Source of the DNA: a virus
Taxonomy: Duplodnaviria; Heunggongvirae; Uroviricota; Caudoviricetes
Reading direction: 5' to 3' (one strand)
Length of the DNA: 4,893 bases
Virus record (IMG/VR): IMGVR_UViG_2541047122_000019
The position numbers were made by a program, and so were the translations under genes. This document shows positions 1 to 4,893 of this stretch, piece after piece. The notes under the pieces were generated by a model that saw only the letters and a program-made list of their open reading frames with translations, was not told where the DNA came from and did no database searches. How positions within the stretch are numbered: the first letter of the stretch is position 1; each line of letters starts with the position of its first letter.

Positions 1-463
1 TCCGTTACCGGCGCGGCTTTCGGCTCTGCTGGTAAATCAGCGCCCGGTATGCAGTAACGAAATTTACCGTTCTGATTTACGCGTGCCAGGCGCCCCGTTG
101 CTGTTACGACCGCCAACGTGGAAGCAACCTTGCGAATGCTAACACCGAACTTACCCGCCAGTTCCTCACACGTTTTAGCCCCATCCTGACCGATAAACTC
201 AATCATCATGTCTGCGGTAACTTTTTGTTCGACCTCCCCGGTCAGCACATCCGGCGCTTCAGGTTGTAGTGCCTGCCCTTCGGTTACCCCGGCTTCACCT
301 TCGACAGCCAGAAACCAGGTGTGACCCGTTTTATCAACAACGCCATTTTTTTGAGTTCCCACAGTTCGTTAAGAACTTCTTCACGGCTGATATCAAGCCG
401 CGCCGCCAGTTCAACAGAATTGGCTTTACCCATCGCTTTCAGTGCATGCAATACGGTTTCCAT
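1..463 (-). CDS. Hypothetical prophage protein (winged-helix-like N-terminus); frame interrupted by an apparent 1-nt frameshift in an A7 homopolymer; 3' end beyond the window edge (possible pseudogene or sequencing error)
   Basis: ATG at 463..461 with SD GGGAGGAAG (complement of plus 469-477) 5 nt upstream. This frame gives [39 protein letters not shown] and stops at 286..284 after 59 codons. A second minus-strand frame is open with no stop from about 362 to position 1 (about 118 codons: ...[20 protein letters not shown]...[21 protein letters not shown]). The two frames join at the T7 (minus-strand A7) run at plus 346-352. Confidence 0.5.
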
Positions 464-485
464 TAAAACTTCCTCCCGGTAAAAA

Positions 486-2021
486 TCACTTCGCAATTCC
501 TGGCTGGACGACATTCGGACGCCAGCTCTCCCAGTTAAAATTCACCCATCGCCCGCCGTTCATGGTCATGCGATCCATAATCCGCTCGCCGAGCAATGTT
601 TTCATGGCCTCATAGTTCAGGTTTGTCAGCATCCCCACGCTGCGCATCGACGCTGTCCGGCGATCAACAATCTGGTGCAGCACCACCTGCTCGTTTTTCG
701 TCTCGCGCTGAATGCCAATTTCATCAAGAACCAGCAGATCTACTTCGCACAGCTCCCGCAAAAATTTTTCGCCTGACTGCCCGTCGTCATAGCTGGCGTG
801 CAGGGCGCTCATAACATCAGCCACGGTAACCACAATCACTGTCTGACCGTCTTTCAGCAGGCGATTCCCGATAGCTGCCGCTAAGTGATTCTTCCCGGTA
901 CCAGGTTTTCCGCTGAACGCAAAATTTGTACACCCGGTCATCAGTTCATCGGCGATGGATTTCGCCTGGCTTAACGCGTATCGCTGGCCGTCGTTCTGCA
1001 CCTGGTAATTCGCAAACGAGCATTTACGGTGCAACGGCTGGATGCCTGAACGATTCAGAATTTTTTCCACCCGCAACTGGCGATTCAGGCGGTTGATCTC
1101 CTCGCTACGTTTCTGGCCTTCAGCAAGTTGCCACTCGCGCCACTCCGCTACCGTTCTGAATGGGGCGGTTACATGTGGCGGGGTCAGTCGGCGGATGCGT
1201 TCCAGAACGCCGCCTGTCGCAATATTTTTCATGGTCCGTTCCCCCCTGAAGCCTGGCGGGATCGCACTGTCCGGCAACGAGACAGTGTTAACCTGTCGGA
1301 GCAACGTCTCAGGCCGAACACCTTTCGGCGCGAACAGGCCCTGGTATTCATTGGCGATGCTGTGTCGAATCACCTGCTCAGGTGTAAAACCCTGCTGACG
1401 GAATTTTTCCAGCTCCCGTATCGCCCCGTTAGCGCCCTGCTCCGTTCGAATCGGTTTTCGCAATGCCTGCCTGAACTTAACCCACTCATGCCAGAGTGTT
1501 TCCGGCAACCAGTCAGGCAGCTCGATAGCCTCCGGCTCGAATTTTTTAGACGCTCGTTTTTGGCGAGGGGGATTTAGGGGGAGATCAGTATTTATATCTT
1601 CCTCTTCCTCTGGTAACGCTTTTTGATCCGTTTGTGTAACGCTGCCAGCGTTACCTTTTCGTTTCAGTTCGCGTATTTTTGTAACTCGCTCGTTTGTAAC
1701 CGCCCGTTTTTTAGAGCTTTTTCCGTTATGACGTTCAAAGTTAGGTAGAGAAAGCCCACCGTCATTTTCGACCAGCCATCCAACCTGAATTAACGCATCA
1801 GCAAAACCAGCCATAAAAGTGATGCGGTCTATTGCACTTTTTGTAACGCCGCGAGCGTTACAATCTGCATTACCGTCTATCATTTGTTGATCCGCCCATG
1901 CCCAGAAGCGAATAACCTTCCCTAATGCGGCATCTGGATCAATATTCAGAATCTCAGCAAGCCTGAATATTTCCGGCTTATCCGGCGTAATAACCTCGAG
2001 CTTTATCCAGTTTGAAGCCAT
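486..2021 (-). CDS. Phage replication protein: N-terminal initiator domain and DnaT-like segment fused in frame to a full-length DnaC-like AAA+ helicase loader (YdaU/YdaV-like modules in one ORF)
   Basis: 511-codon ORF, ATG at 2021..2019 with SD AAGGTGA 6 nt upstream, stop TGA at 488..486. C-terminal 248 aa carries Walker [16 protein letters not shown], Walker [11 protein letters not shown], and [19 protein letters not shown] and [10 protein letters not shown], matching E. coli DnaC as recalled from memory. Residues about 175-260 end in [16 protein letters not shown], resembling the DnaT C-terminus. An internal ATG (1232..1230) with G-rich SD would give a stand-alone 248-aa DnaC-like product. 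Confidence 0.85.
1585..1712. repeat. Iteron-like repeat cluster with adjacent AT-rich stretch inside the replication gene; candidate phage origin of replication
   Basis: GTAAC-containing repeats at 1613-1620 (gtaacgct), 1636-1654 (19-bp perfect palindrome gtaacgctgccagcgttac), 1681-1688 and 1696-1703 (tttgtaac direct repeats). AT-rich run cagtatttatatcttcctcttcctc at 1586-1610. The region encodes the low-complexity acidic linker (..[11 protein letters not shown]..) between the N-terminal and DnaT/DnaC-like modules, as ori-lambda lies in the linker-coding part of gene O. Confidence 0.45.
1841..1863. repeat. Palindromic site TTGTAACGC-N5-GCGTTACAA, same family as 1636-1654 and 2034-2054
   Basis: ttgtaacgccgcgagcgttacaa read directly; 9-bp arms are reverse complements. 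Lies inside the N-terminal domain coding region of the replication gene. Confidence 0.4.
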
Positions 2022-2033
2022 TTGTTTTCACCT

Positions 2034-2054
2034 TGTAACGCTCGCAGCGTTACA
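2034..2054. promoter_or_regulatory. 21-bp palindrome TGTAACGCT-cgc-AGCGTTACA in the leader of the replication gene; candidate operator or initiator-binding site
   Basis: tgtaacgctcgcagcgttaca lies 13 nt upstream of the replication-gene ATG (2021), between the ydaT stop (2099) and the SD. Same arm sequence as the in-gene palindromes at 1636-1654 and 1841-1863. Confidence 0.45.
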
Positions 2055-2098
2055 TTTAACTGATACCGAACAAAACAATCCGGCACGATCAATTTCAA

Positions 2099-2521
2099 TC
2101 AATGCACTACGACAGAATCGCCGGGCGACCCACCACCGCTGAAATGTGCTTTCCGGTAAACGGCCTGGACTGCATCATCATGCGCATCAATTGCCGTACT
2201 CAACGCTTCCTGCGCCGCCAGTAATGCACGGCGTTCCAGGGTATCGAAGATGCAGAGTCGGTGACGCAGCTCGCGCGGAAGAATTGCCAGAACCGCAGGG
2301 ATCAGTTTCTGAATTTTTTCCCTTTGCGCTTTCGTTTCACCTTTCAACCAACGGTGATAGATATTCTGCTGATTGTTCCAGTCCTTGCCTGGTACAAGGG
2401 GCAATTCGCCGCCCCCCTGGCGCAGATATTCTTCAGTAATTGCGTTAGCGACCCACGCCTGCCCTTTTTCGGCTGCCAGGGCTAACAACACTGATTCGAT
2501 GTGCTCATGCCTGATTTTCAT
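2099..2521 (-). CDS. ydaT: YdaT-like protein (Rac/CP-933P prophage; described as a functional CII equivalent)
   Basis: 140-aa ORF MKIRHEHIESVLLALAAEKGQAWVANAITEEYLRQGGGELPLVPGKDW... matches YdaT of E. coli Rac-type prophages in length and sequence as recalled from memory. ATG at 2521..2519 with SD AGGAG 10 nt upstream. Start overlaps the stop of the upstream Cro-like gene (ATGA), and the position after cro is as expected for a cII analog. Confidence 0.75.
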   Translation of the reverse strand: MKIRHEHIESVLLALAAEKGQAWVANAITEEYLRQGGGELPLVPGKDWNNQQNIYHRWLKGETKAQREKIQKLIPAVLAILPRELRHRLCIFDTLERRALLAAQEALSTAIDAHDDAVQAVYRKAHFSGGGSPGDSVVVH

Positions 2522-2760
2522 GAATCAACCGCTCCTATGCTGTTTTCGCTATGCTTACCGTCTGGGGGGAATACATCGTCAAGTCCACAATGAGCGCCAA
2601 GCCGATTAAGGGTAGAAACAATTTTTCTGCACTCCTCTAGTCCAGGGGTACGAAAATTTGCTTCGTAATTTGCCAGTCGGCTTTGTATCCACCCTAACTG
2701 AACAGCAAGTTGTCTTTGAGACAGCCCAAGCTGTTTTCGATATGTTGAAATTTTGTTCAT
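2518..2760 (-). CDS. XRE-family HTH transcriptional regulator, Cro-like first gene of the leftward early operon
   Basis: 80-aa ORF; ATG at 2760..2758 with SD GGAGG (complement of plus 2767-2771) 6 nt upstream. HTH signature LGLSQRQLAVQLGWIQSRLANYEAN. Divergent from the repressor gene. Candidate promoter on the minus strand: -35 TTGACC (plus 2804-2809), 17-nt spacer, -10 TTTAAA (plus 2781-2786). Confidence 0.85.
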   Translation of the reverse strand: MNKISTYRKQLGLSQRQLAVQLGWIQSRLANYEANFRTPGLEECRKIVSTLNRLGAHCGLDDVFPPDGKHSENSIGAVDS

Positions 2761-2856
2761 TGAAAACCTCCGATGACAATTTTAAACACACCTTGTGTTA
2801 TATGGTCAATCTGTTTTGTGTTTTATGTAAATCACGATTCGTGATACAAGGATGCA
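2761..2856. promoter_or_regulatory. Divergent promoter/operator region of the immunity switch, between the Cro-like and repressor genes
   Basis: 96-bp AT-rich intergenic region holding the minus-strand promoter elements above and two 15-bp palindromes: AACACaccttGTGTT (2785-2799, over the -10/spacer of the cro promoter) and the perfect palindrome ATCACGAttcGTGAT (2831-2845, just upstream of the repressor SD AAGGA at 2848-2852). No convincing sigma70 hexamers were found for the repressor promoter. Confidence 0.6.
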
Positions 2857-3276
2857 ATGGAAAAAGAAAACGAAAAAATTGCCGCTAGTAGGCTCAATGA
2901 CAAAATTGCAATGCGTCTTAAAGAGCGCAGGCAGAAGCTTGGTTTATCTCAAGGAAAACTTGCTGAAATCTGCGGATGGACGCAATCGCGTATAGGTAAC
3001 TATGAGGCGGGCAGCAGAAATGTTGGAGTGCATGACGCTGTCGTATTGGGAAAGGCACTTGGCATATCTCCTCCTGAGCTCCTATTTGGAGAACAGGAAT
3101 CTTCTGAATTGTGGTTAAATGAATCCCAACGAAAACTTCTTGAGTTGTTTAACCAGCTACCTGGCTCAGAACAACAACGAATGATTGAGCTATTTGAAGT
3201 CCGGCTAAAAGAAATCGATGAGTATGTAGAAAAATATTTGAGAGGCAGGCTTAAAGATAATCCCCCACCGGAGTAA
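2857..3276 (+). CDS. Prophage repressor, XRE-family HTH N-terminal domain with helical C-terminal domain (DicA/RacR-like)
   Basis: 139-aa ORF, ATG 2857 with SD AAGGA, stop TAA 3274-3276. HTH LGLSQGKLAEICGWTQSRIGNYEAG. C-terminal LLELFNQLPGSEQQRMIELFEVRLKEI resembles the DicA C-terminal region as recalled from memory. Divergent from cro and followed by an intrinsic terminator. Confidence 0.85.
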   Translation: MEKENEKIAASRLNDKIAMRLKERRQKLGLSQGKLAEICGWTQSRIGNYEAGSRNVGVHDAVVLGKALGISPPELLFGEQESSELWLNESQRKLLELFNQLPGSEQQRMIELFEVRLKEIDEYVEKYLRGRLKDNPPPE

Positions 3277-3306
3277 TGATCTTGCTATCACAGTAATATG
3301 CCAATC

Positions 3307-3331
3307 AGCCCGCTATCAGCGGGCTTTTTTG
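3307..3331 (+). terminator. Rho-independent terminator downstream of the repressor gene
   Basis: Stem agcccgct (3307-3314), loop atc, stem agcgggct (3318-3325), followed by a T run to 3330 (gggcttttttg). 8-bp GC-rich perfect stem, 30 nt after the stop codon. Confidence 0.75.
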
Positions 3332-3359
3332 TACCATCATCATATGACACCCACCACAA

Positions 3360-3401
3360 AACACATTTCGTGTTGACATAAGAAAACGCATTGTGTTTAA
3401 T
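3360..3401 (+). promoter_or_regulatory. Near-consensus sigma70 promoter (TTGACA-17 nt-TTTAAT) overlapped by an operator-like palindrome; candidate repressor-controlled rightward early promoter
   Basis: -35 TTGACA at 3373-3378, 17-nt spacer, -10 TTTAAT at 3396-3401. Palindrome AACACatttcGTGTT at 3360-3374 overlaps the -35; a degenerate copy AAAACgcattGTGTT at 3383-3397 overlaps the spacer/-10. Same half-site family as 2785-2799. Confidence 0.55.
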
Positions 3402-3581
3402 AAGCATATCCAAACAACGCCCCACCAGAGAACGGCTGGACAATACCTCGAGTTATCCAGCCACTGAACAGGGCTAAGTAGCCAGCCTGAGGCATACGAA
3501 CATGACGGCAGTTGTTGATTGATACAAAGCGCAGTAGATAAAACGTTCCGCCACCCGGCGTTAAGGGGAAATGAGGTCAAC

Positions 3582-3734
3582 ATGGATACTATCGATCTTG
3601 GCAACAACGAATCTCTGGTATGTGGCGTGTTTCCCAACCAGGACGGCACATTCACCGCGATGACGTATACCAAAAGCAAAACGTTTAAAACCGAAGCTGG
3701 CGCGCGTCGCTGGTTAGCAAGAAACTCTGACTAA
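3582..3734 (+). CDS. Small prophage protein of the YdfA/YdaF type (about 50 aa; family name recalled from memory)
   Basis: ATG 3582 with SD GAGGT (3573-3577), stop TAA 3732-3734. Product MDTIDLGNNESLVCGVFPNQDGTFTAMTYTKSKTFKTEAGARRWLARNSD. Position downstream of the repressor matches the ydfA (Qin) / ydaF (Rac) arrangement. The track ORF starting at TTG 3519 has no SD. Confidence 0.65.
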   Translation: MDTIDLGNNESLVCGVFPNQDGTFTAMTYTKSKTFKTEAGARRWLARNSD

Positions 3735-3822
3735 TGAAATCTGGTAATTAAGGAATCCTCCACGGGGGGAGAGTGGTGCACACGCGCCGGACACAAGCAA
3801 GCATCCGGCATGCTCTTTAACA

Positions 3823-4400
3823 ATCTGGATATCCATAACAGTAAAAATCTACAGATTGCCGTTCAGTTTTCTGGCCAACTCTTCAATAGATGGAGGTGAT
3901 ACGTAATCCGGATTTTTATTCATAAGAAACTGATTTTCACAGTACAGGCACCTGCTTTTATGAAAAAATTCATATTCTCTAACCGGGAATGGCTGAAGTA
4001 TCGATACTATCTTTTGTCCAAAACATTTTGGACAAAGATGCATGATTATGCTGCCGCCGTTCACGGTTACCTCCTTCGAGTACACAAAAGTTCCCGACTC
4101 AAGTTGGCTAAGGATATAACCTTCCGTCTGAGCCTCAAAGTTTTCAAATTCTGCAATTTTAGCTTTGAGAGAAGCATTTATTTCTTGATAAGTGCCCACC
4201 AGCTCAACGAGAGACACGCATTCGCGCTGAATAGATGCAAGCTTTGAGTTCAGTTCACCAATAGCCGCATTTACTTCAGCTTGAGTTTTTGCCTCGTTCA
4301 TTAGTTTTGCAATCTGGGCGGTTTCACGAATAGCCGTCATTGCTGCCGTTAATTCAGCGATCACATTCAATACTCTTATTGTTGTTGGGGATATCCAGAT
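3823..4400. mobile_element. Putative small insertion cassette: 578 bp, AT-rich, 12-bp perfect terminal inverted repeats, flanked by a 5-bp direct duplication TAACA, carrying one ORF
   Basis: Left end ATCTGGATATCC (3823-3834) is the exact reverse complement of the right end GGATATCCAGAT (4389-4400). The match extends inward to 17/19 (left 3822-3840 vs complement of 4383-4401). TAACA directly abuts both ends (3818-3822 and 4401-4405). Hand-counted GC is about 35% at 3961-4020 against about 60% at 1201-1260. Confidence 0.4.
3849..4340 (-). CDS. Hypothetical protein, about 163 aa: N-terminal coiled-coil-like helical region and C-terminal CxxC-x22-CxxC zinc-ribbon-like motif; cargo of the AT-rich cassette
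   Basis: Minus-strand ORF with stop TAG at 3851..3849. Best start is ATG 4340..4338 (MTAIRETAQIAKLMNEAK...); alternatives are GTG 4364 or the track start 4517, whose first 59 codons lie in GC-rich sequence outside the cassette and look like a spurious extension. C-terminus has HLCPKCFGQK...(22 aa)...CLYCENQ. No recognisable SD; AT-rich codon usage. Family not recognised. Confidence 0.6.
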   Translation of the reverse strand: MTAIRETAQIAKLMNEAKTQAEVNAAIGELNSKLASIQRECVSLVELVGTYQEINASLKAKIAEFENFEAQTEGYILSQLESGTFVYSKEVTVNGGSIIMHLCPKCFGQKIVSILQPFPVREYEFFHKSRCLYCENQFLMNKNPDYVSPPSIEELARKLNGNL

Positions 4401-4541
4401 TAACAAGATCCTTGTTGTTGGGGAATAACGGGGACCACCTCGCCTGACGTGGTAAAAAGCAGGCACACAACACGAAAGCACACGGCGAGGGACACCATTA
4501 AATGGTGGCTTAAGCAATCACGCGAAGCGCAATCTGCCATT

Positions 4542-4886
4542 ATGACCGATGAAATCCCGTTAGATGATGCACTGTTACAATTGCGGGAATTTATCGACGA
4601 AAACTCCGGTGAATTTTTTGTTCAGGTCTGGGGAAATGGAGCCAACTTCGACAACACGATTTTGCGCCGTTCATACGAACGGCAGGGGATCCCCTGCCCG
4701 TGGCGTTACACCAATGATCGCGATGTAAGAACGATGGTTGCTCTGGGACTGGTGATGGATTTCGACGCAAGAACGACTATTCCATTCGAAGGTGAACGCC
4801 ATAACGCCCTGCACGATGCGCGTTACCAGGCAAAATACGTTTCAGCCATCTGGCAAAAACTGCTCCCGAGTCAGGCTGATTTTTAA
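4542..4886 (+). CDS. DEDDh (DnaQ/Orn-like) 3'-5' exonuclease-like protein, apparently lacking the N-terminal Exo I motif (truncated gene or remnant)
   Basis: ORF open from 4404; track start GTG 4449, first ATG 4542; stop TAA 4884-4886. Exo II-like motif VWGNGANFDNTIL and Exo III-like motif HNALHDARYQ (H-x-A-x-x-D-A) are present. No D-x-E Exo I motif in any in-frame upstream sequence. Weak SD at both candidate starts. Confidence 0.55.
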   Translation: MTDEIPLDDALLQLREFIDENSGEFFVQVWGNGANFDNTILRRSYERQGIPCPWRYTNDRDVRTMVALGLVMDFDARTTIPFEGERHNALHDARYQAKYVSAIWQKLLPSQADF

Positions 4887-4893
4887 TGTTCAA

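Follow-up and report, generated by a model that had tools for sequence, protein, structure and literature searches.

A prophage ydaW gene split at a run of seven A residues is very probably a young pseudogene

Intact ydaW orthologs are single coding sequences of 253-258 amino acids (aa), annotated as ydaW or as 'DUF1627 domain-containing protein' in E. coli genomes and in phage Rac. YdaW has been placed among predicted transcription factors, and its length varies between strains (PMC9308461). K-12 ydaW, when overexpressed, also came up as a hit that blocks RcaT, the toxin of retron-Sen2 (bioRxiv 10.1101/2020.06.22.160242). The copy described here lies at the edge of a window of 4893 bp, by which we mean the whole stretch of DNA that was analysed. 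This window is an entire draft WGS contig (AVRL01000069.1, GCA_000462365.2), and it ends inside ydaW.

Three described forms of the gene invite direct comparison. The ydaW of the O157:H7 prophage Sp12 (Sakai ECs_2274; EDL933_RS12290) is the same gene, with the same tract of seven A residues (A7) and the same 59-aa stub as in the window. The two differ in what lies upstream, which is an HTH_36-type initiator module in Sp12 and ydaU in the window, and their sequences part beyond window positions 428 and 245. Intact YdaW proteins (WP_226326646.1, WP_155701530.1, WP_032185409.1 and QGT53752.1 of Rac phage) share with the window copy its position, start and Shine-Dalgarno sequence, and are 92% identical to the window protein once its frame is repaired. 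In contrast to the window copy, these members of PF07789 and phrog_630 are encoded by one open reading frame (ORF) of 253-258 aa, whose tract is either eight A residues (A8) or an 8-mer interrupted by G. The Rac ydaW of E. coli K-12 belongs to the same family, and in the loci of K-12 type that were examined its similarity to full-length YdaW stops at about residue 154. Unlike the window, K-12 has the tract CTG AAA AAG GCT and keeps the frame, such that any defect in this copy is C-terminal and does not involve a homopolymer.

Genes broken in a similar manner have been described elsewhere. The 9A/9T 'pseudo-pseudogenes' (Baranov et al. 2005, PMC1088944) likewise carry a one-nucleotide indel in a homopolymer at which slippage would restore the frame, and the same kind of lesion underlies 'savior' indels, for which low-level frameshifting compensates, as at the G7 run of the HSV thymidine kinase gene (PMC5009743). 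The window's ydaW differs from both in that its run comprises only seven A residues, is not conserved in length and lacks a stimulator, and its membership of this class is not supported.

The split ydaW frame and its prophage setting

The window carries, in order, a dicA-like repressor, a cro-like gene, ydaT, ydaU-ydaV and ydaW. This order recurs in SJ7, phage Rac, Sakai Sp12, EDL933 and GE3, and the synteny with ydaS/ydaT/ydaU/ydaV agrees with that of orthologs. Directly 5' of ydaW lies a DnaC/IstB-like replication gene, the arrangement of lambdoid or Rac-like early-right operons. The window covers the part of a Rac-like lambdoid prophage that serves immunity and replication, with the following genes.

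2857-3276, plus strand: dicA-like repressor
2518-2760, minus strand: cro-like HTH gene
2099-2521, minus strand: ydaT
486-2021, minus strand: ydaU and DnaC-like ydaV, fused in a 511-aa ORF (the synteny that identifies ydaW)
463 to window edge, minus strand: split ydaW
4449-4886, plus strand: truncated exonuclease ORF of 145 aa, covering positions 47-177 of 177 of an Rv2179c-like 3'-5' exonuclease domain

A preliminary description of this DNA had drawn attention to a gene with a strong Shine-Dalgarno sequence that ends after only 59 codons, and to a run of seven T at 346-352 where two minus-strand frames meet. Both observations are borne out. The minus strand holds exactly seven A from 352 to 346, between C353 and T345, in the context GAA CTG TGG GAA CTC AAA AAA ATG GCG, and the elements around this run are as follows.

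476-472, minus strand: Shine-Dalgarno sequence GGAGG, 8 nt 5' of the ydaW start codon, within the 22 nt that separate ydaW from the ydaV stop (488-486)
463..284, minus strand: truncated ydaW frame of 39 native codons, 20 out-of-frame codons and TAA, with no Pfam match
362..360, minus strand: GTG in the downstream frame, the start of the 222-aa ECs_2274 of Sakai
352..346, minus strand: A7 homopolymer, where one base is deleted relative to in-frame alleles (-1)
347..1, minus strand: remainder of ydaW in the -1 frame (AAT GGC GTT...), repaired residues 40-154, cut at the contig end

The truncated frame runs from an ATG at 463-461 to a TAA at 286-284. An ORF lister moves its start up to an ATG at 514, which would give 76 aa, but annotated orthologs begin at the equivalent of 463. 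The 59-aa product consists of 39 native residues (METVL...ELWELKK, Met1-Lys39) followed by 20 that are out of frame. The other minus-strand frame, in the -1 register, is open from 368 to base 1, directly after a TAA at 371-369. This alternative frame, put earlier at about 118 codons, does extend to the window edge, and counts 117 codons from position 353. Adding one A joins the two frames into one, as had been proposed. The result is slightly shorter than the projected minimum of 155 codons, amounting to 154 complete codons plus a partial one.

The repaired protein aligns without gaps to an intact ortholog, with 141 of 153 residues identical (92%, E = 9e-103), and the alignment is unbroken across the junction ELWELKKNGVVDK, where ELWELKK is followed by NGVVDK. 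It is thus no coincidence that the two frames meet at the run. By itself the run is not unusual, since the window has a single A7/T7 run compared to a mean of 3.7 in shuffled sequences. Two plus-strand ORFs (269-466 and 321-482) run antisense to the gene and have no support, and no other coding was found on either strand of the region. Scans of the region for Rfam families, tRNAs, promoters and terminators were empty or at chance level.

Profile searches identify the gene. Against PF07789 the repaired window protein reaches 113.2 bits (cut-off 28.1, E = 1.3e-32), where profile positions 1-64 of 155 match repaired residues 91-154 and the match is ended by the contig edge. A full ortholog scores 282.6 bits. 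The repaired protein also matches phrog_630 of PHROGs, and the 59-aa stub alone gives zero Pfam matches. The split gene is thus the 5' two-thirds of prophage ydaW, of the DUF1627 family. In place of the one uninterrupted ORF of about 253-258 aa that marks intact members, the window copy loses its frame after codon 39, and it is best classed as a frameshifted copy of the family. For the N-terminal region of about 57 residues, matches to winged-helix DNA-binding domain families all stayed below threshold, and a PDB sequence search aligned residues 3-66 with the DNA-binding regulator MntR at a marginal E = 0.05. YdaW is a putative DNA-binding protein, and the frameshift would fall within an N-terminal winged-helix domain.

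Other genes in the window are also damaged. The TAA stop codon of ydaU, as present in strain SJ7, is GAA at 1239-1241 (minus strand), and ydaU reads through 'ERT' into the DnaC-like ydaV. This stop loss is confined to the window and one SRR710098 contig, and all 127 of the other 127 junction-matching loci (IMG/VR, E. coli) keep the T. The ORF at 4449-4886 corresponds to residues 685-823 of 823-aa phage exonucleases (YdfE-like), of which it keeps the last 139 codons and lacks the first 684 or so, and only 7 nt of contig follow its stop. This ORF looks like a truncated remnant. Because the ydaU stop loss and the truncated exonuclease lie on the same contig as the split ydaW, a cryptic prophage that is accumulating damage fits the observations.

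The window's likeness to its nearest Rac-like prophages (SJ7 and OkiPb01684, 97.3% identity) ends at position 3713, and a different module occupies 3714-4893. Within that module, a 222-aa ORF at 3849-4517 (minus strand) matches phrog_1244 and has no Pfam match, and no recorded gene has exactly that product.

Tract alleles and the seven-A state

We compared the tract in 120 loci, 113 of them from IMG/VR, together with the window. A8 is found in 79 copies, A7 in 20, AAAAGAAA in 14, AAAGAAAA in five and an unrelated 8-mer in one, and an in-frame A/G 8-mer is present in 98 of 119 tract alleles. A8 reads CTC AAA AAA AAT and encodes L K K N, whereas AAAAGAAA encodes K R N and AAAGAAAA encodes K E N. 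When complete E. coli genomes with an exact 65-68-mer are counted, A8 occurs in 309, A7 in 288, A9 in one and A6 in none, a length distribution that is strongly skewed toward the -1 state (A7 in 288 genomes against A9 in one).

In more distant relatives the tract takes other forms. The E. albertii ortholog carries AAAAGAAA, the E. ruysiae ortholog reads CTG AAA AAA GCT (A6), and K-12-type copies have AAAAAG. When species-representative genomes were scanned for the exact pattern of tract plus flanks, there was no match, and a follow-up protein scan gave only four loci, which show that the run is absent from distant orthologs. This absence, and the in-frame majority, show that the long A run is an incidental, unconserved way of encoding Lys-Lys-Asn, and that the in-frame state is ancestral and A7 a derived deletion of one base.

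The alleles that break the run are nonsynonymous, changing Lys to Arg in AAAAGAAA and Lys to Glu in AAAGAAAA (for example at 1671-1678 of locus L001, and in L015 and L132). A synonymous AAG interruption is found in none of the 119 copies with these flanks, and the divergent K-12-type copy does have AAAAAG.

Three explanations had initially been offered for the break in the frame, namely a pseudogene, a slippage-prone tract or a sequencing error. The same account held that one gene had been split by a homopolymer indel and foresaw eight A residues in orthologs. Orthologs are indeed intact single coding sequences in which this site holds A8 or an 8-mer interrupted by G. A pattern that would speak against a split gene, namely two separate genes in orthologs with a conserved seven-A tract, was looked for in these orthologs and is absent. 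A7 itself is abundant in finished genomes. An exact A7 66-mer is present in 288 complete E. coli genomes, and 43 of the 60 A7 genomes listed are explicitly named O157, Sakai (prophage Sp12) and EDL933 included. PGAP labels EDL933_RS12290 and the copy of strain 2014C-3338 as 'frameshifted' pseudogenes, and the window's exact 59-aa product is recorded in 1580 blocks of an assembly collection.

From these genomes, labels and records we conclude that the A7 allele is genuine, widespread and already annotated. A sequencing error as the source of the allele as such is very unlikely, and a pseudogene arising at a slippage-prone tract is the best supported of the three explanations. An error in the A count of the window's own draft contig is possible. 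Only the Sp12-type A7 is beyond doubt, as other A7 copies come in part from draft or PacBio-only assemblies.

Annotation of the locus is uneven. The Sakai annotation gives a 222-aa protein, ECs_2274, in place of a pseudogene, with a GTG start equivalent to window positions 362-360, and different gene callers assign 222, 184 or 171 aa to the downstream ORF. When full-length YdaW (locus L001, 1559-2326) was searched against PHROGs, its matches included piece families, into which PHROGs splits ydaW: phrog_16668 (59 positions, the N-terminal stub), phrog_11856 (160) and phrog_29124 (72). These families were probably seeded by frameshifted or truncated copies.

To compare prophage backgrounds, loci were clustered by context, using 2 kb upstream and 1.5 kb downstream. 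A7 and A8 share a prophage context in at least four clusters. In the Sp12-type haplotype, nine A7 and 16 A8 copies have identical 515-bp flanks; the A7 locus L119 has three flank-identical A8 twins; and the A7 locus L092 equals the A8 loci L032 and L108 everywhere but in the tract over the 1.1 kb compared. Some of the A7 twins derive from draft or PacBio-only assemblies, which are prone to homopolymer errors, and the number of independent events is therefore uncertain. The occurrence of A7 beside flank-identical A8 in several contexts argues that the ydaW A run is a slippage hot spot and a site of recurrent indels. Tract-length polymorphism among otherwise identical alleles in the same context, a hallmark of phase-variable loci, is present here, with the qualification that some cases may be assembly errors. 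In mismatch-repair-proficient E. coli, a run of eight nucleotides is expected to be a hot spot and not a fast switch. The hot-spot picture also fits published findings that A7/U7 is under-represented in E. coli genes in all frames, a scarcity ascribed to slippage in transcription and to frequent indels (PMC4066793).

In 21 of 22 A7 alleles the downstream frame stays open as far as its normal stop, and three of the six haplotypes found downstream of A7 occur in identical form with A8. These two observations indicate that the A7 lesions are young. Between the three A7-only haplotypes and the closest A8 haplotype of each there are one synonymous and five nonsynonymous changes in total, which is an underpowered sample, and the pairwise pN/pS values of 0.41 among A7-bearing and 0.52 among A8-bearing haplotypes form a similarly underpowered comparison.

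Origin of the copy in the window

The window's ydaW is a mosaic of three haplotypes, with a central segment identical to that of another prophage.

427..246, minus strand: Sp12-identical patch of 182 bp, 100% identical to O157:H7 Sp12 ydaW, A7 and T371 included

Upstream of 428 the window is identical to an L032-type (A8) Rac-like allele except for one private base, and below 246 its ydaW follows a third haplotype. We had considered the window as an independent origin of A7, and dropped this idea since A7 sits in the Sp12-identical patch. For the same reason, A7 most likely arrived with an Sp12-type segment and was not a fresh mutation in this copy. The segment would have been acquired either by recombination between prophage copies or in a contig that joins two copies.

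A second assembly bears on this choice. An independent de Bruijn contig (L131; Logan, run SRR710098) is 100% identical to window positions 398-3582, and it stops at 398, which is 30 nt past 428, the last site that distinguishes Sp12 before the shared stretch. The break at 398 is where a k=31 unitig would be expected to end if there were a second ydaW copy differing at 428, the value of k being our own inference. The position of this break suggests that the source genome probably carries at least two ydaW copies. Neither junction of the patch was found in 253 other loci or in complete E. coli genomes, and the left mosaic junction was absent from the metagenome contigs scanned. Gene conversion and assembly chimera would both yield such a patch and are indistinguishable from the contig alone. 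Both ends of the contig lie in prophage genes.

Alternative readings and consequences

The observations are very probably explained by a young ydaW pseudogene, produced by an A8-to-A7 deletion, in a decaying prophage. The functional allele would contain AAA AAA AAT (Lys-Lys-Asn) and, incidentally, a run of eight A residues, from which strand slippage during replication presumably removed one. Translation from the normal start would leave the frame after Lys39 and stop 20 wrong residues later, and the 59-aa product would have nothing native past residue 39, with the entire Pfam DUF1627 domain lost. Carried by Sp12 of O157:H7 and by other prophages, A7 would have passed into the window through recombination between related copies or through a contig join. 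Full-length protein could then come only from background slippage on A7, which we estimate at about 0.1% on the ribosome plus rare insertion of an A by RNA polymerase. We infer that A7 causes loss of YdaW function. A restart or slippage product from the A7 allele is possible, as the downstream ORF retains the whole of DUF1627 and has no second lesion.

It is rather unlikely that the split is an artefact of the window contig, in the sense that the Rac-linked copy truly has eight A residues and was miscalled, or that an assembler joined the Rac-linked 5' end to an A7-bearing Sp12-type paralog. A draft contig that ends within a multi-copy gene is open to such a join, and the SRR710098 break and the failure to meet either patch junction in other loci, complete genomes or the metagenome scan point the same way. 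However, the right-hand switch between haplotypes shares only nine bases (254-246), too few for a k-mer mis-join of two known haplotypes, and lambdoid prophages are commonly mosaic in this manner. Either way the A7 allele exists in the source genome and in hundreds more, and the frameshift itself is real. Another view grants the tract a purpose, as a heritable, slippage-driven ON/OFF or leaky switch of a prophage regulator with a predicted DNA-binding domain. The recurrence of A7 and A8 in situ, the -1 excess (288 against 1) and the intact downstream frames of A7 alleles would fit a switch, which we nonetheless regard as improbable. If it were true, selection would favor the silencing of YdaW in lysogens, which reversion, or slippage by polymerase or ribosome, could undo.

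Two further readings would let the A7 allele yield a useful product, and we consider each of them very doubtful. In one, the gene is a 'pseudo-pseudogene', with biologically relevant amounts of full-length YdaW made by a -1 ribosomal shift on AAA AAA A or by an extra A added by RNA polymerase. Either event would restore exactly the right frame, which is intact downstream in nearly all A7 alleles, and A7 is kept throughout O157:H7. Moreover, A runs are known slippage sites that are rare as A7/U7 in E. coli genes (PMC4066793), and a case has been made that slippage rescues ORFs broken at 9A runs (PMC1088944). Retention in O157:H7 is accounted for by clonal descent, however, and the site itself is poor. 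Its zero frame, CTC AAA AAA ATG, presents C_AAA_AAA and no in-phase X_XXZ_ZZN heptamer. The sole in-phase motif is an A_AA.A tetramer, the weakest of the shift-prone tetramers and one that depends on a stimulator (PMC4066793); tetramers without a stimulator shift at 0.147%, compared to a background of 0.112% (PMC4066793). The 96 nt after the run gave no sign of a stimulatory structure in pseudoknot-free folds (minimum free energy -33.9 kcal/mol, with shuffles averaging -29.7; z = -1.28), with 24 of 200 shuffles folding as well, and no Rfam match was found in the region. Productive slippage, and selection against slippage, are reported for runs of about nine, sometimes eight (PMC1088944, PMC5009743), whereas the run here is seven and, across copies, comes in A7, A8, A9 and interrupted forms in place of the conserved run of about nine (eight in some organisms) seen in transcriptional slippage. 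Nor is a two-ORF layout with a slippery site conserved among homologs, as 98 of 119 are in frame and distant ones, which lack the run, have A6 or A5G. Programmed recoding at the ydaW A7 thus has no support. In the other reading, the stub and a separately started C-terminal protein, of 222 aa from the GTG at 362-360 or shorter from an internal ATG ATG, are both functional. The 222-aa ORF annotated in Sakai retains a complete PF07789 domain, gene callers also propose the 184-aa and 171-aa forms, and fragment-sized phrog_16668 and phrog_11856 exist. Yet these callers disagree on the start, and the fragment PHROGs are most simply families derived from frameshifted copies. There is no visible Shine-Dalgarno-like sequence 5' of the GTG or the ATG ATG and no promoter-like site within 1-700, and because translation of the stub ends 74 nt beyond the GTG, coupling of termination to reinitiation is unavailable. 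The split state, furthermore, is a recent, minority one.

A young pseudogene made by the loss of one A thus remains our preferred reading. As such it is a classic case of homopolymer frameshift, in an accessory gene of a prophage and of little biological weight, and the same allele is already flagged in RefSeq. The window also serves as an example of how a short draft contig that ends in a multi-copy prophage gene can hold a segment of a paralogous copy. The A8-to-A7 change explains the conflicting annotations of this locus, which include a 59-aa stub, ORFs of 222, 184 or 171 aa and a 'frameshifted' pseudogene. As a site of recurrent indels, the A8 run of ydaW is relevant to the typing and comparison of lambdoid prophages in Shiga-toxin-producing E. 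coli.

Follow-up and report, generated by a model that had tools for sequence, protein, structure and literature searches.

Conserved palindromes in the initiator gene of a Rac-like Escherichia coli prophage as candidate sites of an embedded replication origin

In phage lambda, and in lambdoid and Stx phages, the origin of replication is embedded in the gene of the initiator itself: inverted-repeat iterons of 18–19 bp and an A+T-rich tract lie in the middle of O (PMC7466680, PMC3349717). Origins of Stx phages have been assayed by cloning into a pir-dependent R6K vector and transformation of a pir-minus host (PMC7466680). The prophage locus described here resembles ori-lambda in several ways. 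The candidate origin would likewise lie inside the gene of its initiator. The sites, inverted repeats of about 19 bp, are found at the junction between the parts of the protein that would serve as an N-terminal DNA-binding domain and a C-terminal loader-binding domain. In addition, a short A+T-rich stretch, a candidate for unwinding, is adjacent to the sites, a helicase-loader gene lies downstream of the initiator gene, and the N-terminal domain and its sites have been exchanged jointly between phages. There are also clear differences. Three palindromes about 200 bp apart, together with half-sites, take the place of the 4–6 tandem iterons of lambda, and the A+T-rich stretch is about 15 nt long and is accompanied by a 15-nt polypurine tract, whereas the lambda tract measures 38–40 bp. 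One of the sites lies inside the coding region of the putative DNA-binding domain, a long polypurine tract of the (GAGAA)n type is fixed in the core, and the site sequence is near-invariant across phyla. Moreover, no relation in sequence could be detected between the N-terminal domain of the initiator and lambda O.

A second point of comparison is the Rac prophage of E. coli K-12, in which the order of genes is the same (repressor, cro-like gene, ydaT, ydaU, ydaV). The likeness of its YdaU to the present initiator is restricted to the C-terminal half (81% identity from aa 138), whereas its N-terminal domain is of the DUF1376 type and unrelated. That is, neither BLASTP nor hhalign gave any similarity to K-12 YdaU over the N-terminal domain, and hhalign matched the C-terminal half only. 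An origin within the initiator gene is also a feature of the RepA_N plasmid initiators of Gram-positive bacteria, where it lies in repA. These are, however, plasmid systems with another type of repeat and no detectable sequence relation to our initiator; homology to the RepA of pSK41 (PDB 4pta) was considered and set aside, the structural match being too weak to claim it. Closer relatives are found in phages. TL-2011b, epsilon15, SPN1S, Xanthomonas CP2, Pseudomonas PAN70 and Xylella/Xanthomonas phages encode homologous N-terminal domains (32–65% identity), annotated as ‘replication initiation protein’ or ‘primosomal protein I’. In the literature, we found no published origin or binding site for any of these phages. 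Plasmids carrying oriJ, which belongs to the K-12 Rac prophage, were reportedly described by Potrykus et al. in 2000. oriJ has been cited as an active origin (PMC3945230). Our literature search on oriJ, ydaU, the motif and iteron-type prophage origins found nothing on the present initiator family, binding and replication experiments included.

In this context, we analysed a stretch of 4,893 nucleotides (the window) from a Rac-like E. coli prophage, corresponding to its immunity and replication region (table 1). A preliminary description of this DNA had treated the replication gene as encoding a single 511-aa protein. This proved not to be the case: the reading frame consists of a YdaU-type initiator of 262 aa followed by the DnaC-like helicase loader YdaV, and the two are joined by the loss of a stop codon. 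Both phage Rac (MN652886) and strain RM8082 have TAA at this position in the alignment, and a record of the exact 511-aa fusion protein exists for only one further assembly. Residues 1–260 of the initiator match PHROG 2509 (E=2.9e-87), as do distant loci, and the C-terminal domain matches PHROG 678 (‘replication initiation O-like’). The name of PHROG 2509, ‘replication initiation protein’, is an annotation of putative function. The N-terminal domain (aa 1–137) matched no Pfam or NCBIfam family, and a profile search with the initiator family found no match among PDB sequences. YdaV matches NF009043 (E=1.7e-153) and the DnaC equivalog model (E=2.4e-91). A Pfam scan of the 511-aa ORF returned IstB_IS21, Bac_DnaA and ArsA only, all within the YdaV part, and no Phage_rep_O.

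Table 1. Features of the initiator and loader genes and of the candidate origin (positions in the window).
Feature	Positions	Strand	Remarks
ydaV, DnaC-like helicase loader	486-1232	-	fused in frame to the initiator here; NF009043, DnaC equivalog model
Stop-loss codon GAA (for the TAA of the initiator gene)	1233-1235	-	creates the 511-aa fusion ORF
Initiator C-terminal domain (aa 138-262)	1236-1610	-	81% identity to the C-terminal half of K-12 Rac YdaU
C5-TAAAT-C5 element	1567-1581	-	bounds the A+T-rich stretch; codes for P-L-N-P-P
A+T-rich stretch, candidate unwinding region	~1584-1598	.	GATATAAATACTGAT (gene strand), ~15 nt
Polypurine tract	1597-1611	-	AGAGGAAGAGGAAGA (gene strand), 15 nt; codes for the acidic EEEE linker
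Initiator N-terminal domain (aa 1-137), putative palindrome binder	1611-2021	-	YdaU-type initiator
Half-site GCGTTAC	1613-1619	-	1 nt before the polypurine tract
Site 3	1636-1654	.	GTAACGCTGCCAGCGTTAC; in the linker coding region
Two direct GTTAC half-sites	1681-1700 (1696-1700 and 1681-1685)	-	15 nt apart; V-T of AVTNERVTK
Site 2	1843-1861	.	GTAACGCCGCGAGCGTTAC; extendable to 1841-1863; inside the N-terminal domain coding region
Degenerate half-site GTAATGC	1867-1873	-	12 nt upstream of site 2
Site 1	2035-2053	.	GTAACGCTCGCAGCGTTAC; extendable to 2034-2054; noncoding, in the 77-nt gap from the ydaT stop to the initiator start

Three palindromes had previously been placed at 1636–1654, 1841–1863 and 2034–2054, and all of them are present there. 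The variable spacing of 3–5 nt with which they had been described stems from extensions of the arms; the palindromes themselves share one geometry, GTAACGC-N5-GCGTTAC, with 7-nt arms and a 5-nt spacer, and no other palindrome of this form occurs in the window. When up to three mismatches are allowed, the pattern has 3 matches against 0.17 expected, and at least 3 were seen in 0 of 200 shuffles; the 7-mer GTAACGC occurs 9 times against 0.55 expected (at least 9 in 0/200 shuffles). Site 1 does lie between the ydaT stop codon (2099–2101) and the replication gene, whose start codon is at 2021. It ends 13 nt upstream of the initiator ATG, directly 5′ of the Shine–Dalgarno sequence AAGGTG. Sites 2 and 3, at gene positions +161 and +368, code for C-N-A-R-G-V-T and G-N-A-G-S-V-T, respectively. 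The palindromes are spaced 207 and 192 nt from start to start, with half-sites alone in between. Dyad sites of about 19 bp are thus repeated in and near the gene, but their layout is that of three dispersed palindromes with half-sites; a tandem array of at least four iterons at a spacing of about 20–25 bp was not found in the window.

Homologs of the N-terminal domain were found in Enterobacterales, other Pseudomonadota, Planctomycetota, Verrucomicrobiota and Ignavibacteriae, and as far as about 42% protein identity they keep the palindrome at the same two in-gene positions; its arms do not vary, and its spacer is unconstrained. Site 2 has counterparts between +146 and +161 in the majority of homologs, across several phyla, and site 3 between +335 and +413. 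The distance between the two varies from about 189 to 264 nt, and there is no evident 10.5-nt register. In a verrucomicrobial subgroup, the sites are degenerate or different. In 9/18 enterobacterial representatives, site 1, for which a putative autoregulatory role had been proposed, has a noncoding counterpart between −31 and −44 (at −76 in one case), again with invariant arms and a variable spacer; none was found in the distant homologs sampled. Among close E. coli relatives, the arms are polymorphic at 11/42 positions and the spacers at 8/15 (p=0.11), a result on which we do not rely because one or two decayed copies and recombination confound it.

At the in-gene sites, synonymous codons are frozen. 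Across 47 representative genes, Val in the arms is always GTT (75/75, against 33% in the remainder of these genes; p=1e-33) and Asn always AAC (75/75, against 62% elsewhere). The Gly codon ahead is GGT in 44/45 cases (22% elsewhere) and Ser is AGC in 46/46 (23% elsewhere), while the third position of the Thr codon just past the arm is free. The palindromes are under nucleotide-level selection. They are kept at such protein distances with frozen synonymous codons, which is far more than the protein requires and in line with the earlier view that coding constraints do not explain them. The same data bear on the idea that the repeats simply result from a repeated peptide, G-N-A-x-S-V-T, or from chance, and have no function at the DNA level. 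It is true that two of the three copies give a similar peptide and that G50 and N51 appear near-invariant in protein alignments. Yet one copy is noncoding, variant loci alter the peptide (N to H, or N..V to C..A) and retain the palindrome, and in some lineages site 3 lies in another reading frame and the DNA is still kept. The frozen codons and the changed peptides contradict a peptide origin of the repeats, chance is excluded by the shuffling controls, and we regard this explanation as having practically no likelihood. If the DNA site is what dictates the apparent protein motif G-N-A-x-S-V-T, rather than protein function, this would be a case of overlapping codes, which bears on how conservation in such genes is read.

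In a number of loci the site is a variant, GTCACGC/GCGTGAC, GTTGCGC/GCGCAAC or CTAACGC/GCGTTAG, and the same variant is then found in both in-gene sites. That is, the sites change in concert within a locus, and the amino acids that they encode change to suit the variant. The GTCAC class has arisen at least three times. No protein residue beyond those encoded by the site co-varies with the site class. The site-encoded Asn was considered as a necessary base-reading determinant and rejected, since two loci with another residue, L014 (Asp) and L050 (Ser), retain a normal site 3.

One proposed check was whether the motif is common throughout the genome, and it is not a general genomic motif. All 69 exact palindromes lie in the gene zones, and the 318 kb of flanking DNA contain none. 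For the 7-mer GTAACGC, the density is 6.97/kb in the gene zones and 0.11/kb in the flanks, which is the level expected at random (0.12/kb). A scan of viral contigs that started from the motif found a homolog of the N-terminal domain beside it in 101/120 stretches, and in 52/52 of the stretches with at least two copies. Upstream genes and C-terminal domains vary among the loci. The type of downstream loader also varies where it is identifiable, being DnaC-like here and in an Akkermansia locus (L027) and lambda P-like in a Pseudomonas locus (L068, from P. nitroreducens TX1); the ORF that follows in a Stieleria locus had no family match. What all loci have in common is the N-terminal domain alone, and the sites travel only with this domain. 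The palindromes, unchanged to the letter in related genes from several phyla, most probably serve as binding sites for the initiator itself, whose N-terminal domain probably binds as a dimer.

The sites could instead be bound by a host factor of conserved specificity. The GTAACGC class is identical in very different hosts, and some host origin proteins, e.g. DnaA, have a specificity that is conserved across bacteria. However, related hosts carry different classes (GTCACGC in Pseudomonas nitroreducens, GTAACGC in two Phytopseudomonas species), and in none of the flanks is the motif denser than background. It is also tied to one phage protein domain in the motif-first scan, and no DnaA box lies near the sites. 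We therefore give a host factor only a very slight chance.

Beyond the palindromes, half-sites had been noted at 1613–1703, and they were found at 1613–1619, 1681–1685 and 1696–1700. At the alignment position of the first, beside the polypurine tract, GTTAC is present in 18/18 enterobacterial representatives, and most distant homologs have GTTA[CG] 1–2 nt ahead of the tract. The other two read as TTTGTAAC repeats on the + strand and are less conserved than the palindromes (5/18 enterobacterial representatives for 1696–1700, 11/18 for 1681–1685). The degenerate half-site upstream of site 2, which has one mismatch in the window, is GTAAC in 15/18.

The polypurine tract is conserved as such. In 70 representatives, the longest purine run at its position has a median of 19 nt; in control windows taken from the same loci, the median is 7 nt and the 95th percentile 12 nt. 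The peptide encoded by the tract varies by lineage (EEEEE vs REEKRREE), so it is the purine run itself that is kept, and the purine strand is always the mRNA-like strand. As for the A+T-rich stretch proposed at 1586–1610, a direct count gives 64% A+T; it is better described as a shorter A+T-rich run beside the 15-nt tract. Stretches of TATAAA or AAAGAT are similarly placed after the polypurine tract in relatives and in K-12 ydaU, and the C5-TAAAT-C5 element has counterparts in K-12 ydaU (C7-TAAAT-C7) and in distant relatives (C6-N3-C6). A conserved core of half-site, polypurine tract and A+T-rich stretch thus lies 3′ of site 3. The homology to K-12 YdaU begins at aa 138, directly beyond this site, its neighbouring half-site and the polypurine tract, and polymorphism among close relatives jumps at about +360.

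This core, together with the distribution of the sites, helps to weigh two further explanations. In the first, the palindromes are operators only, through which the initiator or another prophage protein represses or tunes initiator expression, and the origin is elsewhere in the prophage. The place of site 1 directly 5′ of the ribosome-binding site would fit such a role, and the spacing of about 200 bp could allow repression by looping. We nevertheless find it unlikely: site 1, the nearest to the expression signals, is the least conserved (enterobacterial only), whereas the in-gene copies are kept across phyla, and no promoter-like site is found near any copy. Moreover, an operator has no need of the half-site, polypurine tract and A+T-rich stretch after site 3, and the N-terminal domain and the repeats are swapped together, in the manner of origin specificity in lambdoid phages.

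In the second, which we consider very unlikely, the palindromes would fold into hairpins of the early mRNA (7-bp stem, 5-nt loop) that a protein recognises to control translation or mRNA stability. Every copy is on the transcribed gene strand, arm pairing is always preserved in the variant classes, and the end of site 1 adjoins the Shine–Dalgarno sequence. Some winged-helix proteins do bind RNA, and SelB is among the weak fold matches. The stems, however, do not co-vary freely. The same arm sequence recurs unchanged across phyla, and all sites of a given locus share it, which argues for sequence-specific reading rather than structure alone. In addition, unpaired half-sites are conserved (18/18 beside the polypurine tract), the loop sequences are free, and the hairpin closest to the start codon is the least conserved. 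Nor are the palindromes intrinsic terminators, since on the gene strand none of them is followed by a run of T; a single weak terminator-like match, antisense at site 3, is within the number expected by chance.

We consider it likely, then, that the 19-bp palindromes are the cognate sites of the initiator's N-terminal domain and that, together with the half-site at 1613–1619, the polypurine tract and the A+T-rich stretch, they form an origin within the initiator gene. Directly beside the sites is a conserved element of polypurine and A+T-rich DNA, and the protein is part of an initiator and helicase-loader module. An ori-lambda-like origin in the replication gene, as first proposed from the arrangement of the repeats, is favoured by the tests of motif specificity and conservation, and the domain logic of lambda O holds as well. 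By analogy with lambda, the initiator would be produced from the rightward early operon, and its N-terminal domain would fill sites 1–3 and the half-sites, so that about 420 bp of DNA would be drawn into a nucleoprotein complex. The duplex might then open at the neighbouring polypurine/A+T-rich element, and the C-terminal domain would recruit the DnaC-like loader YdaV for delivery of the host DnaB.

A more far-reaching version is that these loci represent a previously undescribed, cross-phylum origin family with a fixed 19-bp palindrome code, in which opening proceeds via the (GAGAA)n polypurine tract, rather than a classical A+T-rich element, through an R-loop. We hold this to be doubtful. 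Speculatively, the purine-rich mRNA of the initiator could form a stable R-loop on the tract beside the bound initiator and so create an entry point for the loader. The observations behind it are the DNA-level conservation of the tract, its fixed position 1–2 nt after the half-site and the mRNA-like orientation of its purine strand.

If the palindromes and their neighbouring elements do form an origin within the initiator gene, they provide a ready-made prediction of origins and initiator sites throughout a large initiator family that is still uncharacterised. At least 579 relatives turned up in a scan of viral contigs, and members of the family include prophages of Planctomycetota, Verrucomicrobiota (Akkermansia) and many Pseudomonadota as well as known phages such as epsilon15 and TL-2011b. 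The site is unusually stable for an initiator–origin pair, with few natural switches of specificity (e.g. GTAAC to GTCAC), and thanks to both, short oligonucleotides would be enough for a direct test of the recognition code. In E. coli, the same reading would show which Rac-like cryptic prophages retain an intact origin module. In K-12 Rac, GTAACGC palindromes are absent; in their stead, ydaU has its own CAGATGTTCAAAC-like repeats (5–6 copies) at the equivalent place just before the junction and, after the repeats, as here, an A+T-rich stretch and an element of two C-tracts around TAAAT.

The best-supported interpretation of the window is a lambda-like origin inside an initiator gene, the palindromes and half-sites being, on this analysis, cognate sites of the initiator. 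It follows the textbook principle of lambda, where the origin lies within the initiator gene and carries cognate inverted-repeat sites. The window comes from a Rac-like lambdoid prophage of E. coli, of which it is the immunity and replication region; its identity is 93-99% both to 'Escherichia phage Rac' (MN652886) and to prophages that occur in 695 of the 5,426 complete E. coli genomes. The preliminary description read the replication protein as one gene of 511 aa, but this is not a natural single gene. Close relatives carry the initiator stop where the window has GAA and, because the ydaV start lies in frame 6 nt beyond the lost stop, initiator and ydaV are joined into one ORF. Logan SRR710098 is the only other assembly in which the exact fusion protein is recorded.

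Positions of sites, genes and minor features in the window
Feature	Position	Strand	Remark
ydaV	486-1232	minus	DnaC-like loader
Stop-loss	1233-1235		GAA; TAA in close relatives
ydaU-type initiator gene	1236-2021	minus	
C5-TAAAT-C5	1567-1581		after A+T-rich stretch
GATC	1583-1586		
A+T-rich run	about 1584-1598		beyond half-sites, beside polypurine tract
Polypurine tract	1597-1611	minus (gene strand)	15 nt
Half-site	1613-1619		
GATC	1625-1628		
Site 3	1636-1654		palindrome
Half-site	1681-1685		
Half-site	1696-1700		
Site 2	1843-1861		palindrome
Site 1	2035-2053		palindrome
TTGATTGAAATTGATC	2087-2102	minus (gene strand)	overlaps ydaT end
ydaT	2099-2521	minus	
cro-like HTH gene	2518-2760	minus	
AACACACCTTGTGTT	2785-2799		operator-like palindrome
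ATCACGATTCGTGAT	2831-2845		operator-like palindrome
Repressor gene	2857-3276	plus	
AGCCCGCTATCAGCGGGCT	3307-3331		G+C-rich hairpin
AACACATTTCGTGTT	3360-3374		operator-like palindrome
222-aa ORF	3849-4517	opposite to next	
Rv2179c-like ORF	4449-4886		

The three palindromes noticed at the outset are present as GTAACGC-N5-GCGTTAC. Allowing up to three mismatches, this pattern matches exactly three times (sites 1-3) against 0.17 expected, a number reached in 0 of 200 shuffles, and the 7-mer GTAACGC occurs nine times (0.55 expected). Two GATC sites flank a half-site, the polypurine tract and the A+T-rich stretch, and Dam methylation or SeqA could act there.

Homologs of the N-terminal domain (aa 1-137 of the initiator) were gathered in three ways: by protein search, from one genome per species (74 loci), and from viral contigs, where at least 579 relatives were detected and 80 of them retrieved. 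The set spans Enterobacterales, other Pseudomonadota, Planctomycetota, Verrucomicrobiota and Ignavibacteriae, and its members carry many different kinds of C-terminal domain. Down to about 42% protein identity, the GTAACGC-N5-GCGTTAC palindrome recurs within the gene at +146 to +161 and +335 to +413, with invariant arms, a free 5-nt spacer and freely varying bases immediately outside the arms. Enterobacterial relatives alone have a further copy upstream, at about -31 to -44. The in-gene copies encode (G/C)-N-A-x-[S/G/R/C]-V-T, and codon use at the sites was set against that in the remainder of each gene in 47 representatives (<90% nucleotide identity over the first 150 nt). At the sites Val is GTT in 75/75 cases (33% elsewhere, p=1e-33), Asn is AAC in 75/75 (62%), the preceding Gly is GGT in 44/45 (22%) and Ser is AGC in 46/46 (23%). 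Given these fixed codons and free flanks, it is the DNA site that imposes the apparent protein motif G-N-A-x-S-V-T; selection thus acts on nucleotides, and the repeats are kept in homologs, as the preliminary description had asked of them. Coding constraint or chance as the source of the repeats is excluded by the shuffle controls, by these synonymous codons and by peptide changes that follow site class. A role as RNA hairpins is argued against by fixed arm sequence beside free loops, by conservation of unpaired half-sites and by the absence of T-runs.

The motif is specific to these loci. Across 71 representatives, the zones from -100 to +450, 38.9 kb in all, contain 69 exact palindromes, and the flanks, 318 kb in all, contain none; 7-mer density is 6.97 per kb in zones against 0.11 per kb in flanks (random expectation 0.12 per kb). 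When viral contigs were scanned with the bare pattern, an N-domain homolog lay beside the motif in 101 of the first 120 stretches, including 52/52 of those with at least two copies; among the other stretches, several are at the end of a contig. The motif is therefore not a general genomic, methylation or REP-like one, the case that was to count against the proposal. The N-terminal domain is the sole component common to all loci, and its association with the sites is exclusive. Upstream genes differ, anti-repressor and methyltransferase genes among them. The downstream gene, where identifiable, is a helicase loader whose type varies by locus (DnaC-like in the window and an Akkermansia locus, lambda P-like in Pseudomonas nitroreducens); the downstream ORF of a Stieleria locus matched no family.

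In some loci a variant palindrome occupies both in-gene positions, a concerted change of site specificity. GTCACGC/GCGTGAC occupies both positions in L060, L073, L069, L068 and L037 and the one in-gene copy of L066 and L050, while GTTGCGC/GCGCAAC occurs in L038, CTAACGC/GCGTTAG in L056 and GTTACGC/GCGTAAC in L030. The GTCAC class has emerged at least three times, and the encoded residues shift to match (N to H, or N..V to C..A). Joint change of arms within and between sites does not match independent RNA hairpins or constraint on the peptide; it indicates a sequence-specific, symmetric binder that the locus itself encodes. We infer that the N-terminal domain binds the sites, as a dimer. Binding by a host factor is argued against, since related hosts carry different site classes and the motif is at background density in flanks. 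The standard palindrome is missing from six Verrucomicrobiota loci (L032, L046, L058, L059, L063, L064), which have only partial half-sites, and from L076 and L057, where CCGGACG-type repeats and a GTCGTC-N7-GACGAC palindrome, respectively, precede a purine-rich tract. This subgroup possibly represents further specificity classes.

Beyond site 3, the order of elements in nearly all homologs is a half-site (GCGTTA[C/G]C), a polypurine tract of (GAGAA)n or (GAGGAA)n type beginning 1-2 bases on, an A+T-rich stretch and often C6-N3-C6. The longest purine run here has a median of 19 nt; control windows taken from these loci have a median of 7 nt (95th percentile 12), and the run is at or above that percentile in 83% of 70 representatives. 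The encoded peptide varies by lineage (EEEEE vs REEKRREE), so it is the DNA that is kept. In distant relatives, C6-N3-C6 lies where the window has C5-TAAAT-C5; the element could stem from a proline-rich linker or serve as a DNA element. Together with the initiator-plus-loader gene context, this conserved core adjoining the sites suggests an origin that would fire here, with duplex opening at the polypurine and A+T-rich element. A role of the palindromes purely as operators is argued against by the core, by the fact that the copy closest to the expression signals is weakly conserved, and by the lack of promoter-like sites near the palindromes. An autoregulatory role of site 1, the least conserved copy, is possible from its position.

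Along its entire length the initiator is a match to PHROG 2509 'replication initiation protein', and its N-terminal part matched no Pfam or NCBIfam family. Alignment with K-12 Rac YdaU is limited to residues 138-262 (81% identity); the initiator's first 137 residues are unrelated to it, and the GTAACGC palindrome is absent from K-12 ydaU. Instead, K-12 ydaU has five to six CAGATGTTCAAAC-like repeats, one inverted, immediately before the same domain junction (L003:2972-3088). These repeats are candidates for the initiator sites of the K-12 Rac origin, and after them come an A+T-rich stretch and C7-TAAAT-C7 (L003:3134-3152), the counterpart of C5-TAAAT-C5. One shared C-terminal domain is thus joined to either of two unrelated N-terminal domains, each accompanied by a repeat set of its own at the same place, a layout known from the O genes and origins of lambdoid phages (PMC7466680, PMC3349717). 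In a set of 37 distinct close E. coli relatives, polymorphic positions become about five times as dense from +360 onward (window about 1600-1660), going from 1-8 to 17-30 per 30 nt, so the origin core coincides with a recombination (mosaic) junction of the N-terminal and C-terminal modules.

In the accessible literature that was searched, we found no description of this initiator family, which combines an N-terminal domain without curated family, a 19-bp site almost invariant between phyla, dispersed sites spaced by about 200 bp (one of them within the stretch that encodes the DNA-binding domain itself) and a fixed polypurine tract in the core.

Elsewhere in the window, the divergent repressor and cro-like genes have AACACACCTTGTGTT and ATCACGATTCGTGAT between them, and AACACATTTCGTGTT is located downstream of the former; all three are probably repressor or Cro operators. 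Just past the repressor gene, AGCCCGCTATCAGCGGGCT followed by TTTTTTG resembles an intrinsic terminator. YdaT of prophage CP-933P binds the inverted repeat TTGATT-N6-AATCAA; TTGATTGAAATTGATC holds two TTGAT(T/C) repeats that are direct, not inverted. The Rv2179c-like 3'-5' exoribonuclease ORF matches Pfam model positions 47-177 only and overlaps the 222-aa ORF on the opposite strand; the gene may have been truncated or rearranged.

Follow-up and report, generated by a model that had tools for sequence, protein, structure and literature searches.

Among the closest described systems is the ydaU-ydaV pair of Rac-type prophages, which lies in the order repressor, cro-like gene, ydaT, initiator, DnaC-like loader and ydaW (DUF1627), and which the papers found mention only in passing. 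The dnaT-dnaC pair of Escherichia coli has the same gene order, with a DnaT-like end directly before a DnaC-like start. The C-terminal domain (CTD) of DnaT forms single-stranded DNA filaments at the helicase-loading site (PMC13377028). Lambda O-like proteins that carry a DnaT C-terminal motif have also been described earlier, for example DopC, which has an O-like N-terminus and a DnaT-Cter motif, is encoded beside a helicase-loader partner, and belongs to a bicomponent system, DopCE, at whose locus no iterons were found (Brezellec et al. 2017, PMC5509034).

The window, by which we mean the whole 4,893-nt stretch of DNA that was analysed (virus record IMGVR_UViG_2541047122_000019), carries the replication module of a Rac-like lambdoid E. 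coli prophage (Table 1). Its genes follow the order in which Rac-type lambdoid prophages are annotated in complete E. coli genomes, it is 94–99.5% identical in nucleotide sequence to annotated ydaU|ydaV pairs, and its loader matches the YdaV-type model PRK12377 end to end. Unlike these pairs, the window has GAA for the intergenic TAA, resulting in a single ORF, and the N-terminal domain of its initiator has no Pfam DUF1376 match; in the homologue search, YdaU proteins of the DUF1376 type shared only about 24% of the 511-aa query, at about 82% identity. In comparison with dnaT-dnaC, the last ~95 residues of the initiator align with DnaT residues 92–179, including the terminal NTVSxPDSxIPPGFRG, and the loader aligns with DnaC residues 2–240, whereas the N-terminal domain is a phage initiator domain rather than that of DnaT. 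The locus shares with DopC the O-like N-terminus, the DnaT-Cter motif and the neighbouring helicase-loader partner; however, its partner protein is of the IstB/DnaC AAA+ type, and three conserved palindromes are present. The module is of an already known kind, being ydaU/ydaV-type, analogous to lambda O/P and related to dnaT-dnaC, and its fused frame is a one-step variant seen once.

Two further observations concern the surrounding prophage. The DUF1627 gene is frameshifted at an A7 run at window positions 346–352 (GGGAACTCAAAAAAATGGCG; strain SJ7 has AAAAGAAA), such that its ORF ends after 76 aa and homologous protein sequence resumes in another frame, and this segment is longer by 1 nt in the complete genomes that match it best. 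The poly-A tract is also frameshifted in strain 7_33_46A, and the gene is annotated as 'frameshifted' in the complete genome at locus L001; the lesion is due either to decay of the prophage or to an error in the homopolymer. At its right end (3700–4893) the window is 97.4% identical to O157:H7-type lambdoid prophages, and the match of the Rac-like relatives ends at 3713. Because the right end matches the former and not the latter, the prophage is a mosaic.

Table 1. Features of the window, with positions, strand and the evidence used for each.
Feature	Position	Strand	Basis
End of DUF1391 gene	within 3700-4893		
Rv2179c-like 3'-5' exonuclease ORF, profile positions 47-177 only	4449-4886	+	
222-aa ORF without family match	3849-4517	-	
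Repressor gene, divergent	2857-3276	+	ORF list, Pfam
Cro-like HTH gene	2518-2760	-	ORF list, Pfam
ydaT gene	2099-2521	-	ORF list, Pfam
Palindrome copy 1, 14 nt upstream of initiator start codon	2035..2053	.	pattern search
511-aa ORF, initiator joined in frame to loader	486..2021	-	ORF list, sequence
Lambda O-like/YdaU-like replication initiator module, aa 1-260	1242..2021	-	PHROG 2509
Palindrome copy 2, N-terminal-domain coding region	1843..1861	.	pattern search
Palindrome copy 3, linker-coding part of initiator gene	1636..1654	.	pattern search
DnaT-C-terminal-domain-like segment, aa 168-260, ends IPPGFRG	1242..1520	-	phmmer vs PDB
SD-like AGGGGGG 5' of internal ATG	1241..1247	-	duplex with 16S 3' end
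GAA codon, Glu261, where relatives have a TAA stop	1239..1241	-	alignment, column comparison
Formerly intergenic 6-nt spacer CGGACC, now Arg-Thr	1233..1238	-	sequence, alignment with relatives
Complete YdaV/DnaC-like AAA+ helicase loader, aa 264-511, own ATG 1232..1230	486..1232	-	PRK12377, 6qel, PHROG 50
DUF1627 (ydaW-like) gene, just downstream of fused ORF	462 down past position 1	-	ORF list, Pfam

The fused frame and its two halves

On the minus strand the initiator and the loader lie in frame in one uninterrupted 511-aa ORF, and their junction reads CCA GGC TTC AGG GGG GAA CGG ACC ATG AAA AAT ATT. The first-pass annotation of this DNA had placed the ORF, its GAA codon and an internal ATG at the positions given in Table 1, and the ORF list and the minus-strand sequence bear out these coordinates. 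It had also pointed to the retention of the loader's own ATG and an SD-like AGGGGGG. Both are kept, with the ATG in frame and a predicted duplex of the SD-like sequence with the 16S 3' end of -10.2 kcal/mol, compared to -10.7 for the TAA version. The base that differs from relatives is window position 1241 (G on the minus strand, C on the plus strand), and the T>G change extends the G run of the SD-like sequence from five to six. Residues 261–263 (ERT) correspond to the former stop codon plus the 6-nt spacer.

The first 260 residues are covered by a profile match to PHROG 2509, 'replication initiation protein' (1–260 against 1–277 of 277, E=2.8e-87). In relatives the initiator is a separate protein of 260–266 aa, annotated as its own CDS in loci L001, L002, L003, L005, L017 and L018. 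Residues 1–260 had no Pfam match, and DUF1376 (PF07120) was not matched at E<=0.01 anywhere in the 511-aa ORF; a 262-aa relative (P0122) was likewise without a PF07120 match at E<=0.01. The protein is laid out as an N-terminal domain, a charged linker, and a DnaT-CTD-like C-terminal domain ending IPPGFRG. This last domain showed its resemblance to the DnaT CTD only in a phmmer search of the PDB, where it matched the DnaT CTD structure 2ru8 (E=3e-5) and residues 92–179 of DnaT in 9zbt_D (E=1e-4). The alignment reaches the last residue of DnaT, with ...NTVSEPDSQIPPGFRG (residue 179) opposite the ...IPPGFRG end in the window. The Pfam DnaT DNA-binding domain PF17948 was not matched, and the DnaT equivalog model NF002770 scored 16.4 bits, over the last 19 residues only and below its cutoff of 201. 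The upstream module had been called DnaT-like at first pass; this description fits its last ~95 residues, but the module as a whole is a phage initiator. It is best regarded as a lambda O-like initiator with a DnaT-like C-terminal domain, not as a DnaT homologue over its whole length, and the analogy suggests that this domain may have a role similar to that of the DnaT CTD.

The acidic linker contains a 6-nt (Glu-Glu) length polymorphism in a GAGGAAGAGGAAG repeat, at about 1597–1611 of the window and around codon 137. The short form is found in the window, L002 and L003, and the long form in L001 and L005; this length polymorphism accounts for the spans of 1536, 1542 and 1548 nt among relatives.

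The loader half is complete. PRK12377, the NCBIfam YdaV-type model, was matched over 1–248 of 248 positions with 509.3 bits against a cutoff of 389, in agreement with the earlier reading of the last 248 residues as a whole DnaC-like loader. Further matches were obtained to Pfam PF01695 (IstB_IS21; 68.7 bits against 24.1), to the DnaC-like helicase loader family PHROG 50 (E=2e-83), and to E. coli DnaC in PDB 6qel (E=5e-74). The translation contains a Walker A (GKPGTGKNH) and a Walker B (DLLVLDEIG) motif, both of which align with the motifs of DnaC in 6qel. The N-terminal region of DnaC binds DnaB, and residues 265–320 of the ORF match a 56-residue PDB chain, 6kza_C, 'DNA replication protein DnaC' (residues 2–55, E=1.8e-4). 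The equivalog model for chromosomal DnaC, NF005931, scored 305.7 bits and its cutoff of 357 was not reached. The loader is a phage paralogue and not DnaC itself. The termini of DnaT and DnaC that had been given at first pass were right, since DnaT in the PDB ends ...PPGFRG at residue 179 and the loader aligns from DnaC residue 2.

A pattern search of the window found three perfect copies of a 19-bp palindrome, GTAACGC-N5-GCGTTAC, compared to 0.02 expected. The copies are about 200 bp apart and not clustered, and both intragenic copies read in frame as xNAxxVT. In all loci that have this N-terminal initiator allele they lie at unchanged relative positions, with invariant arms and variable spacers, and loci with a different initiator allele lack them. 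We also observed additional GTTAC/GTAAC half-sites (1613, 1681, 1696) at 1613–1700, around the palindrome at 1636–1654, in the stretch that codes for the basic-acidic linker. The origin of lambda sits in the linker-coding part of gene O. The palindromes and half-sites are good candidates for initiator-binding sites, or for an origin placed within the initiator gene like that of lambda.

Two genes as the ancestral arrangement

In four close E. coli relatives the site of the GAA codon is occupied by TAA, followed by the identical 6-nt spacer and ATG, and the surrounding sequence is identical. Column comparison with the nearest complete genome, that of E. coli 7_33_46A, found two differences in 1536 nt, namely the T>G change and the 6-nt Glu-Glu polymorphism, whose short form in the window is common to other relatives. 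Of 5426 complete E. coli genomes, 414 contain a 61-mer centred on the site, none of them at 100% identity. We also searched these genomes by megablast with a 33-mer centred on the G (GCCAGGCTTCAGGGGGGAACGGACCATGAAAAA); all of its 28-nt seed words contain the G, so that any match requires it. The GAA-junction 33-mer, tried with CGG, CAG and CTG spacers, had no match in the 5426 genomes, and its TAA version had 31 exact matches.

The same arrangement was found in wider samples. A degenerate-pattern scan of GTDB species representatives (one genome per species) recovered eight true homologues, from E. coli, Shigella flexneri, E. ruysiae and Citrobacter braakii, all eight with a stop codon (TAA; TGA in Citrobacter), 6 nt and ATG; L008 from the same scan was discarded as a chance match. 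Metagenome contigs contained two TAA junctions and no GAA junction. Four phage records span the pair, comprising three vB_EcoS-… phages (e.g. vB_EcoS-666R9) at 95% identity and the 8-kb 'Escherichia phage Rac' at 94%, and all four have two annotated genes, for an initiator of 260–266 aa and a YdaV of 248 aa, with 6 nt between them. The first-pass annotation had predicted that GAA replaced a stop such as TAA, and had proposed an alignment of the junction with homologous prophage operons. The alignment does place a stop codon at the GAA position, in close relatives, GTDB homologues, metagenome contigs and virion-derived phages alike. As judged from these junctions, two separate genes are shown to be the ancestral arrangement, which is kept in every relative examined.

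It was conceivable that the 511-aa ORF belongs to a single-gene family whose homologues are uniformly one continuous ORF with no stop, but the homologues have the stop, and we rejected this explanation on the basis of the stop at the junction in all relatives and the GAA junction in 0 of 5426 genomes. A HMMER scan of 1.84 billion protein representatives gave 20,469 matches, and each of the best 150 of these covers residues 1–262 or residues 264–511 and none both, except for the fragment P0175. This sole match crossing the junction is a 198-aa fragment with out-of-frame ends, and was rejected as evidence of a fusion family. Because none of the best 150 representatives spans both halves, this one damaged fragment aside, the ORF does not represent a fused gene family.

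A word-index search also found two proteins, P0073 and P0087, with Pfam DnaT and IstB domains in one chain. Together with P0136–P0138, these are chromosomal dnaT-dnaC pairs read as single ORFs of 409–425 aa in public assemblies, each on one contig. Their junctions are frameshift-like (…PPGFRGNDENVGDL… or …PPGLGVTMKNVGDL…) and differ between members. P0073 and P0087 were therefore rejected as a natural precedent for a DnaT-DnaC fusion, the varied junctions and the single contig for each pointing to sporadic lesions or errors. In P0163, the YdaU C-terminus is joined out of frame to ydaV. The tight junctions of the dnaT-dnaC and ydaU-ydaV pairs are repeatedly merged by small lesions or errors. 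The sporadic dnaT-dnaC ORFs resemble the window in that a tight junction has become one ORF by a small lesion, each form on one contig; they differ from it in their frameshift-like junctions, and in being chromosomal genes rather than a prophage pair. One further protein in the search, P0196 (827 aa), has four tandem DnaC/IstB-like AAA+ modules, each with a Walker A motif (three GCGKTH, one GSGKTH), and is unrelated to the fusion.

These comparisons bear on the idea that the fusion is functional and selected, with a tethered initiator-loader and a free loader from the internal start as the normal replication machinery. The frame is open, the internal SD and ATG are intact, the initiator and loader work in one process, and the junction falls at the edges of the regions that match structures, with DnaT aligned to its last residue and DnaC from residue 2, all of which would be consistent with such a design. 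However, no homologue, close or distant, is fused, the virion-derived phages with a module of 95% identity have two genes, and the allele was seen once and is a single mutational step from the two-gene form. In addition, the stop right after ...PPGFRG is kept from the host DnaT to the phage proteins, and this conservation suggests that a free C-terminus is the normal state. We consider a selected fusion very improbable, and the fused frame is evidently neither a conserved nor a selected architecture.

Stop-loss mutation or base-call error

A search among 153 billion gene positions placed the exact 511-aa protein on one contig only, the 3185-nt Logan SRR710098_514, whose sequence is that of window positions 398..3582 without a difference. 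Since the window and the Logan contig are different assemblies that share the base, the G at 1241 is not an artefact of one assembler. The two assemblies are nevertheless not independent, because they probably derive from the same read set.

Both a stop-loss mutation and a sequence error had been offered as readings in the first-pass annotation, and both draw support from the stop in all relatives and the private nature of the GAA allele. Taken on the alignments, the fused frame results from either a private mutation or an erroneous base call, and does not represent a new kind of protein. On balance, though with limited confidence, we favour a genuine, very recent and private stop-loss mutation from TAA to GAA at window position 1241. 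That the neighbouring DUF1627 gene is frameshifted fits a prophage in decay. A real SNP is not strongly favoured over an error, because this is the sole private substitution in 1.5 kb and the local substitution rate is too low.

There is a substantial possibility, short of probable, that the isolate has TAA and two genes, and that the T after five G was miscalled as G in both assemblies. Among the systematic errors described for Illumina data, the strongest motif is GGT miscalled as GGG, a T>G change that is direction-specific and replicable (PMC3295828), and the site, GGGGGT, fits this motif. The change from GGGGGT to GGGGGG on the coding strand is of the commonest Illumina systematic miscall type, which counts against a real mutation. 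The variant is also confined to one read set, and over 1536 nt no other substitution separates the window from its nearest relative. A second disruptive change, the one in the A7 run of the DUF1627 gene, lies about 890 nt away (346–352 compared to 1241) and is likewise in a homopolymer, and the sporadic fused or frameshifted dnaT-dnaC and ydaU-ydaV junctions in other public assemblies point in the same direction. On the other hand, direction-specific miscalls seldom prevail in a consensus at normal coverage, and the GGT to GGG motif is that of Illumina, whereas the sequencing platform of SRR710098 was not found in the literature. The Logan contig is continuous through the site with no break, although this is weak evidence because bubbles in an assembly graph can be popped. 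Finally, homopolymer lesions can be real, as the DUF1627 poly-A tract is frameshifted in the complete genome L001 too.

Expected consequences of the proposed stop loss, and their significance

If the mutation is genuine, the change of one base of the stop codon, from TAA to GAA, would have fused the initiator and loader genes. Stop loss gives a single 511-aa frame because the spacer is 6 nt, as in all eight GTDB homologues, and both genes are in the same frame; with the stop, spacer and ATG sharing this frame, any sense mutation of the stop would produce an in-frame fusion. Ribosomes on the initiator gene would then read through to make an initiator-Glu-Arg-Thr-loader protein, and no initiator with a free conserved ...PPGFRG end would be made. 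A free loader may still be produced by internal initiation, because its SD and ATG are essentially unchanged. In the two-gene form, a stop 6 nt before the ATG may permit termination-reinitiation coupling, which we assume from the spacing and which would be lost in the GAA allele. The initiator plausibly binds the origin through its N-terminal domain and prepares single-stranded DNA through its DnaT-like domain; YdaV would then load DnaB of the host. The prophage is probably under weak selection, because the next downstream gene is also frameshifted. It is unlikely, in our estimation, that the G is real and that the 511-aa initiator-ERT-loader protein is made in addition to a free loader in a prophage replication module that still works.

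The fused frame carries little biological weight, being a private single-base allele, or an error, in a prophage replication module of a well-known type. It may matter more for annotation. The 90%-identity protein cluster of the 511-aa ORF has 1716 members and a 262-aa representative, and mixes initiator-like proteins (262–266 aa) with YdaV loaders (246–248 aa). In this cluster the chimeric ORF chain-links two unrelated families, which is an artefact of the database; stop-loss ORFs of this kind can in this way join families without relationship and propagate wrong annotations.

The GAA allele is also a ready-made construct, because the ydaU-ydaV junction, with its stop, 6 nt and ATG in one frame, is one mutation from fusion. 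It could be used to probe the need for the free C-terminus that is common to DnaT and the phage initiators, and the function of a tethered initiator-loader. These questions are relevant because the mode by which DnaT recruits DnaB/DnaC is not yet known (PMC13377028). Should the fusion be made and replication be working, the allele would be natural proof that an initiator of the DnaT-CTD type tolerates tethering to a DnaC-type loader, and that this initiator needs no free ...PPGFRG C-terminus.

Follow-up and report, generated by a model that had tools for sequence, protein, structure and literature searches.

The window, a stretch of 4,893 nucleotides from the IMG/VR record IMGVR_UViG_2541047122_000019, corresponds to the immunity region of a lambdoid, Rac-like prophage that is found at ttcA in E. 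coli O157/O145. Its genes encode a short DicA-like repressor, a Cro-like protein, the cII-like YdaT, and replication proteins. The Cro-like gene (cro; 2518–2760, minus strand) and the repressor gene (2857–3276, plus strand) are divergent with a gap of 96 bp between them, and RefSeq annotates the same two genes. The replication genes, ydaT, and cro occupy one strand, and OR, the repressor gene, a terminator, and OL/PL follow on the other, which is the gene order of lambda. The ydaT gene (2099–2521, minus strand), encoding a cII-like regulator, matches Pfam YdaT_toxin (PF06254) and PHROG 163, 'CII-like transcriptional activator' (E = 1.5e-36). It is translationally coupled to cro: the stop of cro and the start of ydaT overlap in the sequence ATGA. 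Downstream of ydaT lies an ORF for an IstB/DnaC-like ATPase; ydaU and ydaV are annotated in one carrier, L001, where ydaU is frameshifted. In a homologous prophage, the operon beyond PL runs on to a dicB fragment and then to kil, recE, recT, xis, and int. A defence-system search with PADLOC yielded nothing beyond generic matches to HTH and controller proteins for the repressor, and no match for the ORF at 3849–4343.

The Cro-like protein (80 aa; RefSeq WP_001033914.1) belongs to HTH_3 (Pfam E = 6.7e-10) and carries the helix QSRLANYEA; its nearest solved structure is 28tn_A (E = 8e-15). The repressor (139 aa; RefSeq WP_000410105.1) has an N-terminal HTH_3 domain with the helix QSRIGNYEA, followed by a short, helical, DicA-like C-terminal domain. 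This C-terminus aligns to DicA-type repressors, and the NCBIfam DicA model NF007257 scored 57.2 bits, below its cut-off of 101, over positions 4–131 of its 135. For the 139-aa repressor, Pfam returned HTH families only, and no S24 peptidase or LexA-type cleavage domain was found in it.

The first-pass annotation had proposed that the two regulators have paralogous HTH domains with near-identical recognition helices, and pairwise alignment bore this out. The two HTH domains are 45% identical over 42 residues (BLASTP, E = 2e-10), both match Pfam HTH_3, and their helices, T-QSRIGNYEA-G in the repressor and I-QSRLANYEA-N in Cro, have QSR(I/L)(G/A)NYEA in common. The peptides that it quoted for both proteins agree with the ORF translations. 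Compared with known repressors, the repressor of the window aligned to the lambda cI N-terminal domain (E = 2e-6), with its QS opposite Gln44/Ser45, and 434 repressor and P22 c2 were detectable sequence relatives (E = 6.5e-4 and 4e-3).

A search of the window for AWCAC-N5-GTGWT returned only three exact matches, compared with 0.03 expected, and none of 200 shuffles reached three. These were AACACACCTTGTGTT at 2785–2799, ATCACGATTCGTGAT at 2831–2845, and AACACATTTCGTGTT at 3360–3374, the three palindromes that had been pointed out previously. The degenerate copy reported at 3383–3397, AAAACGCATTGTGTT, was likewise present, with one mismatch. Across 19.1 kb of a homologous O157:H7 prophage, the only exact matches were at the same three places (0.10 expected).

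The sites form two clusters. In the cro–repressor gap, an OR1-like operator (2785–2799; AACAC-ACCTT-GTGTT) lies across the −10 and spacer of the promoter predicted for cro, and an OR3-like operator (2831–2845; ATCAC-GATTC-GTGAT) lies nearest the repressor gene. Between them is an OR2-like degenerate operator (2808–2822; AATCT-GTTTT-GTGTT) in which only the right half-site is intact. The OR centres, at 2792, 2815, and 2838, are spaced 23 bp apart each, and lie 65 bp (OR1), 42 bp (OR2), and 19 bp (OR3) from the repressor ATG. In the second cluster, an OL1-like operator (3360–3374; AACAC-ATTTC-GTGTT) overlaps the −35 of the PL-like promoter, and an OL2-like degenerate operator (3383–3397; AAAAC-GCATT-GTGTT), centred 23 bp from OL1, overlaps the −10 region. 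OR3 is the sole ATCAC-type site; the other four carry AACAC/GTGTT halves, and OR2 and OL2 are half-sites only. The OR-like and OL-like layout proposed earlier was thus correct in that both clusters are present, but OR had been taken as bipartite. With the extra half-site at 2808–2822, it reads as tripartite, comprising two full sites and one half-site.

Promoters could be predicted at both clusters. The PR-like promoter (2779–2809, minus strand), serving cro, ydaT, and the replication genes, has the −35 TTGACC (2809–2804) and, as −10, either TTTAAA (2786–2781, 17-bp spacer) or TAAAAT (2784–2779, 19-bp spacer). The PL-like early promoter (3373–3403, plus strand) has the −35 TTGACA (3373–3378) and either TTTAAT (3396–3401, 17-bp spacer) or TAATAA (3398–3403, 19-bp spacer). 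The hexamers of the promoters claimed at 2781–2809 (minus) and 3373–3401 (plus) are therefore present, but a sigma-70 consensus scan of the window listed neither promoter, because both 17-bp-spaced −10 hexamers lack an A at position 2. The alternative hexamers TAAAAT and TAATAA have this A, at 19-bp spacing. The placing of the 3360–3374 palindrome over the −35 of the rightward promoter was accurate, as the site overlaps TTGACA. The TTGAC / GTGTTTAA arrangement of the cro promoter recurs at PL and in relatives, and the GTGTTGAC overlap of OL1 and −35 is kept in the Chris1, mEp213, Scandinavium, and Rouxiella loci.

A candidate PRM-like −10 (GATACA, 2843–2848) lies within a segment, 2843–2857 on the plus strand, that has the geometry of lambda PRM and its leaderless cI. 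By analogy, such a promoter could give a repressor mRNA without a leader, beginning with the A of the ATG (2857) or close to it. The paaR2 repressor gene of CP-933P has been reported as leaderless (PMC8630535).

An intrinsic terminator follows the repressor gene (3307–3331, plus strand), with an 8-bp stem containing 6 GC pairs and then a T run; the window holds no ORF between the repressor gene and OL/PL, where this terminator stands instead. An Rfam search of the whole window (E ≤ 1) gave a sub-threshold Trp_leader match as its sole result, which was rejected because it corresponds to this terminator. The PL-like promoter is predicted to drive a 180-nt leader, followed by a ydfA-like DUF1391 gene (3582–3734). 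The leader sequence is conserved. As a structured RNA, the leader was discarded: folding of the alignment gave a weak structure (−9 kcal/mol) with one compensatory pair, and the z-score for the single sequence was −0.24.

To assess conservation, we compared 62 full-length homologous switch regions from IMG/VR, comprising 45 distinct sequence variants. Absence of the palindromes from homologous switch regions had been named beforehand as grounds for abandoning the proposal; the half-site bases of the full sites were kept in all 62, while the N5 spacers and inter-site DNA varied. Among the 45 variants, none of the 25 OR half-site positions varied, versus 28 of the 71 other intergenic positions (Fisher p = 5.7e-5), and at OL the corresponding figures were 2/20 and 28/70 (p = 0.015). 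Site by site, the 10 half-site positions of OR1 were invariant and three of its five spacer positions varied; the half-sites of OR3 were invariant; the GTGTT of OR2 (2818–2822) was invariant and its left half varied; and the right half of OL2 was invariant, with variation at two of five left-half positions. The operator half-sites were more conserved than the −35 hexamer in this set. In relatives, a middle OR site occurs at 22–25 bp spacing, and in mEp213 it is a full site.

The motif also extends beyond this prophage. All 26 non-redundant loci with QSR helices in both regulators, which included E. coli, Citrobacter, Scandinavium, Rouxiella, about 20 Pseudomonas species, and phage mEp213, had two to three motif matches within 130 bp upstream of cro. 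At four loci with an RSR Cro helix, GACAC/GCCAC was found in place of A[A/T]CAC, and CAC-N5-GTG was absent at the unrelated-helix loci of Proteus, Moellerella, and Klebsiella phage Kp4865-4. Over 37 loci, the operator motif thus co-varied with the helices of both regulators. Between species as distant as those of Enterobacteriaceae and Pseudomonas, the A[A/T]CAC motif follows the recognition helix. The co-variation involves few independent helix classes (QSR, RSR/ASR, and SSR) and is suggestive rather than statistical proof. Conservation and layout likewise support two paralogous HTH regulators that would have a common operator family, arranged as OR and OL. Our literature search returned no description of an A[A/T]CAC-N5-GTG[T/A]T operator family, although earlier work may exist in subscription journals.

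The switch is an ordinary relative of the lambda switch, of a textbook type that brings no change to the understanding of such switches. P22 and 434 had been named as analogues, but lambda is closer in the QS start of the helix, the ATCAC/AACAC half-sites, and the 19/42/66 geometry. Both systems have a divergent repressor and cro, a tripartite OR (centres at 19/42/65 bp here versus 19/42/66 in lambda), an OL over the early leftward promoter past a terminator, and, downstream of cro, a gene of the cII type and genes for replication. The half-site A[A/T]CAC corresponds to lambda positions 2–6; lambda OR2 is AACAC-cgtgc-GTGTT and lambda OL1 is ATCAC-cgcca-GTGGT. Several features differ. The 139-aa repressor has a DicA-like C-terminus without an S24 autocleavage domain, and the Cro here, unlike lambda Cro, is all-helical, being an HTH_3 paralogue of the repressor. 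Inside the operators, the bases are AT-rich and unconserved, where lambda has CCGC. Only half-sites stand at OR2 and OL2, and OL consists of two sites here but three in lambda. An N gene and nut site are absent, and YdaT is the cII analogue.

Other known systems resemble parts of the switch. The paralogous all-helical HTH_3 repressor and Cro of 434 and P22, which read the same operators, are matched here at the level of sequence, but their repressors have S24 cleavage domains, and 434 differs in half-site and spacing (ACAA-N6-TTGT, 14 bp in all). In phage mEp213 (Aguilavirus) and in Pseudomonas CI/Cro pairs, QSR helices in both proteins accompany A[A/T]CAC-N5-GTG[A/T]T operators; in mEp213, OR and OL each hold three full sites. 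Their repressors, however, have a LexA-type S24 C-terminal domain, and mEp213 has N, nutL, and a lambda-type cII. Our literature search found no operator study of the mEp213 or Pseudomonas prophage pairs, though subscription journals may hold some. The repressor aligns full-length to the model for DicA, which in Qin of E. coli K-12 is likewise opposed by a divergent small HTH gene (DicC). The repressed operon also opens with a ydfA-type DUF1391 gene in both, leading in a homologous prophage to a dicB fragment and kil cell-division inhibitors. Nevertheless, at 57 bits the repressor falls well short of the 101 that the family requires, and its recognition helix is a different one. CP-933P of E. 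coli O157:H7 has a short repressor without a peptidase domain opposite a Cro-like HTH gene, then ydaT, as seen here. There, experiments revealed overlapping footprints in an approximately 97-bp intergenic region and a PL-like promoter with matching operators (PMC8630535, PMC9986795); PaaR2 and YdaS footprints overlap at the OR sites, and both proteins repress PL (PMC8630535). In contrast to the A[A/T]CAC-N5-GTG[T/A]T found here, the operator consensus in CP-933P is GTTTAGTAA (PMC8630535), and the repressor gene here is followed by a terminator rather than by paaA2-parE2 toxin-antitoxin genes.

It is extremely improbable that the palindromes arose by chance or simply accompany the promoters, or that they are host-factor sites, with no relation to the phage regulators. 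They do overlap AT-rich promoter DNA, and at both promoters a GTGTT half is fused to the putative −10 (GTGTTTAA), so part of their conservation could be promoter constraint. However, the expectation of 0.03 matches and the stronger conservation of the half-sites relative to the −35 hexamer argue against this, and the motif shifts with the helices of the phage regulators within the same host genera. Very unlikely, too, is a toxin-antitoxin pair made up of the cro-like gene and ydaT, with the palindromes as its autoregulatory operator. Small HTH_3 proteins are common antitoxins, there are weak HipB and MqsA-type matches, and Pfam and RefSeq call YdaT a toxin ('toxin YdaT family protein'). But the palindromes recur at a second promoter 570 bp off, past the repressor gene, and track the helix of the divergent repressor, and PHROGs classes YdaT as a CII-like activator. 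In CP-933P, YdaS was shown to take the part of Cro and YdaT that of CII, with YdaT binding DNA as a tetramer (PMC8630535, PMC9986795). On this published work and the PHROG membership, the toxin-antitoxin reading of ydaT was rejected. CP-933P YdaT leaves a footprint at the equivalent cro/ydaT junction (PMC9986795). At this junction, in a PRE-like position, the window has a palindrome at 2511–2528 (CTGATT-TTCATG-AATCAA) with one mismatch to TTGATT-N6-AATCAA (0.04 expected). It is a candidate YdaT site, although the YdaT of the window has no more than a distant relationship to the one characterised (structure 8bt1, E = 1.7e-6).

A further question is whether repressor and Cro read the sites in the same way. 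In an alignment with pPE4, the two sequences were 100% identical up to and including the start codon of cro (2760), and identity returned at 3405, with different operators and repressor between. This delimits an exchangeable immunity cassette (2761–3404) that contains OR, the repressor gene, the terminator, and OL/PL, with cro outside. Cassette A combines A[A/T]CAC operators with a QSR repressor, and cassette B, present in pPE4 and E. coli U90, combines [T/C]TCAC operators, mostly without the outer adenine, with an SSR repressor; the A/B junctions are sharp, at the cro start codon and just past the PL −10. The same cro allele, with 0–5 synonymous differences, adjoins either cassette: among 5,426 complete E. 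coli genomes, its 163 copies comprised 153 with cassette A, including O157:H7 and O145 strains, and 10 with cassette B. Many carriers are cryptic prophages, and in some hosts the switch may have lost part of its function. A cro variant with 76% identity was also found with both cassettes, and A and B are each approximately 83% identical between the lineages. OR3 is the site most alike between the two cassettes. Since an identical Cro also occurs with cassette B, Cro and repressor need not have identical specificity. The earlier claim that both proteins probably read the same half-sites is at best part of the picture, given the pairing of the same Cro with [T/C]TCAC operators.

We tentatively suggest, at somewhat less than even confidence, that immunity specificity resides in the cassette of OR, repressor gene, and OL/PL (2761–3404), and that one Cro serves the long-coexisting A and B. 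Slightly more doubtful is that the two proteins have split specificities, in which the full 15-bp palindromes would be repressor sites and Cro would need less. It would require the CAC-N5-GTG core only, or mainly the [A/T]TCAC-N5-GTGATA beside the repressor gene, and would be a generalist for more than one cassette; this would refine the switch model rather than replace it. The cro allele common to A and B, whose 153 and 10 copies make up all 163, is consistent with such a split, as are the similarity of OR3 between the cassettes and the occurrence of the 76%-identical variant with both. On the other hand, the RSR/ASR group changes Cro, repressor, and outer operator base together, which argues that Cro reads this base, and cassette B combinations are rare and may in some cases sit in defective prophages.

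Taking genes, sites, and geometry together, the region is likely to work as a bistable immunity switch of the lambda type in this Rac-like lambdoid prophage. In lysogeny, repressor dimers would bind the 15-bp palindromes, occupying OR1 (2785–2799) and, via protein-protein contacts, the weak OR2 (2808–2822), which would block the promoter of cro, ydaT, and the replication genes. Occupancy of OL1 and OL2 (3360–3397) would block the early promoter of the ydfA-kil-recET-int operon. With a geometry like that of lambda, repressor at OR2 would probably stimulate its own promoter and, at high concentration, shut it off from OR3. In lytic growth, the Cro-like protein, whose helix has the same QSR-x-x-NYEA form, would recognise this site family too. 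Its preferred site is probably OR3, of the ATCAC type, where it would turn off repressor synthesis. In 434, Gln at helix position 1 reads the outermost adenine (the Gln28–A1 rule); we infer that the first-position Gln here would do the same with A[A/T]CAC, as lambda Gln44 and 434 Gln28 do. As the repressor lacks a LexA-like cleavage domain, induction would have to use another route, such as an antirepressor.

This study provides a sequence-level map of a Rac-like prophage immunity switch predicted to control kil, recET, and integrase genes. If the cassette reading is true, Cro would be a generalist for the CAC-N5-GTG core or would act chiefly at the common OR3, and the repressor alone would set heteroimmunity. 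This would depart from the classical view of cI, cro, and operators as one co-adapted immunity unit, and the Cro of one prophage type would be predicted to act on the other type. The A/B dimorphism around a common cro is a natural experiment on drift between repressor and Cro specificities. The link between the QSR helix and A[A/T]CAC, from E. coli to Pseudomonas, echoes the lambda Gln44/Ser45–ATCAC code, and because this link is conserved, operators and immunity groups could be predicted directly from prophage sequence.

We searched the window for the proposed operator motif A[A/T]CAC-N5-GTG[T/A]T (AWCAC-N5-GTGWT). Three exact matches were found, against 0.03 expected, and none of 200 shuffles reached three. 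These were an OR1-type site at 2785-2799 (AACACACCTTGTGTT), an OR3-type site at 2831-2845 (ATCACGATTCGTGAT) and an OL1-type site at 3360-3374 (AACACATTTCGTGTT). When one mismatch was permitted, the only addition was an OL2-type site at 3383-3397 (AAAACGCATTGTGTT), and all four palindromes located by the first-pass annotation were thereby recovered. In the homologous E. coli O157:H7 prophage (19.1 kb scanned), exact matches occurred only at the three corresponding places. The two full OR palindromes were thus correctly placed, but a middle element between them, AATCT-GTTTT-GTGTT at 2808-2822, had been overlooked; only its right half matches the motif. Its centre (2815) lies exactly 23 bp from both neighbouring centres (2792 and 2838), and the two OL centres (3367 and 3390) are likewise 23 bp apart. 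Relative to base 1 of the repressor ATG, these three OR centres fall at 19, 42 and 65 bp. The annotated lambda record puts OR3, OR2 and OR1 at 19, 42 and 66 bp from base 1 of cI, a gene with a leaderless mRNA.

The ORFs of the Cro-like protein (2518-2760, minus strand) and the repressor (2857-3276, plus strand) are both real, each matching Pfam HTH_3. Pairwise alignment by BLASTP (45% identity over 42 residues, E=2e-10) upheld the earlier proposal of paralogous HTH domains with near-identical recognition helices, the repressor helix being QSRIGNYEA and the Cro-like one QSRLANYEA. The 139-aa repressor contains no S24 peptidase domain by Pfam search, so RecA-stimulated self-cleavage cannot be its induction route; induction via an antirepressor is a likely alternative. 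The NCBIfam DicA model spans the repressor end to end at 57 bits (cut-off 101), and by this comparison the protein is DicA-like, yet under the family threshold. Klebsiella phage Kp4865-4 encodes a repressor (locus L005, 1441-1872) that shares this DicA-like C-terminal domain, whereas its HTH and Cro are unrelated to those of the window and its palindromes differ (TAAAG/CTTTA type). The C-terminal and DNA-binding domains therefore appear to be separately exchangeable modules.

We next examined conservation by scanning IMG/VR with a Cro alignment, which gave 80 loci; 62 of these hold the full 2701-3460 region, in 45 distinct sequence versions. The loss of the palindromes from homologous switch regions, which the first-pass annotation would have taken as a refutation, was not observed. 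All 25 OR half-site positions (GTGTT of the middle site included) were invariant, whereas 28 of 71 other intergenic positions varied (Fisher p=5.7e-5). The OL half-sites varied at 2 of 20 positions, both in the degenerate left half of OL2, compared with 28 of 70 neighbouring positions (p=0.015). The N5 spacers were variable, as was the -35 hexamer of the cro promoter.

Helix and operator also co-varied among 37 non-redundant switch regions (one genome per species plus several phages). In 26 loci, a QSR repressor and a QSR Cro accompanied A[A/T]CAC half-sites, with two to three motif matches within 130 bp upstream of cro; these came from E. coli, Citrobacter, Scandinavium, Rouxiella, about 20 Pseudomonas species, and phages Chris1 and mEp213. 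In four loci with an ASR or KSR repressor and an RSR Cro, the half-sites were GACAC/GCCAC, with the CAC-N5-GTG core retained and an outer guanine. Known HTH complexes would lead one to expect this pairing at the outermost base, Gln with adenine and Arg with guanine. Where the helices were unrelated (Proteus, Moellerella and Kp4865-4), CAC-N5-GTG was absent from the switch regions and other palindromes stood in its place. With few independent helix classes, this co-variation is strong support for a shared operator family rather than proof of it.

The first-pass annotation had drawn an analogy with P22 and 434. A PDB search with the repressor matched the lambda, 434 and P22 repressors, and its N-terminal domain aligns to lambda cI (E=2e-6), with LGLSQ falling on lambda Gln33 and the QS that opens helix 3 on Gln44/Ser45. 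In lambda cI, structural work has shown that Gln44 reads A2 of TATCAC and Ser45 the guanine opposite C4; the window's QS may make equivalent contacts. The lambda operators (2452-2515 and 92-152 of the lambda locus, L120) agree with the motif at their outer bases, OR2 reading AACAC-cgtgc-GTGTT, OL1 ATCAC-cgcca-GTGGT and OR3 ATCAC-cgcaa-GGGAT. Because the window half-site is the lambda pentamer and the outer-adenine spacing is equal too (14 steps), lambda is the closer analogue, although the inner operator bases are not conserved in the window's sites, unlike in lambda. Cross-binding between this prophage's regulators and lambda operators is a possibility.

A natural cassette exchange bears on Cro specificity. 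A phage listed as Actinobacillus phage vB_Apl-pPE4 has the window's Cro unchanged (243/243 bases of cro DNA), but its repressor shows only about 57% identity in global alignment (62% in the tblastn segment), with the helix SGSSRIANYE and the operators TTCAC-N5-GTGAG, CTCAC-N5-GTGAG and TTCAC-N5-GTGAT. Two sharp junctions bound the swapped stretch (window 2761-3404, pPE4 locus 1419-2095): identity runs through the cro start codon (2760) and returns at 3405, just past the PL -10. The swap therefore takes in OR, the repressor gene, the terminator and OL/PL but leaves cro outside. In the same comparison, the adjacent ydaT differs at 27 codons, although the cro DNA is identical. Among the 80 IMG/VR loci, each cro of the window's type adjoins either cassette A (A[A/T]CAC operators, QSR repressor) or cassette B ([T/C]TCAC operators, SSR repressor). 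A cro variant of about 76% identity was likewise found with both. Comparison of the two cro lineages gives about 83% identity for the A repressors and about 83% for the B repressors. Across 5,426 complete E. coli genomes, the cro allele occurred at 163 places, 153 with cassette A and 10 with full-length cassette B. The two cassette types thus appear to have coexisted stably for a long time, suggesting that Cro functions with either operator set. They resemble each other most at OR3 ([A/T]TCAC-N5-GTGATA), the operator on which a Cro protein would be expected to act before the others. The earlier claim that both proteins read the same half-sites is accordingly to be qualified, since identical Cro also accompanies cassette B operators.

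The promoter hexamers named previously, TTGACC-17-TTTAAA (minus strand) and TTGACA-17-TTTAAT (plus strand), are present as described. A promoter scan listed neither promoter, and neither -10 hexamer has an A as its second base; alternatives that do, TAAAAT and TAATAA, occur at 19-bp spacing. All promoter assignments are thus predictions.

E. coli O145 and O157:H7 genomes contain a chromosomal region that matches the window at 99.8% identity; in one of these genomes it sits in a Rac-like prophage integrated next to ttcA. On one arm are the ydaU/ydaV replication genes, ydaT and the small HTH gene (cro). On the other, the repressor gene is accompanied by a DUF1391 ydfA-like gene, a dicB fragment, kil, recE, recT, xis and int. 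Family searches placed YdaT in PF06254 and in the PHROG group 'CII-like transcriptional activator'; a toxin-antitoxin reading gave nothing firm. A strong intrinsic terminator (3307-3331) follows the repressor gene. The arrangement therefore matches lambda's, with one strand carrying the replication genes, a cII-like gene and cro, and the opposite strand OR, repressor, terminator and OL/PL. A palindrome at the cro stop/ydaT start, in a PRE-like position (CTGATT-TTCATG-AATCAA, 2511-2528), departs by one mismatch from the operator published for YdaT, TTGATT-N6-AATCAA (0.04 expected by chance). The YdaT studied experimentally, that of CP-933P (PDB 8bt1, E=1.7e-6), is however only a remote relative of the one encoded here.

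Several neighbouring ORFs were also noted. A single 511-aa ORF at 486-2021 (minus strand), with an IstB/DnaC-like ATPase domain toward its C-terminus, covers a region for which the homologous O157:H7 prophage has two annotated genes, ydaV and, as a frameshifted pseudogene, ydaU; the window's version thus seems fused or differently framed. Within the early-left operon, on the opposite strand, an ORF of at least 164 aa (3849-4343, minus strand) has a coiled-coil N-terminal part and CxxC...CxxC motifs and matches PHROG 1244 (unknown function). The O157:H7 prophage carries different genes there, so this ORF looks like a variable moron-type insertion; it had no PADLOC match, and a defence role gave nothing firm. 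An Rv2179c-like 3'-5' exoribonuclease ORF (4449-4886, plus strand; GTG start), in which the Pfam model is covered only from position 47, is probably truncated at its 5' end, beside an inverted upstream ORF.

Between the PL-like promoter and the first gene lies a 180-nt leader (3405-3581) kept across immunity types and hosts: the pPE4 version is 99% identical, and many E. coli temperate phages carry one of about 76% identity. Its shared blocks (AAGTAGC, GCATACGAA, CGCAGCAGGT and ACGTTCCGCC, plus a CGCC-loop-GGCG hairpin) recur in Citrobacter phage Chris1, Aeromonas phage pAEv1818, and Enterobacter and Pectobacterium prophages, where they precede unrelated first genes; phage records leave the leader unannotated or mis-annotate it. 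It had no Rfam match, and no N gene follows it. As a structured RNA it gave nothing firm (weak alignment fold, MFE z-score -0.24); in the Pectobacterium locus L094, compensatory changes are seen at the stem 3434-3440/3456-3462. The leader may serve as a signal for antitermination or processing.

The same architecture has been studied directly in the CP-933P switch of O157:H7, where PaaR2 and YdaS footprints overlap at OR, a PL-like promoter is repressed by both proteins, the paaR2 mRNA lacks a leader, and YdaT binds the ydaS/ydaT junction (PMC8630535, PMC9986795). Its operators (GTTTAGTAA) and its toxin-antitoxin cargo set the CP-933P switch apart from the window, and a literature search of incomplete coverage found no publication on either regulator or this operator family.

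From its sites and their conservation, co-variation, synteny and geometry, the window most probably holds a lambda-type bistable switch. The repressor would bind OR1 and OR2, and OL1 and OL2, perhaps cooperatively, silencing both early promoters. At OR2 it would likely stimulate its own promoter (with the OR2 centre at -42 if the mRNA is leaderless, as in lambda and CP-933P), and at OR3 it would limit it. The Cro-like protein would bind the same site family, probably OR3 first, and shut off the repressor, with YdaT taking the cII role. Many carriers of this switch are cryptic prophages. The kind of switch is well known; its operator set is newly read.

Follow-up and report, generated by a model that had tools for sequence, protein, structure and literature searches.

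Rac-, Qin- and e14-type lambdoid prophages have a conserved slot for accessory genes in their early-left (pL) operon, and the cassette described here is one of its alleles. The slot is an antisense exclusion slot enclosed in a bracket made of a boxA and a long-range inverted repeat; in these lineages, the stretch from pL to the module showed no N gene. No description of such a bracket around an antisense defence slot was found in the literature. A first-pass annotation had read the inverted repeats as the ends of a transposed element; the cassette is almost certainly not a transposon.

Organization of the Early-Left Region

The DNA analysed, hereafter the window, is a single stretch of 4,893 nucleotides, in which the following features are relevant to the slot:

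3373..3401, plus strand: putative pL (TTGACA, 17 nt, TTTAAT) with an operator-like repeat, proposed from the sequence
3582..3734, plus strand: DUF1391 (YdfA/YdaF-type) gene, first of the early-left operon (Pfam PF07151, E 3.5e-30)
3787..3808, plus strand: hairpin CCGGA-N12-TCCGG in a boxB-like position, ending 2 nt before boxA
3811..3823, plus strand: rrn-type boxA and spacer start, TGCTCTTTAACAA, containing the left TAACA
3812..4472, no strand assigned: inter-backbone mobile block, 93.6% identical to PhiR29_1 and e14-type prophages
3822..3847, plus strand: left arm, with a 13-bp perfect core (3822-3834) and a weaker inner extension
3849..4364, minus strand: Rip1-family (ring interacting pore 1) cargo gene, 171 aa, antisense to pL
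4376..4401, plus strand: right arm, inner extension followed by the 13-bp perfect core (4389-4401)
4379-4391 and 4412-4424, plus strand: direct copies of TTGTTGTTGGGGA, the first overlapping the right arm
4434..4466, plus strand: distal hairpin ACCAC...GTGGT followed by AAAAAGCAGGCAC, conserved
4489..4886, plus strand: 3' remnant of a 3'-5' exonuclease gene, with a deletion junction at about 4489/4490

The intrinsic terminator of the repressor gene (3307-3325) lies just upstream of the putative pL, and the operator-like motif TTGTGTT(T/A)(T/A)AT is repeated at 2793, 2816 and 3391; a consensus promoter scan did not flag this promoter. The DUF1391 gene occupies the same position in Qin- and Rac-type prophages. 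The hairpin preceding boxA is kept in Rac/Qin-type contexts, and a different one, GCGCCC-N4-GGACGC, stands at the same place before boxA in e14-type contexts; the order in rrn leaders is boxB followed by boxA (PMC6614801). Both copies of TTGTTGTTGGGGA are kept in all module variants, and HK446 and HK620 carry an analogous pair, CTGTAGGGGTA twice. The distal hairpin, which could be overlapped by a second stem between GCCTG (4442-4446) and CAGGC (4460-4464), is kept in the module variants, in HK446 and HK620, and in the arm-less slots of K-12 e14, BL21 and CFSAN064035, which hold other genes. Qin-type homology stops at 4489, where exonuclease homology starts; Pfam and PHROG profiles match the exonuclease remnant by their C-terminal parts only, and RefSeq treats it as a pseudogene devoid of its N-terminus. 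Rfam returned no match within the module. A sub-threshold Rfam match to Trp_leader at 3246-3332 overlaps the repressor terminator and was taken as chance.

A Ribosomal-Type boxA at the Left Boundary

The sequence GCTCTTTAACA at 3812-3822 fits the boxA consensus GYTCTTTAANA (PMC5725501) / UGCUCUUUA. The module boxA has a 14-nt identity to the rrnG boxA-spacer sequence ugcucuuuaacaau (rrnG sequence from PMC2724277), and boxA plus 9 nt are identical at 19 of 20 positions to the boxA region of the K-12 rrnH 16S-23S spacer. The natural variation of the module between AACAA and AAAAA parallels the difference between rrn leader and spacer boxA. This boxA lies on the same strand as the putative pL, the DUF1391 gene and the exonuclease gene, and the early-left genes of related loci share its strand likewise.

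Two Inverted Arms and a Fortuitous Direct Repeat

Direct reading of the sequence confirmed the perfect 12-bp inverted repeat reported by the first-pass annotation (ATCTGGATATCC at 3823-3834 against GGATATCCAGAT at 4389-4400), together with the copies of TAACA that abut the left (3818-3822) and right (4401-4405) arms. Adding the abutting A/T extends the perfect core to 13 bp (3822-3834 / 4389-4401), and a repeat search lengthened the arms to 26 nt (3822-3847 / 4376-4401) with 81% complementarity, or 24 of 26 pairs by hand count if G.U is allowed. The arms contain a perfect 8-bp palindrome, GGATATCC, found within the window at these two places only; their remaining five bases, AATCT/AGATT, are non-palindromic and are as conserved and inverted as the palindrome itself. 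Shuffled versions of the window contained a perfect 12-bp inverted pair at a spacing of 100-3000 bp in 37% of cases, and such a pair with a flanking 5-bp direct repeat in 0.15%. Chance is certainly excluded as the origin of the arms, because they reappear in 149 related loci. The 5-bp duplication is a fortuitous feature of the window's lineage, since the pentamer 3' of the right arm is rarely TAACA among 70 distinct variants (TAACC in 32, TATAC in 10, TAAAC in 8, TACCC in 5, TAACA in just 2, and others). The supposed target-site duplication therefore consists of a nearly invariant left copy that belongs to boxA and a right copy seen in very few variants. As had been noticed at first reading, the interior is AT-richer than its surroundings; the values then given, 35 vs. 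60% GC, were overstated, with 40.7% measured inside the cassette and 49.8 and 49.5% in its flanks, a dip of 9 points.

A transposon origin, as a non-autonomous element or a small element of a new type that ends in the 12-bp inverted repeats and duplicated 5 bp of its target, would account for the rarity in shuffles of a perfect inverted repeat with TAACA on both sides, for the AT-richer interior and for the identical termini found around different cargoes, and MITE-like transposons indeed resemble the cassette, being small segments, richer in AT, that end in short inverted repeats. We nevertheless regard this origin as very improbable. The left TAACA is explained by boxA and the right one varies; the sequences outside the arms travel with the gene; and, unlike MITE-like transposons, the module has no true target-site duplication, no precise empty site, no dispersal and a fixed orientation. 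The block common to different prophage backbones runs from 3812 to 4472 (boxA, arms, cargo and right flank), the sequence on both sides of it differing between the window and PhiR29_1 or e14-type prophages, and this mobile unit exceeds the arms, as first delimited, by 11 bp on the left and 72 bp on the right, on which ground a MITE-like transposon was rejected. The allele predicted for an empty site is absent: the sole cassette-less allele, that of K-12 Qin, is missing a larger block that runs from boxA to CAGGCACAC and comprises boxA itself, the cassette and some 72 nt beyond the right arm; it carries about 46 nt of unrelated filler where a single TAACA was predicted. The search for further copies of the termini, also proposed earlier, found them to be abundant and to enclose interchangeable cargo, but all in one prophage slot. 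Retrieval by the right arm only (58 loci) gave no arm acting as a solo terminus or lying at an unrelated genomic position: boxA was found no more than 1.5 kb upstream in 47 loci, most of which then had a recognizable left arm, and the remainder comprised 6 contig-truncated loci, 1 whose left boundary was swapped for unrelated late-region genes, and 4 related environmental phage contigs without the rest of the module. No transposase was found. The presence of a single gene between inverted repeats also recalls an invertible switch, in which a site-specific recombinase would flip the intervening segment; this is scarcely conceivable, as no inverted locus was encountered, the cargo is antisense in 147 of 149 loci with disrupted genes in the other two, and no recombinase gene was seen beside the slot in the loci inspected. 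An inverted repeat combined with a direct repeat is insufficient evidence for transposition. The description of a discrete single-gene accessory cassette adjoining the immunity region is itself supported.

The Cargo Gene Encodes a Rip1 Homologue

The most likely start of the cargo gene is GTG at 4364 (516 nt), as in the RefSeq annotation, rather than the ATG at 4340 initially proposed, and the N-terminus that it adds, MIAEL(T/S)AA, is conserved in most of the diverged homologues. The cysteine motif, initially counted as CxxC-x22-CxxC, is CxxC-x24-CxxC. The product matches PHROG 1244 (E 2.7e-56) and has no match in Pfam, PADLOC 2.0 or NCBIfam; of the profile and structure searches recommended by the first-pass annotation, only those against structures and PDB sequences identified Rip1. 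The AlphaFold model (pLDDT 91.9) consists of helices at 3-23 and 28-79 followed by a beta domain with four invariant Cys. Foldseek aligned it with chain 9oox_M, HK446 Rip1 in complex with the T6 small terminase (E 4.5e-7, probability 1.0, TM 0.71 on the target); the profile of the cargo family matched 9oox_L, “ring interacting pore 1” (E 6.4e-24, profile 6-152 / chain 16-160); BLASTP against HK446 gp37 gave 27% identity (E 5e-13), and both CxxC pairs align between the two proteins. We are therefore highly confident that the cargo is a Rip1 homologue. The gene, “uncharacterized” at first reading, can no longer be called so as of 2026, and the guess that it serves exclusion or defence was right. 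A function is hence assigned to a “hypothetical protein” of a Rip1 subfamily that PADLOC 2.0 and NCBIfam miss.

Rip1, described in 2026 (Patel et al., as summarised in PMC13434031), is a prophage defence protein that binds the small-terminase or portal ring of the infecting phage and forms a pore; in Pseudomonas phages, its gene lies between the terminase genes (PMC13434031). The HK446 protein (PDB 9oox; 164 aa vs. 171 aa) and the cargo are both prophage-encoded and homologous over nearly their full length, with long N-terminal helices and a C-terminal beta domain; at 27% identity, the activity, trigger and pore known for Rip1 are attributed to the cargo by homology. The C-terminal zinc-ribbon domain of the cargo would accordingly bind the oligomeric ring made by the small terminase or portal of an infecting phage, and its N-terminal helices, confidently predicted and of modest hydrophobic moment (maximum 0.41), would form a membrane pore and abort the infection. 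The cargo sits in the boxA/inverted-repeat bracket, whereas its HK446, HK620 and Pseudomonas homologues do not. HK446 and HK620, in which N is present, carry their Rip1 homologues antisense in the same operon with neither boxA nor arms, which fits the bracket being an N-independent solution.

Distribution and Conservation of the Bracket

boxA and both arms were found together in 149 loci of Enterobacterales, where they enclose three unrelated cargo families: Rip1-like (82 loci), PHROG 6315 membrane-type (57) and ECs1072 (8). The longest open reading frame is antisense to pL in 147 of them, the other two holding disrupted cargo genes. The bracket extends to other genera, in which the cargo protein is merely 45-61% identical. 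Among 5426 complete E. coli genomes, the right arm and its flank occur in at least 1460 (at least 27%) and the window-type module (3760-4480) in 681, O157:H7 included. Across 59 cargo clusters, conservation reaches 97% in boxA, 93% in the left arm and 99% in the right arm, against 36-40% in the interior, the figures for the bracket being inflated by the retrieval of loci through boxA or the right arm; the right arm is nearly invariant in loci retrieved with boxA+TCTGG alone. The repressors of the prophages that carry the module are unrelated to one another (RacR, DicA and LexA-like cI types), and the same backbone type holds different cargoes. Since K-12 e14 and BL21 have antisense slots with neither arms nor boxA, and no N gene was seen there either, the bracket is not indispensable. 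The only locus in which both arms have diverged, from Trabulsiella (L132), has 6 + 4 bp of pairing left and no boxA, an observation that we regard as anecdotal.

The bracket can serve as an easily searched sequence tag that leads to defence candidates; its two other cargo families, ECs1072 and the membrane proteins of PHROG 6315, are uncharacterized. An assignment of the membrane-type cargo to SieB was rejected, as it gave no Pfam match and only weak matches to 2TM effectors (E ~0.01).

Resemblance to rRNA Processing Stems

The similarity to rRNA operons covers boxA and the outer end of each arm, which match the base of the stem at which E. coli 23S rRNA is processed. In rrnH, AAAUCUGGAUCAAGCUGAAAAU comes immediately after the spacer boxA and pairs with AUUUUCAGCCUGAUACAGAUU downstream of 23S in a duplex of 19 Watson-Crick pairs within a 21-bp register, the whole flanks pairing at -54.8 kcal/mol against -31.3 +/- 4.2 kcal/mol for shuffles; AT.CAGATTAA is common to the right arm and the 23S trailer. 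The 16S leader has the same layout of boxA then stem, and boxC has been described as part of the RNase III duplex, with a delivery model proposed (PMC6614801). Module and rrn leader/spacer thus have in common a hairpin, a consensus boxA, and then one strand of a duplex that encloses a distant segment. They differ in that the module encloses the antisense of a protein gene, over 0.45-0.9 kb, instead of rRNA, and in that its stem is predicted only and shorter, with 13 perfect bp or up to about 26 with mismatches. A comparable arrangement exists in the early regions of K1E/SP6-type phages, in which boxA is followed at once by a different long-range stem of 20-22 bp (z = -7.4) that encloses a small gene, two related phages having different genes in the same bracket. 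The complementary sequences that follow boxA in rrn 23S and in K1E-type phages are different ones, which favours maintained pairing as far as architecture goes. Of nine further phage contexts that contain this boxA 18-mer, seven lack a distal partner.

Do the Arms Pair as RNA?

The predicted stem dominates the folding ensemble: the core helix has a probability of 0.97 in 26 of 26 full-length variants folded with their flanks. This prediction is equal on both strands (0.971 vs. 0.975 for the minus strand). No covariation was detected, with none of the 13 core pairs changed on both sides and 197 of 500 shuffles reaching the observed value; the arms being conserved as sequence without covariation, conservation does not by itself demonstrate pairing. 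Single-base changes in the left arm yield G.U, A.C and other mismatches with no bias, and an assignment to the plus strand from wobble pairs in four variants was dropped when a larger, less biased sample revealed no bias in the core. In the inner arms, G.U gives the plus strand an excess of paired positions (62.7% vs. 52.7%), but a composition rich in G and T and the location of the cargo stop codon within the left inner arm confound this asymmetry. Own inner arms paired at -9.07 kcal/mol and swapped ones at -8.08 kcal/mol (35 of 60), a difference that is not significant. A Rho-loading site would be expected to show a marked excess of C over G, which the interior lacks (C > G in 39 of 59 clusters). 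Given that the covariation tests are uninformative, the RNA strand and the function of the arms are inferred.

We give an even chance to the following model: pL transcription crosses the antisense cassette by virtue of boxA, and the two arms come together in a long-range stem of RNase III type. The bracket would belong to the pL-sense transcript, in which boxA would recruit NusB/NusE and other Nus factors and RNA polymerase could cross 450-900 nt of untranslated antisense RNA with no Rho-dependent termination. The left arm, abutting boxA, would pair with the right arm once the latter is transcribed; the resulting stem, of 13 bp or up to about 26 bp, would close off the antisense cassette as a loop, much as boxA-proximal sequences do for 16S and 23S rRNA. 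The stem is probably a substrate for RNase III. CRISPR arrays offer a precedent, in that boxA protects their long untranslated transcripts against Rho (Stringer et al., 2020, PMC7665894). There too, a consensus boxA heads a long untranslated stretch to which Rho would otherwise have access, whereas the stretch in the module is the antisense of a gene within a coding operon and its boxA is coupled to an inverted repeat. The promotion of termination by boxA in some contexts (PMC12360218) counts against an anti-Rho reading. The benefit would be dual, namely expression of the downstream early genes and production of a defined antisense RNA that may silence the defence gene during the lytic switch of its own prophage; the conserved bracket could moreover supply homology for swapping cargo genes.

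Other readings of the arms are less favoured by these data. The arms might be passive boundary sequences, the left one an extension of the boxA-spacer sequence and the right one part of the promoter or 5' leader of the cargo, both serving as exchange “linkers” of functionless complementarity. Such a reading, which we find rather unlikely, agrees with the conservation of the arms as sequence with compensatory changes absent, with the occurrence of AATCTGGAT 3' of boxA in the rrn spacer as well, with the location of the right arm 25 nt upstream of the cargo start beside a conserved nnTAAT, with the edges of the inter-backbone block at or beside the bracket, and with the presence of different cargoes in one backbone type. 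It would nevertheless require two independently constrained sequences to be exact reverse complements over 13 nt, which is very unlikely; in rrn, what follows boxA is itself one side of a long-range stem, the other side of which resembles the right arm, and K1E-type phages repeat the layout with unrelated yet complementary sequences. Pairing could instead take place in the minus-strand mRNA of the cargo, between a 5' leader containing the right arm and a 3' UTR containing the left arm, and stabilize or regulate that mRNA in the lysogen. The minus strand is predicted to form the helix just as well, the ribosome-binding site comes after the right arm, and e14-type loci have a strong minus-strand intrinsic terminator (hairpin + T6) just past the left arm, so that the 3' end of the cargo mRNA would include this arm. 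No sigma-70 consensus match was found for a cargo promoter, several hand-found candidates being weak; hence the cargo mRNA could also span both arms. Pairing in this mRNA remains unlikely in our judgement: no promoter was found upstream of the right arm, transcription from the sole -10-like element, which abuts the arm, would begin within the arm, boxA and the resemblance to rrn are meaningful on the plus strand only, and the K1E-type analogues are on the boxA-sense strand. It is more improbable still that the arms are DNA sites at which a dimeric host or phage protein binds GGATATCC and loops or silences the gene. The perfect palindrome limited to the two arms of the window and the conservation of the sequence itself, beyond complementarity, speak for such sites; no candidate protein is known, however, the module occurs in prophages with unrelated repressors, the five non-palindromic bases are equally conserved and inverted, and the rrn and K1E parallels would be left unexplained.

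If transcription through a boxA-anchored, stem-closed cassette is correct, prophage defence cassettes would join rRNA, CRISPR arrays and suhB within the range of Nus-factor/boxA biology, and the model suggests how a prophage could avoid death by its own abortive-infection gene. A broader and more tentative proposal, which we consider possible but less likely than not, is that phages using host RNA polymerase have borrowed the design of rRNA maturation as a general “RNA cassette holder,” in which a boxA-anchored Nus complex would hand the strand next to boxA to its distal partner, the two forming an RNase III stem. Rac, Qin and e14 prophages would hold interchangeable antisense defence genes in it (Rip1 and two further families), an excisable full-length antisense RNA shutting off the abortive-infection gene on induction, and K1E/SP6-type lytic phages would hold early genes in sense orientation, likewise interchangeable. 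Besides acting in regulation, the bracket would in that case be a mark by which new defence genes can be searched for.

Relation to Exclusion Genes and Morons

The gene sieB is antisense in the early-left operon, and its antisense RNA sas is derived from the pL transcript; to our knowledge, no boxA/inverted-repeat bracket has been described around sieB. In the P22 sieB/esc/sas system, sas switches translation of the exclusion gene and the phage thereby escapes its own defence (PMC12197685). The module resembles this system in its exclusion or defence gene and, as we infer for the module, in control by a cis-antisense RNA. The cargo is unrelated to SieB and has only its genomic position in common with it; neither the cargo of the window nor the other cargo families match the Pfam SieB profile. 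The Rip1 homologue of HK620, in the same slot, is annotated as a putative superinfection exclusion protein. Like lambdoid morons, the cassette carries a single accessory gene of lower GC content, apparently its own transcription unit, that is swapped between unrelated backbones. Morons have arbitrary junctions, whereas the slot has a conserved structured bracket common to three cargo families.

Gene Order and Prophage Context

The window holds the immunity and early region of a Rac-type lambdoid prophage, laid out as follows.

Features of the window
486-2021, minus strand: replication protein with an IstB/DnaC-like ATPase
2099-2521, minus strand: YdaT-family gene
2518-2760, minus strand: Cro-like HTH gene
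2857-3276, plus strand: repressor-like HTH gene, with its own terminator at 3307-3325
3373-3401: putative pL
3582-3734, plus strand: DUF1391 gene
Between the DUF1391 gene and the exonuclease remnant: cassette
4489-4886, plus strand: 3′ remnant of a 3′-5′ exonuclease gene

From this layout it follows that early-left transcription runs on the plus strand and that the cassette gene (3849-4364, minus strand) lies antisense to it. Many E. coli O157:H7 chromosomes match 3760-4480 at 100% identity; in one of them the match sits inside a prophage adjoining potC, and the annotation there makes the exonuclease a pseudogene without its N-terminus. RefSeq treats the exonuclease remnant as a pseudogene. 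Qin-type homology stops at CACGGCGAG (4489) and runs directly into the last ~130 exonuclease codons (window 4481-4893), a junction implying that dicF, dicB, and the remaining early-left genes were deleted in this O157:H7 prophage. Upstream of the DUF1391 gene, the segment 3500-3571 is not covered by the alignment with the O157:H7 record that is otherwise nearest, an alignment starting at 3545. Other records match the segment at 98.6-100%, among them, oddly, one named Actinobacillus phage vB_Apl-pPE4 (70 nt at 100%), and this pattern points to a mosaic junction near 3545. Within and just upstream of the replication gene, a palindromic TGTAACGC-N6-GCGTTACA occurs three times (1635-1658, 1842-1865, and 2034-2057; spacing 207 and 192 bp), and the copies look like putative iterons or an origin. 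A sub-threshold Rfam Trp_leader match (3246-3332; 27.5 bits vs. a gathering score of 41) overlaps the repressor gene end and the intrinsic terminator and was taken as a chance match to the terminator hairpin.

The Cassette Gene and Its Product

Read directly, the window gives TAACA (3818-3822), ATCTGGATATCC (3823-3834), GGATATCCAGAT (4389-4400), and TAACA (4401-4405) in that order. The perfect 12-bp terminal inverted repeats with TAACA outside each, reported in the first-pass annotation, are therefore present, and reach 13 bp once the abutting A/T is counted; a repeat search of the window lengthens the arms to 26 nt (3822-3847 and 4376-4401) with 81% complementarity. The segment had also been called AT-rich, and the interior is indeed AT-richer than its flanks, but modestly so (40.7% GC vs. 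49.8% and 49.5%). A single minus-strand ORF fills it, as described, although the likely start is GTG 4364 (171 aa) instead of 4340 (163 aa), given the RefSeq annotation and the N-terminus MIAEL(T/S)AA kept in the majority of diverged homologues, and the cysteine spacing reads CxxC-x24-CxxC instead of CxxC-x22-CxxC.

Searches of Pfam, PADLOC, and NCBIfam returned no match for the protein. It belongs with PHROG 1244, a family without assigned function, and none of its 109 sequence homologues is informatively named (“hypothetical” or “uncharacterized” where named, all of these in Enterobacterales). Profile and structure searches nevertheless point to an identity. A model from a 41-sequence alignment (pLDDT 91.9) predicts helices at 3-23 and 28-79 followed by a beta-rich domain with four invariant cysteines, much as the coiled-coil-like N-terminal half and two-CxxC C-terminal part first proposed. 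The only significant Foldseek match in the PDB is 9oox, phage HK446 Rip1 bound to T6 small terminase (E 4.5e-7, probability 1.0, TM 0.71 on the target); the family profile aligns with the 9oox chain “ring interacting pore 1” over nearly its whole length, both CxxC pairs included (E 6.4e-24); and HK446 gp37 is 27% identical to the protein by BLASTP (E 5e-13). Judged from profile and predicted fold, the cassette gene product is a Rip1 homologue, a new and divergent member of a family characterised in 2026.

A 2026 review of Patel et al. describes Rip1 as a single-protein, prophage-encoded defence: twelve monomers encircle the 11-mer small terminase, a pore is built from the N-terminal amphipathic helices, and premature lysis of the infected cell follows; escape mutations fall in the small terminase in coliphages and in the portal in Pseudomonas phages (PMC13434031). 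The earlier guess of an accessory exclusion or defence gene thus gains homology to a defence family, the activity itself being presumed. Rip1 homologues are carried by Pseudomonas phages DMS3, JBD30, and D3112, and among coliphages by HK620 (hkaP), HK629/630, and HK446. In HK446 and HK620 the Rip1 gene is likewise antisense within the pL operon, between N and cIII, with the same distal hairpin, but neither boxA nor arms stand beside it.

A Conserved Bracket Around Interchangeable Antisense Genes

Viral contigs were scanned with boxA+TCTGG and, separately, with the right arm, and species-representative genomes were searched via the cargo protein family. Together, these scans yielded 149 loci with the complete module, i.e., an rrn-type boxA (3811-3823 in the window), both arms, and the conserved right flank, bracketing loops of 453-920 nt. 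The longest ORF is antisense in 147 of the 149, the other two holding disrupted cargo genes, and only three protein families occur: that of the window (82), PHROG 6315 (57), and the “ECs1072 family phage-associated protein” (8). PHROG 6315 proteins are membrane-type, of roughly 150 aa with hydrophobic central segments; because of their slot position, they and the ECs1072 family are candidate defence genes. PHROG 6315 proteins also give weak matches to PADLOC 2TM effector models (E about 0.01), and the third family matches NCBIfam NF033230; loci noted for these two families include L005 (3552-3998), L169, and L105.

The module lies in two kinds of upstream context, Rac/Qin-type and e14-type, and in both a hairpin stops 2-3 nt short of boxA. 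In e14-type phages, pL probably lies upstream of this hairpin, judging from K-12 e14 pL and the leader it has in common with PhiR29_1, and the minus strand of the hairpin, with T6 after it, looks like a putative intrinsic terminator of the cargo gene. The architecture extends to Citrobacter, Scandinavium, Kosakonia, Trabulsiella, Symbiopectobacterium, Edwardsiella, Enterobacter, Buttiauxella, and Erwinia, whose cargo proteins are only 45-61% identical. Agreement with the column consensus, partly inflated by the mode of retrieval, is 97% in boxA, 93% in the left arm, and 99% in the right arm, against 36-40% in the interior; loci chosen by boxA only still have a nearly invariant right arm, and those chosen by the right arm only a nearly invariant left arm. 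At least 1460 of 5426 complete E. coli genomes contain the right arm and flank, and 2669 contain part of the flank; a single genome may have as many as five copies. K-12 e14 (ymfI), BL21, and CFSAN064035 carry antisense genes in the slot without boxA or arms, and all retain the distal hairpin ACCACC...GTGGT-AAAAG-CAGGCAC.

Rejection of a Transposed or Invertible Element

Inverted repeats flanked by TAACA had suggested a transposed cassette. A perfect 12-bp inverted pair arises in 37% of window shuffles, and one that also has a flanking 5-bp repeat in 0.15%. The comparative evidence goes against transposition, as the flanks outside the arms move with the gene, no precise empty site exists, TAACA is not a duplication, and orientation is constant. 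PhiR29_1 and many e14/CPS-53-type prophages carry the cargo gene at 93.6% DNA identity just downstream of an unrelated repressor, and the block they have in common with the window runs from GCTCTTTAACA (3812) to ...CAGGCACACAACA (4472), so that the gene takes along both TAAC(A) copies, and the 72 nt beyond the right arm, from one backbone to another. The presumed target-site duplication dissolves on inspection: the left TAACA falls within TGCTCTTTAACAA, which has 14-nt identity to the rrnG boxA-spacer (PMC2724277) and agrees with the gammaproteobacterial boxA consensus GYTCTTTAANA (PMC5725501), and of 70 distinct variants only 2 have TAACA as the pentamer adjoining the right arm, TAACC being commonest. 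K-12 Qin has the same flanking genes and lacks the whole 3812-4472 block, with ~46 nt of unrelated sequence instead, which is not the precise empty site anticipated. This filler (L008 3667-3712, 46 nt) sits where other Qin-type prophages have the module, can fold into a separate hairpin (CTGAC...GTCAG), and includes GGATATTTCC, which recalls the arm core; an old deletion may have left it behind as a remnant.

Further copies of the termini, sought as the first-pass annotation proposed, gave no independently transposed ends. Among 58 loci retrieved by the right arm only, 47 have boxA upstream, and in most of these a left arm can be recognised after it; six loci are cut short by the contig end, one has late-region genes replacing the left boundary, and four are related environmental phage contigs, read as chance matches since the rest of the module is absent there. 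An invertible switch would likewise use inverted arms, but a flipped cargo was never found in the 149 module loci.

Likeness to rRNA Processing Stems

In K-12 rrnH, on which the rrn comparison was done, the 16S leader reads CTGCTCTTTAACAATTTATCAGACAATCTGTGTGGGCAC and GTGCTCACACAGATTGTCTGAT comes after 16S, i.e., boxA and then, 4 nt on, the 5′ strand of the long-range 16S stem. In the 16S-23S spacer boxA is TGCTCTTTAAAAATCTGGATCAAGCTGAAAAT, and the stretch after it pairs with ATTTTCAGCCTGATACAGATT of the 23S-5S spacer (19 Watson-Crick pairs in a 21-bp register; whole-flank duplex -54.8 kcal/mol vs. -31.3 ± 4.2 for shuffles). The left side of the module, TGCTCTTTAACAATCTGGAT, is identical to the rrnH spacer at 19 of 20 positions (20 of 20 in variants L130 and L139), and AT.CAGATTAA is common to the right arm and the 23S trailer; on these grounds the bracket looks like the base of the 23S precursor stem. 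boxC is described as part of an RNase III duplex, and the antitermination complex has been proposed to keep leader sequences at the RNA exit tunnel until their 3′ partners emerge (PMC6614801); boxA also shields long untranslated CRISPR transcripts from Rho (PMC7665894).

Nine other phage contexts with the same boxA 18-mer were examined for a distal partner; seven had none. In the other two, both early regions of K1E/SP6-type Autographiviridae, AATCTGG leads straight into one strand of a different stem, 20-22 bp long, the other strand of which is found 290-350 nt downstream (z = -7.4 each); the stem encloses a single small gene on the sense strand. In L107, where the bracket has its boxA at about 5229, a second boxA immediately follows the 3′ strand of the stem, and the related phages L060 and L099 have different genes within the same bracket. 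These appear to be independent instances of a boxA-plus-stem design. The bracketed small genes lie upstream of ocr.

Predicted Pairing of the Arms and a Proposed Role in the pL Transcript

Besides pairing in the pL transcript, the arms could be passive linker sequences, DNA-binding sites, or pairing elements of the cargo mRNA. Over all 26 pairs, 79.8% of cells are paired in the arm register, vs. 32-48% with the partner slid, and 97% in the 13-bp core. No core pair changed on both sides and covariation did not exceed the shuffle control; what is conserved in the arms is the sequence itself, an observation that speaks neither for nor against pairing. Nor is the cargo strand set apart: the core helix has an ensemble probability of 0.97 on either strand in 26 of 26 full-length variants with flanks, and left-arm substitutions in an unbiased sample reveal no strand preference. 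Exchanging inner arms between variants made no significant difference to their pairing. At the inner 13 positions, 62.7% of cells are paired on the plus strand as against 52.7% on the minus, a comparison confounded by the G/T-rich right inner arm and by the cargo stop codon, which often falls in the left one. Assignment to the plus strand therefore rests on boxA, rrn similarity, and the K1E-type analogues, not on covariation.

We give roughly even chances to a reading in which the bracket belongs to the pL transcript: Nus factors recruited by boxA would carry polymerase across the untranslated antisense cassette, the arms would close it into a stem-bounded loop, probably cut by RNase III, and the conserved bracket would serve as homology for cargo swapping. 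A plausible but speculative purpose is that prophage induction could thereby be coupled to antisense silencing of an abortive-infection gene, one with triggers (terminase and portal rings) that the prophage too will make; such silencing would be comparable to sas and sieB of P22 (PMC12197685). Antisense exclusion genes in the slot, boxA antitermination, and rRNA processing stems are each already known. In a literature search with most subscription journals outside its reach, no description was found of a consensus boxA and 23S-stem-like inverted repeat around interchangeable antisense defence genes, nor anything relevant on the arm sequence or on boxA with Qin, Rac, e14, or dicB; Rfam has no entry within the module.

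Antisense ORF and Right-Flank Elements

Opposite the Rip1-family gene, a plus-strand ORF of 95 aa (3960-4247; 84-103 aa in seven other variants) has no clear ribosome-binding site and remains open in diverged family members. The longest antisense stretch free of stops, 115 codons vs. 75.6 ± 17.3 under synonymous codon shuffling, was reached by 70 of 2000 shuffles, a marginal result.

On the right, TTGTTGTTGGGGA occurs twice in direct orientation (4379-4391 and 4412-4424, 33 nt start to start) in every module variant. In the arm-less HK446 and HK620 a comparable pair, CTGTAGGGGTA twice, takes the corresponding position upstream of the Rip1 homologue; a regulator may bind such a pair, or it may belong to the cargo leader or promoter. 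The distal hairpin, ACCAC...GTGGT followed by AAAAAGCAGGCAC (4434-4466), is kept in all slot types, including arm-less slots and N-bearing phages. Pairing of GCCTG (4442-4446) with CAGGC (4460-4464) is also possible, and this second stem would overlap the first and make a pseudoknot. In L140, a C-G pair of the first stem has become G.U, and on the minus strand of arm-less variants the distal hairpin overlaps a possible promoter (TTcACC, 16 nt, TATcCT).

Follow-up and report, generated by a model that had tools for sequence, protein, structure and literature searches.

The window analysed here, a 4,893-nucleotide stretch of phage DNA, is a mosaic with respect to the prophages of Escherichia coli. 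Positions 1-3713 are 97% identical to a Rac-like prophage of strain SJ7, in which kilR, ydaE and a true recE gene come next, and positions 3545-4893 match a prophage at potC. The two homologies overlap at 3545-3713 in a DUF1391 gene, which is probably the crossover point of the mosaic. Among the complete E. coli genomes, none holds the whole window. Within the left part, GAA is found in place of TAA between two replication genes (positions 1239-1241 on the minus strand, inside the ORF at 486-2021). This change fuses the gene for a 262-aa hypothetical protein with ydaV, which are separate genes in SJ7, to give a 511-aa ORF, and the ATG of ydaV is kept at 1232-1230.

Beyond the DUF1391 gene, an ORF on the minus strand (3849-4364) encodes 171 aa from a GTG start and is annotated as a 516-bp gene for a hypothetical protein in strains EDL933, 00-3076 and S19-141. 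The element that carries this ORF (3822-4401), hereafter called the cassette, adjoins the DUF1391 gene and occupies the slot of sieB in Rac. The predicted protein matches phrog_1244, a family of unknown function, and a PADLOC search with the ORF returned no match. By eye, its N-terminal half resembles a coiled coil; a single weak Pfam match fell below threshold, and the C-terminal part carries CPKC...CLYC. The ORF has an internal stop in strain CI5 and is mostly deleted in OkiPb01712. The ORF may be a lysogen-expressed accessory or exclusion gene. Just upstream of it is a perfect 13-bp direct repeat, TTGTTGTTGGGGA, whose copies (4379-4391 and 4412-4424) are 33 bp apart and could serve as a regulator-binding site for the promoter of the cassette ORF. 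A perfect 13-bp inverted repeat also surrounds the ORF (AATCTGGATATCC at 3822-3834 and GGATATCCAGATT at 4389-4401), and the sequence TAACA abuts both of its copies.

Beyond the cassette, on the plus strand, a reading frame with similarity to exonucleases is open from position 4404 to a stop codon at 4884-4886, and thus spans 160 codons as read from the sequence. Its upstream limit is an in-frame TAA at 4401-4403. Translation from a GTG at 4449 would yield 145 aa, and from the first in-frame ATG, at 4542, it would yield 114 aa.

The exonuclease-like reading frame

Two of the three motifs that define the DEDDh exonuclease superfamily are evident in this frame. Exo II is represented by GNGANFDNTIL (4632-4664), which starts at residue 77 of the frame and 30 residues past the ATG at 4542, and Exo III by HNALHDA (4800-4820), an H-x4-D motif at residue 133. 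The spacing between them is 56 residues. The Exo II sequence aligns with WCRGMSFDFPIL of a 227-aa exodeoxyribonuclease (PDB 8KEL) and is kept in all intact relatives of the gene. HNALHDA is identical in the intact proteins of CI5 and 00-3076, and its H and D residues are invariant in the alignment with intact proteins. In contrast, Exo I, which supplies two metal-binding carboxylates, is missing, as D-x-E does not occur anywhere in the 160-codon frame. The boundaries and motifs reported in the original prediction are therefore as claimed.

The frame matches the Pfam family PF16473, a Rv2179c-like 3'-5' exoribonuclease domain (Rv2179c/DexA-like), with an E-value of 6.4e-45 and 153 bits against a cut-off of 27. 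This resemblance is well beyond chance, and it bears out the proposal that the ORF is a fragment of a DEDDh-type exonuclease. The match covers only positions 46-177 of the 177 in the profile, so the first quarter of the domain, including Exo I, is absent and the domain is incomplete. No family was matched in an NCBIfam scan of the ORF, including the RecE equivalog NF007259, and PADLOC gave only a weak partial match to its ‘Exonuclease’ effector model (E=0.0023, over 24 residues). An AlphaFold2 model of the 145-aa ORF made from the single sequence alone was an all-helix guess with a mean pLDDT of 43.2.

Not all of the frame belongs to the exonuclease. The original prediction included the stretch at 4404-4488 in the ORF, but homology to exonucleases first appears at 4488/4489, and the DNA in front of that point is unrelated to the gene. 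This in-frame lead (4404-4487, plus strand) belongs to the DNA upstream of the opposite-strand ORF, and the presence of the GTG at 4449 in it is due to chance. The stretch at 4404-4488 is contiguous with the cassette flank at three relative loci (L007, L005 and L010). Its 28 open codons in the exonuclease frame are unremarkable, and the TAA at 4401-4403 is irrelevant to the truncation because it is located in non-exonuclease DNA. Megablast comparisons with phage genomes divide the region at the same place. Positions 3812-4472 align at 93.6% identity with a stretch of PhiR29_1 annotated as ‘hypothetical protein’, which is succeeded there by a different gene, and positions 4489-4893 align at about 92% identity with the 3' end of genes labelled exodeoxyribonuclease VIII or putative exonuclease. 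The exonuclease portion proper is therefore 4489-4886 on the plus strand. With base 4488, it encodes residues 692-823 of a protein of about 823 aa and the stop codon, which amounts to the last 132 codons of a gene of about 820 (132/823).

Signals for the expression of this portion are sparse. The native start of the exonuclease gene has been deleted, such that the GTG at 4449 lies in foreign DNA and the ATG at 4542 is an internal Met codon. No Shine-Dalgarno-like sequence was found 5-12 nt upstream of either the GTG (preceded by ATAACGGGGACCACCTCGCCTGAC) or the ATG (preceded by TCACGCGAAGCGCAATCTGCCATT). As expected of a pseudogene, the frame thus has neither a native start codon nor a ribosome-binding site. 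A promoter scan of positions 3280-4893 gave zero sites that satisfied its rule, and the sole strong terminator in the scan (3307-3325) follows the repressor gene. Just downstream of this terminator is TTGACA-17 nt-TTTAAT (3372-3400), a candidate early-left promoter that was rejected by the scan rule solely over the second base of the -10 hexamer. Stretches rich in ACA and TGT were noticed by eye around this site and in 2770-2830, and these might be operators. Within the early-left operon, the exonuclease portion has the repressor-side promoter region on one side and xis-int on the other, and it is plausible that it would be passively co-transcribed with xis and int from the early-left promoter upon induction. 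An Rfam scan of the window at the gathering thresholds gave zero matches.

The deletion junction and the intact gene of related prophages

Intact versions of the gene are found in several related phages and prophages. In mEp460, the gene is 2472 bp in length (823 aa, VUF53467.1) and is located between dicB plus a small ORF and xis-int. PPompW phages have the same layout, with a gene like ECO26_1771. The intact genes range from 2457 to 2472 bp and their products from 818 to 823 aa, including WP_046201494.1 of E. coli CI5; loci that were delimited outside the window are L003:427-2898, L010:2142-4598 and L009:2127-4598. At the DNA level, the 3' portion in the window is 92% identical to the 3' end of the mEp460 gene and 97-98.5% identical to those of E. 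coli CI5 and UTME-9. In the protein alignment, the window is identical to the intact proteins from RDTIKWW onward, with three amino acid differences from CI5. The C-terminal end of the intact protein reads ...HLMIDLETMGKNPDAPIISIGAIFFDPQTGDMGPEFSKTIDLETAGGVIDRDTIKWWLKQSREAQ...GNGANFDNTIL...HNALDDARYQAKYVSAIWQKLIPSQADS, of which the window encodes only RDTIKWW onward. Exo I, which is the D-L-E of HLMIDLETMG, is carried only by the intact proteins and lies about 50 residues before the breakpoint. The PF16473 match in the intact mEp460 protein (residues 642-813) extends over profile positions 2-177 with an E-value of 6.7e-67.

The gene order in the undeleted state can be read from strains 00-3076, S19-141 and CI5, which carry the DUF1391 gene, the opposite-strand 516-bp ORF with both cassette flanks, a spacer of about 0.5 kb, dicB, a DUF1482 gene and the full-length exonuclease gene. 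The stretch analysed for S19-141 ends inside the exonuclease gene. The DNA further downstream, examined in 00-3076 and CI5, carries xis, int and potC, and both of these prophages are integrated at potC. Comparison by blastn shows that window positions 3545-4488 are collinear with positions 2806-3747 of one such locus (L007) at 96.5% identity, and that the window from 4489 onward corresponds to L007 from 6696 onward. The sequence missing from the window amounts to 2948 bp relative to L007 and to 2926 bp relative to CI5 (L010 1275-4200). The junction at 4488|4489 is clean, with neither filler nor microhomology. Base 4488 belongs to the left flank and happens to complete an Arg codon, AGG in the window versus CGG in the intact gene. 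Thus, close relatives have an intact gene at the same locus and the breakpoint can be mapped, as expected for a deletion. The original prediction had recommended alignment with full-length homologues to locate the breakpoint, and this alignment places it at codon 692. The loss is of a different scale than was anticipated: rather than about 60 residues of a nuclease of about 180 aa, it comprises 691 of about 820 codons, together with dicB and the DUF1482 gene, or about 2.9 kb.

The same junction is widespread. Of 5426 complete E. coli genomes, 267 contain an uninterrupted match to a query that spans it (window positions 3700-4893); the matches listed, with 97.4% identity, come from O157:H7 strains and their near relatives. 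Intact prophages have the two halves of this query about 2.9 kb apart, and these would not have been joined as one match. An exact 32-nt string across the junction is present in three IMG/VR contigs, and no exact copy of the junction turned up when one genome per species was scanned. In EDL933, the stretch equivalent to window positions 4485-4886 is EDL933_RS08260 (NZ_CP008957.1), which PGAP has annotated as a pseudogene, ‘3'-5' exonuclease; incomplete; missing N-terminus’, and which is followed by genes for an excisionase and an integrase and then by potC. The scar is therefore already known and correctly annotated in reference genomes, and it represents ordinary prophage decay. For strain O157 Sakai, it has been reported that seven prophages have Exo VIII-type recombination genes and that these genes are intact in Sp10 alone (Asadulghani et al. 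2009, PMC2669165).

Origin and present state of the fragment

Direct observation covers the junction itself, the existence of intact relatives, the absence of Exo I and how widely the scar is distributed. We judge, with a probability of about 93%, that the ORF is a non-functional 3' remnant (a pseudogene) of a large exonuclease gene from the early-left operon of a Rac-like lambdoid prophage, and that one deletion of about 2.9 kb gave rise to it. The ‘catalytically dead remnant’ that was among the options originally listed is, in this judgement, the correct one. The ancestor would have carried the DUF1391 gene, the opposite-strand ORF, dicB, DUF1482, the exonuclease gene, xis and int, in that order. 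A single illegitimate deletion would then have joined the upstream region of the opposite-strand ORF to exonuclease codon 692, with the loss of the spacer, dicB, DUF1482 and exonuclease codons 1-691, including Exo I. In DEDDh or RNase T-type folds, the N-terminal quarter of the domain provides the first strands of the central sheet. Because the fragment has neither the two Exo I carboxylates nor profile positions 1-45, we infer that it can neither fold nor catalyse.

Given the arrangement of the cassette, we considered whether its insertion into the exonuclease gene caused the truncation, or whether the truncation is older than the cassette, as the original prediction allowed. A 13-bp inverted repeat with TAACA abutting both sides resembles the ends of a transposon with a target duplication. 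However, the breakpoint is located 83 nt to the right of the TAACA copy at 4401-4405, and 00-3076, S19-141 and CI5 have the cassette as well as the intact gene, which upholds the original view that the cassette did not truncate the gene. In the intact relatives, the DNA that holds the left breakpoint runs on without interruption from the cassette flank, so the deletion hit a prophage already carrying the cassette. As judged from these alignments, the cassette came first and the deletion later, contrary to the suggestion of an older truncation. The proposed target-site duplication also fared poorly. TAACA occurs 10 times in the window versus 8.4 times expected, and PhiR29_1 homology continues through both copies. 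A 158-nt query for the empty site, made by joining the cassette flanks at TAACA, found none in 60 records sampled from 332; all 58 full-length matches were occupied, with the query split into two pieces spanning 738-741 bp, and the two one-flank matches trace to the intact relative S19-141 and to OkiPb01712. The latter, which is the only relative without the cassette, retains the 5' end of the cassette ORF and has lost the equivalent of window positions 3757-4327 through a deletion at a 4-bp GAAT microhomology. Consequently, TAACA was rejected as a target-site duplication on the grounds of its chance frequency, the lack of an empty site among the sampled records and the different coordinates of the OkiPb01712 loss, and we regard both a truncation caused by the cassette and one older than it as contradicted by these data and very improbable.

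Misassembly was also raised originally, and would require that two unrelated contigs had been joined near position 4488. The whole window is absent from complete E. coli genomes, with one prophage type matching its left 3.7 kb and another its right 1.35 kb, as would be expected of a false join. However, the identical junction is found in the 267 independently assembled complete genomes and in the three IMG/VR contigs, and the mosaic joint of the window is elsewhere, in the overlap at 3545-3713 around the DUF1391 gene, with about 0.8-0.9 kb between it and the junction to its right. An assembly artefact is therefore scarcely credible.

A pseudogene might be expected to show damage beyond the deletion that created it, and here we see no sign of any, which we have counted against our preferred reading. 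The remnant has no frameshift or internal stop, and its amino acids are nearly identical to those of intact alleles. Also counted against it is phrog_8783, a PHROG of unknown function whose 114 residues correspond exactly to the product from the ATG at 4542, as this indicates that the short ORF is a recurrent call in phage and prophage annotations. We think it most likely that phrog_8783 was itself derived from the same scar.

Comparison of the remnant with its O157:H7 counterpart in EDL933 offers an explanation for its healthy appearance. There are zero differences in the 221 nt at 4489-4709 and zero in the last 30 nt, and the 154 nt in between (4710-4863) differ at 31 positions. The flank on the left side of the junction differs at 9 of 944 positions. 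Within the divergent stretch, the window is identical to intact CI5 at 153 of 154 positions and EDL933 is identical to PPompW at all 154. This distribution of alleles marks the stretch as a patch acquired by recombination or gene conversion from an intact paralogue, rather than as accumulated decay. O157 genomes carry 5-7 copies of the region, several of them under features named exonuclease, and exchange of such patches with intact paralogues (up to seven copies per genome) would account for a fragment that is open and looks healthy. The dN/dS ratio between remnants is meaningless because their differences constitute one recombination patch and not independent substitutions. We therefore consider that the remnant is probably still open because the deletion is young and because sequence has been exchanged with intact paralogues in other prophages.

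The same features have prompted us to weigh the possibility that the C-terminal fragment of 114 or 145 aa is translated and acts without catalysis, for instance by serving as a binding module or by being a dominant-negative partner to intact paralogues. The ORF is intact and has scarcely diverged from functional alleles, a 114-aa family equal to the product from the ATG at 4542 exists, and the 5-7 copies of the region in O157 genomes would provide partner exonucleases. Against this, the junction is identical in the examples that were compared base by base (the window and EDL933), and the 32-nt string across it recurs in the IMG/VR contigs. Such identity fits one deletion that has been inherited or moved by recombination, rather than recurrent selection. 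The fragment also lacks the N-terminal quarter of its domain, has no ribosome-binding site at either candidate start and is labelled a pseudogene by PGAP, and the missing decay is explained by the patch shared with intact paralogues.

Nor is the family naturally this short, as had been proposed as another option. A tblastn search of 50,697 phage records with the intact 202-aa C-terminal stretch matched 1268 records, and in 1160 of them the match extends over 80% or more of the query. When 60 records were sampled from across the ranking, nearly all had matches starting at query residue 17-25, which is at or just before Exo I, and the family is thus full length outside the scar. With these data in mind, we consider a translated, acting fragment to be very improbable. 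A specific form of this proposal, in which the product from the ATG at 4542 (the form represented by phrog_8783) is a non-catalytic modulator that poisons or sequesters intact exonucleases of the RecE-N/DexA-like type made by co-resident prophages, has a similarly slim chance of being correct. If it were true, the scar would have been kept through selection and not owing to its youth.

Comparison with known prophages and nucleases

For annotation purposes, we recommend that the ORF be recorded as a pseudogene fragment rather than as a small 3'-5' exonuclease, and that 4404-4488 be treated as non-coding. The deletion illustrates how a prophage can be disarmed, in that the cell-division inhibitor gene dicB and most of a recombination nuclease were lost together, and its junction can be used as a lineage marker for the prophage module. 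The more interesting biology lies in the intact protein with its RecE-like N-terminus and DexA-like domain, which is very common in E. coli prophages, and not in the remnant. The 3' end of the gene for this protein is present in 4062 of the 5426 complete E. coli genomes, with up to seven copies each. The intact protein is often labelled exodeoxyribonuclease VIII despite missing the catalytic domain of that enzyme.

The closest known counterpart of the window is EDL933_RS08260. The two share the junction and the identical sequences on either side of the patch, and their neighbours are alike, with the DUF1391 gene and the opposite-strand ORF upstream, and with xis and int downstream in EDL933. 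They differ in the 154-nt patch and in the immunity/replication module to the left of the DUF1391 gene, which is of a different type. The intact exonucleases of 818-823 aa are likewise encoded just upstream of xis and int, but the window lacks their codons 1-691, and with them the entire RecE-like region as well as roughly 50 residues at the start of the nuclease domain.

The C-terminal domain of the intact proteins (about 175 aa) resembles the T4 DexA-type enzyme of PDB 8KEL with an E-value of 2e-8, and both Exo I (FIIDFETMG versus LMIDLETMG) and Exo II (GMSFD versus GATFD) are aligned. The tblastn matches of this domain overlie dexA genes of T4-like phages, which are about 27% identical to it. 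DexA-type enzymes of the PF16473 family are free-standing proteins of about 175-230 aa with all three motifs, whereas the window retains only the later portion of the profile.

The remainder of the intact protein is related to RecE (exonuclease VIII) of the Rac prophage in K-12. Its N-terminal portion of about 620 residues is common to both proteins. The identity to K-12 RecE is 51% across an alignment of about 630 aa, and the alignment ends exactly at the start of the DEDDh domain. An intact relative scores 897.6 bits against NF007259, which is below the cut-off of 1269, and matches profile positions 1-603 of 877. By these comparisons, the intact relatives are chimeras of a RecE N-terminus and a DexA-like 3'-5' DEDDh nuclease domain. 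The DexA/Rv2179c-like domain replaces RecE's own catalytic C-terminal nuclease domain, which the intact relatives do not have, and recT is not adjacent to the gene and does not follow it in those prophages. Rac recE and the genes of the intact relatives nevertheless occupy the same slot of the early-left operon, downstream of a division-inhibitor gene of the kil/dicB type and upstream of xis-int, and of the RecE-like part that they have in common nothing is left in the window.
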